From NCBI GenBank assembly GCA_046539845.1, contig JBKHGE010000012.1:1-52209 (forward strand): DNA of 52,209 nt, given 5' to 3'. The notes under the pieces were generated by a model that was not told the DNA's origin, made no database searches, and saw only the letters and a list, made by a program, of their open reading frames with translations. The position numbers were made by a program, and so were the translations under genes. Position 1 is the stretch's first letter. Every line of letters starts with the position of its first letter. Positions 1 through 52,209 of the stretch are shown here, in pieces. The DNA comes from Desulfonatronovibrionaceae bacterium (lineage in GTDB: Bacteria; Desulfobacterota; Desulfovibrionia; Desulfovibrionales; Desulfonatronovibrionaceae).

Positions 1-1573
1 ATCTTAGCTCAATCATCCTGGGGATGGTCCGCTTTAAAAGACCTGCTCCGTCTTTTATCCCCCGGTTCAGATCCAGGGGGCGCTTTTTGGTCTCCGCCTT
101 GCGGCTGAAAAGGAGCAACTTGCGGACCAATTGGGCGGAGCGATCCACCGATCTCTCCACCGTTTCCAGTCTTTTTGTGTCCGCTTGCCGGAGGCCGCTC
201 CGGTCTAGGAGTTGGAGATTGCTCCTTATGACCTGCAAGAGGTTGTTAAAGTCATGGGCCACTCCCCCGGCCAGCACTCCGACGGACTCCATTTTCTGGG
301 CCTGGAAAAGCTGGTCCTGCAGCCTTTTTTGTTCCTCCTCCGCCTGTTTGCGCTCGGTTATGTCCGCGTGTGTGCCCACCATGCGGGTGGCCCGACCGCT
401 GCTGTCTCTGGCCACCACCTTGCCCTTGCCTTGAATCCACCGGACCTCCCCGGTTTTGGTCAGCATCCGCGATTCGACCCGAAACGCATCTGACTTGCCC
501 TCTATGCACTCCATATTCGCCCCCAGGGAGCGCTCCCTGTCCTGGGGATGAATATGCCTTTTCCAGAAATCCTCGTTATAAGGGATTTCCTCCGGGGTGT
601 ACCCAAGCATCAGCGCATAGGCCGGGCTGTAATAGACCTCCCCGGTCTGGATATCCCAGTCCCACAGGCCCTCGCCACTGGCCTGCATGGCCAAAGCGAA
701 ACGCTCTTCGCTTTTTTGCAGCTCCAGCTCGGCCAGTCTTTTCTCGGTTATGTCCTCGGCCGTGCATACCACGTGTCGTACTCGGCCCTGCTCATCCAAG
801 GCAGGAATCTTCTGGATGGAGAGCAGCCTTTTTTCTCCGGAGGCGTCTGTCACCCATTCCTCGGTGTCTTTGGTCCTTGCCCCGGAAAAGACCTCTTTGT
901 TGCCGGCCCGGCAAACCTCGGCCTCCTCATGGGGTAGAAATTCATACATGTCCCGGAAGGCGATATCTCCGGGCTCGAACCCGAGAAATTCCGCATGAGC
1001 GCGGTTGACCGCCCCGTAGGTAGACCCGCTTAAAAGATACCAGATCTGGGTCCGGATGTTATCCAAAAGGATCTGCTGACTGCGCCTTGTTTCCTGCAGC
1101 TTCTTTTCCGCCTGCTTGCGCTCGCTTATGTCCCGGACATAGGCTATCTCGAACTCCTGGTCGCCGAGACGCAGAAAATTTGCGTCTACCCGTACCGGCA
1201 GGAATCCGCCGTCCTTCTTTCTGTGCACGGTCTCAAAGCTTACGATCTTATTTTTTCTGTACAACTCCCAGGATTGCTCCCGGTCCTGCGGGGAGTAATT
1301 CGGATCCACGTCCGAAATATCCATGCCCAAAAGCTCCTCCCGCGAATAGCCCAGCCAGGTGCAGGCGGTGGCATTGACATAAATGAACCGCCCGCCGGGG
1401 TCGATCCAGAAGACAGCCAAAGCCGCCTGATCCAGAGATATGCGTGCCAGATCGGGATCCAGCCCTGCCCCGGATATGTCCAAAGGGCCCGAGCCAGGGC
1501 TCATTTTTACCAGCCGATCCTCCAGTTCCCTGACCCTGGCCGCAAGTCCTTCGTATGTTGGTTTTTTATCCAT
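1..1573 (-). CDS. Multi-PAS sensor histidine kinase (probably hybrid), 3' end beyond the window
   Basis: Absent from the ORF track because it has no stop in the window. Translated by hand from ATG 1573: [21 protein letters not shown] segment ([30 protein letters not shown]...[11 protein letters not shown]), then H-box [24 protein letters not shown] near 230-300 in the same frame. Confidence 0.9.
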
Positions 1574-1761
1574 CCCCCACCCGGATTGATTCAATTTTTC
1601 CCTTTTTCGGCTACTGGAAAGGACAATGCCCGCAATATAGCAATGATGGGCGTGCATGTCCATACGGGCCCAAGGGGAGACAACTGTCTCTTTGCCCTTG
1701 CCCCGGCCGGGTTGACACCCGCATTCTAGGCCCTTAAGCCAAGAATAAACAGGAGGGAGAG

Positions 1762-2709
1762 ATGCTTTTTTCAACCGCGGGAATCGAAGTCTCCTGGTGG
1801 ATGCCTCCTCTAGTGGCCTTTGGCATATCCTTTTTCACCTCCATGGGCGGGGTGTCCGGGGCCTTCCTTTTGCTCCCGTTCCAGATGTCGATTTTGGGGT
1901 ATACCGCCCCGTCGGTTAGCGCAACTAATCAGCTCTTCAATATAGTTGCCATTCCCAGCGGGGTGTACCGCTACTTCAAAGAGGGTCGCATGGTCTGGCC
2001 TTTGACTTGGATCGTAGTCGCTGGCACCCTGCCCGGGGTATTTATCGGGGCGGTGATCCGGGTGGCCTGGCTGCCGGACCCAAGGCTCTTCAAGCTCTTT
2101 GCTGCCGGAGTATTGCTGTACATCGGGGCCAGGATGCTTGGAGACCTGCTCGAAAGGACCAAAAATTCGGAATGGAAACAAAGAAGCGAGAAGCGATTTC
2201 AGGAAATGGTCCGCAGGAGCAGGGAGTCTGAGAGCGGCAAACCGGCCGTTCGCCCGGTCCGGGTGGAGCGGTTCAATATGCGGAGCCTGCGGTATACATT
2301 TTACGACCAGACCTTTGACGTCTCCACCTGGGGGCTGTTTTCCTTGAGCCTTGTAGTGGGCATCATCGGCGGGATCTACGGCATAGGGGGCGGGGCCATC
2401 ATCGCCCCGTTCTTCGTGACCTTTTTCGGGCTGCCGATTTACACTGTGGCCGGGGCCGCACTCATGGGCACCTTTGTCACTTCAGTGGCCGGAGTTGTCT
2501 TCTATCAGATTATTGCCCCCTTTTATCCGCACATGTCTGTGGCCCCGGACTGGCTGTTGGGTATCTTGTTCGGCATCGGGGGGATGGCCGGGATGTACGC
2601 CGGGGCCCGGTGCCAGAAATTTGTCCCCGCCCGGGTCATAAAATGGATGCTCTCCGGAATCCTCTTCTTTACCGCCCTCAAGTACGCGGCAGATTTCTTC
2701 GCTGCCTGA
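1762..2709 (+). CDS. Sulfite exporter TauE/SafE family membrane protein
   Basis: Hydrophobic 315 aa with repeated motifs (SMGGVSGAFLLLP; GGIYGIGGGAIIAPF); SD AGGAGG upstream. Confidence 0.85.
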   Translation: MLFSTAGIEVSWWMPPLVAFGISFFTSMGGVSGAFLLLPFQMSILGYTAPSVSATNQLFNIVAIPSGVYRYFKEGRMVWPLTWIVVAGTLPGVFIGAVIRVAWLPDPRLFKLFAAGVLLYIGARMLGDLLERTKNSEWKQRSEKRFQEMVRRSRESESGKPAVRPVRVERFNMRSLRYTFYDQTFDVSTWGLFSLSLVVGIIGGIYGIGGGAIIAPFFVTFFGLPIYTVAGAALMGTFVTSVAGVVFYQIIAPFYPHMSVAPDWLLGILFGIGGMAGMYAGARCQKFVPARVIKWMLSGILFFTALKYAADFFAA

Positions 2710-2764
2710 TCTCGGACTGGGACGCATCTTCCGGCTCCTTGCCCATAGAAAGGCATGGATCTGT

Positions 2765-2798
2765 TTGACAAATATCTATTTGGCCATTATACCAAATA
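2765..2798 (+). promoter_or_regulatory. arsR-arsC promoter with ArsR-type inverted-repeat operator
   Basis: TTGACA at 2765-2770, followed by TATTTGG-N8-CCAAATA (2777-2798) overlapping the expected -10 region, just upstream of arsR. Confidence 0.65.
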
Positions 2799-2813
2799 TA
2801 AATCGGAGGCGGA

Positions 2814-3149
2814 ATGCTGCTCGACATTCAAGAACGCTACGGGCCCGGAGCCAAGATAATGAAGGCCCTGGGACACCCGACCAGACTGTTTATCGTGGAC
2901 ACGCTGAGCAGACAAAACAGATGTGTTTGCGAGCTGACCGAGATGATCGGCGCGGATATATCCACAGTGTCCAAGCACCTGTCCGTACTCCGGGAGGCTG
3001 GGGTGGTGACCAGCGAAAAGCGGGGTACTGAGGTGCATTACCGCTTGGCTGCACCGTGTGCGGCCGATTTTTTCAAGTGCCTGGACAACATGCTCAAGAC
3101 TGGATTTAAACGGCAAAAGAGGTGCTTTCCCGACTTTGCTTGGGATTAA
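2814..3149 (+). CDS. arsR: ArsR/SmtB family transcriptional repressor
   Basis: KALGHPTRL...RCVCELT...STVSKHLSVLREAGVV winged HTH; directly upstream of arsC. Confidence 0.88.
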   Translation: MLLDIQERYGPGAKIMKALGHPTRLFIVDTLSRQNRCVCELTEMIGADISTVSKHLSVLREAGVVTSEKRGTEVHYRLAAPCAADFFKCLDNMLKTGFKRQKRCFPDFAWD

Positions 3150-3213
3150 AGCGGATTGATTCTTTTGCGAAAATGAACTGACCCGAGCTTACCCGGGTCC
3201 GCAGGGGCAAGTA

Positions 3214-3651
<438 letters not shown>

Positions 3652-3746
3652 CGGACAATCTGCTAGCTCGATGCGGGGACAATGAACCCGGGTACTGGCA
3701 GCCCGAAAAGTTCGGTTTCCCAAATAGCTAAAAATCAAGACTAGGA

Positions 3747-4421
3747 ATGAACATCAAAGAACGCCAGAGCGCGTAGATGTATCTCCCGGAAGATGTGGAT
3801 ACGGGCGACTCCCTCTTTCAGGAGGGGTTGTATATGTTGGTCTTGGTTTTCATCCTTATCATTGCCGCGTTTGCCGCCCCTGGGGAGAGGGCGCACGGAT
3901 TGTGGCTGGCCATATACGAAATCAAATGGGTCGTGACCGGGGTACTTGCTTATTGTTCTCGCCCTGATGCTAAAATCCTGGTCTGAAGGCAAGGAGATCG
4001 GATAATGGGTGCATTCCACCTGGGGATTTATGAAGCAGATATTCCCTTTGCTTTTCGCCGGGGTACTCTTTGCCGGATTCTTTCTGGACCGGCCTGGAAA
4101 CCCGGGACTCATCCCGGAGCACTTCGTAGTCGAACTGGCCGGGGCAATTCGCTGTAGGCCAATCTTTTTACTGCCTTGGCCTCGGCGCTCATGTATTTCG
4201 CCACCCTGACCGAAGTGCCCATCCTGCAGGGGCTTTTGGGTTTGGGCATGGGGCAGGGCCCGGCTTTGACCATGCTTTTGGCCGGCTCGGCTCTGTCCCT
4301 GCCCAATCTCATTGTCATCGGCAGTGTCATGGGCTGAAAGAAGACCGGGACCTTTGCCGGGCTGATTGTTGTTCTGTTCACCCTGGCGGGCATGAGTTAC
4401 GGGACGTTTTTCACCGCCTGA
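3747..4421 (+). pseudogene. Decayed DUF318/ArsP-like permease
   Basis: Fragments in different frames: MNIKERQSA*MYLP..., STWGFMKQIFPLLFAGVL...RPGNPGLIP, and MYFATLTEVPILQGLLGLGMGQGPALTMLLAGSALSLPNLIVIGSVMG*KKT (TGA at 4335-4337). Most of the N-terminal half appears to be missing. Confidence 0.8.
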
Positions 4422-4464
4422 AACCCGGACAAAAGGGCAAAAACAAGCTAAAAAGAAGAAGATC

Positions 4465-4701
4465 ATGGATATCAAGGTACTCGGACCGGGGTGTCCCAAG
4501 TGCAAGAAAGCTGAGGAACTAGTCGTGTCCGTACTCCAGGAAGAGGACATCCCCGCGCATGTGGAAAAAGTAACTGACGCCATGGATATCGCCAATTACG
4601 GGGTGTTCGGCACACCGGCAATAGTGGTGGACGGGCAGGTCATATCTGTGGGCAAGGTACCCGGCAAAGAGGAAATAAAGGCCTGGGTCCGGGGGGAATA
4701 A
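4465..4701 (+). CDS. Small thioredoxin-like redox-active disulfide protein (MTH895-like)
   Basis: IKVLGPGCPKC (CxxC) and YGVFGTPAIVVDG; a typical partner of DUF318 permeases in ars clusters. Confidence 0.88.
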   Translation: MDIKVLGPGCPKCKKAEELVVSVLQEEDIPAHVEKVTDAMDIANYGVFGTPAIVVDGQVISVGKVPGKEEIKAWVRGE

Positions 4702-4731
4702 AAGTCTGGACCCCGGGTATGTTAACAGAAG

Positions 4732-4764
4732 GGGCCGAAGGGAATCTCCGGTCCCCTTTGGCCC
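4732..4764. terminator. GC-rich hairpin between convergent genes
   Basis: GGGCCGAAGGGA...TCCCCTTTGGCCC imperfect stem between the thioredoxin-like gene and the ATPase 3' end. Confidence 0.45.
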
Positions 4765-4803
4765 ATGTCCTTCCCGCAAACCGGCAATGCAGGGTGTCTG
4801 TGC

Positions 4804-6936
4804 TTAAAAGCCGAGCGTCCCGCCACTTTGCGGACGGGATTGTGCGCTCATTGGATCTTTAAGGGCCCTTATGGAATTCAAAACAGCCATGAGGGCTACG
4901 CCCACATCTGCAAACACCGCCTCCCAGATTCCGGCCAGACCAAAGGCGCCGGACAGGACGAATACCGCCTTGACGCCCAGAGCCAAAACAATATTCTGGT
5001 AGACGATCCTTTTGGTCCGGCCGGCTATGTCCAGGGCCAGGGGGAGTTTGCTCAGGGATCCGTCCATCAGGACCACGTCCGCGGCCTCCACTGCCGCATC
5101 CGAGCCCAGTCCCCCGACAGCCACGCCGATATGGGCCCGGGCCAAAACCGGGGCGTCATTGATGCCGTCCCCGACAAAGGCCAGCTTCTCCCCAGCGGCC
5201 AAGCCGGATTCCAGTTCCTCCACCTTTTGCACCTTGTCCTCGGGCATAAGCCGGGCGTAAACCCGATCCACCCCCGCCTGTGCTGCCATACTATCCGCGG
5301 CCACTTGTTCATCCCCGGTGAGCATGACTGTATCCCGGACCCCGCGTCCTTTAAGACCCTGCACCGCTGCCGCACTGTCCGGCTTGAGCTCGTCGGAGAG
5401 GACCAAGTATCCGGCATACACTCCGTTTACCGCCACATGGATCAAGGTCCCTTTCACCGGGCAGTCGCGGCAGGCGATATTTTCTTCCCCCAGCAGGCGG
5501 TCGTTTCCGGCCAGTATAGTTTTCCCCCGCCAAACCGCTCGGACCCCGCGGCCCTTAAGCTCTTGGAATTCCTCCAACCCATCTTTGTCCATCTCCCGGT
5601 TGCAGGCCAGTCTTATGGATCCGGCTATAGGGTGATCGGAATTGATCTCCGCCAGGGCGGCCCAGCCAATTACCTCTTGCCGGGAAAAATCGTTCGCCGC
5701 CGACACCTCGGTCACCTTAAACACCCCGCGGGTCAGGGTGCCGGTCTTGTCCAGGGCGACTATCCGCAGCCTGGTCAAGGCCTGCAAAAAATTAGCACCC
5801 TTGACCAGTATCCCGGAGCGGGAGGCGCTCCCGATCCCAGCGAAATACCCGAGGGGGATGGAGACGACCAGGGCACAGGGGCAGGAAATGACCAGAAGGA
5901 CAAGGGCCCGGTAGGCCCAATCACTGAATTCCGCTCCCGGGACAATCAAAGGGGGAATAGTGGCCACCGCCAGGGCGCCGAACACTACCGCAGGGGTATA
6001 CCACTTTGCGAACCTGGTGATAAACTGCTCGGTCGGGGCCTTTCTGGCTGCAGCGTTTTCCACCAGATCCAAAATCCTGGAGGCGGAGGAATCGGCATAC
6101 CTCTTCTCCACCTGGACCCGCAAAAGACCGCTGTCGTTTATAGACCCGGAAAGGATATCCCCCCCAGGCTCTACCCGCCGGGGCAAAGACTCACCGGTCA
6201 ATGCCGAGGTATCCAAGAACGAACTCCCGCTTATGACCTTCCCATCCATCGGCATCCTTTCCCCGGGCCTGATCTCGATTATCTGCCCGGGCCAAACGCT
6301 TTCCGGGTCCACTTGGCTGGTCATGCCTCCCTGCACCAGATTGGCGTAATCCGGCCGGACATCCACGAGTTCGGATATAGAGCGCCTGGAACGATTGACC
6401 GCCCGTTCCTGAAAATATTCGCCTACAGCGAAAAAGAGCATCACTGCCACCGCCTCGGGTAGCTGGCCCAGGGCAAACGCCCCCAGGGAGGCCACGGTCA
6501 TAAGGAAATTCTCGTCAAAGAGCTGACCGCGGCCGATATTTCGCAGTGCGGCCCAGAGCACTGGCGCCCCGGCCAAAAGATAGGCGGGGACAAAAAACAG
6601 GTACTCCCCGCGGACACCCAAGACCGCAGGAATACTGCCACCCAGAACCAACCCCGCGGAGAAAAACAACCCGGCCCCTATTATCCTCGCCAGCCTGCGC
6701 CAAAGGCCGCCGTGCTCCCCAACCCATTCTTTCCCGCTTTGAGCCGGGACAAGCCGCACCCGCGGGTGCACCTCCTGTATGACCTCCTTGGCCTCTTTTT
6801 CCTTTGCCGGGTCCAGGTGCACGGCATTGGTAGCGGGATTGATACTGACCCCGGACAAATCCGGCACCCGCCGCAGCCTGTTTTGGATCTTTTCCGTGCA
6901 ATCCGGACAACTCAAGCCCTTGATAATATATTTCAC
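4804..6936 (-). CDS. cadA: Heavy-metal P1B-2 type ATPase (Zn/Cd/Pb efflux, CadA/ZntA-like)
   Basis: N-terminal GLSCPDC HMA motif, TGES, SCPC, DKTGT, HP and GDGINDAP motifs; K in TM7 and FADVG in TM8. Start set at GTG 6936 after an AG-rich SD. Confidence 0.9.
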   Translation of the reverse strand: MKYIIKGLSCPDCTEKIQNRLRRVPDLSGVSINPATNAVHLDPAKEKEAKEVIQEVHPRVRLVPAQSGKEWVGEHGGLWRRLARIIGAGLFFSAGLVLGGSIPAVLGVRGEYLFFVPAYLLAGAPVLWAALRNIGRGQLFDENFLMTVASLGAFALGQLPEAVAVMLFFAVGEYFQERAVNRSRRSISELVDVRPDYANLVQGGMTSQVDPESVWPGQIIEIRPGERMPMDGKVISGSSFLDTSALTGESLPRRVEPGGDILSGSINDSGLLRVQVEKRYADSSASRILDLVENAAARKAPTEQFITRFAKWYTPAVVFGALAVATIPPLIVPGAEFSDWAYRALVLLVISCPCALVVSIPLGYFAGIGSASRSGILVKGANFLQALTRLRIVALDKTGTLTRGVFKVTEVSAANDFSRQEVIGWAALAEINSDHPIAGSIRLACNREMDKDGLEEFQELKGRGVRAVWRGKTILAGNDRLLGEENIACRDCPVKGTLIHVAVNGVYAGYLVLSDELKPDSAAAVQGLKGRGVRDTVMLTGDEQVAADSMAAQAGVDRVYARLMPEDKVQKVEELESGLAAGEKLAFVGDGINDAPVLARAHIGVAVGGLGSDAAVEAADVVLMDGSLSKLPLALDIAGRTKRIVYQNIVLALGVKAVFVLSGAFGLAGIWEAVFADVGVALMAVLNSIRALKDPMSAQSRPQSGGTLGF

Positions 6937-7028
6937 ACCCCGGTCTCCCTTTTTCCCTCTTATCAATCGCAGGCTGCCCCCAAAGCCGGGCCGGGTCTTC
7001 CGGCCCAAGGACCGGCAGACCCGGCCTA

Positions 7029-7391
7029 TCAGGTGTGGCGGACATGCTCCAGGGCCTGGGCCAAAAGCGAAGAGACGTGCTCATCGTCCACGGAGTAATA
7101 GACATTCTTCCCTTCCCGCCTGTATCTGACCAGCCGGGCAGCCTTTAAGACCCGAAGCTGGTGCGAGACCGCGGACATGCTCATATCCAAAACCATGGAC
7201 AGATCACACACGCAGAGCTCCTTTTGGGCCAGGGCATGCAGGATCTTGCTCCTGGTTGTGTCCCCCAGGGCCTTGAACAGTTCGGTCATCCGCCTAAGCT
7301 CGTCCTCCTCCAGCATAAGCCGCCGGACAAAGCAAACCGCCTCCTGATCAAAACCGAATTCCTCGCAGACATCGCTCTTTGCATTTACCAT
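7029..7391 (-). CDS. CadC/ZiaR/SmtB-like metal-sensing ArsR repressor
   Basis: N-terminal Cys (DVCEEF), ELCVCDL and alpha5 site DDEH-x10-H; upstream of the P1B ATPase. Confidence 0.88.
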   Translation of the reverse strand: MVNAKSDVCEEFGFDQEAVCFVRRLMLEEDELRRMTELFKALGDTTRSKILHALAQKELCVCDLSMVLDMSMSAVSHQLRVLKAARLVRYRREGKNVYYSVDDEHVSSLLAQALEHVRHT

Positions 7392-7410
7392 AGCAGCCGC
7401 CTTATTTTTA

Positions 7411-7426
7411 TTGAACAGTTGTTCAA
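7411..7426. promoter_or_regulatory. SmtB/CadC-type operator, perfect 7-2-7 inverted repeat
   Basis: TTGAACA-GT-TGTTCAA about 20 bp upstream of the CadC-like start; it matches the TGAACA-N2-T(A/G)TTCA core known for SmtB-like repressors. Confidence 0.75.
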
Positions 7427-7496
7427 CTATTCATTTATGGTCCGACTGTCAACCACTGGCTTGAAAACGCTCTTTCCGAGAACAAGCTTGGCTTGC

Positions 7497-7524
7497 TTGA
7501 CATATCCGTTTATCCGGATATAAT
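7497..7524 (+). promoter_or_regulatory. Consensus sigma70 promoter of arsR-hgcAB with an overlapping palindromic operator
   Basis: TTGACA (7497-7502)-N16-TATAAT (7519-7524); ATATCCG-N6-CGGATAT (7502-7521) spans the spacer and overlaps the -10 box. Confidence 0.8.
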
Positions 7525-7530
7525 GTTTTC

Positions 7531-7902
7531 ATGCATAAAAAGGCCCTTATTTTTAAGGCCCTGTCCGAGGAACCCAGACTGCGTATCCTTTCGCTTTTGA
7601 CTTCCGGCGAGCTCTGCGTCTGCGAAATCGAGGCGGCTCTAGGACTCCCCCAGTCTACAGTTTCCCGGCATCTGGCCCTGCTCAGGCAGGCCGAGCTCGT
7701 CCAGGGAAGGAGAAAAGGCGTCTGGATGTACTACCGGCTGTTGGACGATCCTGACGGCATGCACAAGCAGATCCTGGAGGTTGTTCGCATCTATCTCACG
7801 CAGGATCCCGCGGCTCAAAAGGACCTGTCCAGGCTGAAGGATTATTTCGCCCGCGCAAAAAACTCTCCCTGCTGCCCGCACCGGGAGAAATCCCTGGACT
7901 GA
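7531..7902 (+). CDS. arsR: ArsR-family repressor heading the hgcAB operon
   Basis: FKALSEEPRLRIL...GELCVCEI...QSTVSRHLALLRQA; C-terminal CC pair (SPCCPH). Confidence 0.88.
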   Translation: MHKKALIFKALSEEPRLRILSLLTSGELCVCEIEAALGLPQSTVSRHLALLRQAELVQGRRKGVWMYYRLLDDPDGMHKQILEVVRIYLTQDPAAQKDLSRLKDYFARAKNSPCCPHREKSLD

Positions 7903-7953
7903 ACCCGGATAGGCTAAACCAGACAGGACAAAAAATTCACTTTGGAGACAGGC

Positions 7954-9204
7954 ATGCAGAAACCGCCCCCATTCAACGGTACCGGGCTCCCCTCCAGGTG
8001 CTGCGACTCGGAACAGGAATGCTGCTCAACCGCCCCAAAAAGCGCCGCGGCACCTCCTTTGCCGTATACATTCGTGTCCCGGCTAGACTCCCAGGAGCCG
8101 GAGGGGGAAAACGAACCCTGTTGCGGACCTCCTCCCGGCCCTTCGGCCGGGCGCTGGGAACTGCCGGGTTACAAAATCTATCCGTTTGTAACCGGATTTG
8201 TATCCACCCCTGCGGGTTGGATCCCCGCACTCTCCACCCGCAGGAAGAAAGTGGATCTAGCGGTCGCCCTGCTCATCCGGACCGGTTTCCGTCACCAGGG
8301 ACTGGAAGCAGTGACCCCCGGTTTATATTGCCTGGGAGCACCGGATCAGAACTCCCCGGTTCTGGTCACAGCTAATTACAGACTGAGCCTGGACGCCCTG
8401 CGCTTTAATTTAAACGGTACGCACGCCTGGATTCTGGTCCTGGATACCAGGGGGATAAATGTGTGGTGCGCCGCCGGGAAAAAGCTCTTTTCCACCCAGG
8501 AGGTGATCCGCATGGTGAATGTAGCCGGTGTGGACAAGATTGTGGCCCATAGAGAGCTCATCCTGCCCCAGCTGGCCGCAACCGGTGTGGCCGGGCACGA
8601 AGTAGCCAAGGCTGGCAATTTTTCCGTTACCTGGGGCCCGGTTCGCGCTGAGGATATCTCGAGTTTTCTTTGCACCCGGCGGGTTGATCCCAGGTTGCGC
8701 ACCGTCACTTTTAACCTCCGGGAAAGGGCAGAACTTATCCCCTTGGAATTCTATAATTTTTTCCAAAAAGGGGTGTTGGCCCTTGTTTTTTTGTTTTTTA
8801 TTTCCGGGATCGGTCCGAATTTGTTCTCAATTTCCGCCGCCTGGAGCAGGGGAATCCTTGCGGCCTAGGGGCTGCTGGCCGGAGCGCTAGGGGGACTGAT
8901 TTTTTTGCCCCTACTCCTTCCTTGGCTGCCCGGGAGGGCCTTTTCTTTGAAGGCCCTTTTTCCGGGTCTGGCCCTGGGTCTGGCCCTCATTTGGGGCGCC
9001 AAATCCGGATTGGGCCTTGCCGAGGCCCTGGCCATGCTTGTTTTATCCGCTGGGACGAGTTCGTTTCTGGGAATGCATTTTACCGGCTCCACTCCCTATA
9101 CCTCGCCTTCCGGAGTGGAAAAAGAAATGAAGTTGGCCCTGCCCCTGCAGGGAGCGGCCTTTCTGGCCGCAATCGCCTTGTGGACCGGGTCGGCTTTTGT
9201 TTAA
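7954..9204 (+). pseudogene. hgcA: Mercury methylation corrinoid protein HgcA, interrupted by an in-frame TAG at 8866-8868 (pseudogene, readthrough or sequence error)
   Basis: Cap-helix motif GINVWCAAGK, plus SPVLVTANY, LILPQLAA and WGPVRA. The transmembrane domain continues in the same frame after the stop (...SRGILAA*GLLAGALGGLIFLPLLLPWLPGRAFSLK...FTGSTPYTSPSGVEKEM). Followed by hgcB. ATG 7954 has a GGAG SD. Confidence 0.92.
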
Positions 9205-9215
9205 ACGGGGGAGTT

Positions 9216-9506
9216 ATGCGCGGTTTTAGATACCTGTCTGACGTGTCCACCTTACGACTGGACAAAGAAAAATGCGTCGGCTGCGGTCAATGTGTGGCGG
9301 TCTGCCCCCACGCGGTGTTCAAAGTGACCAACGCCCGGGCGGAAATAGTGGACAAAGACGGGTGCATGGAATGCGGGGCCTGCGCTTTGAACTGCCCGGG
9401 CAAAGCCCTGGATCTGGACCCAGGCGTGGGTTGTGCCGCACTTATCATCAGCAGATGGCTCAAAAAGGCGGGGCTGTCCCGAGGGACATCCCCCTCATGC
9501 TGCTAG
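9216..9506 (+). CDS. hgcB: Mercury methylation ferredoxin HgcB
   Basis: Two CxxCxxCxxxCP clusters (CVGCGQCVAVCP; CMECGACALNCP), GVGCA and C-terminal CC. ATG 9216 follows GGGGGAG, 11 bp after hgcA. Confidence 0.93.
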   Translation: MRGFRYLSDVSTLRLDKEKCVGCGQCVAVCPHAVFKVTNARAEIVDKDGCMECGACALNCPGKALDLDPGVGCAALIISRWLKKAGLSRGTSPSCC

Positions 9507-9551
9507 GCGAGCCCCGAACCCGTAACGCACAAGTCACCGGGGGGACCCGGA

Positions 9552-9974
9552 TCAGGAATTGCTGTCCAGCACCAGCGGGGGTTTGCCCCGCCTAAAGCGT
9601 AAATAATTTATAATCCTCAGCGTTGGTCCCCGGGACACGATCCAGCGCTCCAGCCTGAATTTGCCCGGAAAGTTCATGAGCATCATCCCCACCAGAATGG
9701 TCAATACACCCTGCCCGGGCAATAACAGCATGGCCACTCCGGCCGCGACAAGCACAGCACCGGCCAGATTCTTCACCACCTGCAAAAGCAGCCACAAAAC
9801 AGGGAAACGCCTGCGCCCCAGGAAACTTTCGGGTCGCCTCTCTCCGGAGAAATAGTCCGCCGGCAATCGGACCACTGCCCAGGGAATCACTATCAGGGCG
9901 GCAAGAAACATGAGCAACGAGACCCCGGCCAGACTCAGAGAAGCTGCCGCGTGTTCAACAAACCATTCCAGCAT
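9552..9974 (-). CDS. PGPGW-domain membrane protein
   Basis: RLPADYF...AGVAMLLLPGQGVLTILVG...FPGKFRLERW; SD GGAGGAG before ATG 9974. Confidence 0.75.
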   Translation of the reverse strand: MLEWFVEHAAASLSLAGVSLLMFLAALIVIPWAVVRLPADYFSGERRPESFLGRRRFPVLWLLLQVVKNLAGAVLVAAGVAMLLLPGQGVLTILVGMMLMNFPGKFRLERWIVSRGPTLRIINYLRFRRGKPPLVLDSNS

Positions 9975-10005
9975 ACGCTTTATCTCCTCCGGGATTGAAA
10001 CGGGT

Positions 10006-11304
10006 TTAACCCAGCTTACTCTTTCTGAACCGGGCCAGATAAAAGTATTCCCCGAGATCGGGACAATCCCGTCCGCTTTTGAGTTCCTGCACCAGTTCAA
10101 TACCCTCCAGGCCTTTTTCCGCCTCCAGGGCAAGGTCTTCGTTTTCCTCCCGGTTCAGGGTGCAAGTCATATACAAGACCTGTCCGCCAGGCCGGACAAT
10201 CCGGGCCGCGCTCTCCAGCATGGCCTTTTGCCTCCGCCGGAAACCGGGGATCTCCTCCGGGGTGCGCTTGAGCTTAATGTCCGGCCGTCGGCTAAGGACC
10301 CCCAGCCCGGAACAGGGGACATCGAGAAGCACGCTTCCCGGTCGGTTGCGGCCGGAAAAAGGCGGCAATTCAGCCGCGGCCGCAAAAAATGTCGCCTTCT
10401 GGCCCAGACGTTTCATCTCGCGGACAAACCCCTTGAGCCGGCGCTGGCTCGTATCGCTGGCCCAGAGCTCATGCCCGGCACCGGTCAAGAAAAAACTCTT
10501 TCCTCCCCGGCCGCAGCAGGCGTCCCAGACCGGTTCCGGTAAACCGGATGCGCAGGCCTCGGCAAGCAGGCTCTGCCCGGCAAAGGAAACCCGGCTTACC
10601 TCGCCTCGCTTCTCCATCTCCACCAGATTGGCCGGGGCGTTTTGCACAGCCAAAAGACTCCCCTGCCTGGCCAGGATATCTTCACTTTTAAAACCCAGCT
10701 TTTCTTTTGCCCCCGGACTTTCCAGGCGCAAACCCAGAGGGGCGGGCCGGATACTGTTTTCAAGCAGGACCAAGGCCTTTTCCTCCCCGATCTGATCCAC
10801 CCAGAGCTTAACCACCCATTGCGGACAGCTGTAAAACCTGGCCCGGAAAAGGATCTCATCCGGGTTGTCCCGGCGAAAAAAATCCGGCTCGCTGACATTT
10901 TTGCGGCAAACATTGCGAAGCACGGCATTGACTACCCCGGAAATCCCGGTGCCATATCCGGATTTGGCAAATTCGGCCGCCCAGGAGACAGAGGCGTACT
11001 CCGGGATGCGGTCCATATGTAAAATCTCGAATACGGCCAAGCCCATGGCTGCAAGCACATCTCCGGGCATGCGCTCCGGTTTTTTCAAAAAAACGGACAG
11101 GATATAGTCTATTCGGATCTTGAATCGGGAATATCCGTACACCAAGGCGGTGCACAGGGCACGGTCCCCGGGGGCAAGCGGGACCATTTCCAGACGGCGG
11201 TCCAAAGCCGACTGCAGATCAGCCCCGGAGCAGATGTCCAAAACAACGCTCAGGGCCGCTCCACGGGCCGGGGGTATTTTATTCTTGTTTTTTTTCCGGG
11301 ACAT
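10006..11304 (-). CDS. rsmB: 16S rRNA m5C methyltransferase RsmB/Sun with N-terminal NusB-like domain
   Basis: NAVLR NusB-like region, WDACCGRGGK, LDVPCSGLG and YMTCT motifs; located in the def-fmt cluster. Confidence 0.85.
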   Translation of the reverse strand: MSRKKNKNKIPPARGAALSVVLDICSGADLQSALDRRLEMVPLAPGDRALCTALVYGYSRFKIRIDYILSVFLKKPERMPGDVLAAMGLAVFEILHMDRIPEYASVSWAAEFAKSGYGTGISGVVNAVLRNVCRKNVSEPDFFRRDNPDEILFRARFYSCPQWVVKLWVDQIGEEKALVLLENSIRPAPLGLRLESPGAKEKLGFKSEDILARQGSLLAVQNAPANLVEMEKRGEVSRVSFAGQSLLAEACASGLPEPVWDACCGRGGKSFFLTGAGHELWASDTSQRRLKGFVREMKRLGQKATFFAAAAELPPFSGRNRPGSVLLDVPCSGLGVLSRRPDIKLKRTPEEIPGFRRRQKAMLESAARIVRPGGQVLYMTCTLNREENEDLALEAEKGLEGIELVQELKSGRDCPDLGEYFYLARFRKSKLG

Positions 11305-12109
11305 ATTCCGGCCTTAAAAATCGTCCAAGGGCCCACTCCACGTGCTCGAGCGGGACAAGGGTGTCCAGGCAGGGACCGTGCGGTCGCTGGTTCAGGATGC
11401 CATAGGCCGGCAGGGGGTACACGTCCTGGATACCGCTGGAGAGATCCCGCTCGCAGGCCACGGCCAGGATAAAGCGGGGACGGACATTGACCACGATCCT
11501 GCGGGCAATGGTTCCGCCGGTGGCTATGGCCAGATGCACCCCGTAACTGTCGCTCAGATCCAGAAGGCCGGCTATGGGGCATTTCCCGCACCGCTTGCAG
11601 TTACGGATATCATAGGTCAGCCGGATTTTACACCTGCTGCGCTGCAGACAATGCGGCATGAGCATGAGCACCTCCTCCGGATTGTACTGCCGGGCCTCGG
11701 CCATGACGATTTCGTTGTTAACCTTGATAAACGAGGCCCGCACCCTTTGCTTGGGAATGCCCAGGGCCAGTCCGAGCAGGGTCATGAGCGGAAGGAAAAA
11801 TTTTATGATCAGCCCGCGCAGCTTCTGGGAAAAAAGGATGTTTTTGTGCAAAAGGATGCTTAGGACCAGTCCCAGACTGGACCAGGCGATAAAGATTATG
11901 AGCGCCAGAAAGATCCCGCCCAGGACCCACGGGGCCAATGGGTGCAGATTACGCAGACCGATATACGGAATGACCCACAAAAGGACAAGCAGGAGAATGA
12001 CCAGGATCGAGCTGCCTGTTACCAGCCCGATGAACAGGCGCTTCTTGGCGATAAAGGAGGAATCAATCTCCCTTTCCAAAGAAGATTCGGTTTTTCTTTC
12101 CTGATTCAA
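11279..12109 (-). CDS. DUF116 family membrane protein
   Basis: MPHCLQ, CKRCGKCPI, ATGGTIAR, AVACERDL and GPCLDT motifs. Confidence 0.85.
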   Translation of the reverse strand: MNQERKTESSLEREIDSSFIAKKRLFIGLVTGSSILVILLLVLLWVIPYIGLRNLHPLAPWVLGGIFLALIIFIAWSSLGLVLSILLHKNILFSQKLRGLIIKFFLPLMTLLGLALGIPKQRVRASFIKVNNEIVMAEARQYNPEEVLMLMPHCLQRSRCKIRLTYDIRNCKRCGKCPIAGLLDLSDSYGVHLAIATGGTIARRIVVNVRPRFILAVACERDLSSGIQDVYPLPAYGILNQRPHGPCLDTLVPLEHVEWALGRFLRPEYVPEKKQE

Positions 12110-12231
12110 ATCCGTTCAACAACCTGTGGATAAAAATTAGCTCTTCCGGTTTAAGGGTACGCTGCCTGGAAGAGGCTCTACAATATTGGATGCGCTCGTA
12201 TCGTTCGGGTTAAAGAATAAGACACTTTTGT

Positions 12232-12486
12232 CTCTCGCCCGTTCGAAGACTCACTTGAGCCGCGGAGGAAGAGTGGAGAGAAGGCAGTTTTTCTTTTTGC
12301 TCCGGGGGAGCATAAAGAAAAGTTACTCCGCGCAAGGCGCAGGGAAAATGACTATTTGCCTTGGCCTAGGGGCAGGGTATAATTTTTCTCCTCTCTTTCT
12401 CCTGCCTTTGCTCTGTGCCTCGAGGACCGCTTCGGCCCGCTGTGTCCGACACCTATTCCGAAAGAATACGTACCGGAGGCGTGAGG
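12232..12486. repeat. Palindromic, REP/MITE-like structured element between fmt and the DUF116 gene
   Basis: Central 15-bp hairpin (12289-12303 with 12307-12321, one mismatch) nested inside imperfectly complementary arms (12254-12267 with 12411-12424). No convincing ORF; boundaries approximate. Confidence 0.4.
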
Positions 12487-12562
12487 CATTCGTTATCTGT
12501 AAAACAAAGAGCCTCATTTCCATATTATCCCTGCCTTCCGTCCTCAGTCTTCTGTCCTCGGT

Positions 12563-13513
12563 CTAACACCGGCTTAAATAGCCGCAAAAAAAACCCCGGC
12601 CGGTTATGGGCTTGGAGCCGGACGGTTTTATCCACGGGATCCAGTACTCCCTGTCCCGGCAGGATACGGCCAGATTGTCCCCTTCCCTGAGTCCCAAAAA
12701 CTCGCCCGGGGAGACATCACCTTGCAGGTCCGGTCCGGGACGGCCCGGGTAAACATTGAGGCGGACATCCCCGTCCGGTCCGGCCCAGACAAAATAGGCC
12801 CCGGGCCAGGGATGCATCCCTCGGATCTGATTATGGATATCTTTGGCCGGACGATCCCAGTCGATAAGCCCTTCTTCTTTTTTGAGCTTGGGGGCGTAAC
12901 TGGCCTCATCCTCGGGCTGGGGATAGGCCCTTATCCTGCCCTCACGCATATGCTCGAAGGTCTTGACAAGCAGCCTGCCGCCCAAATCCGCAAGCTGATC
13001 ATGCACTGCCTCAGCGGTATCGTCTACGCCTATGGCCAGACTGCGCTGCAAAAGTATGTCCCCGGTATCCATCCCTTCGTCCATACGTATTATACTTATC
13101 CCGGTAACCCATTCCCCGTTTAGGATCGCCCTCTGGATGGGAGCGGCCCCGCGATACTTGGGAAGAAGGGAGGCATGTACGTTGTAGGCCCCTTCTGCGG
13201 ACGCCTCCAGTACCGCCCGGGGCAGAATAAGCCCATACGCGGCCACGGCCAGGTAATCGGCGTTTAAATTGCGCAGGTTTTCGATTTCCACCTCGTCCTT
13301 GAAACTCTCCGGCTGATAAATCGCAAGGCCCTTCTCCAGGGCCTCGGTCTTTACCGCAGAGGGGCGGCATTTCCTGCCGCGGCCGCAGGGCCGGTCCGGC
13401 TGGGTGTAAACCGCAACCACCTCCCCGTTCGGCCATGCCAAAAGGTGTCTCAGGACAACCGCGGCAAATTCCGGGGTACCCATAAAGACTATTTTTTTCT
13501 TTTGCGCAACCAT
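12563..13513 (-). CDS. fmt: Methionyl-tRNA formyltransferase
   Basis: IVFMGTPEF, TQPDRP, NVHASLLPKYRGAAPIQ and MDTGD motifs. Confidence 0.97.
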   Translation of the reverse strand: MVAQKKKIVFMGTPEFAAVVLRHLLAWPNGEVVAVYTQPDRPCGRGRKCRPSAVKTEALEKGLAIYQPESFKDEVEIENLRNLNADYLAVAAYGLILPRAVLEASAEGAYNVHASLLPKYRGAAPIQRAILNGEWVTGISIIRMDEGMDTGDILLQRSLAIGVDDTAEAVHDQLADLGGRLLVKTFEHMREGRIRAYPQPEDEASYAPKLKKEEGLIDWDRPAKDIHNQIRGMHPWPGAYFVWAGPDGDVRLNVYPGRPGPDLQGDVSPGEFLGLREGDNLAVSCRDREYWIPWIKPSGSKPITGRGFFCGYLSRC

Positions 13514-13998
13514 TTTTCCAACTTCTTCTCGTACATGGAGCGTTTAAGTCGGCTTATGTGGTCGATAAACAAAATCCCGTCCAGGTGATCTATCTCGTGC
13601 TGCAGACAGACGGCCAGGATATCCTGCCCGTCTATCTCCACTTCCCGGCCCTCAAGATCCGTGGCCTTGGCCTTGACCCGGTCCGCCCTCTTGACTTGGG
13701 CCCGGTACCCGATCACGCTCAAACACCCCTCTTCGGTCTCGGTCTCGCCGCTTTTGTCCACTATCTCCGGATTGACCAAAATGCGCAGGTCCTCGCGCCT
13801 GTCCGGCCCGGACACATCCACGGTTATTATCCTCTGGTTCACGCCCACCTGAGGAGCGGCCAGACCGATGCCGTTGTTGCCATACATAATCCGGACCATA
13901 TCCTCAACCAGCTGCCGGATCTCCGGGGTAATCTCGGTTACGACCTCCGATTTTCTGGCCAGGATATCATTGGGATAGGTTATTATTTCTCTTTCCAT
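13489..13998 (-). CDS. def: Peptide deformylase
   Basis: GIGLAAPQVG, EGCLS and QHEIDHLDG motifs. Confidence 0.97.
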   Translation of the reverse strand: MEREIITYPNDILARKSEVVTEITPEIRQLVEDMVRIMYGNNGIGLAAPQVGVNQRIITVDVSGPDRREDLRILVNPEIVDKSGETETEEGCLSVIGYRAQVKRADRVKAKATDLEGREVEIDGQDILAVCLQHEIDHLDGILFIDHISRLKRSMYEKKLEKWLRKRKK

Positions 13999-14019
13999 CT
14001 TTTTGATTGCTTTTGTTTT

Positions 14020-15828
14020 TCAGCCTTTGGGCGCCTTCTGCGTTTCGCGCAGCCGTAAACCCAGCTCGCGAAGCTGGCAGTTGTCAGCTCCTGCCGGGGC
14101 GTCGGTCATGAGGCAGGACGCCTTCTGGGTCTTGGGAAAGGCGATCACGTCCCTAATCGATTTAGCCCCGGCTAACAACATTATAATCCGGTCAAAACCA
14201 AAGGCAATACCCCCGTGCGGAGGAGCCCCGAATTCCAAGGCCCGGAGCAGAAAACCGAATTTCTCTTCCGCCTCTTCGCTGCCTATGCCCAGGGCCTCGA
14301 ACATCCTTCTCTGCTCCTGTGCGGAATGGATGCGGATCGAGCCCCCGCCGATCTCGCTGCCGTTCAAGACCAGGTCGTAGGCGCGGGCCCTGGCGGCTCC
14401 GGGGTCACGGCTCAAAGTCTCTTCCTGCCCCTCTTCAAGGGCGGTAAACGGATGGTGCCGCGCCACCCAGCGTTTTTCCTCCTCGTCCCACTCCAGAAGC
14501 GGGAATCCGGTTATCCACACCGGGGCAAACTCGTCTTCCGGGATGAGACCTAAGCGCTCCCCCAGTTTCAAGCGCAGATTGCCCAGCGCGGCATTGACCA
14601 TGTCCGGGGCCCCGGCCTGGAAGAAAACAATGTCCCCGGGCCCAAGCCCCAGCTCCCGGCTCAGACCCTGCTTTTCCTCTTCGCTCAAAAACTTGGCTAT
14701 CGGGGACTGCCAACCATCCTCCTTTATCTTGATCCAGGCCAGACCCTGCGCCCCGTAGATGCCCACGAATTCAGTATAGTCGTCTATCTCCCTGCGGGTG
14801 AGCTCCGCACCCCCGGGGACCGGAAGGGCCTTGACCAGCTCGGCCTTGGCAAAAAGCCTGAACTCTGAGCCGCGGACAATATCGGTAACATCCTGCAAGC
14901 GCAGATCAAAGCGCACATCCGGACGGTCCATGCCGTACCCTTCCATGGCCCGGGCATAGGTCATACGCGGGAACGGGGCCTCCAGCTCCCGGCCCAGAAT
15001 CTCCCGGAATAGTTCCCGGATCATCCTTTCCGCGACATCCATGACATCCTCTTCCCGGACAAAGGACATCTCCATGTCGATCTGGGTGAACTCCGGCTGG
15101 CGGTCCGCACGCAGGTCCTCATCCCGGAAACATTTGACCAATTGATAGTAGCGATCCAGCCCCCCGAGCATCAGACTCTGCTTGAAAAGCTGCGGAGACT
15201 GGGGCAAGGCGTAGACACTGCCCGGATTAAGCCTTGAGGGGACTAGAAAATCCCGTGCCCCCTCGGGGGTGCTTTTGGTCAAAACCGGTGTCTCCACCTC
15301 CAGAAAATCCTCCCGGTCCAGAAACCTCCTTATACTCTGCGCGGCCCGGCTGCGCAGGACCATATTCGCACAAAGCCCGGGACGCCTTAAATCCAGATAG
15401 CGATACTGCAGCCGCAGATTCTCGGACACATCCACCCGGTCCTCGATCAGAAAGGGTGGGGTCTTGGAGGCATTCAGCAATTTGAATTCGGTCACAGCCA
15501 CCTCGATTTCTCCGGTGACCAGATTGGGATTGACCATGTCCCCGGGCCGTTTGCGGACCACGCCCTTCACGGCCAGCACGTATTCAGTACGCAGAACATG
15601 CGCCCGCTCCAGGGCGTCTTTGTTTACCTCCGGGGCGAAGACAATCTGAGTCAGGCCCTCCCGGTCCCGTAGATCAATGAATATCAGTCCCCCATGGTCC
15701 CGTCTGTACTGCACCCAGCCCATAAGACACACATTGCGGTCCAGGTGCTCCGGCCCGAGTTCGTTTAAGTGATGGGTCCTTTTCCAATCACCGAGGGGGT
15801 CCAGCTGTACGGTTTTCTTATCTTCCAT
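14020..15828 (-). CDS. aspS: Aspartate--tRNA ligase
   Basis: RRDHGGLIFIDLRD, LPQSPQLFKQ, FRDEDLRADRQPEFTQ and GAPPHGGIAFG motifs. Confidence 0.97.
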   Translation of the reverse strand: MEDKKTVQLDPLGDWKRTHHLNELGPEHLDRNVCLMGWVQYRRDHGGLIFIDLRDREGLTQIVFAPEVNKDALERAHVLRTEYVLAVKGVVRKRPGDMVNPNLVTGEIEVAVTEFKLLNASKTPPFLIEDRVDVSENLRLQYRYLDLRRPGLCANMVLRSRAAQSIRRFLDREDFLEVETPVLTKSTPEGARDFLVPSRLNPGSVYALPQSPQLFKQSLMLGGLDRYYQLVKCFRDEDLRADRQPEFTQIDMEMSFVREEDVMDVAERMIRELFREILGRELEAPFPRMTYARAMEGYGMDRPDVRFDLRLQDVTDIVRGSEFRLFAKAELVKALPVPGGAELTRREIDDYTEFVGIYGAQGLAWIKIKEDGWQSPIAKFLSEEEKQGLSRELGLGPGDIVFFQAGAPDMVNAALGNLRLKLGERLGLIPEDEFAPVWITGFPLLEWDEEEKRWVARHHPFTALEEGQEETLSRDPGAARARAYDLVLNGSEIGGGSIRIHSAQEQRRMFEALGIGSEEAEEKFGFLLRALEFGAPPHGGIAFGFDRIIMLLAGAKSIRDVIAFPKTQKASCLMTDAPAGADNCQLRELGLRLRETQKAPKG

Positions 15829-15859
15829 CTTGTTTCCTCGTAATAATAAATATTGTAAT

Positions 15860-17110
15860 TCAGCGCTTCAGCCCCACGGCCTGCTCCAGATCCTCCTGGC
15901 TGACCGCCCTCTGAACTCCGGTTTCCATGTCCTTGACCATGACCTCTCCCCGACTCATCTCATCCCGCCCGATGAGCAGGCAGGTTTTGGCCTCCAGCTT
16001 ATTGGCCAAGCGCAGCTGACTCCTGGGGCTTGCGGCCTCAAAAGAGACCTCTCCCTTGTACCCGGAACCGCGCAGCTGCTGGCCCAAAAGCAGGGCCGTG
16101 TCCATGGCCTCCTCATCAAGCACCGCTAGATAAAAATCCAGGGCCCGACCCGGTTCCCAGTCCATGAGCAAAGCCAGTCTCTCCATCCCACAGGCAAACC
16201 CCAGTCCGGGCAGATCCGGCCCGCCCAGGGCCTTAACCAGACCGTCGTATCTCCCGCCCCCGGCCACAGAGGCCTGGGCCCCAATATCCGAGGACACTGC
16301 TTCAAAGGTGGTCCGTTGGTAATAATCCAATCCCCGGACCAAAAACGGATTTAGGCTGTACTTTATTCCGGCCTCTACAAGCGCCGTTTTGACCGTCTGG
16401 AAATGGCTTTCGCACTTCGAACACAGATAGTCCACGATACGCGGGGCCTTTTGAACCAGCTCCCGGCAGGCCGGCACTTTGCAGTCCAGGACCCGCAAAG
16501 GATTCTTGTCCATGCGTTCCCGGCAGTCCCCGCACAGCTCCTCAGGATCCAAACCTTGCAGATATTCGGAAAGAGCGGCATGAAACCCCGGCCTGCACTC
16601 TGGGCAGCCCAGAGAATTCAGTTCAATGCGCACGTCCTTTAAACCCAGCTCGTGCAGATAGTCCACGAGCATCATCACCAGCTCCGCATCCGCTATCGGG
16701 GACTGGGGCCCCAGGACCTCGACATTCACCTGATGGAACTGCCTGGTTCGACCCTTTTGCGGCCGCTCGTAGCGGAACATGGGCCCCAGGGTGTAATACT
16801 TGCCCACGTTCTCCCTGGCGTAGAGCTGGGATTCAATATAGGCCCGGACCACTCCGGCGGTAGCCTCGGGCCGCAGGGTCAGGCTGCGTCCCTTTCTATC
16901 CGGGAAAGTATACATCTCCTTCTGGACTATATCCGTATCCCCGCCTATAGAGCGGGAAAAAAGCTCGGTCTTTTCCAAAAGGGGCAACCGCAGTTCCTTG
17001 CATCCGTAACGGGAGAACACCCGCCTGGCGATCTCCTCCATGCGGGCGAAAATTTCGCTCTCCGGGGGGAACTGGTCTGAAAAGCCTTTGATTTTTTTGA
17101 TTTTTGTCAT
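15860..17110 (-). CDS. hisS: Histidine--tRNA ligase
   Basis: LRPEAT, FRYERPQKGR, LVRGLDYY and GGGRYDGL motifs. Confidence 0.97.
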   Translation of the reverse strand: MTKIKKIKGFSDQFPPESEIFARMEEIARRVFSRYGCKELRLPLLEKTELFSRSIGGDTDIVQKEMYTFPDRKGRSLTLRPEATAGVVRAYIESQLYARENVGKYYTLGPMFRYERPQKGRTRQFHQVNVEVLGPQSPIADAELVMMLVDYLHELGLKDVRIELNSLGCPECRPGFHAALSEYLQGLDPEELCGDCRERMDKNPLRVLDCKVPACRELVQKAPRIVDYLCSKCESHFQTVKTALVEAGIKYSLNPFLVRGLDYYQRTTFEAVSSDIGAQASVAGGGRYDGLVKALGGPDLPGLGFACGMERLALLMDWEPGRALDFYLAVLDEEAMDTALLLGQQLRGSGYKGEVSFEAASPRSQLRLANKLEAKTCLLIGRDEMSRGEVMVKDMETGVQRAVSQEDLEQAVGLKR

Positions 17111-17292
17111 AATTTGCGATATGGGATAAATGTTGTTGATATTGATTTTGCCGTGGGCTAGACCCGGGGAAAAATACGGACCGTGAAAATTTCCTCATCC
17201 GAACCGGTTTACGCACAGACATGCAAATCGGATATGGTTAGTGCAAGCGCCTGCGGATGTCAAAAGTTTGTATGCACCCTCGGAGAACAAAA

Positions 17293-17997
17293 ATGCTCAA
17301 GGCCGTCTCCATAGTCGGATACAAAAATTCCGGAAAAACCGGTCTGGCCTCGGACCTGGCCCGGGAGCTGGAAAAACGGGGAACCGCCTGCGCCGCGGCC
17401 AAATTCTCCTCCCATGGCTTTGACAAACAGGATACAGACACCCAAAGGCTCTGTGCCTCGGCCGCTCCGGTAATCGGCATCGGCCCGGAGGAAAGCGCCG
17501 TGTTCTGGCCACAGAGGATAAAGCTCGCCGATCTGGCCCATCTGGCCGGGGACCGCCTGCTCATTGTCGAGGGCGGAAAGTCTTTGACCATTCTCCCCCG
17601 CATCGTTATGGCCCGGGATGAAGAAGAGGCCCGTAAGCTGGACAACGGCCTGGCCCTGGCCGTATGGGGGGAGGAGCCCCTGGCCGGCCTCCGGGCTGTA
17701 AGCAGCCTCTCCCGGCTGGCGGACCTGGCCCTGGAAAAAGGCTTTCTTTTGCCCGGTCTGGACTGTGCCACTTGCGGCCGTTTGGACTGCCTGCACCTGG
17801 CCCGGGAAATCGTATCCGGTGCAGCCGGCCCCGAGGACTGTGCCGCCTCTAATCCGGGCACGGAGATCAGGATAAACGGCCGGCAGCTGGCCTTAAACGG
17901 CTTCTTGAACGAGATGGTCACCAGGGCCATTCTGGGCTTGATTTCTCCGCTCAAGGGATTTGCCCCGGGGGAAATAACCATCAACATAAAGAATTGA
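17293..17997 (+). CDS. mobB: Molybdopterin-guanine dinucleotide biosynthesis protein MobB with C-terminal Fe-S domain
   Basis: IVGYKNSGKT Walker A, IVEGGK, and LPGLDCATCGRLDC...C Fe-S motif. Confidence 0.82.
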   Translation: MLKAVSIVGYKNSGKTGLASDLARELEKRGTACAAAKFSSHGFDKQDTDTQRLCASAAPVIGIGPEESAVFWPQRIKLADLAHLAGDRLLIVEGGKSLTILPRIVMARDEEEARKLDNGLALAVWGEEPLAGLRAVSSLSRLADLALEKGFLLPGLDCATCGRLDCLHLAREIVSGAAGPEDCAASNPGTEIRINGRQLALNGFLNEMVTRAILGLISPLKGFAPGEITINIKN

Positions 17998-19775
17998 TCT
18001 TGCGTCACCTGGACAAGATATACTTCTTCGGCCGCTGGGCCCTTTTTTTCGGCGCCATCGGAATTGTCGCCGGACTGGGTGCGGTCCTGTTTCAGTATCT
18101 GTGCGAACTGGGCATGCATTACTTCCTGGACCTCATGGCCGGATACAGACCGCCCAAACCGGCCGGTGAAGGTCATCTCCTGCCCGCCTCCACCACCGAA
18201 TTCAACCGCTGGATCCTTTTATTTCTCCCGGCCGCCGGTGGCATAATCAGCGGCTGGCTGGTGTACACATTCGCCCCTGAAGCCGAGGGGCACGGCACTG
18301 ATTCGGCCATTGACGCCTACCACAATAAAAAAGGCATCGTACGCGGCCGCATCCCCGTAATCAAGACCCTGGCCTCGGCCATAACTTTGACCACAGGCGG
18401 TTCAGGCGGAAGAGAAGGACCGATCGCCCAGATAGGCGCCGGATTCGGTTCGTTCATGGCCACCAAACTCAAGCTCTCAAACCGGGAGAGACGTATCATG
18501 CTGGCCGCCGGGATCGGCGCCGGAGTGGGCAGTATATTTCGGGCTCCCCTGGCCGGGGCCCTTTTCTCCGCAGAGGTCCTGTACCGGGATCCGGAGATGG
18601 AAGCCGAGGTGGTCATCCCGGCCGGGATCGCCTCGGTGGTGGGCTATTGCGTGTTCTGCATGTTCTTTGGCTGGGGGACACTGTTCCAAGCCCCGGAATT
18701 CAGCTTTGACAACCCCCTGACCCTGGGGCCGTACACTGTCCTGGCCTTTCTTTTAGCCGGGATGGGATTTATATATGTATTTTTCTTTTACAAGGTTCAG
18801 GACGTCTTCCGGGCCTGGAAAATCCCCAACCATCTCAAGCCGGCCGTCGGCGGAATTTTGACCGGGATGATCGGCTTCTACTTCCCGCATACCCTCGCCT
18901 TTGGCTACGGCTATATACAAAACGCTTTGTCCGGGGACATCTCCGTATACCTGCTTTTGACCCTGGCTTTGGGCAAAATTTTGACCACTGGGTTTACCAT
19001 TGGCTCCGGTGGCAGCGGCGGCGTCTTCGGCCCTTCCGTGGTCATCGGCGGGGCCTTGGGCGGGATTGTCGGCCAGATATTCCACCGTATCATGCCCGGA
19101 GTCGTCACCCAGCCGGAGGCATTTATCGTAGTCGGGATGGCCGGCTTTTTCGCCGGAGTGTCCAATACCCCGATCTCAACTATCATCTTCATAAGTGAGA
19201 TGACCAGTTCCTATAACCTGCTTTTGCCCAGTCTATTGGTCTGCTCGCTTACCTATGTCCTGTCCACCAAGTGGACCATCTACATAAAGCAGCCCAAGAA
19301 TCGCATCGCCTCGGCCGCACATGCCGGAGATTTCTTTATAAACGTTTTGGAACAGATTAAGGTCCGCGACCTCAAGGACAAGATATATCCTGCGGTCCTG
19401 GTCCCGGAATACATGACTTTCAAGCAGTTCAAAGAACTCCTTTCCGGTACCGAACAGAGATACTTCTGCGTGGTGGACAAGTCCAACCGCATGAAAGGCA
19501 TCTTCTCCAGCACTGACCTGCGCGGAGTGCTTTTTGAACCCAGCCTAAACGAAGTCCTGCTCATGGGCGATCTGGCCAAGCCCGAGGTCATTTATGTCAC
19601 CGGAGAAGAGGATTTAAACTCGGTGATGCGCAAGTTCACCCGCAAGAATATAGACGCCCTGCCCGTAGTGGAGGCGCACGACAGGCAGAAGGTCCTGGGC
19701 ATGCTCAACCGACGGGCGGTGATAGATTACTATAACCGCCGGGTGGGCGAATTGCGTACCGAGGCAGAAACCTGA
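17994..19775 (+). CDS. ClC chloride channel / H+/Cl- antiporter with CBS domains
   Basis: GHGTD, GSGGREGP and GGSGGVFGP signatures; C-terminal CBS pair. Confidence 0.92.
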   Translation: MILRHLDKIYFFGRWALFFGAIGIVAGLGAVLFQYLCELGMHYFLDLMAGYRPPKPAGEGHLLPASTTEFNRWILLFLPAAGGIISGWLVYTFAPEAEGHGTDSAIDAYHNKKGIVRGRIPVIKTLASAITLTTGGSGGREGPIAQIGAGFGSFMATKLKLSNRERRIMLAAGIGAGVGSIFRAPLAGALFSAEVLYRDPEMEAEVVIPAGIASVVGYCVFCMFFGWGTLFQAPEFSFDNPLTLGPYTVLAFLLAGMGFIYVFFFYKVQDVFRAWKIPNHLKPAVGGILTGMIGFYFPHTLAFGYGYIQNALSGDISVYLLLTLALGKILTTGFTIGSGGSGGVFGPSVVIGGALGGIVGQIFHRIMPGVVTQPEAFIVVGMAGFFAGVSNTPISTIIFISEMTSSYNLLLPSLLVCSLTYVLSTKWTIYIKQPKNRIASAAHAGDFFINVLEQIKVRDLKDKIYPAVLVPEYMTFKQFKELLSGTEQRYFCVVDKSNRMKGIFSSTDLRGVLFEPSLNEVLLMGDLAKPEVIYVTGEEDLNSVMRKFTRKNIDALPVVEAHDRQKVLGMLNRRAVIDYYNRRVGELRTEAET

Positions 19776-19831
19776 CGCCAAGCGAGCGGTTCAAGCCTTC
19801 TTGTTTTTTATGACCGGGCTTCATGAGTAGG

Positions 19832-20698
19832 TCACTCACCCAAAAGCTCCAGCAGATATTGTCCGTATTCGTTCTTGGAGTACGTATCCGCCAGGCGCTT
19901 AAGCTGCTCCCGTCCGATATACCCGCGGTGATAGGCTATCTCCTCCACACACCCGATCTTAAACCCCTGCCTGGCCTGAATGGCCTGAATAAAGCTGCTG
20001 GCCTGATGCAGGGATTCGTGCGTCCCGGCATCCAGCCAGGCATAGCCCCGGCCCAAAACTTCCACATGCAGGGAACCGCGCTCCAGATAGGCGGAATTGA
20101 CATCGGTTATCTCCAGCTCTCCCCGCGGGGAGGGAGTCAGTGTTTCGGCAATATCCACAACCTGATTGTCGTAAAAATAGATCCCGGGGACGGCGTACTT
20201 GGATTTCGGCTTTTGCGGCTTTTCCTCAAAACCAAGCACCGTGCCCCGGGGATCAAATTCCACCACCCCGTAGCGGCTGGGATTTCGGACCGGATAGCCG
20301 AACACGATTCCACCCTGTTCCAGCCCGGCGCAGCGTTTAAGCACCGAGGAAAGTCCCTCCCCGTAGATAATATTGTCTCCCAGGACCAGACATACCGAAT
20401 CCGGGCCGATAAAATCCCGCCCCAGGACAAAGGCTTGGGCCAGGCCTTCCGGGCGAGGCTGAACTTTATAGGAAAAACTGACTCCAAAGGCACTGCCGTC
20501 GCCCAGGACCTGTTCAAAGCGCGGGATGTCCTGAGGAGTGGAGATGACCAAAATATCCCGGATCCCGGCCAGCATCAGAACAGACAGGGGATAGTAGATC
20601 ATGGGTTTATCATAAACCGGCATCAGCTGCTTGCTGACACCCAGAGTGAGCGGGTACAGCCTGGTCCCGGAGCCTCCGGCCAGAATTATTCCTTTCAT
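19832..20698 (-). CDS. rfbA: Glucose-1-phosphate thymidylyltransferase
   Basis: [41 protein letters not shown] and WLDAGT motifs. Confidence 0.96.
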
Positions 20699-21056
20699 GA
20701 TAGCCTCCTGCATCAATCCTGATTTACTGGATACCTCGTCACTATTGTTATCTTGCGCCTGGTGCCCGGCTTAATCCCGGGCTCATAATTCCCTACTTTC
20801 CCGGCCGGACAAAGACAAGAGATGAAATTCCGAGATTTTGCCGCTTGGCTTGACCATCCTTGCCTCCAATCCTATTTGCCGCTAGGCTGCCTTCCACGGA
20901 AGGCTAACCGACCTTATGTAAGAGTAAAAGCTGGTCTTGAAATCCGCAACGGCTGGATCTGACTCATTATTTTGCTTTTAATACAGCTAAACATCGCCAT
21001 GAACCAAAGACTATGTACTTATTACCGGCCTATCTGACTCAAACAGAACCAAAGCC

Positions 21057-22622
21057 ATGACCCACATGCAAAGAAAAGACCTTTTCCAAGATTTTTCGGA
21101 AAGAAACATATACCGGGCCGCCTGGCTGGTAATCATATTCACTACCCTGATCCGGGTGGGTTTCATCCTCTTCGGCCAGACCGACCTGTTTACTGACGAA
21201 GCCCAGTACTGGGACTGGAGCAGGACCCTGCAGCTTTCCTACTATTCCAAAGGCCCTCTCATAGCCTATTTTATCCGTTTCTGGACGGCCGTATTCGGCA
21301 ACACCGAACTGGGGGTTAGGATCGGTGCCTGCGTGAACACCCTTCTCATGCAGGTTCTAATCTTCTATTTCCTGGCCCGGGTCTGGAGGCGGCCCAAAAC
21401 AGCCCTTTTGAGCCTGATCGTGGCCAATACCATGCCCGTATTCCTGGCCACCGGCATACTCATGACCACGGACAACCTGCTTTTGCTTTTCTGGTTGGCC
21501 GCGCTTATCACCTTATACAAACTCGCGCTTAAGCCTTGCCCGGGCAAATTTATACTCCTGGGCCTGTTTGTCGCTGCCGGCACCCTGGCCAAATACACAA
21601 TGCTTTTGTTTATACCCCTGGCCCTTGTCTATCTCTTTTTGCTCCTGCGCAAGGAAAAAACCCCGGCCGGACTGTGGCCAGGAACGCTTATCTCCCTTTT
21701 TGCCGGTGCGATTCTGGGCAGCCTGCCCATTATCCTCTGGAACATGCAAACCGGCTTTGCGGGTATAAAGCACGTCCTGTACCGCGGGGGTATGGCCGGG
21801 GATGGCGCTTCCGTTTTGTTCGCTCCCAAATATTTCTTTGAATTTCTGGGCGGGCAGGCGGGGATAATTTCCCCGTGGTGGTTCATGTTTTTGATGATCG
21901 CCGCAGTCATCATCCTGGGAGCGCTCTTCAAGGGAAGCGAAAACAAACTGGGGCTTAACCGCAATCAGGGTCTCCTCCTCAGCGTTTTCTTCTGGCCGGT
22001 CTGGATTTTCTTCCTCCTGTGGAGTCTACGGGCCAAGGTGGAGCCCAACTGGCCGGGCGTGAGCTTCTGCGCCGGGATAATTCTGGCCACACTCGGGCTG
22101 GAGATGGTTTCCCGCAAGCAGAAAAAAATCTGGATATCCCTGGGAGTTGTTCTTTTCTGCCTGACCTACAGCCTGGGGCATCTGCCCCTGCCCCGGGATA
22201 TGGATCCGGCCACGCGCCTTCGGGGGTGGGAACAGGCCGGGGAAAAGGCCGGAGGACTCAGGCAAAACCGCTTTCCCGATCCGGCCCGGGTTTTCTTTTT
22301 AAGCGACACCTACGGACCGACCTCGGCTCTGTCTTTCTATGTTCCCGGCCAGGACCGGGCCTTTTGCGTAAATACCGGCCGCAAGCTGAACCAGTACGAC
22401 TTTTGGGATTCTCCACAGGATAAAACCGGCTGGGATGCGGTGTACATGGAATGGGACGAGGAACACAGCGCCCCGGAGGAACTAGAAAACATGTTCTGTG
22501 AGATAAAGGGTCCGATCATAGTCAACACCGGGGAAGCTGGGAAAAGCGGAGTGACAGTCACGTTCTTCCTCTGCTATGATTATAATGGCTTTTGGCCGGA
22601 CCCGGAGCATGAGACCTTTTAA
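21057..22622 (+). CDS. ArnT/PMT-like GT-C membrane glycosyltransferase
   Basis: DEAQYWDWS...YYSKGP, many transmembrane segments, AKY and NWP motifs. Confidence 0.85.
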   Translation: MTHMQRKDLFQDFSERNIYRAAWLVIIFTTLIRVGFILFGQTDLFTDEAQYWDWSRTLQLSYYSKGPLIAYFIRFWTAVFGNTELGVRIGACVNTLLMQVLIFYFLARVWRRPKTALLSLIVANTMPVFLATGILMTTDNLLLLFWLAALITLYKLALKPCPGKFILLGLFVAAGTLAKYTMLLFIPLALVYLFLLLRKEKTPAGLWPGTLISLFAGAILGSLPIILWNMQTGFAGIKHVLYRGGMAGDGASVLFAPKYFFEFLGGQAGIISPWWFMFLMIAAVIILGALFKGSENKLGLNRNQGLLLSVFFWPVWIFFLLWSLRAKVEPNWPGVSFCAGIILATLGLEMVSRKQKKIWISLGVVLFCLTYSLGHLPLPRDMDPATRLRGWEQAGEKAGGLRQNRFPDPARVFFLSDTYGPTSALSFYVPGQDRAFCVNTGRKLNQYDFWDSPQDKTGWDAVYMEWDEEHSAPEELENMFCEIKGPIIVNTGEAGKSGVTVTFFLCYDYNGFWPDPEHETF

Positions 22623-22773
22623 GATGCGACTGCAAAAAGTATTTTGAACTCGCATACAGACAGAGTAAGGGACAAACAAAAAATTTTGCCCTTGCCCTTG
22701 TTGCTCCTGGTGTTTGACGGTCGGTTACTTTTCCCGGAACTTAAGAAACCTGGTGCAAACTTACGGATTGGAA

Positions 22774-23376
22774 ATGTATTTTCAGACACCGGCATGGGAC
22801 CTATGGCTTTTTAAGCAGGCAAACATGGCCTGGCGCCATCCGGCTTTGGACTGGCTCATGCCTGTTATTTCCGGCCACGCCCTGTGGGTTGTCCTCCTCT
22901 GCGTATTTCTCATTTATTCCCTGTACAAAAAAGACCGCAAACGGGTGCTCCTTATCCTGGCTCTGGGCGCGGCCATAGGCCTGAGCGATATGAGCGCCAA
23001 TATCTTCAAGGATGCGGTAGGTCGGGTGCGGCCCCTGAACAAAGTAGCCGGGACCTGGCTGCACGAGGACGGGAGATGGCAGAAAAGACCGGCGGATTTC
23101 AAGCGGCAAAAGGAGGACGGCACTTCCTATCCCTCGTCGCACGCCGCCAATGCCGCGGCCGCAACCTGTCTTGTCTTCATATTCATTCCCGGAACCCGGA
23201 AGTGGATATGGATCATCCCGCTTGTCATCGGGTATTCGCGTCTGTATCTGGGCAAGCACTTTCCCACCGACGTTCTGGCCGGATGGGTATTCGGACTGGG
23301 CCCGGGATTTGTGTGCGCCTGGATCTATTACTCCATCAACTCAAGACTACCTGAATGGACAGCAAAAACAGAATAA
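22774..23376 (+). CDS. PAP2 family phosphatase
   Basis: K-x6-RP (KDAVGRVRP), SYPSSH and [12 protein letters not shown] motifs. Confidence 0.9.
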
Positions 23377-23831
23377 TCACCGTTGATGAGTTCCACCGTA
23401 TATACCCCCGGGGAGAAAAGCGCCCGATAACCGTATTCACCAACGGGTGTTTCGACATCCTGCATCCCGGCCATGTGGACTATCTGGAACGGGCCTCCGC
23501 CCTGGGCGATATCCTGGTGGTCGGTCTGAACAGCGACCGCTCCGTAAAAAACATAAAGGGAAACTTTCGCCCGGTTAACCGGGAGGAGGATCGGGCCCGC
23601 GTCCTGGCCGCTCTGGCCTGTGTTGATTTCGTGATCCTGTTTGATGCCGACACCCCGCTTGAACTTATCCGAAACCTGGTTCCGGACGTTTTGATCAAGG
23701 GAGGGGACTGGCCGGAGGAAAAGATCGTCGGCCGGGACACGGTCATAAAGGCCGGGGGGCGGGTCCTTAGCCTGGATCTTTTGCCCGGTTACTCCACAAC
23801 CGATTTAATAGACAGGATCAAGCATGGCTAG
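23355..23831 (+). CDS. rfaE2: D-glycero-beta-D-manno-heptose 1-phosphate adenylyltransferase
   Basis: [24 protein letters not shown] and GYSTT motifs. Confidence 0.9.
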
Positions 23832-25605
23832 GCCGGAAGACTTCCGGGACAAGCGGATAAAATACAATCTGCGCACCCTTATCCCCATCCTGGAAAAATC
23901 CGGGCTGGTGGACGAAGCGCGCAAAAAGCTCATCGCCTCCCGGGCCCAAAAAGCACAGCTGCCCGCGGAAAGCGAGCAGGGGTTGGATTTTTTGCAGCGG
24001 CTGGGGCTGCGGGTAACCCGGGACAACCGGGAGATGATCCTGGACGAGGAGCTCATCCTGCGCACCCTGGCTGAACACTTCGGCCTGGAATTCAAAAAAG
24101 TCGATCCCGTGGAAACGGATATAGAAATATCCACCCAGACCATTTCCGAAAGCTTTGCCCGCAAGAATGTCCTGGTCCCGATAAAGGCCGTGGAGGGGGA
24201 GCTGCACGTTTTGGTCTTCAACCCCTTCCGTCCCGAACTGTGGGAAGACATGCACCGGGTCACCGACCTTCCCTGCCGTATCTTTTTGGGGACCAGGAAG
24301 GACATTTTGCGGCTGATTGATGATTTTTACCAGTTCAAGCTCTCCATCCGGGCCGCGGAAAGGGAATTCGCCTCCAGCAACAATCTCGGGGACCAGGAAA
24401 GCCGGGTTGAGGTGGCAGATAAAACGGACGCCTCCTCGCAGAAGCATATAATAAAGGCGGTGGATTATCTGCTGCGTTCCGCCATCCGGGAAAGGGCCAG
24501 CGACATCCACCTGGAGCCCAAACGAAAATCCGCACTGGTCAAATACCGCATAGACGGTATCCTGCATACTATGTACCGCATCCCGCAGATCGTGCACCAG
24601 GCCATTTTGAGCCGGCTCAAGGGCATGTCCAGAATGGACATAGCTGAGAAAAGGCGCCCCCAGGACGGCCGGGTCCAGCTCGTTCTGGAGGAAATCCCCA
24701 CGGATGTGCGCATATCCACCGTGCCCATCGCCTTTGGGGAAAAAATGGTCATGCGCCTCCTGTCCAGCGAAAGTACCCTGAAGCCCCTGGAAGAGCTGGG
24801 TATGAACAAAACCCAACAGAAGACGTACCAAAATTTTCTGGACCAGCCCTACGGCCTTTTGCTGGTCACCGGGCCGACCGGGAGCGGAAAATCTACCACC
24901 CTGTACTCCACCCTCAAGCGTCTGGCCGATCCCCGGCTGAATATCATCACCCTGGAAGATCCCATTGAGATGGTTGTGGACGAATTCAACCAGATCGGTA
25001 TCCAAAGCCGAATAGGGGTAACCTTTCCGAGCATGCTTCGGCATATCCTGCGCCAGGATCCGGACATTATAATGATCGGGGAGATGCGCGATCTGGAAAC
25101 CGCGGAGCAGGCCATACAATCCGCTTTGACCGGGCACTTGGTCCTTTCCACCCTGCACACCAACGACGCCCCGTCCGTATTTCCCAGACTGCAGGAGATG
25201 GGGGTGGAAAATTATCTGATAAACTCCGCACTCATAGGAGCGGTAGCCCAGAGACTGGTCCGGACTATTTGTCCTCACTGCCGGGTCCGCCGGGAAATAA
25301 CCAAAAAGGACAAGCTGAACTGGGGGTTGCAAGAGGAGCTTAAGGGTACGGATTTCCTCTGGGAAGGGGAGGGATGTCCGGAATGCCGCAAAACCGGCTA
25401 TTTAGGACGCTCCGCCCTGTTCGAGATCATTTCCTTTGACCCGGAGCTGAAGGAAGCGGTCCGAAACCGGGCCGAACTGTGGGAATTCCAGAATATCGCC
25501 CGTTCCAAGGGCATAAAAAGCCTATTTCAAGACGGGCTGGACAAGGTCAAGCAGGGCTCAACCACAGTAAACGAAGTCTTGCGTGTGGCCGGACATGCGG
25601 AGTGA
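23824..25605 (+). CDS. GspE/PilB-family secretion or pilus assembly ATPase
   Basis: [47 protein letters not shown] and CPHC...CPEC motifs. Confidence 0.92.
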
Positions 25606-25639
25606 AAGACAAAAAATCCATCTCCTTGGGCAGTCCGTC

Positions 25640-26401
25640 CTACTTCCGGAACCCGTGGCTGAACTGCGGGGAATATAAGCTGGAGCGCGACCCGCCTTCT
25701 CCACCGGGAAGGACCAAAAAAACCGTCTGCCCGGTGGCGTGCATCCGCCGGGCGGTTTCAGCCATTTCTCTGAGACGGCAGATACTTACCGTTTCACCGG
25801 GCCAGCCCACCCGATGACCGACAACCACCTTTGTCTCCGGGTCCAGCCCGGCCCTTAAAAGCTTTTTCTCCACCTGCGCGGCCATTGTTGCGGACAGATA
25901 AATGGCCATGGCCGCCTTGCTTTTGGCCAGGCGTTCCAGGTCCTGGGACTCCGGGACCGGGGTCCTGCCCCCGGCCCGGGTAAAAATCAAGGTCTGGTTC
26001 TTTTCCGGAGAGGTAAAACAAACCCCTGCCTGTGCGGCAGCGGCAAAGGCGCAGGTCACGCCGGGAACTATCTCAAAGGGGACGCCCTCTTCAGCCAAAA
26101 GGCCTATTTGCTCCAGGATCGCGCCGTACAGGGACGGGTCTCCGGTATGCACCCGGACCGCTCCCCGCCCGGAGTGCCAGGCGCGGACTAAAAACTCGTG
26201 CGTTTCTTCCAGAGTCATCCCGGAGCTGTCCCGGATATTCGCATCCGCGGGGCACTCGGAAAAAAGCTCCACCGGGACCAGGGATCCGGCGTACAGGATA
26301 TTGTGGGCGGCATCTATGAGTTGTTTGCCCTTGACCGTGATCAGCCCCGGATCCCCGGGTCCGGCGCCGATAAAATAGACCTTTCCCGGGTCTGCTATCA
26401 C
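25640..26401 (-). CDS. cobM: Precorrin-4 / cobalt-precorrin-4 C11-methyltransferase (CobM/CbiF)
   Basis: YFIGAGPGDP, YAGSLV, RVHTGDPSLYGAI, GRTPVPE and SSLYSPQFSHGFR motifs. Confidence 0.92.
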   Translation of the reverse strand: MIADPGKVYFIGAGPGDPGLITVKGKQLIDAAHNILYAGSLVPVELFSECPADANIRDSSGMTLEETHEFLVRAWHSGRGAVRVHTGDPSLYGAILEQIGLLAEEGVPFEIVPGVTCAFAAAAQAGVCFTSPEKNQTLIFTRAGGRTPVPESQDLERLAKSKAAMAIYLSATMAAQVEKKLLRAGLDPETKVVVGHRVGWPGETVSICRLREMAETARRMHATGQTVFLVLPGGEGGSRSSLYSPQFSHGFRK

Positions 26402-27717
26402 TTGGACACCACCTGCTTTAGCCTGGCCCAGCTCTCCTGCAGGTCCTGTTTCTCGTCCACCGGTTGCTGCAAAAAATCCCGGATGGGACCGATCATATCC
26501 AGGGCCGCGTCAATCTCCGGGCTGTTCCCCCGGACGTAAGCACCGATATTGACCATATCCTCCACCCGGCGATAGGTAGCCAGATTACGGATAAGCTCCC
26601 GGCCGTCTTTCTGCACCTCCTCGGGGACTATGTCTGTGCGTAGCCGACTTATGCTTTTCAGCACGTCCACGGCCGGATAATGACCCTGATCGGCCAGCTC
26701 CCGGGTCAGGACTATATGCCCATCCAAAATGGAACGCACCGCATCGGACACGGGCTCGTTGAAATCGTCTCCGTCCACCAGCACGGTGTATATCCCGGTT
26801 ATGCTCCCCTTCTCGTTTTTGCCCGTCCTTTCCAATAGACGGGGGAGCTGATTGAACACAGAGGGCGTATACCCCTTTGTGGTCGGGGGCTCGCCTGCGG
26901 CCAGGCCTACCTCACGCGCGGCCATGGCAAATCTGGTCACCGAGTCCATCATCAACACCACATTTTTGCCCTGATCCCGGAAATACTCGGCCACAGCTGT
27001 GGCCGAGTAAGCCGCCCGCATGCGGATAAGCGGGCTCTGGTCCGAGGTGGCCACCACCAGAACCGAGCGGGCCATGCCCTCCGGCCCCAGGTCCTTTTCC
27101 ATGAATTCCAAGACCTCCCGGCCGCGCTCTCCGACCAGGGCAATCACGTTTACGTCCGCCTCGGTATACCTGGCGATCATGCCCATCATAGTGCTCTTGC
27201 CCACACCGGACCCGGCCATAATCCCGATTCTCTGTCCTTTGCCCAGGGTCAAAAGCCCGTTTATGGACCGCACACCCACATCCAAGGGCTCATCAATGCG
27301 CGGTCGCTTCAAGGGATTCAGGGGGTCGGCGTAGATGGGATAATATCGACGGGGAGTGATCTCCGCCTCCCCGCTTAAAAGATTGCCAAAGGCGTCCAGG
27401 GTCTGTCCCAAATACCTTTTGCCCACCGGGAACACCGGGGGCATGGCTGCGTTGCGGATAAGAGAACCCGGCTTTACGCCCCGCATCTCCCCATAGGGCA
27501 TAAAAAGCACCCGGCCCTCGCGGAAACCAACCACTTCCGCGTTAATCGCCTCGGACTCGTCACCGTCTGCCGGGATCAGCCTACACATAGAACCGAGCGG
27601 GGCCTTGAGTCCTTTGCCCTCGACCACCAGGCCGACCACCTTACATACCTTCCCGAATACCCGTGTGGGGTCTAGATCCTGCAGGAGCTGTGCTCCGCTT
27701 GCTGGTTCCAGGGTCAT
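26398..27717 (-). CDS. fliI: Flagellar export ATPase FliI
   Basis: AGSGVGKS, GERGREV, MDSVTRFAMA and ILDGHIVL motifs; follows fliH. Start chosen at MTLEPASG. Confidence 0.93.
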   Translation of the reverse strand: MTLEPASGAQLLQDLDPTRVFGKVCKVVGLVVEGKGLKAPLGSMCRLIPADGDESEAINAEVVGFREGRVLFMPYGEMRGVKPGSLIRNAAMPPVFPVGKRYLGQTLDAFGNLLSGEAEITPRRYYPIYADPLNPLKRPRIDEPLDVGVRSINGLLTLGKGQRIGIMAGSGVGKSTMMGMIARYTEADVNVIALVGERGREVLEFMEKDLGPEGMARSVLVVATSDQSPLIRMRAAYSATAVAEYFRDQGKNVVLMMDSVTRFAMAAREVGLAAGEPPTTKGYTPSVFNQLPRLLERTGKNEKGSITGIYTVLVDGDDFNEPVSDAVRSILDGHIVLTRELADQGHYPAVDVLKSISRLRTDIVPEEVQKDGRELIRNLATYRRVEDMVNIGAYVRGNSPEIDAALDMIGPIRDFLQQPVDEKQDLQESWARLKQVVSK

Positions 27718-27825
27718 CTGCACCATCCGTAGACAGGATTCGGCCCTGCGGGCCTGATAATCAAAATCTGCCTTTTTACTCGTCTCAATTGATACCGGAC
27801 CTTTTTCTCTCAAACGCGAAACGGT

Positions 27826-28533
27826 CTACTCCGGCTCCAAAGACACCTGATCCAAAACGGCCCGGACCGCTTCCAGGCGTGCATCCAGGCTATTGTCCAC
27901 CATGCCGCTTTCATCTTCCACTACCACACCACCCTTTTTCAACTCCTGGCTGGCGACCACCTGTACGCTTCCCAGCGAGGGCCTGCTCTCCCGCAGACGT
28001 TCCACGCCTTTGGCTACGATCTCTTTGTCCTCCTCACAGACCCGGACCGTTATCTCCCGACCGGACTCCAGCAGACTGACCGCCTCGTCAAACAGGGCAA
28101 AAAGGATCTTTTCCCGCGCCTCCTCCATCTGCCAGCCCAGGACCTTGTCCACAGCCGCCCGCAAAAGTAAAACCAAGTCCTGGCGATAAGCGGCACAGAT
28201 CCTTTGCTGCTCACCGGATATATCCGCAAGCGCCCGGCCAATTTTGTCCGCGAGCTCCTTTGATTCCTTCTCCCGCTCCGCCCGGGCCTCTTCCCGGCCT
28301 GCGGCCAGGCCTTCCTCGTAGGCCCGGGCCTTGATCTCCTCTCGCTCCTTCATGGCCGAGGCTATAACCTCCCGAGCGGCATCCCGGGCCTTTTCTTTGA
28401 CCCTCTGGATGAATTCCGACTGTGAGCGCTCGTCCAGCCAGTGAGAATCCTCACTATGCTCCATATCCTGCAGGTCCCGACTCTGCAGGCCGATAATCAC
28501 CCGACCGCCGGGTCCGGAACTAGACAAGGACAT
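27826..28533 (-). CDS. fliH: Flagellar assembly protein FliH
   Basis: AYEEGLAAGREE repeat and GGVVVEDESGMVDNSLDAR; lies between fliG and fliI. Confidence 0.88.
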   Translation of the reverse strand: MSLSSSGPGGRVIIGLQSRDLQDMEHSEDSHWLDERSQSEFIQRVKEKARDAAREVIASAMKEREEIKARAYEEGLAAGREEARAEREKESKELADKIGRALADISGEQQRICAAYRQDLVLLLRAAVDKVLGWQMEEAREKILFALFDEAVSLLESGREITVRVCEEDKEIVAKGVERLRESRPSLGSVQVVASQELKKGGVVVEDESGMVDNSLDARLEAVRAVLDQVSLEPE

Positions 28534-29536
28534 CCCCGCCTCCCTTGCCGGCGATAATGATCCGACCCTCCGCCTCCAGGCGACGGACGACCTTGACAAT
28601 ATTCTGCTGGGCGGCTTCCACGTCCGAGAGCCTTACCGGCCCCATGATCTCCAAATCCTCGCGGATCATATTCGCAGCCCGTTCGGAAAGATTGCCAAAG
28701 AACTTTTCCTGCAGTTCCTCGGAGGCCGCCTTCAGGGCCATAGTCAAATCGTCGTTGCTTATCTCCTTTAGCACCTCGCGCACCGCCCGATCGTCCAGAT
28801 CAACGATATCATCGAACACGAACATGAGTTGTCTGATCTCTTCGGCCAGCTGGGAGGACTCTTCCTCTATATCCGAGAGCACCTCTTCCTCTACGCTACG
28901 GTCCACAGCATTAAGAATCTCGGCCACTGAGGAGACGCCACCAACCTTTTTGCCCTCTTTTCCGCCCATGGCCAGGACCTGGCTCTGCATGACCTTGTCT
29001 ACTTCCATGAGCATATCCTCGGGCACGGCCTCCAGTTTGGCCAGGCGCATCAGCACTTCAGGGCGCACTCCAGGGGAAAGGTTCTGAATCAATTCTGCAC
29101 CGCTTTCCGGGGGCAGATGCCCGACTATCAAGGCCAAAGTCTGGGGGTGTTCATTCCTGAGAATCTGGGCCAGGAGCTTGGGGCTTACGTTGGAAAGCTC
29201 CTTGAACGGGGCCGGGCCACTGTCCAGATCCAGGGTGTCCATCACATACTTGGCCGTATCCGAGTCCAGGTTCTGGGAGACCAGTTTTTTGACTTGTTCT
29301 GGCCCGCCGAGGATCATCTCCTTGCCCAGGGCCAGAGTATCATTGAACTCCTTTAAGACTTCCTCGGCCACTTCTTTGGGCACGCTGTCCATCTCCAGCA
29401 TGGCCTTGGACACCTTGGTCACCTCGTCCTTGTCCAATCTCTTAAAGACCTGGCTGGTGAAGCTGTCTCCCAGGGCGAGCATCAAAATGGCCGTTTTCTG
29501 AGCCCCGGTCAGGTTCCTGTACTCTATTTCCGGCAC
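28520..29536 (-). CDS. fliG: Flagellar motor switch protein FliG
   Basis: EHPQTLALI, GGVSSVAEIL, MFVFDD and GPVRLSDVEAAQ motifs. Confidence 0.96.
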   Translation of the reverse strand: MPEIEYRNLTGAQKTAILMLALGDSFTSQVFKRLDKDEVTKVSKAMLEMDSVPKEVAEEVLKEFNDTLALGKEMILGGPEQVKKLVSQNLDSDTAKYVMDTLDLDSGPAPFKELSNVSPKLLAQILRNEHPQTLALIVGHLPPESGAELIQNLSPGVRPEVLMRLAKLEAVPEDMLMEVDKVMQSQVLAMGGKEGKKVGGVSSVAEILNAVDRSVEEEVLSDIEEESSQLAEEIRQLMFVFDDIVDLDDRAVREVLKEISNDDLTMALKAASEELQEKFFGNLSERAANMIREDLEIMGPVRLSDVEAAQQNIVKVVRRLEAEGRIIIAGKGGGDVLV

Positions 29537-31138
29537 CTATTTCTCCTCCTCACGCAGCCACTTCTTGACCACGCTGTAGGCCTGATCAAAATTCTCATCC
29601 ACCAATTGAGTGGCCATCTCCCGGACCCCCTGTACTCTCTTCTTGGCGTCCATCCCGGCCATCTCTTCCTCGGTCATGCCTTCGGCCAGGGCCATACGCT
29701 CCTCGCCGCCGGGCAGTCCGCCGCGTTCCCCGCCTTCCTCCTCAGAGACGCGGGGCCTGAGGATGGTCAGGACAATGGGCCGGACCACCAGAAGGAGGAA
29801 GAGAAGGACCAAGAGGGTATTCAAAAGCGGCTTGCCCACTATGTCGAAGTACCTGGAGACGCTGTCCATAATTGTCGGCTCCGGGGCCTTCTGCGGGGGA
29901 CCGAAGGCAATATTGCTCACCTCCAGACTGTCTCCACGAACCTCGTCAAAGCCGACTGCCCTTTGTACCAGTTCCCTGATCCTGTCCATTGTGGACTCCG
30001 GCAGGGGCTCATATTCGTACTCCCCTTCGCCCCCTTGAGCATACTTGCCGTCCACCAGGACCGCAACACTTAAGCGGTCCACCTTGCCCACCGGGCTGAC
30101 AATATTTTGTTCTTCCTTGTTGATCTCAAAATTGGTGGTGGAAGAGGTCCGGGTCGACTCCTGGTTGGTTTCGGTGCCGGTGGCCTCATCCTCGCGGTAC
30201 TCAGCCTCCGGGATCCCGGACTCGGCGTTGGTAGTGCCCCTGGTGGTCTCGTCCGATTGCTGCTCGCTTCTGACCACAGAGCTGTCCGGATCGTAGAGTA
30301 CCTTGTGCGTCTCTCGCTTGCTGAAATCCAGGTCCGCGTTCACTTTGGCTATCACCCCCTGGGCCCCGACAATGGGCCGCAGGATGTCCTGTACCCGGCG
30401 TTCCAGGGTGTTTTCCACCTTGCTCTGGTACTCGAGCTGCGAGCTGGAAAGGCCGGCCAGACTCTCCTCGCGGGGCTCGTACAAAACCTGTCCGCGGGTA
30501 TCGGAAATGGTCACATTGTCCTTGTCCAGACCCTCCACTCCGCTGACAACCAAATTGACAATGCTTTGTACCTGTTCCTCGTTAAGCTTCCTGCCCTGCT
30601 GCAGGTTGACCACGATCGAGGCCGAGGTGGGGTCCTGATCCTCAATAAACAGGCTCTGCTCGGGCAGGACCAGGTGGACCCGAGCGGAGCTCACCGCCGG
30701 ATATCCGGATATGGTCCGGGCCAGCTCCCCCTGCAGGGCACGCTGGTAATTGACATGCTGTACGAATTCGGTCTGCCCGATCTTGGTCTCGTCAAAGAGT
30801 TCAAAGCCAGTGCCCTGGCCGTGCATAATGTCCTTGCCGGCGATGGACAGCCGCAGCTTATACACCTGGCTGGACGGAACCATGATGGTCCGGCCGTCAT
30901 CTTTGAGCTTGTAGTCTACATTCTCCTTGTCCAGGACTTCCTTTATCCGGGCGGCATCCTTGGGGTACACGTTAGAGTACAGCACCTTGTAGTCAGTGCT
31001 GTTTATGTACACAAGGAGAACGACAAAGGCGATCACTACCGAGGCCAAAAGACCGAACATCATTATCCTCTGGGCCAGTGAACTCTGACCCCACAAGGCA
31101 ATCATTCTTCCCCAGATATCGTTCAAAAACTGCGGCAT
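29537..31138 (-). CDS. fliF: Flagellar M-ring protein FliF
   Basis: GFELFD, YQRALQGELARTI, ARVHLVLP and RLSVAVLVDG motifs; two transmembrane segments. Confidence 0.95.
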   Translation of the reverse strand: MPQFLNDIWGRMIALWGQSSLAQRIMMFGLLASVVIAFVVLLVYINSTDYKVLYSNVYPKDAARIKEVLDKENVDYKLKDDGRTIMVPSSQVYKLRLSIAGKDIMHGQGTGFELFDETKIGQTEFVQHVNYQRALQGELARTISGYPAVSSARVHLVLPEQSLFIEDQDPTSASIVVNLQQGRKLNEEQVQSIVNLVVSGVEGLDKDNVTISDTRGQVLYEPREESLAGLSSSQLEYQSKVENTLERRVQDILRPIVGAQGVIAKVNADLDFSKRETHKVLYDPDSSVVRSEQQSDETTRGTTNAESGIPEAEYREDEATGTETNQESTRTSSTTNFEINKEEQNIVSPVGKVDRLSVAVLVDGKYAQGGEGEYEYEPLPESTMDRIRELVQRAVGFDEVRGDSLEVSNIAFGPPQKAPEPTIMDSVSRYFDIVGKPLLNTLLVLLFLLLVVRPIVLTILRPRVSEEEGGERGGLPGGEERMALAEGMTEEEMAGMDAKKRVQGVREMATQLVDENFDQAYSVVKKWLREEEK

Positions 31139-31193
31139 ACGAATTCTCCATCCGATTTCGGGCTCCAATCAATTCCGGGCCCGGTCCAATTTA

Positions 31194-31523
31194 CTACAGC
31201 CGGATCTGCATCAATTCCTTATAGGCCTCCATGGCCTTGTTGCGCACTGCCGAGGTCATTTTCATGGCCAGGCCGGCCTTTTGCAGGGTAATCATCAATT
31301 CGTGCACATTCTGGTTCTCTCCGGAGGCAAAGGCCTTGATCTTTTCCCCACCCTCAAGCTGCCTCTCGTTTACCTGGGACAGGGAATCCTTGATGGTCTC
31401 GGAAAACGCCTTTTCCGCCTGTGCCTGGTCCTGGAGCTGCTCCGCCTGCAGTCCTGATTTCTCCTGGCCCAAAGAAAGGGCATTGGTATACGCCTTCATG
31501 GCTGCCGGGGTGATTGTGGACAT
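31194..31523 (-). CDS. fliE: Flagellar hook-basal body protein FliE
   Basis: VHELMITLQKA...VRNKAMEAYKELM motif. Confidence 0.93.
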   Translation of the reverse strand: MSTITPAAMKAYTNALSLGQEKSGLQAEQLQDQAQAEKAFSETIKDSLSQVNERQLEGGEKIKAFASGENQNVHELMITLQKAGLAMKMTSAVRNKAMEAYKELMQIRL

Positions 31524-31543
31524 AGTTACCTCTATTTAATATC

Positions 31544-31981
31544 CTAGCGGCCTATTTCCAAGGCCTTGTTGTACATCTCTTTGGCCGTGCTCACCGACTG
31601 GGCGTTGGCCTCATAGGTGCGCATAGCCGTCATCATATTGGCCATCTCCTCGACCACGTTGATATCCGGCATAAGTACATAACCGTCCTCGTTCGCATCC
31701 GGATGCCCCGGGTCGTAAACCTGTTTGAAGGGCCGGGGATCGTTTACCACCGACCTGGCCTTGACCCCGTCAATTTCCCGCTCCAAAGCGGAACGCATGG
31801 CCGAATCGAACGGGGAGTGCACCGGAGTGGACTCAAAGACCACGCTTTTGCGCTGATACGGACCGCCTTCCGGCGTCCTGGTGGTATTCACGTTAGCCAG
31901 ATTCATGGAGATGACATTCAGCTGCTTCCTTTCCGCCCTTAAGGCGGAAGCCCCGATATCAAATGCACTCATGAAATCCAT
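31544..31981 (-). CDS. flgC: Flagellar basal-body rod protein FlgC
   Basis: NLANVNTTRTPEGGPY, YDPGHPDA, VVEEMANMM and YEAN motifs. Confidence 0.96.
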   Translation of the reverse strand: MDFMSAFDIGASALRAERKQLNVISMNLANVNTTRTPEGGPYQRKSVVFESTPVHSPFDSAMRSALEREIDGVKARSVVNDPRPFKQVYDPGHPDANEDGYVLMPDINVVEEMANMMTAMRTYEANAQSVSTAKEMYNKALEIGR

Positions 31982-32391
31982 TACTTACTTCCCTCCCTGA
32001 TGACTTCCTGCATTCCGTTGAAATTGCTGTGCATGAGCTGCCCCAATGTCTTGTAGGCCAGGCTGTTCTTGGACATGACCGCCATCTCCTTATCCAAATC
32101 CACCCGATCCTCGCCCCGGACCACCCGGGGATCTATATCCTTTTGCAATTCGCCCTGGGTTTTCTCCGGATCGAAACCGGTGGGCATGTGTTTGGTATCG
32201 GTCTTGGTCAAGTGCCCCTGTTCGTTAAGCTGCAAAGACTTTTGCAGCTGCTCCTCGAATTCCAGCCGCTTGGCCTTGTACCCGGGGGTGTTTATATTGG
32301 CCAAGTTTGATGAGACAATATTTTGACGTTCGAGCCGCAGGTCCATAACATTGCCCATAAGCTGCACATGTTCGGGAAAAAGTGTCTTCAT
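31981..32391 (-). CDS. flgB: Flagellar basal-body rod protein FlgB
   Basis: SSNLANINTPGYKA and VDLDKEM motifs; SD GAGG before ATG 32391. Confidence 0.94.
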   Translation of the reverse strand: MKTLFPEHVQLMGNVMDLRLERQNIVSSNLANINTPGYKAKRLEFEEQLQKSLQLNEQGHLTKTDTKHMPTGFDPEKTQGELQKDIDPRVVRGEDRVDLDKEMAVMSKNSLAYKTLGQLMHSNFNGMQEVIREGSK

Positions 32392-32437
32392 GTCCTCTAC
32401 CTCACTGTCTTTGGTAATGTACGGTTTCAGTCGCTCA

Positions 32438-32453
32438 AGCAACTATCGTTCCA
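32438..32453 (-). promoter_or_regulatory. Sigma54 (-24/-12) promoter of the flgB operon
   Basis: Minus strand reads TGGAACG-ATAG-TTGCT, with exact GG-N10-GC spacing. Confidence 0.8.
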
Positions 32454-32519
32454 AAAGCCGGGAAAGCAGGATCCGCCGGATCAAGCAAACAGTTTTGCCG
32501 TTTGACCCTCCATTTAACG

Positions 32520-32535
32520 TGGCACGATCATTGCT
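32520..32535 (+). promoter_or_regulatory. Sigma54 (-24/-12) promoter of the TPR gene
   Basis: TGGCACG-ATCA-TTGCT, a consensus match. Confidence 0.82.
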
Positions 32536-32599
32536 TTAAAACCGGCAGGCGGAAAAACCAGCCGCAGTTACTGACCCTGAACGCACAAGGAGGAGAGGC

Positions 32600-33160
32600 A
32601 TGAACAGTCAACTGGACTACGAAATCAACAATGAACTGGGGGAATGCTACCTTTTCATGGGAGAGCTGGACAAGGCCCGTGATTACTATAATAAGGCGGC
32701 CGGCAGCAACGGTTCCCATCCTGACCCCTATCTCGGACTGGCCACCATTGAGGTCCAGGAAGGGAACCTGGAAAATGCCCGCAAGCTGTATGAAAAGGCG
32801 GCCAGGATCGTTGAAAACGACAAGTCATACGCCGGCATGGGCTTGATTGAGATGGAAAACGGCTCCAAAGAAGAGTCCTTCAAGCATTTCCTCAAGGCCC
32901 TGGAACTCAACCCGGAAAATATGATCGCCCTTTTCGGACTGGTTCAGGTGGGGCATATAATCGGTAAGATAGAAGAGACCCTGCCCTATCTTGAAAACTA
33001 TCTGCGTTTGGATCCGGACAACCACGATGTCCGCTATTCCCTGGCCGGAAGCCTGTATCAGCTGAACCGCCTGGAAGAGACCAGAGAAAATCTGGAGCGT
33101 ATTCTGGAATCCGACCCCGGCCACAAGGCCGCCCGGGAACTCATGGACCAGATCGGCTAG
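32600..33160 (+). CDS. Tetratricopeptide repeat protein (flagellar-cluster associated)
   Basis: Multiple TPR repeats (ELGECYLFMGELDKARDYY; ALELNPEN; LRLDPDN); SD AGGAGG. Confidence 0.88.
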   Translation: MNSQLDYEINNELGECYLFMGELDKARDYYNKAAGSNGSHPDPYLGLATIEVQEGNLENARKLYEKAARIVENDKSYAGMGLIEMENGSKEESFKHFLKALELNPENMIALFGLVQVGHIIGKIEETLPYLENYLRLDPDNHDVRYSLAGSLYQLNRLEETRENLERILESDPGHKAARELMDQIG

Positions 33161-33177
33161 CGTTCTCCTCCCCTCTG

Positions 33178-33213
33178 CCCGGCACTCAAATCCCGCGGGG
33201 TTTGAGTGCCGGG
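33178..33213. terminator. Strong hairpin between the convergent TPR gene and manC
   Basis: CCCGGCACTCAAA...TTTGAGTGCCGGG perfect 13-bp stem; no clear U-tract. Confidence 0.55.
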
Positions 33214-33244
33214 GATTTGATCCGTCTGCCGTCCGGAGTGTTCG

Positions 33245-34645
33245 TCAACACCTCCCGTAGACATCGTCAAAGCGGACGATATCGTCTTCCTCCAGATACG
33301 CTCCGTTTTGTATCTCAATGATCTCCACCGGGAGCTTACCCGGGTTGCCCAGCCTGTGTCTGGTGGCCTTGGGGATATCCACGGACTGGTTCTCGGACAA
33401 AAGCCTTTTTCCTTCGCCCACAAGCACCTCAGCGGTGCCGTTTATCACCACCCAGTGCTCGCTTCGGTGGTGATGCATCTGCAGGCTCAGGGTGGATCCG
33501 GGTTGCACAGTAAGCCTTTTTATCTTGTAGTACGGCCCTTCCTCCAGCACCGTGTAGCTCCCCCAGGGGCGGTGTACGGTCACGTGGGCCTCCACCAAGC
33601 GGCTATCCTCTTTTTTCAGGGTCTCGACCACATCCTTGACCTTCTGGACCTCGTCTCTGGCGCAGACCAGAGTAGCATCTCTGGTCTGGACCACCACTGC
33701 ATTTTCCAACCCCACAACGGCCAGCTTCCCGCCTGAGGAGAGCAGAAAGCTGTCCCGGCAGTCCAAGGCGAGCACATCCCCGCGCACCGCGCAACCGGCT
33801 CCGTCCTTGTCCCCCAGACGGTACAGAGCCTCCCAGTTTCCCAGGTCATCCCAGTCAAACCCGGCCGGGAGCACGGCCACCCGGTCCACTTTCTCCATTA
33901 TCCCGTAATCCACGGAGATATCCGGTATCTGGGCGTAGTCCTCCAGCATGCCGGACTCGTCATTTTCCCGCCACCATTTGTAAAGTTCGGGCTGATAGTC
34001 CTGTACCGCCTGCATAAGGCCCTGAATCGGAAAGACGAACATGCCGCTGTTCCAATAGTAGTTCCCGTCATTCAGGTATGCCTCGGCCTTTTCCTGATCC
34101 GGCTTTTCCACAAAAGCGCTTGCTTCCCTGGCCCCGCCTGAGATCTCCTCGCCCAATTCGATATACCCGTATCCGGTCTCTGCCTTGTACGGCTTGATCC
34201 CAAAAGTCACAAACCATTCGTCTGCGGCCAGCTTAAGGGCCTGGGTCATATCCGCCTTCCAGGCCTTTTTATCCCGGATCTGGTGGTCCGAGGGGAAGAC
34301 AGCCACGCTGTCCGCTTCCGGGTCCCGGGTTATACCCTTCAGGGCCAGAAGCACAGCCGGGAGGGTGTTGCGGCCCGTCGGTTCGCTCAGCACCCGGGAG
34401 TCCAGGGCCTCATCCAGTTCGGACAACTGGCTGCGAACCTCGAACATATGCTCCTCGTTGGTGACCACGTATATCCGCTCCGGGGGCAGGACATCCAAAA
34501 CTCTTTTCACGCTTTGCTGCAATAGGGTTGTATCTCCGTTCAGTTTCAGCAGCTGCTTGGGGAAAAGGGTCCTGGACATCGGCCACAGCCTGGTCCCGGC
34601 CCCTCCAGCCAAAATAATCGCGTACGCCCCGTCAATAGATTGCAT
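33245..34645 (-). CDS. manC: Mannose-1-phosphate guanylyltransferase / mannose-6-phosphate isomerase
   Basis: ILAGGAGTRLWPMSR, ETGYGYI, WNSGMF, WDDLG, RPWGSY and LQMHHHRSEHW motifs. Confidence 0.95.
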   Translation of the reverse strand: MQSIDGAYAIILAGGAGTRLWPMSRTLFPKQLLKLNGDTTLLQQSVKRVLDVLPPERIYVVTNEEHMFEVRSQLSELDEALDSRVLSEPTGRNTLPAVLLALKGITRDPEADSVAVFPSDHQIRDKKAWKADMTQALKLAADEWFVTFGIKPYKAETGYGYIELGEEISGGAREASAFVEKPDQEKAEAYLNDGNYYWNSGMFVFPIQGLMQAVQDYQPELYKWWRENDESGMLEDYAQIPDISVDYGIMEKVDRVAVLPAGFDWDDLGNWEALYRLGDKDGAGCAVRGDVLALDCRDSFLLSSGGKLAVVGLENAVVVQTRDATLVCARDEVQKVKDVVETLKKEDSRLVEAHVTVHRPWGSYTVLEEGPYYKIKRLTVQPGSTLSLQMHHHRSEHWVVINGTAEVLVGEGKRLLSENQSVDIPKATRHRLGNPGKLPVEIIEIQNGAYLEEDDIVRFDDVYGRC

Positions 34646-34693
34646 ATCCGTGCTCCGCTAGTTTTGAAGATTCTAGGCTTCCCGGTATGCCGT

Positions 34694-35260
34694 TCAAGCC
34701 CTTGCCCCGCCCCATGCAAACGGAGAGTTGAACTCGTGGTACGTGGGCAGCCCTTTGTCTTTACCGGAAAGAATAGGGTCGGTCAGGGGCCAGTCTATGC
34801 CCAAATCCGGGTCGGCGAAATATATCCCTCGTTCATACTCCGGGCTGTAAAATGCGCTTACCTTGTACATGAACTCCGTGTCCTTCTCCAGGACCTGGTA
34901 GCCGTGGGCGAACCCCTCCGGGATGAACATCTGGCGGAAATTGCTCGCGGAAAGCACGGTCCCGAACCATTTACCCCGGGTGGGGGAACCGGCCCGCAGG
35001 TCTACAACCACATCATAAACCGAGCCCTGGGTCACTCGGACCAGCTTGGCCTGGGCGGCCGGAGGGATCTGCAAATGTAAACCGCGCAAAACCCCTTTAC
35101 GCCTGGACAAGGCATGGTTATCCTGTACAAACACCGCCTTGATCCCGGCCCGCTCAAACTCGCGCCGGTTGTAGAATTCGGTGAAAAATCCCCGCTCGTC
35201 CTCGAATACCTGCGGCGTTATCACCACAAGACCGGGGAAGTCAGTTTTTTCAATATGCAT
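34694..35260 (-). CDS. rfbC: dTDP-4-dehydrorhamnose 3,5-epimerase
   Basis: DERGFF, FVQDN, GVLRGLH, DVVVDLR and IPEGFAHG motifs. Confidence 0.95.
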   Translation of the reverse strand: MHIEKTDFPGLVVITPQVFEDERGFFTEFYNRREFERAGIKAVFVQDNHALSRRKGVLRGLHLQIPPAAQAKLVRVTQGSVYDVVVDLRAGSPTRGKWFGTVLSASNFRQMFIPEGFAHGYQVLEKDTEFMYKVSAFYSPEYERGIYFADPDLGIDWPLTDPILSGKDKGLPTYHEFNSPFAWGGARA

Positions 35261-35334
35261 ACTACCTCCGTTGGATAACTTTCAGCGGCTGAAAGGGCAA
35301 GCCCGGACAAAAGGCTGTTGCCCGGGAATAGTTT

Positions 35335-36507
35335 ATGTTCGACCGTATCCAAAAACAGCTTGACAATTTGCAGTCCGAAAACAGCCTGCGCAGCATCCCC
35401 TCAAAGGTGGACCGCGGCGCCGACCTGTGGCTGGACTGCGGGCCCCAGAGATGCCTCAATCTGGCCTCAAACAATTACCTGGGCCTGGCCGCAGACCCCA
35501 GACTTAAAGAGGCCGCGATTCGGGCGATAAAAGAGCTGGGCACCTCCAGTGGGGCGTCCAGGCTGGTGAGCGGGCAATACCGACTCTACTCCGAGCTGGA
35601 AAGTACCACCGCCCGGTTCAAGGATCAGGAGTCCGCCTTGGTAGTCGGCTCCGGATACGCGGCCAACCTGAGCATCCTGACCGCCCTGGCCGGCCGTAAG
35701 ACCGCGGTCTTTTCCGACCGCCAAAATCACGCCAGTATTGTGGATGGCTGCATTCTGGCCAGATGCAAACAGATCCGCTACCGCCATCTGGACACGGATC
35801 ATTTGAGACACTTGCTCCATCATTACAAGGATCATGCCGAAAAAATCATAATCACCGACACCGTGTTCAGTATGGACGGGGACCTTGCCCCTCTCGAGGG
35901 ACTTATCCGTATGGCCCGGGACTCCGGAGCGCTATTGGTCGTTGACGAGGCCCATGCCACCGGGATCTTTGGAAAAGGCCGGGGACTGGCCGCAGAACTG
36001 GGAGTCGCCAACGAGGTGGATGTGCATATGGGCACTTTCAGCAAGGCTCTGGGCTCTCAGGGCGGATACATTGCTGCCCGCAGGGACATAATCCGGCTTA
36101 TCATTTCCAAGGCCCGGGCCTTTATCTATTCCACTGCCCTGCCTCCGGCGGTTATCGCGGCCAGCCTGGCCGCCCTGGAGCATGTACGGGACCACCCGGA
36201 AAAAGGGAAACGGCTCCTGCAAACCGCCCGAAACGTAGCCGGCTTTTTAAGGGAAACAGGCTTTGCCGCCGGACCGGGACACTCCCAGATCATTCCGGTT
36301 ATAATCGGCCCCAACCGGGAGACCTTGCAGGCTGCGGAGACCCTGAGGCATAGAGGAGTCTATGCCCCGGCCATCCGCCCCCCGACTGTCCCCCAAAACA
36401 CGGCCCGACTTCGTTTGTCTTTGCGTGCAGACCTATCCGACAAAGACGTGGACTTTTTAAAAAAGGCTTTTTTGAACTTATATTTTGGAGCCGGACCAAG
36501 TGGATGA
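35335..36507 (+). CDS. bioF: 8-amino-7-oxononanoate synthase
   Basis: [34 protein letters not shown] and AIRPPTVP motifs. Confidence 0.93.
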
Positions 36508-37096
36508 AAACACCCTTTTTATCTCCGGTTGGGCCGGCCCGGGCTTCCTTTTTCCCGGTCTTACCCGCGATTGCGCTTTTGCTGCGCCGTTTCTGACCCA
36601 CTCCGCCCAGGGGATTGAGGACCTGCTGGGGGAAAATTTTTCCCGGGTCATCGCCTGGTCCACTGGCGCGCATATCGTCCTCAAGCACCCTGAGCTCTGG
36701 CCGGGAAAAAAAATCCTTCTTTTGGCCCCCTTTCTTCATCTGCCCCGCTCCGTACCGGATTGGGCGCTGCGTGATATGCAAAAGGGCATGCGCGAGAACC
36801 CGAAACAAATCATAAACTCCTTTTGGGCCAAATGCGGGATAAAGAATACCTGGGTTGAGAATATGGATTTTGAAAAGCTGGCGAAAGGGCTTGAATTTCT
36901 GCGCGAATCCAAGGCCGAGCTCCCTCAAAAACCGCCTGTGGGGATGACCCTGGTCCGGGCAAGCCGGGACCGCATAGTGTCCTTTAAAAAGGAAAAGAAG
37001 TACTGGCCTAAGGCCTGGCTGGATGGTCTTCACACCGCAGATTCGGGCCATTTCTTTCCGGAACAAGAGATATTGGGATGGACCGGTGAACAGTAG
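36500..37096 (+). CDS. Alpha/beta hydrolase, probable pimeloyl-ACP methyl ester esterase (BioH analogue)
   Basis: ISGWAG, nucleophile elbow AWSTG and C-terminal GHF; lies between bioF and bioC with overlapping ends. Confidence 0.65.
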   Translation: MDENTLFISGWAGPGFLFPGLTRDCAFAAPFLTHSAQGIEDLLGENFSRVIAWSTGAHIVLKHPELWPGKKILLLAPFLHLPRSVPDWALRDMQKGMRENPKQIINSFWAKCGIKNTWVENMDFEKLAKGLEFLRESKAELPQKPPVGMTLVRASRDRIVSFKKEKKYWPKAWLDGLHTADSGHFFPEQEILGWTGEQ

Positions 37097-37844
37097 AATA
37101 AGCAAAAACTTCGACAAAAGCGCCCGGACCTACCGAGACAGGTCCGGGCTGCAGAGAAATGTCGCGGCACGGTGTGTTGACCGTTTAAGAAATGAAGAAA
37201 ACGGACTGGTCCTGGAAATCGGGGCGGGCGGGGGTTTTGTCTTTGAAGAATTTTTGCGGCGACAAAAAAAGTATAGAAATTATCTGGCCCTGGATATCTC
37301 GGAAAAGATGCTCCGGCTCGCGCCAAAAAATGGACTGCACAAAATCAGGGCCGACGGAGAAGAGCTACCCTTTTCATCCCCGGTGTTCGATACCCTGTTG
37401 AGCTCCTCGACCATGCAATGGTTCAGTGCCCCGGAAAAATCGATCCCGGAATGCCTTCGCCTGGTCAAGAGCGCCGGATGGTTTTCCCTGGCTTTTTTTG
37501 TCGCCGGAACTTTCCCGGAAATGGCCCGGGCGGCAGAGGCTAGCGGATTCGGGACTGTACACGAGCTGCCCCGGGTGGAACCGTGCCTCGAGGCGGTAAA
37601 AAGGTTCTGCCCGGACGTGGAGCATGACACCAGCGAAAGAGCAGTCCACTATCCAAATCCGCTGGCCTTTTTAAAAAGCCACAAGCAAACCGGGGCAACC
37701 TGGACCAAAGGCCCCAAGCGCGCAAATAAAAAAGGGCTGAAAGATTTCTGTGCTTTTTATGCCGAAAACTTCCGTAATCAGGAAGGCGGAGTGATCGCCA
37801 CCTATAAGATACTCTATCTAAGCGGGAAAACTAAGCCTTCCTGA
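37086..37844 (+). CDS. bioC: Malonyl-ACP O-methyltransferase
   Basis: NFDKSARTY...LQ, VLEIGAGGG, LDIS, ADGEELP, SSSTMQW and ATY motifs; within the bio cluster. Confidence 0.85.
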   Translation: MNSRISKNFDKSARTYRDRSGLQRNVAARCVDRLRNEENGLVLEIGAGGGFVFEEFLRRQKKYRNYLALDISEKMLRLAPKNGLHKIRADGEELPFSSPVFDTLLSSSTMQWFSAPEKSIPECLRLVKSAGWFSLAFFVAGTFPEMARAAEASGFGTVHELPRVEPCLEAVKRFCPDVEHDTSERAVHYPNPLAFLKSHKQTGATWTKGPKRANKKGLKDFCAFYAENFRNQEGGVIATYKILYLSGKTKPS

Positions 37845-37872
37845 TCGCTTTTATCTATTCCGGTTCGCCCGC

Positions 37873-38169
37873 TCAATAATCATTCTCATTAGCTATGCGG
37901 CAGCCTTCACGGCATTCTTCTACCTCGACCGGATCATTCATGGTTTCCCCACAGCCCCATTTGCAATTGTCAAACGACTGCTGGCGGGCCTTGCCTCTCT
38001 CTATCCGATACTGCAGATAACCGTCACAGCCAATTTTTGTCGCCTGCTTGTCCATGCCCTTGCAGAAGTTATTATGCAGCACTTCCTTGAACCGTCCGGC
38101 ATAAGCCGGACTTAAACTGCCCAGGCAAAAAACCGCCAACAAAATAAGCACCAAAGACCTTCTGTGCAT
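37873..38169 (-). CDS. Small secreted cysteine-rich hypothetical protein
   Basis: Signal peptide ending in AYA; six Cys in the mature part, including two CxxxC; strong SD AAAGGAGGAGG. Confidence 0.75.
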   Translation of the reverse strand: MHRRSLVLILLAVFCLGSLSPAYAGRFKEVLHNNFCKGMDKQATKIGCDGYLQYRIERGKARQQSFDNCKWGCGETMNDPVEVEECREGCRIANENDY

Positions 38170-38412
38170 GACCTCCTCCTTTGTTCAAATTATTCAACCA
38201 ACCAAAAAGTCTGCCCTAAAATCCGCCCTCCACCGCCAACATAATTGGCAACCATCATCTTTAATTATTACAAAAAGCAATTATCCTGCCAATAAAAAAT
38301 CAAGGGGTCCTCGACGTTGGATGTGGATTTCATCCGCCTGATCCTTTTTGATGCTTTTAACGAGAGGCTCGAGCGTTTTCTTGCCCTTTAATATTAGATC
38401 GAAACCCCGCAC

Positions 38413-39018
38413 TCACTTGGCAGGGGGCCTTTGCATCCGCCCGAATGCAGCCATCCCCGCCAGAAAGGAGGCCCCCAAAACCACGACGGCCGTGCCTGCA
38501 AGCAATGCAGTCAGGCCTATTTCCAGGCCCATGCCGGCTATAAACAAGGCTGCTCCTGCCGGAAGCACTGCTTCGGCCAGGGGGAAGCCAAAAGCGGCCA
38601 TGGCCACCGCCGATCCCCGGTGAGAGGGAAAGTAGCGGGCTGCCGTGGTTATGCCCAAATGGCCCATATATCCCTGCCCCCCAAAGCGAATAAGGAAAAA
38701 GCCCGGGACCAGGAATATCCCGCTCGGGGCCAAGGCGATGCACAGGCAACCCGCTCCCAGGGCGAAAACGGCCAGGGTGGTCACCCGGGGCAGGGGCCAT
38801 TTGTCCGCCAGACCGCCCAGACGGAACAAAAAAACAGCACTTAAGACAGTAGCCCCGCTGTACAGACTTCCGTAAGCGGCATGGGACAGAGAAAAGGCGT
38901 GCCTGAGCTCTTCGCCCATAACCGAGACAAAAAAGGTCTGCCCGAAGCCGGAGGCGGCAATGGCCAAAAATGCATACCAGGCCAGCCTGGGATTGGTCCG
39001 GATAAAGGAAGGAATCAT
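38413..39018 (-). pseudogene. Half-length MFS transporter (about 6 TM), probably internally deleted
   Basis: MFS N-domain motifs (SGFGQTFFVS, GGLADKW, RFGGQG, ARYFPSHRGSA) but only 201 aa and no C-domain nearby. Confidence 0.6.
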
Positions 39019-39163
39019 AATAATACCCAATGTATTCGCCGGGCAGATGTGTCCCCGACGTACCCCCATGGCCGTTTATGCCGGGAAGCAGCCATGAAGC
39101 GCTGCATTTCCCCACCTGGGGTTTTCATAGGAATTTCGGCCCCGGAACAGGTTAGCCGGGGGC

Positions 39164-39523
39164 TTAGTCCCTTTTCCGCTGAAAACGCAACAGCGCAAGC
39201 AGATAGACCGCAACATTCACGGCCACCACCAGGCCGCCGAGGATTAACTGAACCTCCCGGGTCAAGCCCTCCGGATAGATGAGCGGCAGAAGATAGTACT
39301 CGATAAATCCGCCGGAATAGCCGCTTTCATAGGCCTCGTAGCGCAGCCTGATTTCCAGGGGTGTAAGCGGGCAGTACCACCCGAAAAACTCCACCAAAGC
39401 ACCCCACACTGCCGCCGGGAGGTGCAGAAAAACCGCCTTGGGCCATTTAAGCACCAGCAGTCCGCCCAAAACCACGAAGAGTATAAACGCAAAATGGAGG
39501 ACAACAACCGCGTCAGCCAGCAT
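39164..39523 (-). CDS. DUF2784 family membrane protein
   Basis: ADAVVVLHFAFILFVVLGG, HLPAAVWG, CPLTPLE and GFIEYYLLPLIYP motifs. Confidence 0.85.
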   Translation of the reverse strand: MLADAVVVLHFAFILFVVLGGLLVLKWPKAVFLHLPAAVWGALVEFFGWYCPLTPLEIRLRYEAYESGYSGGFIEYYLLPLIYPEGLTREVQLILGGLVVAVNVAVYLLALLRFQRKRD

Positions 39524-39668
39524 GGCACCTCATTAAAGTCTCCTTTACATATTATTCCGGCAAGTAAGACAAAAGCCGCCTACATCCCGGGATATTTTCC
39601 CCATCAGTTGTCCTCCGGGATACGTGCTTTTCCATGCCCGTGCTCGTTTATTTTTAAAACCGTCCCAA

Positions 39669-40667
39669 TCAAATGCCCAAGTCTTTCAATTCTAGACCCT
39701 TTTCCCGACAGGCGGCTAGCAATACTTCCTGCTCCACAAACCAGCCCCGTTTTCGGGCTATAGCAGCCAATTCCCGCGTCTGGTGCAATGAACACCTATC
39801 CGGCTCCATCTCTCGGCTGCCCTTCCACTCCGGAAGCATATCCTCAACTTTACGGACAGCCTCTTTGTCCGGAAAAAACCTTCCCTCTCGGCCACATTTC
39901 CGGGCCATATCCTCGAATATGTTCAGACCATCCATGTCCACATCCCCGAAATGTACCCAAGCACAATCAACAGGCAGAGCTCTCAGCCAGGACACGAGCA
40001 GACGCGAGGAATATCCTCCGCAATAAATCAACAATCCATCATCCAGGCCTATTTGCCTGAACGGCTCCAGATTCTCGCAAGTAACCACCCGGCGGATCGC
40101 TTTAAAATCAAAACCTGCCGGGCCTGCGCCCCCGAGGGGATCAATCAGAACCGAACCGGCCACATATGTGACCTCGGCCAGATCCAGTCCTGTTTCCTGA
40201 TGCGGACACGGGGAAAAGGCCTTCAGTTCCAGCCTGCCCCGGGACGGAACACCCGCCTGCCATATATTTTTCAGAACCGCGACCCGCCCGATGTGCTTGG
40301 AATCTCCGAATAGTTCAGCGCTCGCCTGCTGCATGAGGCCGGAAGATATACAACTTTTCCCGGCCTCGATCGCGCGGAGCAATCGCAGACATTCATCCGC
40401 GCGGGAATTTACGGCAACATCCAGGCCGATACTGGCGGCAAGATTTTCGGCATCTGCCTGCTTTTGGCGCTCCTGGGGACAATGCGTCTCGATCAATCCA
40501 AGCAATGTTTCCGGGTCCAAAAGTTCCACCCGGCTACTCTTTTTCTCCGCTATCCCTGCCCGGACCAATTTATCCAGATACGAACTAAATGGCCTTGTAC
40601 CCTGCTCCAAAAGAGCCTGCCAAGCCGAGCACAGCTTGAGCATATCTTTTTTGCCCTGATTATTCAT
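39669..40667 (-). CDS. jetD: Wadjet JetD/MksG-like Toprim nuclease (DUF2220-like)
   Basis: Toprim motifs VVTCENLEPF, LIYCGGY and HFGDVDMDGLNIF, plus FVEQE; last gene of the SMC operon. Confidence 0.75.
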   Translation of the reverse strand: MNNQGKKDMLKLCSAWQALLEQGTRPFSSYLDKLVRAGIAEKKSSRVELLDPETLLGLIETHCPQERQKQADAENLAASIGLDVAVNSRADECLRLLRAIEAGKSCISSGLMQQASAELFGDSKHIGRVAVLKNIWQAGVPSRGRLELKAFSPCPHQETGLDLAEVTYVAGSVLIDPLGGAGPAGFDFKAIRRVVTCENLEPFRQIGLDDGLLIYCGGYSSRLLVSWLRALPVDCAWVHFGDVDMDGLNIFEDMARKCGREGRFFPDKEAVRKVEDMLPEWKGSREMEPDRCSLHQTRELAAIARKRGWFVEQEVLLAACREKGLELKDLGI

Positions 40668-40703
40668 GACTACCGGCTACTCATCGTCCAAAATTTACCG
40701 GTT

Positions 40704-41060
40704 CTATCCATTTTTTTTGGCAAGCGTTTGTACCAACTTTTCAAGCTGATTGTGTAACTCGGGAATATTTTTATTTGCCGTAGTCCACACAATACGGATA
40801 TTCACCCCAAAGTATTCATGCACAATAACATTACGCATTCCCCGAATTACATCCCAGGGTATTTCCGGATGGGCAGCTGCAACTTCTTGCGGTATATGTG
40901 CAGACGCCTCCCCGATAACGGTTAACTGTCGGATTACCGCATCCATAGTCTTTTCATCATCGCAAAAATCATCAAAACTAAGACCATGAATATACGACTG
41001 TATCTTTCGGCTCGATTCAAGCATATCCCGGAGGCGAAATTGCCATTTCCTAGTCGACAT
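40704..41060 (-). CDS. HEPN ribonuclease toxin (HepT/DUF86 family)
   Basis: DAVIRQLTVIGEA, HPEIPW, RNVIVH (Rx4H motif), EYFG and IVW. Confidence 0.9.
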   Translation of the reverse strand: MSTRKWQFRLRDMLESSRKIQSYIHGLSFDDFCDDEKTMDAVIRQLTVIGEASAHIPQEVAAAHPEIPWDVIRGMRNVIVHEYFGVNIRIVWTTANKNIPELHNQLEKLVQTLAKKNG

Positions 41061-41346
41061 GTTGGGCCTCCCGAAGTATATCTCCTCTAAGTTCCGGATG
41101 AAGGGAATCCTCAGTCACCAGATCAACAGGGCCTCCAAGCAACTTGCTCAATTCATCCTTTAACTGAACAAACTCAAACAGCCCTATCTCCGCATCCGGT
41201 TTAAATTCCACCAGAAGATCAATATCGCTCCCTGACAAAGCTTCTTCCCTAACTGAGGAACCAAAAAGCATAATTTTTTTAACTGAAAATTCCTGCAATA
41301 ATTCTCTGTTGGCGCGTATTTTTTCTTCTATGTCCCTTTTGTTCAT
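41050..41346 (-). CDS. Minimal nucleotidyltransferase (MNT/MntA) antitoxin
   Basis: LFGS-x10-DID, LFEF, and LLGGPVDLV motifs; ATG overlaps the mukB-like stop (ATGA). Confidence 0.9.
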   Translation of the reverse strand: MNKRDIEEKIRANRELLQEFSVKKIMLFGSSVREEALSGSDIDLLVEFKPDAEIGLFEFVQLKDELSKLLGGPVDLVTEDSLHPELRGDILREAQHVD

Positions 41347-44300
41347 AACCGTCCCTCGCTTCTCATCTCCGAATTTTCTTCCTGTCCGTGATACACGCTG
41401 ACCTGGGTCACCCCCTCGGAAAGAGGAGACAGCATGTGGCAAAGCGATCCCGGCACCCCTACCACCCGGGGGAGGGCTACCAACAGCTGGCAATGGACCT
41501 GCTCCAGAAGTCCGCGTATGGTTTTGAGCGACTCGTCATCCAACCGTTCAGCCTCGTCCAGGGCCATCATCAACACTCCCTGACCCTGTCCGGCACCGTG
41601 CTCTTTTCCAAAATAAAAAAGCAGGCTCAGACAAATAGCCAGATTCATGCCCAGCCCCTCGCCTCCGGAAAGCCCTCCGGTCCGATTCTCGCCGGACTCA
41701 TCCTCTACCTCGTATCCGATGCGGATATAGCTGCGGTAATCCAGGATCTCCTCCTCGGCCAGCCGGGTTCGGCCATAGCGGTATATGGTATTCTGGATAT
41801 CCGCGATGAATTCCTGCACGGAAACGCTTCCATCCAGCTGAAACAGATTCATCTGTTTTCCGCGCAATTTTTTAAGGCCCTCGTAGGCCTGATTTGTATC
41901 CCGGCGAAGAGAGATGCGCCGTATCCGCCCGAAGCGGAGTCCGGATAGAATGCGGTTTACACCGGAAATCTTGCGGTCCAGTTGGTGAATCTCCTGATCC
42001 ACGCCGGTTCTGATCTGCTCCACGTAATTGCGAATCCTGCCCTCTATCTGGCCCAGCTCCGCGCGCAATTCGCGCAGGGTGTTTTCCTGATCCTCCAGAG
42101 CGACATCCTGTGGAAGCAGGTTGGTAAGCATGTCCGTGACCACCGTCTCCGGATCGCTGTCCCGGGGGACGCGTATTTCCTGTTCCTCGGCCAGGGCCTT
42201 TATTTCCTCGTCCAGCTCGCTGCTAGTCCTTTCCCATTCGCTTTCGGCCGTGGCTCTTTCTTTTTCCGTAGCCCGCATCTCCGGGACCGGTTCCCGGGGA
42301 TAGAACCCGGAAAATTTCTGCAAGGCCTCGTCCCGTCTCTGTTCCGCCTTGGCCAGCTCCCGCTCCTGCCGGGCAATGCTTTCCGCCAAATCGCGTAATT
42401 CGTTTTTGCAGCCGCCTTCCTCACCCAGTTTCTGTTCCCGCACCCGGCGCTTGCGCTTTATCTCTCCCTGGACGCGCTCAAGCTCCCGTTCCAATTCCTC
42501 GGCCCGGCTAAAATCAATCTTCCCCTCCAGGATCTCCCGGGGTTCCTCTTCCTCAAGGGTCTGCATCCTGTTTTGCAGTTTCTTTTCCTCGGCCGCGTGC
42601 TTCTCGCATTTTTTCTGCAAATCCTTTATATCCTGTTCCAGCCTGGAAAGGGTCCTCTCCAATTCACTCTTTTCCGCCTGCTTTGTATCCAGACTCTCTT
42701 GCGCGCGTTCAATTCCTTTTTGCTCTTTTTCAAACTCTTCTGGAGCACCTTCAAAATCAAAGGCCCCTGCCAATCCGCTCACTCTGTCCACGGCCGCCCT
42801 TTGCTGGCGCATTAACTTGGCCCGGCCTTCCAGTTCCCGGACCTCCGCATCCAGGCGTTTAAACTCGCTTTCCGCGTCTCTGTCCAAATACGCGGTCCAT
42901 GCGGACAAAAGCTTATCTATCAAGTCGATAATAAAGTTCAGCTCCTTTTCCCTCTCTTCGGTATCTCCTGCTTCCCGCCTTAAATTTTCCATTTCCCGGT
43001 TTATCTCGCGCATCTGCTCCGCGCGCGCCTCCACCCCGAGGAGGACCGGACCGCGCGGCGAATACCAGCCAAGCCCGCTGGTTCCGGCGATTGTTCCCTC
43101 ATCGCTTTCAACCATAATACCGCAATCAGCCAGCTTGCTCTCTTCCGGCTCGACTATCAGAAAGGGATCCTCACCTTGTGCCAAATCTTGCCACCTGCTT
43201 CCTTTTGCAGGCTCCAGCGCACTGACGAAAGGACCGAGTCCGGCCTGCTGTTTTTCCGCTGCTTTCAGGTCCAGATGCTCGAAACGGGCGGCATAAGGAA
43301 CGCCGTATCCGTTTTCAACCAGACGAGCGGCACCCGGCGGCAGGGGCGGACGCCCCTTTTTGAGTTCCTCCAGGTCCAGTTCCAATTTCTCAAGACGCTT
43401 GTTCAACTCCTCGCGTTTCACCCATTCTTCTTTGATAAACCCTTGACGCTTCTTCTTTTCTTCCTCAAGCCGCGCTTTTGCAAAGCCGGATTCTTTTTCC
43501 GGGGCGATATAGCGCTTGAGGCTGCTCGCCTTTTCAAGCGCGGCCAGATGAGCGTCCAGGCGTTTTTGGGCTGCATCCCGTTCGCGGCGCAAATGCTCCA
43601 GAGAACAGAAACGATCCCACTCGGTCCGAAACTCACGCCTGAGCTGCTCCCACTCTTGCCTGTTTTGCACGGGACGGGCAAAGAGTTCAGCGCATTGTTC
43701 AAGCCCGGCGCAAAGCTCTTCCCATTGCCCCTTCTCCCGGCTCAGACGCTTCACCCGCTCCCGGGCGGCGGCCAAGTATTCCTTGAGCTCAGCGATCTCG
43801 GCATCCACCTTGCCCAGGGATTCCCGACCGGTACCAACCTCCTGTTCGTGCCGCTTCAACTCGTTTTCGGCCTTTTGCTTTTGCTCTTGTTTCTCCGGCA
43901 GGGCGTCCGCAGCCTCTTTGTATGCCCGATAATGCTCCAATCTGCGGTTAAGGTCCGATTTTCTGCCCAAGTACTTGTCCCGCTGCGCCTCCAAAAACTC
44001 CAATTCCTTTTCCAGTCCGTCCAGTTCCTCACGCAGGGACTTAATCCTCTTCTTGCCTTGTGCTTCGCGCTTTTGTTGCTCTAAAAGTCCGGCCCGCAGC
44101 TTTTCATAAGCGGAAACGCACAAGACCGCGTCCATGCCCAGAGCCCTGAACCTCTCCCTATCCAGGCGCTTTAGAAGCCCTTCCAAACGCCTGCGTTTAT
44201 CCCGGATCCATTCCAGTCGCCTTAGCTTTTGCTCAATTTCCCGCCTTTTTTGCATCAAGGTTTCCACATGGTTAAAACTCAACTTTTTCTTTTTCTTCTC

Positions 44301-44957
44301 CGAGCAAAGCATCCGTTCCAGAAACTTGTGCAGACGATCCATACGCGGACGGCTGACCTGCTGCCAGAGGGCGCCGAAAAGTTCCTTTCCCGCGCCCTTG
44401 GCAGATAGATCCATGGGAAAAAGACCGTTTTCAAAAAGAAAGCTGTGGTAAGCCTCCACGCTTTCAAAATCCCGGACCAGAGCCAGCGGGGAGGTCGCGA
44501 GCACGTTTTTCTGAAGTTCGCGACGGTCGGGGCAGATGCGTCCGGTTTCCTCATCCAGAAAAAATCCACTTTCCGGTTCCACCCCTTCCAGAACATACGG
44601 CTGCAATTCAACGCCCACCCCGCTCGGCTTGACCCGCATGCGCACTCCTACCGCACCGACTGTCTCGTGTCCGGTTATTTGCAGGCATATCCAGGCTATC
44701 CTGCCTCGCAGCTGCCCGGCCAGATCCCGCTCGCCATGCCCGGAGGCAGCATTCAGATTTATGTGCCGCAGATGGCAGATAAAAACAGTCTGCACCGCGT
44801 CCAGAAGCGTGGTTTTACCCACGGCGTTGTTTCCGGACAAAATGGTCATCCTCGGATGCAGCAAAATGTCAGCGTGCGGGAAATAGCGGTATCCGAAAAG
44901 CATGAGCCGGCTTACGTTTATCTCCTCCAGGGCGAACAACTTTTCAGGACTGTTCAT
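41343..44957 (-). CDS. MukB/MksB/JetC-like SMC ATPase (1204 aa)
   Basis: N-terminal Walker A SGNNAVGKTT, long coiled coils around a central globular region, LDYRSY, signature LSGGE, Walker B/D-loop MALDEAERLD and QLLVALP. Start at ATG 44957 after a GGAG SD. Confidence 0.85.
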   Translation of the reverse strand: MNSPEKLFALEEINVSRLMLFGYRYFPHADILLHPRMTILSGNNAVGKTTLLDAVQTVFICHLRHINLNAASGHGERDLAGQLRGRIAWICLQITGHETVGAVGVRMRVKPSGVGVELQPYVLEGVEPESGFFLDEETGRICPDRRELQKNVLATSPLALVRDFESVEAYHSFLFENGLFPMDLSAKGAGKELFGALWQQVSRPRMDRLHKFLERMLCSEKKKKKLSFNHVETLMQKRREIEQKLRRLEWIRDKRRRLEGLLKRLDRERFRALGMDAVLCVSAYEKLRAGLLEQQKREAQGKKRIKSLREELDGLEKELEFLEAQRDKYLGRKSDLNRRLEHYRAYKEAADALPEKQEQKQKAENELKRHEQEVGTGRESLGKVDAEIAELKEYLAAARERVKRLSREKGQWEELCAGLEQCAELFARPVQNRQEWEQLRREFRTEWDRFCSLEHLRRERDAAQKRLDAHLAALEKASSLKRYIAPEKESGFAKARLEEEKKKRQGFIKEEWVKREELNKRLEKLELDLEELKKGRPPLPPGAARLVENGYGVPYAARFEHLDLKAAEKQQAGLGPFVSALEPAKGSRWQDLAQGEDPFLIVEPEESKLADCGIMVESDEGTIAGTSGLGWYSPRGPVLLGVEARAEQMREINREMENLRREAGDTEEREKELNFIIDLIDKLLSAWTAYLDRDAESEFKRLDAEVRELEGRAKLMRQQRAAVDRVSGLAGAFDFEGAPEEFEKEQKGIERAQESLDTKQAEKSELERTLSRLEQDIKDLQKKCEKHAAEEKKLQNRMQTLEEEEPREILEGKIDFSRAEELERELERVQGEIKRKRRVREQKLGEEGGCKNELRDLAESIARQERELAKAEQRRDEALQKFSGFYPREPVPEMRATEKERATAESEWERTSSELDEEIKALAEEQEIRVPRDSDPETVVTDMLTNLLPQDVALEDQENTLRELRAELGQIEGRIRNYVEQIRTGVDQEIHQLDRKISGVNRILSGLRFGRIRRISLRRDTNQAYEGLKKLRGKQMNLFQLDGSVSVQEFIADIQNTIYRYGRTRLAEEEILDYRSYIRIGYEVEDESGENRTGGLSGGEGLGMNLAICLSLLFYFGKEHGAGQGQGVLMMALDEAERLDDESLKTIRGLLEQVHCQLLVALPRVVGVPGSLCHMLSPLSEGVTQVSVYHGQEENSEMRSEGRL

Positions 44958-45711
44958 CGTCTCCTCCGGATGCGCTTTCTTCCTCGTATTCCCCACCGCT
45001 TTCCGTTGCACCCCACAAGGCGGCCGCGATCTTTTCCACGTCCACTTCTCCCGGGCCTTTGTTTTCGGCCAGGGCGTATCTGGCCAAGTCCCAGAACCGC
45101 TGCAAGCCAGGCAGGCGGTAGATATCCAGATTTTGCCATCCGGCACGCATGTTCGGGGCAAGTTCTATGCAACGGATGCGATGCAAATCATCCAGACCGG
45201 AACGCATCCATTTCTTGAGGTTGTTTTTCTGATCCTCTTGCTCCTGCCGTGTTTTCATCCCCTTTTGCACCGGATTGAACACGGCCACGAGCATATTGAA
45301 ATCAAAACTGCCGTACAGGGTTTCGTGCACTTTCGAGGCCCGAACATAGTCCATGCTTTCCATGCCCTGACTCATGAAATACCAGGCCAGGTAGAGCCCC
45401 ATGAAGGTGGCCCCCCTTTTCAGCTTGACCGTTGATACCGCGGAAGAAGCCGAGTGCAGATAGTAAAAGGTTTCACCGCCGAACTCGCTGCCCACCACCT
45501 TGTAGCCAAGAAAGGAAAAGAATTCGCGCCATAAATCGAGGTTGATCTCGAAATAACGGAAAATCCCGCCGCAGCGGTCATCCAGACAGCATCCCGCCTG
45601 GAGCTTGTGCACGATCGCCCTGGCCTTGGCCTCGTCGCGTTGCAAAAGCTCGTGAATATTGCCGGGAAACTCGCTTTCAGACTGCCTCACATTGATTTCA
45701 AACTCGGACAT
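44944..45711 (-). CDS. MukE/MksE/JetB-like KITE subunit
   Basis: 255 aa between the kleisin-like and SMC genes; WREFFSFLGYKVV...FYYL and GLYLAWYF resemble MukE winged helices. Called mainly from position. Confidence 0.65.
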   Translation of the reverse strand: MSEFEINVRQSESEFPGNIHELLQRDEAKARAIVHKLQAGCCLDDRCGGIFRYFEINLDLWREFFSFLGYKVVGSEFGGETFYYLHSASSAVSTVKLKRGATFMGLYLAWYFMSQGMESMDYVRASKVHETLYGSFDFNMLVAVFNPVQKGMKTRQEQEDQKNNLKKWMRSGLDDLHRIRCIELAPNMRAGWQNLDIYRLPGLQRFWDLARYALAENKGPGEVDVEKIAAALWGATESGGEYEEESASGGDDEQS

Positions 45712-45725
45712 TCCCTCCCCCGGAG

Positions 45726-47063
45726 TTATTTTTTTAAAAGCCAAAGCGGCGCCACGAAAATATTCTCCTCCAGGACAAACCAGTCTCCGTCCCCGGGCCG
45801 GGCGCGGACCATGGGCCGCCATTGCGGCCAATCGCAAAGCAGGTACCACAGAGCCAAGAGCCGATTTTCATCCGCCCGGGGCATTTCCGTCCAAAGTCCG
45901 TCCAGCCACTCTTGCAGGGAAACGCCCTCATCGGGCACCTTTTCCCATCTCTGCCGGGCTATGCGCAAAAATTCCTCCTTCCATTCGGCCTCGATTCCGC
46001 GGACTTCTTCCGGCACGTATTCCCTAAGGGCAGCGAGCGATTCCATATCCATGTATTCCGGGGGGTCTTCCCGGCTCCCAGGCCAATCAATCACAATGGA
46101 GCGCAACCTGGGTTTTTCCGGCAAGGGCATGTGCACCGGAGAAAACAAGGCTTGACGCATAATTTCCATCTGCAAAGCGCACAAGCGGTCCCGCGAAGAC
46201 AGATTGCCAATGAACGACTGGTAGCTGACGCACTGATCTATGAAATCGACTATGTGCACCAGAAGCTGCTCCACCCGTTGACTGACCGCCTGCAGAAAAT
46301 CAAGCCCCTGATCGGCCAATGCGAGCATGGACCGGTCTTCCAGATATTTTTGTCTGCATAAAACAAGCAATTTTTCCAGAACCGCAAAGGAGGAGCCTTC
46401 CTGAATGGCCTCCATGATTTCCTCGACATATTCCCGGTTGGTGCGGATCATATCCAGGGCCTTGTCCAGCTCTTCCTGATCACTGCCCCCGGCCAGCCTC
46501 TTGATCTCCGCCTCCAGGGACAGAACGCCCTCCTCAATGCCCTCCAGCTTGTGCTCGATCGCTTCCCGGCTCATACCCAGCAGACTGTGCTGCAAGGCCT
46601 TGCGCAGCTCCTCGCGATCTCCTTCGTCCACCGCGCTTTTCAAGGTAACGTAGGCCGTGTTTATATGCGTGCACAAGTCCTCGGTTCCGTACTGCACGTC
46701 CTCGACCAGATCCCGGGCCAGATTCCGGCCCAAACGGGTCAGGCAGTACTCATGTCCGGAATGCGGAGAAATCGCGTTCCGTAACAGATGAAAACGCATC
46801 AAGCGATCGATTATAGTCCGCGGCTCCGGCGTGTCTTCCTCCATGTCCAGATTTTTAACGCACCTGGCAAGCTGAATGCGAAGCTCCCGGTCTGCAATCG
46901 TCTGCCTGTCCCCGCTCTTTTCCCAGCGCCATAGCCAGCCCAGGGCAACCAGATGCACCGGCTGCAAGTTAAGCCCTTTTGGGAAACGGGTAAGCACCTG
47001 ACGGAGCTGAAGAATAAACTCCCCGGCGATGCTTTCTTCCCCAAGCCCGGATTCGCTATTCAT
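45726..47063 (-). CDS. MukF/MksF/JetA-like kleisin
   Basis: 445 aa, similar in size to MukF. N-terminal winged helix IIDRLMRFHLL...YCLTRLGRNL, then a helical bundle; first gene of the F-E-B order. Confidence 0.7.
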   Translation of the reverse strand: MNSESGLGEESIAGEFILQLRQVLTRFPKGLNLQPVHLVALGWLWRWEKSGDRQTIADRELRIQLARCVKNLDMEEDTPEPRTIIDRLMRFHLLRNAISPHSGHEYCLTRLGRNLARDLVEDVQYGTEDLCTHINTAYVTLKSAVDEGDREELRKALQHSLLGMSREAIEHKLEGIEEGVLSLEAEIKRLAGGSDQEELDKALDMIRTNREYVEEIMEAIQEGSSFAVLEKLLVLCRQKYLEDRSMLALADQGLDFLQAVSQRVEQLLVHIVDFIDQCVSYQSFIGNLSSRDRLCALQMEIMRQALFSPVHMPLPEKPRLRSIVIDWPGSREDPPEYMDMESLAALREYVPEEVRGIEAEWKEEFLRIARQRWEKVPDEGVSLQEWLDGLWTEMPRADENRLLALWYLLCDWPQWRPMVRARPGDGDWFVLEENIFVAPLWLLKK

Positions 47064-47073
47064 TCAACACCCG

Positions 47074-47787
47074 TTATTTTTCGTTTTCAAAAATATACCC
47101 CGAACCGCGCACGCTTTTGATGAATTCCGGATTTTTGGGATCATCCTCAAAATACTTGCGCAGTCTGGCGATGAACGCATCCACGGTCCGGGTCTCGATA
47201 TTCGTGTTCGTCCGCCACACGTTTTTAAGGAGTTCTTTGCGGGAGAGGACCTCTCCCTTGTGCTGTATCAGGTACTGCAGCACATTGGCTTCGCTTACAG
47301 TAAGCCGGAATTTTTCTCCGGCCCCGGTCTCCACTTCCCGGGTGTGAAAATCAATGCTTTTGTCCCCGATCCGGGCCCTGGTCTTTTCCTCGCCGGTCTC
47401 CCCATACCACTGCTTGCGGGTGAGCATGCCCTCCACCCGGAGCAGGAATTCGGCCAAGTGAAATGGCTTGGTCAGATAATCGTCCGCTCCTATCTCCAGA
47501 CCCCGGATACGGTCTTTAGCACTGGTCCGGGCGGTTAGTATCAATATGGGTAAACGGGCGTTTTCCTCTCTGATCCGGACGGCCACTTCAAACCCGTCCA
47601 CCCTGGGGAGCATTATATCCAGAACTATCAGATCAAAATCCTCGCGGGAGAGAATATCCAGTGCCTCCCGGCCGTCCCCGGCCAGAACCACAACATATCC
47701 CTCCTGCTCCAGATTGAATTTCAGCCCCCGAGCCAGACTGGCCTCATCTTCAACCAAAAGGATCCTGCTGCCTTTAATCGCCTCCAT
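47074..47787 (-). CDS. OmpR/PhoB-family response regulator
   Basis: LLVEDE, LDIMLP, LTA, GADDYLTKPF, RTVDAFIARLRK and VRGSGY motifs. Confidence 0.95.
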   Translation of the reverse strand: MEAIKGSRILLVEDEASLARGLKFNLEQEGYVVVLAGDGREALDILSREDFDLIVLDIMLPRVDGFEVAVRIREENARLPILILTARTSAKDRIRGLEIGADDYLTKPFHLAEFLLRVEGMLTRKQWYGETGEEKTRARIGDKSIDFHTREVETGAGEKFRLTVSEANVLQYLIQHKGEVLSRKELLKNVWRTNTNIETRTVDAFIARLRKYFEDDPKNPEFIKSVRGSGYIFENEK

Positions 47788-48799
47788 TTTCCGCCTCCCG
47801 GGCCTTTATCCTCTGACTCATTTTTATTAGCCCTTTTAGGTAGCGTTTTTTCCGTGTCGGGTAGCGGGGCAGCTCCAGACGAAATGAGGCCCCCTTGCTC
47901 CAATAGCGCGGGGCCACGCTAATATCTCCGCCGTGATAGCGCATTATCTGCTTGGCCCAGTACAGCCCCAATCCCGTGCCTTTTATATTCGCCGAGTCCC
48001 TGCGGCTGATGCGGTAGAATTTGTCAAAGACATACTTGGCCTCGCTCCTGGGGACACCGATGCCCCGATCCGTATAATTGAGGACAAACCTGGACTTGTC
48101 GCAGGAGACAACTATGGATATCTGGACCGGACCATCGCTGTACTTGATGCTGTTATCCACCAAATTATCCAGGACAATCCGGAACGCCTTGCGGTCCACA
48201 ACACACTGGCAGCAGGCCTGTCCGGAGAGGGTCACTGCTCCGGGGGAAAGCTTGAATTGCTCGACGAGTTCGCCAACCATGTCCTCGATCAGATCCTGCA
48301 TATTGACCACTTCAAAGGCATGGGCGATCTGTTTCTGCTCCAGGGCTGGAATTTTCAGGATCGCGCTTATGAGGTCGCTTAATCGGTTACAGTCCTCAAG
48401 CATCATGTCCACGAAAGGCTTGTACTCCCTGCGGGAAAGATCCCGGGCCTGCAGGGTCTCCAGATGCAGCTGGATGGCCGCAAGCGGCGATTTGAGCTCA
48501 TGGGTCACATTGGCGATAAAATTGTCATACAATTGAGACATCTTGAACTGAACACTCAGACGGTGAAAAAGTAGGGACATGCCCACGGCTATGGCCACCA
48601 GCAGGATAAGTCCCCCGATCAGGGCAAGCAGATTGTGCGCCGCAAAGTTCAGCTGCGGGGAGAACTTTTCCCCCATTTCATTTATGAGCATGTAACTGGA
48701 TACATACCAGTATATCCACAGACCGAGCAAAATAAGCCAGGCCAATTGCACCGCCACGAAAATAAAGATGTGGTATTTAAAGGAATGTCGATATCTCAT
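47774..48799 (-). CDS. Membrane sensor histidine kinase
   Basis: Two transmembrane segments with a short loop; NVTHELKSPL, NLVDNSIKY, DRGIG, FDKFYR and GTGLGL motifs. Confidence 0.93.
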   Translation of the reverse strand: MRYRHSFKYHIFIFVAVQLAWLILLGLWIYWYVSSYMLINEMGEKFSPQLNFAAHNLLALIGGLILLVAIAVGMSLLFHRLSVQFKMSQLYDNFIANVTHELKSPLAAIQLHLETLQARDLSRREYKPFVDMMLEDCNRLSDLISAILKIPALEQKQIAHAFEVVNMQDLIEDMVGELVEQFKLSPGAVTLSGQACCQCVVDRKAFRIVLDNLVDNSIKYSDGPVQISIVVSCDKSRFVLNYTDRGIGVPRSEAKYVFDKFYRISRRDSANIKGTGLGLYWAKQIMRYHGGDISVAPRYWSKGASFRLELPRYPTRKKRYLKGLIKMSQRIKAREAENGGD

Positions 48800-48835
48800 G
48801 TCTTCATGACCGCTCCTTTTACCCGGGCGGGGTTT

Positions 48836-48867
48836 TTTACATTTTTTTTACACAAGAGGTGGTTACA
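48836..48867. promoter_or_regulatory. Direct repeat, candidate OmpR-family binding site
   Basis: TTTACA (48836-41) and TTTACA (48847-52) at an 11-bp period, plus GTTACA (48862-67), upstream of the kinase gene. Confidence 0.45.
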
Positions 48868-49049
48868 CATAGGGACAAACGATTTATGTATATTAGTGAA
48901 AGCCGGATGGTTGATCCGTCGGGCTGTTTCAAACGCCCGGCCCTGTAAGGTGGCCGAAGTGCACCCAAAACCGGGTAAACGGCTTTCACTTACTGAGATA
49001 CCCTGAACACTGCAAACGATCAATACATCCAAAACTGTACGGAGAGACT

Positions 49050-50171
49050 ATGTACACAAGCAATATGCCTTCACTCAAGCTCGGCAGGCAGACCGTCCCC
49101 CTCCCCATTGTTCAAGGCGGAATGGGCGTGGGGATTTCCGGATCATCCCTGGCATCCGCAGTGGCTGAAGAAGGCGGGCTGGGGGTTATTTCCGGTGTTG
49201 TTCTCGGACTCCTCCACCGCGACCCGGACTCCACCCTGCGCGAAGCCAATATAGCTGAGCTGCGCTCCGAGATCAGGGCCGCCCGGGAAAAGACATCCGG
49301 GATGCTCGGGGTTAACCTCATGGTTGCGGCCACGGACTACGAGGACCTTTTGCAGGCCGCCCTGGAGGAAGACATAAACGCCGTGTTCATGGGTGCCGGC
49401 CTGCCGACCATTTTTTCGGACAAAACCACCCCGCAGATGATGCAGGAAAGCGGCAAGGCCTTTGTGCCCATAATCTCCTCAGCCAAGGCGGCAAGGGTCA
49501 TTCTCAAATACTGGAAGAAGCACTTGGGTTTTCTGCCGGACGGCTTTGTCCTGGAAGGACCCAAGGCCGGGGGACATCTGGGCTTCAAACCGGAGGAACT
49601 ACAGGACCCGGATTTCGCCCTGGAAAACCTCCTCCCACAGGTCCTGGAGGTAGTAAAGCCGTTTGAACAGGAAACCGGCCGGGATATCCCGATCATTGTC
49701 GCCGGAGGCGTGTATACCGGGGGGGACATCGCCTACTTCCTGGACATGGGTGCCAGCGGGGTGCAAATGGGCACCCGGTTCGTGGCCACCGAGGAATGCG
49801 ACGCTGCAGATGAATTCAAGCAGGCCTTTGTCCGGGCGGGGAAGGAGGACCTGACCATAATAAAGAGCCCGGTGGGCCTGCCCGGAAGGGCAATAAAAGG
49901 GCCTTTTCTGGAAAGTGTGAAGCGCGGGGAAAAGCACCCGTTTAAGTGCCCCTGGCACTGCCTGCGGACCTGCGACTACACCAAGTCCCCGTACTGCATA
50001 TCCAAGGCCCTGGTTCAGGCCAGGAAAGGCAACCTGAATCACGGCTTTGCCTTCGCCGGAGCCAATGCCTGGCGGGTGGACCGGGTCATGACCGTAAGGG
50101 AGCTAATGCAAACCCTGGCCCAGGAATACTCGGAAAGCCAAAAGCAGGAGCACCAGGCGGCCTCTTTTTAG
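49050..50171 (+). CDS. Nitronate monooxygenase / FabK-like flavoenzyme
   Basis: PIVQGGMGVGIS, EGPKAGGH, AGGVYTG, GVQMGTRF and SPVGLPGRAI motifs; Cys cluster CPWHCLRTC...YC. Confidence 0.88.
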   Translation: MYTSNMPSLKLGRQTVPLPIVQGGMGVGISGSSLASAVAEEGGLGVISGVVLGLLHRDPDSTLREANIAELRSEIRAAREKTSGMLGVNLMVAATDYEDLLQAALEEDINAVFMGAGLPTIFSDKTTPQMMQESGKAFVPIISSAKAARVILKYWKKHLGFLPDGFVLEGPKAGGHLGFKPEELQDPDFALENLLPQVLEVVKPFEQETGRDIPIIVAGGVYTGGDIAYFLDMGASGVQMGTRFVATEECDAADEFKQAFVRAGKEDLTIIKSPVGLPGRAIKGPFLESVKRGEKHPFKCPWHCLRTCDYTKSPYCISKALVQARKGNLNHGFAFAGANAWRVDRVMTVRELMQTLAQEYSESQKQEHQAASF

Positions 50172-50180
50172 GGATGCTTG

Positions 50181-50816
50181 TTACAAAACCCCCAAGAACT
50201 CAAGGCCATCCCGGATCAGAAACAGGGCGAATAAAAACAGGACCGCACCCAGAAAACGCATAAGGATAAGATAGCCCCGGCCGGACAAAAAAGACCTGGA
50301 TCTACCGGCCAAAATGGCCAGAGCGGTCTTGGACCCGACAATGCAGGCGTAAAAGCCGCCCAGAAAGGCCGCCGGGGGGAAAAGCCCGGACTCGGCAGCA
50401 AGTACGGTGGTCGGTCCGCCGACCGAGAACCAGAAAATATACACATGGGGGTTGGCAAAATTGGTCAACACCCCCTTTTTTATCGAGGCTGGCGCCACCT
50501 GCATGTCCGGCAGTGCAAGCGGCCGGACCCGGAAGCATTCAAATCCCAGAAAACCGACCACGGTCGCCCCGGCAATGGAGATCCCGCCCATAAATACCGG
50601 ATGGGTCTTGATCCAGGCCACCCCCATTATCGCCAAAACAAGGACCGGAAGATCGGTTAAAAGCGGAGAGAAAGCCACCTTGATCCCTTCTTTTGTCCCG
50701 TGACTGAGACTCTGCTTCAAGACCAGGGCCAGAAGCGGTCCCGGAGAAAGGCCCGCACCCAGCCCCAGAGCCGCCCCTGCACCCAGATAGCCAATAATAT
50801 CGTATTCCAACAGCAT
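50181..50816 (-). CDS. LysE/RhtB family translocator
   Basis: GLSPGP, TD and GVLTNFANPHVYIFW motifs; hydrophobic. Confidence 0.88.
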   Translation of the reverse strand: MLLEYDIIGYLGAGAALGLGAGLSPGPLLALVLKQSLSHGTKEGIKVAFSPLLTDLPVLVLAIMGVAWIKTHPVFMGGISIAGATVVGFLGFECFRVRPLALPDMQVAPASIKKGVLTNFANPHVYIFWFSVGGPTTVLAAESGLFPPAAFLGGFYACIVGSKTALAILAGRSRSFLSGRGYLILMRFLGAVLFLFALFLIRDGLEFLGVL

Positions 50817-50861
50817 CTCTTCGTAATATTCTTGTAAATTCTAACGGATCAGCTCAGTAAA

Positions 50862-51872
50862 CTAACCAAAACTTGGATTTGCATACTCATTTAAAACATT
50901 ATTGATTTCTTCCAATATCTCTTGCCTTAGCTTTTCGGGTTCAAGCACCCTGACTTCGGGACCATGCCCAAGAAGCCACCTTTTTACATCAAACCAACCT
51001 GAAGTCTTCATCTTAAAGATAATGCTACCATCCTCATTATCAATAATTTCCTGGTCCGCAGAAAATATCCTTTCTTTTATATATTTCGCTTGGTTGGGAG
51101 AAAAAACTACTTTCAAATCAATTGGTTCGTCATATACCAAGTCAAAAGAATTGGCCAAGATAGCTTCCGCATCAAATTCCTCAGGATATTCAAATCCGCT
51201 CTCTTGCTCTTCTATGCTCTCTATTCGTTCAACGGCCAATATGCGTATTTCATCAAATCTCGTGGCCCGAATAAAAATATATAGTCCGCCGCTAGATTCA
51301 AAAAAATACAAGGGGTCTATCCGGAAGCACTTACTTTTCTCATCAGTAAAAGAAAAGTAGTGAATCAGACAGGTTTTTTCTTTGATCATAGCCTGGGCAA
51401 GTGAATCTATTATCTCCTGCTTTCCGGAATAATCTTTTGTTATTTTTTGGGAAGAAAGAAATAATGAATTTAACTTGTTAACGCGGGTCTGAATATTGGC
51501 GGGCAAAAATTGAGAAAGCTTGCCATAAGCCGACCTTATCCTCTCAGCAATATCCGTCCCCTCAAAAACGCTCGATTCGGTTTTCAAAAAATAAAGCGCC
51601 AGCACTTCGGCCAAATTCAATCGAACATCCGGCAAAGTGATATTGGGCAGTTTTATGATGTAGTCAGAATCAAGCTTCCAAGACTTTTCCCTTGAACTAT
51701 CCTGTTCTTCGTCAAATATCGGGAATCCGAGATCCTGAATAATATCCAAAAGCCTATACACGCTCCTGCGGTCAATCTCCAGAGATCTTGATAAACGATT
51801 AATTGAGATCCCTTCCGGCTGGCTAAGCAAATCAACTGCCCTCAAAAGCTGAACTATATTCCTTCCCCGCAA
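50862..51872 (-). CDS. HTH-WYL-WCX transcriptional regulator
   Basis: N-terminal HTH (RRSVYRLLDII..LGFPI), WYL region (IDPLYFF...GLYIF...RILAVERI) and WCX tail (WLLGHGPEVRVLEPEKLR). TTG start 51872 with SD AAGGAG; AT-rich. Confidence 0.9.
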   Translation of the reverse strand: MRGRNIVQLLRAVDLLSQPEGISINRLSRSLEIDRRSVYRLLDIIQDLGFPIFDEEQDSSREKSWKLDSDYIIKLPNITLPDVRLNLAEVLALYFLKTESSVFEGTDIAERIRSAYGKLSQFLPANIQTRVNKLNSLFLSSQKITKDYSGKQEIIDSLAQAMIKEKTCLIHYFSFTDEKSKCFRIDPLYFFESSGGLYIFIRATRFDEIRILAVERIESIEEQESGFEYPEEFDAEAILANSFDLVYDEPIDLKVVFSPNQAKYIKERIFSADQEIIDNEDGSIIFKMKTSGWFDVKRWLLGHGPEVRVLEPEKLRQEILEEINNVLNEYANPSFG

Positions 51873-51895
51873 AATTTTCTCCTTTTTAATAGTGA

Positions 51896-51914
51896 TATGA
51901 CCAAAAATGTCATA
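51896..51914. promoter_or_regulatory. Inverted repeat, candidate operator of the WYL regulator
   Basis: TATGAC-N7-GTCATA about 24 bp upstream of the WYL start. Confidence 0.55.
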
Positions 51915-52018
51915 CCCAGGTGGTAAAAGATAACTGAAGGGAGAAAAGAGGGCAATCCCGGGCAAGGCAGTCCTTGCAAAAAAGTACCTTTGCAAACAGC
52001 ATAACCGTGGAGAGTTAT

Positions 52019-52183
52019 ATGTCTAATGCACCATCAAATAATTCCAAATGGAAATTAGTATGGAAAAGCGGAGACATCCTGCCACACTCTTCCTATGAAA
52101 AAACATACATCTTGGATTTGCCCGAGGGATGGATGGCTAAGCATATATTTTTTAGCTCGACTTTAAGGTTTAAGGAGCCATAA
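52019..52183 (+). CDS. Short hypothetical protein (54 aa), divergent from the WYL gene
   Basis: SD GGAGAG before ATG 52019; AT-rich; no recognisable motif. Confidence 0.35.
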   Translation: MSNAPSNNSKWKLVWKSGDILPHSSYEKTYILDLPEGWMAKHIFFSSTLRFKEP

Positions 52184-52209
52184 TTAGCACATTAACAATA
52201 ATTTCGGAA

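Follow-up and report, generated by a model that had tools for sequence, protein, structure and literature searches.

A recent Gln-to-amber nonsense mutation most likely inactivating hgcA in one strain of a Desulfonatronovibrionaceae bacterium

The hgcAB gene pair is the marker of mercury methylation, and in a Desulfonatronovibrionaceae bacterium, a sulfate reducer from a salt mat (GenBank assembly GCA_046539845.1, contig JBKHGE010000012.1, positions 1 to 52,209, the whole analysed stretch of 52,209 nucleotides being called the window) the hgcA frame is interrupted by one amber codon, which raises the question whether this codon is an error, is decoded as an amino acid, separates the halves of a split protein, or silences the gene. 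Re-reading of the frame 7954-9204 placed the hgcA start at ATG 7954 and its end at TAA 9202-9204, with the TAG at 8866-8868 (context GILAA-stop-GLLAG) as the sole internal stop; an earlier note on this DNA had likewise described a gene open but for this codon and free of frameshifts, with the cap-helix motif present and motifs kept past the stop, and all of these descriptions held. Where at least 90% of 119 homologues agree on a column, the frame matched 32 of 39 such columns downstream of the stop and 101 of 114 upstream. The features of the locus are as follows.

7497..7524, plus strand: putative sigma-70-like promoter consensus (TTGACA, 16 nt, TATAAT; 12/12 matches) ahead of arsR-hgcA-hgcB
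7531..7902, plus strand: ArsR/SmtB-family regulator directly 5′ of hgcA (NF033788, 99.7 bits versus a cut-off of 55), in the same arrangement in the same-genus genome G002
7954..9204, plus strand: hgcA reading frame of 416 codons, interrupted at codon 305, with an expected product of 304 aa (P0002)
8116..8127, plus strand: N-terminal PCCG motif, the Cys-Cys form of a site at which many relatives have Cys-UGA (selenocysteine)
8458..8481, plus strand: cap-helix motif NVWCAAGK (residues 169-176, Cys172), intact and 5′ of the stop
8743..8743, plus strand: second derived change, Leu264, in the broken allele (Val in the intact allele and in 116 of 120 aligned rows)
8866..8868, plus strand: nonsense codon TAG where the conspecific allele has Gln305, midway along predicted transmembrane (TM) helix 2 (residues 293-324)
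8890..8907, plus strand: Shine-Dalgarno (SD)-like GGGGGA (8890-8895) and in-frame TTG (8905, codon 318), a possible restart that is probably incidental Gly-Gly coding
9216..9506, plus strand: hgcB ferredoxin, intact, carrying a CMECGA motif, Cys-Cys at the C-terminus and an SD of its own (NF040864, 125 bits versus a cut-off of 99)

The surroundings of the stop bear the same intact appearance that the earlier note had reported for hgcB and the promoter. The hgcB frame runs from ATG 9216 to a stop at 9504-9506, and the adjacency of an hgcB with C(M/I)ECGA and a terminal Cys agrees with membership of the HgcA family; the 12/12 promoter consensus is a prediction; a scan at a looser threshold found 1 site versus 0.9 expected by chance, and the region 7497-7740 is 76.7% identical in G002. 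That promoter consensus, arsR and hgcB are all intact in the TAG strain counts against a simple knockout. Other metal-related genes lie nearby, namely a TauE/SafE permease (1762-2709), further ArsR-family genes (at 2814-3149 and, on the minus strand, at 7029-7391, besides that at 7531-7902) and, in divergent orientation to arsR-hgcAB, a heavy-metal P-ATPase of the Cd type (4804-7008, minus). Several ORFs of 136-284 aa at 3109-4595 (minus) and 24-1729 (plus) had no Pfam match at E 0.001, the two minus-strand ones having no NCBIfam match either.

The TAG at 8866-8868 is real. Five sequencing runs (X1-X5) contain part of the stretch, available as contigs only, a form that drops rare variants, and the contigs of X4 and X5 do not cover the stop site. 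No RNA dataset was among the listed runs, which carries no information on expression. One separately assembled contig of run X1 covers 7500-9700 at a depth of 40.7 with zero differences in 2201 nt and carries the same TAG; X1 is perhaps the window's own source, so this speaks against an assembler slip although the sample is not independent. Run X2, another possible source of the window, shares a fraction of 1.00 of 232 sampled words and probably carries the TAG as well, since one substitution should slightly lower the word share. The change is neither an indel nor a homopolymer slip, and in a control on pheS in 201 genomes of the same order, 0 stops occurred among the best 150 matches (45 lower-scoring ones outside). 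An exact 29-base pattern spanning the stop had no match in metagenome_contigs, a collection in which near-identical records may be left out. Contig-level data in which rare variants are dropped, with two runs that could both be the source, leave some room for a sequencing or assembly error or for a minority allele chosen by the assembler, but the repeated base in X1 makes the error option raised earlier quite improbable. The source assembly (2.34 Mb, 65 contigs, 98.91% complete) yielded no second hgcA.

A lone in-frame TAG in a corrinoid-related gene of an anaerobe resembles pyrrolysine decoding (pylTSBCD), which the earlier note had listed among its options together with recoding. The genome offers these options nothing: pylS-C, pylS-N, pylB and pylD all gave no match over the cut-off in the 98.91%-complete genome, whereas a Methanosarcina control passed each; 0 of 27 genomes (the source and 26 relatives) yielded a PylS; and none of the 45 tRNAs detected by ARAGORN in the source genome has a CUA anticodon, the set including one tRNA-Sec and a tRNA-Gln(CTG). 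RF1 is intact, with prfA over the cut-off, and TAG closes 275 of 1010 long non-overlapping ORFs, so that neither a depletion of TAG as terminator nor a loss of RF1, as expected of reassignment, was observed. The TAG is also unconserved (0 of 158 loci covering the column), the sister allele described below encodes Gln there, and the stop sits in a membrane helix rather than in an active site. A pyl cluster might in principle have been missed by an assembly in 65 contigs, yet pyrrolysine insertion or genome-wide amber recoding at codon 305 has a vanishingly small probability, and we regard pyrrolysine, a suppressor tRNA and recoding as practically ruled out.

A whole-genome screen for genes split by one stop returned 47 TAA, 23 TGA and 47 TAG candidates, which by eye were mostly adjacent genes having their own start codons; the screen missed the hgcA stop and is therefore insensitive, so no pseudogene count was drawn from it. 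At two of its sites (contig C32, minus strand near 7783, and contig C24, minus strand near 17324) a TGA is followed by coding-like sequence with no early ATG, and these are possible selenoproteins or other nonsense alleles.

Selenocysteine is a known cause of an in-frame 'stop' inside hgcA, at an N-terminal Cys-Sec site (Haft preprint, 10.1101/2022.07.06.499078). The codon there is a UGA, conserved and following a Cys in the N-terminal arm, whereas the amber of the window is unconserved and lies in a membrane helix. Most close relatives have an in-frame TGA there, and UGA was counted in 28 of 133 loci at column 57; the HgcA of the window is Cys-Cys at this site, and the TGA of the relatives is thus irrelevant to the amber. 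The source genome, which keeps a tRNA-Sec, and G002 share the Cys-Cys form with HgcA proteins 61% identical, while the HgcA of another same-genus genome, G003, is 39% identical and Cys-UGA like those of other family members, a pattern that suggests two hgcA lineages within one genus.

What the codon replaced was revealed by run X3, whose contig (7500-9325, depth 5.4) differs from the window by 10 substitutions and 1 one-base indel. One of these, T8866C, turns codon 305 into CAG (Gln), not TGG. Consistently, the 90% protein cluster of the truncated product has two members, the 304-aa product and the 416-aa P0122 (present in NCBI and Logan). The sole differences of P0122 from the window, at residues 33, 264 and 305, are precisely those that the substitutions of X3 predict. 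The CAG allele is known from this one contig of depth 5.4 and from the P0122 record, which perhaps stems from X3's own sample; the TAG strain is the deeper-covered one (40.7 versus 5.4), this depth ratio not being a cell share. The X3 strain also has an Arg5Lys change in HgcB (window 9229), at an Arg modelled as a contact in ND132, and its arsR-hgcA spacer shows a one-base gap (7929).

An intact conspecific allele therefore lies one substitution away at the stop, and no further lesion was found in the frame. The direction would be from CAG to TAG, given the sense codon found in all homologues. The nine hgcA substitutions between the alleles comprise 6 synonymous, 2 missense and 1 stop, and 6 of 9 synonymous exceeds the neutral expectation of 26-31% (P 0.012-0.029); this mostly synonymous divergence indicates that hgcA was under purifying selection for most of the alleles' divergence and that the stop is young. 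Leu264 offers a weak hint of relaxed selection in the broken allele. From these comparisons, we infer that the TAG is a recent, strain-level CAG-to-TAG nonsense allele. The proposal of a recent TGG-to-TAG knockout was hence right as to the recent knockout and wrong as to its origin, a Trp codon being ruled out by the CAG of the sister allele and by the rarity of Trp in the column. Aligning the homologues at this position, a check proposed earlier, gave Thr 45, Ala 29, Leu 13, Ser 8, Val 8 and only 5 Trp among 120 proteins, and 0 stops, 2 Trp and 1 Gln among the 158 covering loci of 160 related ones (the top 80 by score of each of two scans, a choice skewed to intact genes). Column 305 is, judged by this composition, variable and tolerant of many residues.

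The consequence of ending at residue 304 was considered on an AlphaFold2 model of the intact P0122 (76-sequence alignment, mean pLDDT 82, about 96 at residue 305), in which the C-terminal helices span 262-284, 293-324, 330-348, 355-379 and 385-413, with residue 305 inside the second. A sequence search for a solved HgcA structure found none and matched only CFeSP subunits. HgcA has five TM helices (Cooper 2020, PMC7305189), and the product of the window does not hold this five-helix domain in one polypeptide. Contacts of the TM domain with HgcB involve Asn245, Arg250, Tyr303 and helices 4-5 (PMC7305189); by the cap-Cys alignment (93 to 172, offset 79, Tyr303 falling on Tyr382), these contacts would all map past the stop. 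Methylation was abolished by a stop placed after residue 166 or 187 (Smith 2015, as cited in PMC7305189); by the same offset, these stops would fall at about residues 245 and 266 here, removing the whole TM domain. The window allele resembles these engineered truncations of P. mercurii ND132, which are non-methylating, in sparing the corrinoid domain and removing membrane helices; unlike them, it is natural and, extending about 38 residues beyond the longer truncation by the inferred offset, still includes TM1 and part of TM2, so it is not identical to the experimentally tested ones.

Taken together, these observations are best explained, with a probability of about 0.82, by a recent Gln-to-amber nonsense mutation in one strain that most likely abolishes HgcAB activity. 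In one strain lineage, a C-to-T transition would have created the amber codon from the CAG (Gln305) of an hgcA that was normal until then, and RF1 would terminate at codon 305. The resulting 304-aa product would keep TM1 and one third of TM2 along with the corrinoid domain, and lack TM3-5. HgcB would normally bridge the two HgcA domains by docking on the later helices; with these docking helices lost, the HgcAB complex should not assemble, and little or no methylmercury should be made. The allele would then be a young pseudogene with decay still to come, a recent knockout of the ordinary kind rather than a case of unusual genetic coding, and the strain a probable hgcA-positive non-methylator.

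A leaky allele has to be weighed against this nonsense reading, in which near-cognate readthrough of UAG, often by tRNA-Gln, would restore Gln305 and give a little full-length HgcA with reduced but non-zero methylation. When RF1 is present, background readthrough does not usually exceed one percent, and RF1 is intact here. The RNA after the stop is ordinary as well (-29.5 kcal/mol, with 25% of 80-nt hgcA windows equally stable), and none of the 158 related loci covering the column shares the stop. On the other side, the genome has a tRNA-Gln(CTG), column 305 accepts many residues, and Q, Y, K, W and E are inserted at UAG in E. coli, mostly in an RF1-deficient strain (PMC4333366); a Gln at the UAG would be the ancestral residue, which makes readthrough the main loophole, and HgcA and HgcB are low-abundance proteins (PMC7305189), so that even trace readthrough could matter. 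We judge such leakiness unlikely.

The remaining way to keep a function is a split HgcA, in which translation restarts at the TTG of 8905 or at a TTG at codon 332 and a 99-aa membrane piece rejoins the 304-aa piece and HgcB. The GGGGGA ahead of the TTG at 8905 is present as the earlier note claimed, and its computed SD duplex (-9.5 kcal/mol) is stronger than that of hgcA's own start (-6.4), but an SD at least as strong precedes 4 of 26 internal NTG codons of hgcA, and the run codes Gly-Gly and is unchanged in the intact allele. With a restart at 8905, the core of TM2 would lose residues 305-317, among them Gly310 (117 of 120) and the invariant Gly314. Undiminished conservation past the stop fits a split protein, yet a young stop alone predicts the same. 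A split hgcA is mentioned in PMC6491731, and in genome G327 a separate, independent nonsense codon sits six codons upstream, whereas the other breaks known in hgcA, at about residues 197, 213, 227, 266, 278 and 287, reveal no common seam. A naturally split HgcA, as suggested in the earlier note, is accordingly very unlikely. The published case, L21-Syr-AB, is like the present one in having hgcA in two ORFs beside hgcB in a hypersaline-mat sulfate reducer; the window species differs in displaying both intact and broken alleles, the passage on L21-Syr-AB in PMC6491731 giving no lesion, position, activity or intact sister allele.

How often hgcA is broken elsewhere was estimated in two samples. 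In the order-wide one, 112 of 401 genomes matched NF040863, and 110 were counted besides the source after G183 was left out as a degenerate paralogue (L022, on contig C19, a full-length HgcA-like protein, 29% identical, with neither the cap-helix Cys motif nor the TGST motif); four of the 110 were broken, G327 by a TGA and G028, G058 and G355 by frameshifts near 213, 197 and 287, respectively. In the phylum sample, 125 of 401 genomes exceeded the NF040863 cut-off, and 3 of the 124 counted besides the source were broken, namely G705 (stop at Trp227, the contig ending within hgcA), G545 (at 266-319, a gap together with a change of frame) and G742 (frameshift near 278). Pooling both samples, which have two genomes in common, gave a broken copy in 7 of ~232 other hgcA-bearing genomes (about 3%), a count in which contig-end partial matches were scored unbroken, several cases were judged by coordinates, and breaks were seen at the assembly level; some of the seven are perhaps assembly errors. 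All seven have an hgcB over the cut-off. In two of the frameshifted genomes, the hgcB match contains one in-frame TGA (G028:C10:7899-8162 and G355:C208:29057-29320), which could represent either further decay or the selenocysteine-containing HgcB that has been reported.

The TGA of G327 (L020:1690-1692) falls in the Arg299 column (Arg in 119 of 120) and is probably a changed Arg codon; the gene is otherwise full, and its hgcB is intact. Two independent nonsense codons, at 305 in the window and 299 in G327, beside an intact, promoter-linked hgcB, would be the basis for proposing that stops at the TM2 start are tolerated or even favoured, such that a TM1-anchored corrinoid domain keeps a non-mercury HgcAB function or tunes methylation down, the product acting alone, with a re-initiated membrane fragment or with trace Gln readthrough. 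A break hotspot was unsupported in the phylum sample and 160 further loci, where sites were scattered and the nearness of G327 is a single post hoc coincidence, and we hold this proposal to be unlikely. If it were true, the two alleles in one species would separate a native role of HgcAB from mercury methylation. For that native benefit, a link to arsenic (10.1101/2022.10.17.512643) and halomethane dehalogenation (10.64898/2026.04.26.720869) have been proposed; tracking both alleles through mat samples may be instructive here, with the use of the allele pair limited by an organism known from metagenome assemblies and by strains that are not isogenic.

On the preferred reading of a recent nonsense mutation, the locus bears on how hgcA is surveyed. 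The high-stringency rule asks for the motif N(V/I)WC(A/S)(A/G/S)GK of the cap helix, with TM prediction advised as an extra check (PMC10087281). By its cap-helix motif, adjacent hgcB and upstream ArsR gene, the locus matches the HgcA family (NF040863, PF03599; HgcB NF040864), and the intact allele has five predicted TM helices and exceeds the NF040863 cut-off of 275 bits (P0122 361.3; read-through frame of the window 360.4), whereas the window allele stops at codon 305 and its 304-aa product scores 246.7. With NVWCAAGK and a neighbouring hgcB, this product passes the high-stringency motif rule as given in PMC10087281 and fails the NCBIfam cut-off, making the window allele a concrete survey false positive.

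A literature search that covered few subscription journals and no supplements listed no work on hgcA nonsense alleles of natural origin; a split hgcA has already been published (PMC6491731), and the within-species pair of intact and broken alleles is documented here. The gain and loss of hgcAB have been described (PMC7438021), and the present locus fits that picture as a loss of hgcA probably caught in progress, with both alleles in one species.

Follow-up and report, generated by a model that had tools for sequence, protein, structure and literature searches.

Why should a HEPN/nucleotidyltransferase gene pair lie between the SMC and nuclease genes of a predicted anti-plasmid operon, and does the pair serve that operon or only travel with it? 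The window examined here is a 52,209-nucleotide stretch of DNA from a Desulfonatronovibrionaceae bacterium. Between positions 39669 and 47063 it carries six co-directional genes in the order kleisin, KITE, SMC, minimal nucleotidyltransferase (MNT), HEPN and Toprim nuclease, an order proposed in a first-pass annotation and borne out by open reading frames and family matches. The same annotation had suggested a composite defence system in which an RNase-driven abortive arm backs up the sensing of DNA topology. Taken together, the comparisons described below show a pair that looks like a hitch-hiker inserted into the Wadjet-type operon of this relative of sulfate reducers, and not like an integral second arm of defence.

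Identity of the six gene products

All features described here lie on the minus strand. The first gene (45726..47063, 445 aa) encodes a JetA-like protein for which Pfam, PADLOC and NCBIfam together gave a single match at E≤0.01, a weak one to LmuB. Its AlphaFold model, built from a 10-sequence alignment, is of moderate quality (pLDDT 73.7, pTM 0.38). The best Foldseek match was MukF 9gm7_C (1.1e-8, probability 1.00), followed by 7nz2 (7.4e-8), and JetA chains were matched at 3.6e-3 to 8e-3 (Wadjet-II 9qe0_E at 3.6e-3, Wadjet-I 8as8_E at 5e-3). By its modelled fold only, the protein is thus assigned as a MukF/JetA-fold kleisin subunit. The JetB-like product of the second gene (44944..45711, 255 aa counted from ATG) had no match in Pfam, PADLOC or NCBIfam. 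A profile of 10 clade members, searched against the PDB, matched five distinct MukE sequences (best 7nyw_E, 8.5e-11) and no JetB chain, and it is via this clade profile that the KITE (MukE/JetB) subunit of a Wadjet-group operon was recognised.

The third gene (41343..44957, 1204 aa from ATG) encodes JetC, an SMC-type ABC ATPase related to MksB and MukB. Its Pfam matches (PF13558 at 7e-11, PF13555, and PF04310 MukB_N at 1e-8) are of the MukB_N/SbcC_Walker_B kind, and it matched PADLOC JetC1 at 1.2e-20. The NCBIfam MukB model was also matched (4.7e-36), yet with 124 bits against a cut-off of 699. Regular expressions located the Walker A (GNNAVGKT, residues 42-49), signature (LSGGE, 1096-1100) and Walker B (MMALDE, 1130-1135) motifs that characterise a Wadjet-group SMC.

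The last gene (39669..40667, 332 aa) encodes a short JetD/MksG-like Toprim nuclease. Both its family matches, PF09983 JetD_C (1.6e-7) and PADLOC JetD1 (2e-13), span the Toprim part only. The full-length structural model (pLDDT 86.8) was closest to MksG 8b7f (1.2e-7) and JetD 7til (1.5e-4), with Topo VI-A and Spo11 ranking next. A CEN motif containing E198 and the sequence GDVDMDG (241-247) were found by regular expression, and E198, D242 and D244 are invariant among 21 homologues. By model and motifs, the protein has the N-terminal arm expected of JetD/MksG and a Toprim domain that bears the catalytic E and DxD. With a kleisin resembling MukF by Foldseek, a KITE protein resembling MukE by profile and a nuclease resembling MksG/JetD, the earlier label 'MukFEB + JetD' proved apt.

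Neither JetA nor JetB matched a PADLOC Jet model (JetA1-3, JetB1-3) at E≤0.01, and JetC and JetD match type-1 models over part of their length only. Four subunits of one type, as Wadjet types I, II and III require (Doron 2018 classes per PADLOC), were not recovered; because of this the locus is placed in the broader Wadjet group and given no type. Judged from sequence, it is probably a Wadjet-group anti-plasmid operon in MksF-E-B-G order, belonging to a MukBEF-like clade of Desulfovibrionales-type bacteria, and is predicted to cleave plasmids.

The two remaining genes encode an MNT/MntA-like protein, the putative antitoxin (41050..41346, 98 aa from ATG), and a HEPN/HepT-like RNase, the putative toxin (40704..41060, 118 aa). 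MNT matched PF01909 (3e-18), PDB 1wot (3.8e-10) and PADLOC PDC-S09, a 'phage defence candidate' (1.2e-27). HEPN matched PF01934 HepT-like (7.3e-29); it had no PADLOC match at E≤0.01 and no phmmer match in the PDB. The PADLOC search called for by the first-pass annotation was positive for JetC1, JetD1 and PDC-S09; it gave no Jet-model match for JetA or JetB and none of any kind for HEPN. Neither protein reached the NCBIfam equivalog cut-off of 60 bits (MntA_antitoxin, 2e-12 and 46.8 bits; HepT_toxin, 4e-10 and 39.5 bits). Regular expressions placed GSx10DxD at residues 29-43 of MNT and Rx4HxY, as RNVIVHEY, at residues 76-83 of HEPN, so that every catalytic motif listed in the first-pass annotation (Walker A/B, LSGGE, GSx10DxD, Rx4H and EN...GDxD) is indeed intact; both motifs of the pair are kept in all three intact copies. 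These motif definitions and the AMPylation mechanism of HepT/MntA follow the available text of PMC7641770. A PF01909 gene lies upstream of an adjoining PF01934 gene, as in type VII toxin-antitoxin (TA) systems, and the pair is classed on sequence as a divergent subfamily of HepT/MntA.

The genes are tightly packed, with 14 nt between JetA and JetB and a 14-nt overlap of JetB and JetC. As described earlier for the DNA, the JetC TGA and the MNT ATG overlap (as ATGA), MNT and HEPN share 11 nt, and a 36-nt spacer (40668..40703) separates the HEPN stop from the JetD ATG. Upstream lie a histidine kinase (47774-48799) and a response regulator (47074-47787), identified by Pfam matches; the response regulator stop lies 10 nt ahead of the JetA ATG, and this synteny was found only in four same-genus loci. 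L012, a second genome, and L058, a contig from a metagenome, have the same six-gene arrangement with 83-97% protein identity, and JetD-HEPN-MNT-JetC is bridged by a contig from another study's run (~91% identity). Given this recurrence, the arrangement is genuine and does not stem from misassembly of the window.

Distribution and insertion site of the cassette

The operon was found in 20/61 related genomes, a patchy occurrence as expected of an accessory system. The count proposed by the first-pass annotation was made at 40 JetC/JetD junctions, comprising the window and the 39 of 49 examined loci at which the junction could be read. MNT-HEPN lies between JetC and JetD in three of these, all from one genus, while 36 junctions hold no gene. 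JetC and JetD overlap or lie within 60 bp of each other in 30 of the 40 (29 of those between -19 and +22), and canonical JetC-JetD pairs in a phylum sample overlap or abut in 10/10 cases.

Within the genus of the window, two genomes (G001 and G002) have JetD immediately after JetC. JetA-D of G001 are 99.0-100% identical to those of contig L058, in which the cassette is present. The direct junction of G001 is followed by a 100-N scaffold gap with the initial 55 nt of JetD duplicated on its two sides, a pattern that an assembly-graph branch at the JetD ATG would give. The first-pass annotation had named close relatives with jetD directly after the SMC gene as evidence against a composite system, and G002 and the near-identical G001 allele go part of the way towards this. 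In the further contig L056, whose JetD is 70% identical, the cassette has decayed to 86 nt from the 5′ part of HEPN (94% identical), joined to the spacer and JetD via a GATGA microhomology, and a DDE_3 transposase stands in the expected place of MNT and JetC.

The insertion was resolved by aligning this junction across four genomes of the genus. G002 reads JetC...TTATGAAC-JetD, while the window and G003 read JetC...TTATGAAC-[MNT-HEPN]-ATGAA(T/C)-JetD. Together with GC content, this alignment defines an inserted cassette of 679 bp (40662..41340), which includes the 36-nt spacer and sits precisely at the ancestral ATGA overlap of JetC stop and JetD start. The sole flanking repeat is a 6-bp ATGAA(C/T) at 41341-41346 and 40662-40667, within which the cassette boundaries are ambiguous; neither terminal inverted repeats nor long direct repeats were found at the ends, and no promoter-like or terminator-like site at the borders exceeded shuffled expectation. 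The cassette has a GC content of 42.9% (GC3 0.40-0.41) compared with 54-56% in JetA-D (GC3 0.57-0.68). The pair is a recent insertion of foreign composition. The search for its donor was negative, with 63% identity to the most similar HEPN otherwise found, and no further copy was detected in G001 or G002 with the queries used. Genome G000 holds two HepT/MNT pairs in total, with the cassette in single copy.

The insertion site may bear on expression of the nuclease. MNT occupies the start position and the GAGGGA ahead of it, both used by JetD in relatives that lack the cassette, and JetD of the window follows the 36-nt spacer, which has no strong Shine-Dalgarno sequence. These features would suit an insertion that acts by uncoupling JetD from JetC translation and lowering nuclease dosage, with relaxed plasmid exclusion or self-damage as the consequence and the TA content incidental. 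The junction has received other insertions as well, namely a 7.5-kb island in G010, a disrupting DDE transposase in L063 and the transposase of L056. We consider such an attenuating role decidedly improbable: JetD is intact and under purifying selection (dN/dS 0.16-0.18), and the model leaves the purifying selection on both TA genes unexplained. Moreover, HEPN extends to 127 aa in L012 and L058, and its stop ~12 nt ahead of the JetD ATG (G003 and L058) could allow re-initiation.

TA-type genes occur near JetD elsewhere in the clade. The G010 island bears BrnT/CopG-type and DUF4160/DUF2442 pairs, so that the junction holds MNT-HEPN in one genus while another has an island with BrnT/DUF4160 there. 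In a third lineage (L040 and L071), JetD is immediately followed by an MNT-HEPN pair of a second, different kind, and in L022 and L025 the genes downstream of JetD are of Phd/PIN type. The presence of TA genes at or near JetD in unrelated clade members hints at a non-random association, and a purely selfish model predicts none. On one improbable reading, TA cassettes land preferentially at the JetC/JetD junction in this MukBEF-like Wadjet clade, and the TA acts as a guard of the operon. If MntA comes only from JetC-coupled translation, silencing, deletion or blocking of the Wadjet operon would starve the cell of antitoxin and unleash HepT, and triggers would include plasmid or phage counter-defence. 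Wadjet would then have a protein-based equivalent of CreTA.

Selection on the pair and its likely role

The cassette is younger than its flanks, as judged by synonymous divergence. Between G003 and L058, dS is 0.013 for HEPN, 0.29 for JetC and 0.20 for JetD; between G000 and L058 it is 0.12 for MNT and 0.57 for JetC. The JetC and JetD trees are incongruent, with cassette states interleaved on both, and this conflict together with the low dS of the cassette argues that it spreads by recombination. Both TA genes are under purifying selection (dN/dS 0.15-0.29 for MNT and 0-0.10 for HEPN).

The composite proposed in the first-pass annotation would couple DNA-topology sensing by JetABC to HepT, such that failed or overwhelmed plasmid restriction leads to RNase-driven dormancy. 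MNT would be tightly coupled to JetC translation and co-transcribed with JetD, TA modules recur at or near JetD across the clade, and CreTA and HicAB with Cas13a, in the available portions of the published accounts, are precedents for coupling between TA and defence. However, the data do not support this proposal, and we judge it very improbable. The insert is recent, of foreign composition and confined to 3/40 operons, all in one genus; it is absent from G002 and from the G001 allele that is near-identical to L058, and decayed in L056. Gene-free junctions prevail, JetD has the same dN/dS (0.16-0.21) whether or not the cassette is present, and dN/dS of JetC is likewise unchanged in cassette-bearing lineages. 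The TA families differ between loci, which argues that no specific partner interface is conserved.

Known defence systems nest within BREX, DISARM, Hma and type I RM loci, and the pair might likewise be an independent anti-phage system of the abortive-infection type that shares Wadjet transcription, with Wadjet acting against plasmids and HepT against phage, in parallel and without contact. The PDC-S09 match of MNT, the co-orientation of the pair with the operon, its overlapping reading frames, and its purifying selection and recombinational spread within the genus are all consistent with this. Although it is the main rival, we think it unlikely, since HEPN has no PADLOC match at E≤0.01, the operon is flanked by housekeeping-type genes with no defence island, close relatives do without the cassette and the L056 copy has decayed.

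We favour, with a probability of roughly 60%, a foreign, autonomous HepT/MntA module (type VII, class I HEPN/MNT) of addictive or selfish character, inserted in a Wadjet-group operon and providing no second defence arm. An addiction module, offered as the fallback in the first-pass annotation, fits the data better than the composite, although its role is suggested by family membership only; purifying selection and spread within the genus would equally fit a module useful to the host. Under the favoured model, a single transcript would carry all six genes, and MntA production would be coupled to JetC translation. MntA may AMPylate Tyr83 within the Rx4HxY motif of HepT, holding it inactive; should the supply of MntA fail, HepT would cleave RNA and arrest growth. 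The pair would act alone and be hard to lose, being neither a subunit nor a signalling arm of Wadjet, and the cassette would move between related strains by homologous recombination via the conserved Jet flanks. Changed JetD dosage is a possible side effect of the insertion.

Comparison with known systems

The locus shares the gene order kleisin-KITE-SMC-Toprim nuclease with Wadjet/JetABCD, equivalent to MksBEFG (types I-III; E. coli GF4-3, P. aeruginosa, C. glutamicum, N. vireti), as well as the Walker A/B, signature and Toprim E and DxD motifs and a nuclease model closest to MksG (8b7f) and JetD (7til). Data S1 of PMC7617805 lists clade relatives as 'FEBG' operons, and the mksG coordinates in two of its rows coincide with those of loci L014 and L023. 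The locus differs from Wadjet in that its kleisin and KITE subunits are nearer to MukF/MukE than to solved JetA/JetB, its JetD is short (332 aa, compared with 365-374 modelled residues in the matched solved chains), and two additional genes separate JetC from JetD. Conversely, the kleisin (by fold) and KITE protein (by profile) have their best matches in the MukBEF condensin, and the SMC is recognised by MukB_N, the N-terminal domain of MukB, and by the MukB model of NCBIfam. MukBEF, as described in the available part of PMC7617805, lacks the MksG/JetD nuclease, whereas the window has one; its SMC also scores well short of the MukB cut-off, and the operon has a scattered occurrence (20/61).

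The pair resembles HepT/MntA of Shewanella oneidensis (SO_3166/SO_3165) in the PF01909 gene directly upstream of PF01934, both motifs and the small proteins (98 and 118 aa). It differs in having no promoter region of its own, in lying within the operon of a different system, where its start codon overlaps the SMC stop, and in scoring below the NCBIfam equivalog cut-offs, with HEPN lacking a phmmer match in the PDB. Like CreTA and other TA systems that guard CRISPR-Cas, as far as the available accounts describe them, it is physically linked to a defence locus, whose loss or silencing it could punish. In those accounts, however, CreTA is an RNA pair whose repression requires the Cas effector itself, whereas in the window no sequence feature suggests that HepT control is linked to JetABCD activity beyond the predicted sharing of transcription and translation. 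Finally, the locus recalls the 'guilt-by-embedding' genes (Payne et al. 2024 preprint; PADLOC PDC models), in that a small co-oriented cassette lies inside a multi-gene defence operon and its MNT matches one of these models, PDC-S09.

A Wadjet operon with an embedded MNT-HEPN pair

The six genes listed in the first-pass annotation are all present on the minus strand: a kleisin-like gene (JetA, 45726-47063), a KITE-like gene (JetB, 44944-45711), an SMC gene (JetC, 41343-44957), MNT (41050-41346), HEPN (40704-41060) and the gene for a 332-aa Toprim protein (JetD, 39669-40667). The TGA stop of the SMC gene and the ATG start of MNT share the sequence ATGA, the end of MNT runs 11 nt into HEPN, and 36 nt separate the HEPN stop from the JetD start. 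This arrangement is repeated in a genome of the same genus (G003, locus L012) and on a metagenome contig (L058), and the span from JetD to JetC is bridged by one contig from another study's run at ~91% identity. All of the sequence motifs named at first reading were also found.

The SMC protein contains MukB_N, AAA_29 and SbcC_Walker_B domains and is additionally matched by the PADLOC model JetC1. The label 'MukFEB + JetD' proved apt because the first and second proteins match MukF and MukE: the model of the kleisin-like protein (pLDDT 73.7) matched MukF at 1e-8, with the JetA chains of Wadjet I and II reached just at ~4e-3 to 8e-3, and the KITE-like profile retrieved MukE (8.5e-11). A JetA profile matched nothing relevant among PDB sequences. 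The 332-aa protein is JetD-like, as had been proposed. Its JetD_C and PADLOC JetD1 matches are confined to the Toprim half, and the best matches to its AlphaFold model (pLDDT 86.8) were MksG (8b7f, 1.2e-7) and P. aeruginosa JetD (7til), with Topo VI-A and Spo11 behind; by profile, MksG in the PDB was reached at E 0.19, no better. For the kleisin and the KITE protein, which have homologues in ~30 loci, no Pfam, NCBIfam or PADLOC Jet model matched, so the systems of this Wadjet clade may be overlooked or truncated by automated defence finders.

MNT (PF01909, 3e-18) lies upstream of HEPN (PF01934, HepT-like, 7e-29), and the pair carries both GSx10DxD and Rx4HxY. Judged by these sequence features, the putative antitoxin and toxin fit the definition of class I HEPN/MNT (type VII HepT/MntA) pairs, as worded in PMC7641770. 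Both proteins score below the NCBIfam equivalog cut-offs, and a phmmer search of the PDB with HEPN returned zero matches. The low dN/dS of both genes (MNT 0.15-0.29, HEPN 0-0.10) is the mark of purifying selection, which would have kept both functional.

Insertion between JetC and JetD

An alignment of the junction across four genomes of the genus places the insertion. In the same-genus genome G002 the junction reads JetC...TTATGAAC...JetD, and in the window and G003 it contains 679 extra bases (window 40662-41340) flanked by two copies of ATGAA(C/T). MNT has thereby taken over the start context of JetD. The insert has a GC content of 42.9% and a GC3 of ~0.40, and JetA-D have 54-56% and 0.57-0.68, respectively. 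The insert borders bear neither terminal inverted repeats nor long direct repeats, and the window contains no tRNA gene; a transposon, an integron cassette and an integrase-mediated island were rejected for these reasons.

G001, another genome of the genus, likewise has a direct JetC-JetD junction, followed by 100 N. Both sides of this gap repeat the first 55 nt of JetD, a pattern that we read as an assembly-graph branch at the JetD ATG. The metagenome contig L058, which matches G001 at 99.0-100% identity in JetA-D, bears the cassette; thus, very close strains differ by the presence or absence of the cassette. Among the contigs listed for four runs, none covering 39600-42400 was cassette-less. 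In one of these runs (X5) contigs end at both cassette borders, and its cassette contigs have roughly half the word depth measured for the flanks, a ratio that is not evidence, since contig depth cannot rank gene parts.

A more distant locus (L056; JetD identity 70%) retains 86 nt of HEPN, joined via GATGA microhomology to the spacer and JetD. Directly upstream of this remnant lies an opposite-strand DDE_3 (IS630-type) transposase gene (L056 1106-2440). JetD is intact there; JetC and MNT are absent, and the Wadjet operon of L056 is therefore broken.

The cassette genes show lower dS than their flanks. Between G003 and L058, dS is 0.013 for HEPN compared with 0.29 for JetC and 0.20 for JetD; between the window's genome (G000) and L058, 0.12 for MNT compared with 0.57 for JetC; and between G000 and G003, 0.28 for MNT and 0.39 for HEPN compared with 0.54-0.67 for the flanks. 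In the JetD tree G000 clusters with G001 (support 88/99), and in the JetC tree G003 clusters with G001 and L058 (99/99); loci with and without the cassette are interleaved on both. These patterns would be explained most simply if the cassette had been exchanged, whole or in part, through homologous recombination in the conserved Jet flanks. The cassette has a copy number of one, and no copy was recovered at another site in G001 or G002. Besides it, the window's genome holds a single HepT/MNT pair, which is larger and of a different type (contig C3, 32381-33119). Outside the 90% cluster the closest HEPN proteins are 61-63% identical, and none of the 33 matches, drawn from just 35 word-sharing candidates, identified a donor.

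JetC/JetD junctions and neighbouring genes

The survey of related operons took in 49 loci, duplicates excluded; their sources were related genomes, public genomes and metagenomes, and many are from metagenome bins. Fourteen loci that are the same contigs as L011-L029 were left out (L030-L033, L035-L037, L041, L043, L044, L046, L049, L050 and L053), as were L054, L055 and L076, which match 66-73 aa of the Toprim domain only, at 32-34% identity; near-identical contigs from different assemblies, such as L025/L070, L034/L065 and L018/L042, were counted separately. The JetC end and JetD start could both be placed in 39 of the 49 loci, giving 40 junctions with the window. A JetC match was absent in the other ten, eight of which have less than 150 nt upstream of JetD.

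The first-pass annotation had proposed counting how often MNT-HEPN sits between JetC and JetD: it does so at 3 of the 40 junctions (the window, L012 and L058). At 30 of the 40 the gap is at most 60 bp, and 29 of these fall between -19 and +22. The remainder comprise a scaffold gap (L011), a 7.5-kb island (L021), a transposase beside a JetC remnant (L063), gaps without a called gene (L047, 431 bp; L024, 156 bp; L029, 115 bp) and a degraded locus (L052). Among 61 related genomes, 20 have a JetD homologue, and a distribution this patchy is in keeping with an accessory system. In a sample of the phylum, JetD_C was detected in 14 of 301 genomes, and all ten canonical JetC-JetD pairs in these 14 overlap or abut.

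Several loci carry other genes near JetD. A different, larger MNT (135 aa, Polbeta NTase) and HepT-like pair begins ~70-90 nt past the JetD stop on two Desulfohalobiaceae-type contigs (L040 11084-11817; L071 1111-1880). Within 1.5 kb downstream of JetD lie PIN and Phd/YefM-type genes in L022 (11363-12015), and a Phd/YefM-type gene with a 129-aa partner without family in L025 (= L070; 3503-4188). Such toxin-antitoxin cargo, like that of the island described next, leaves a functional association possible; the families differ, and genes of this kind are common in these genomes. A truly integrated composite of Wadjet and MNT-HEPN, which had been the main original proposal, appears highly improbable.

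The 7.5-kb island of genome G010 (L021 2483-9991) holds DUF4160/DUF2442 and BrnT/CopG-type antitoxin pairs, a glyoxalase, a GNAT acetyltransferase and several ORFs without family. A 60-bp palindromic repeat, present in four copies that each contain GGGACAGTCCC twice, bounds and segments it. The repeat core GGGACAGTCCC-N7-GGGACAGTCCC occurs 48 times in G010, on both strands, and once in genome G023; the exact pattern is absent from G026 and G000, and a slightly variant copy lies in the 156-bp JetC-JetD spacer of L024 (1839-1996) in G026, a relative of G010. The repeat looks like a REP/MITE-type dispersed element. In L063 (6231-9990), a C-terminal JetC remnant (163-aa ORF) is followed by an opposite-strand DDE_Tnp_1_4 transposase gene and then JetD; a MobA/VirD2-type relaxase gene lies upstream and JetA and JetB are absent. 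This locus is degraded and possibly located on a mobile element. JetC aligned as two pieces in different frames or across a gap in L018/L044 (~9732-9834) and L026/L050 (~3590-3596, L026 coordinates), which may represent frameshifts or pseudogenes of those bins.

The window operon is flanked by genes for an aminotransferase, a methyltransferase, DUF2784, a two-component pair and a nitronate monooxygenase, and on this gene content a surrounding defence island was rejected. The two-component pair, a histidine kinase and an OmpR-type response regulator (47074-48799), lies directly upstream; with 10 nt between the regulator stop and the JetA start, it may be co-transcribed with the Wadjet operon. 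This linkage is conserved within the genus only. At the contig end lies a gene for an HTH-WYL-WCX regulator (50862-51995, minus strand), in a low-GC stretch (0.40 at 51001-52000). Regulators of this type often accompany defence loci.

The embedded pair and known systems

Promoter-like and terminator-like sites were not above shuffled expectation in the window and none lies at the cassette borders. Since no such signal stands out, all six genes would be carried on one transcript. MntA would be made through coupling to JetC and would AMPylate HepT at Tyr83; upon failure of MntA, HepT would arrest growth. We favour an autonomous addiction or selfish toxin-antitoxin module, with a probability of roughly 60%. 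We consider an independent defence embedded in the operon unlikely. The insertion would also uncouple, and possibly reduce, JetD translation. JetD dN/dS is 0.16-0.21 with the cassette present or absent, and it is highly improbable that such a dosage effect is the main consequence.

The useful feature of this locus is its natural plus/minus allele pair. Alleles that differ by the cassette and share 99-100% identity across JetA-D amount to a natural experiment, and offer a way to ask whether an embedded toxin-antitoxin pair stabilises, tunes or backs up Wadjet. The locus illustrates that a defence operon can be invaded by such a cassette at a point of translational coupling. Operon catalogues requiring an adjacent nuclease gene would score it as nuclease-free; together with the escape of kleisin and KITE proteins from current models, this demand for adjacency would leave both Wadjet systems and embedded cargo undercounted.

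The MukBEF-like Wadjet clade is already known. FEBG (MksF-E-B-G order) operons are tabulated for Desulfohalobium, Desulfovermiculus, Desulfomicrobium and Desulfonatronum in Data S1 of Burmann et al. 2025 (PMC7617805), where the mksG coordinates of two FEBG rows coincide with L014 and L023. Its row totals are 609 FEBG, 155 GFEB and 93 FEB, taken as half of the raw occurrence counts as the table is stored twice; the FEB clusters are scored there as lacking a nuclease. The literature searched, covered in part, yielded no description of a toxin-antitoxin pair embedded in a Wadjet operon, which is no proof of absence. Every part of the locus has a known counterpart: Wadjet-group FEBG operons, HepT/MntA pairs and, as described in a preprint by Payne et al., cassettes nested within defence operons.
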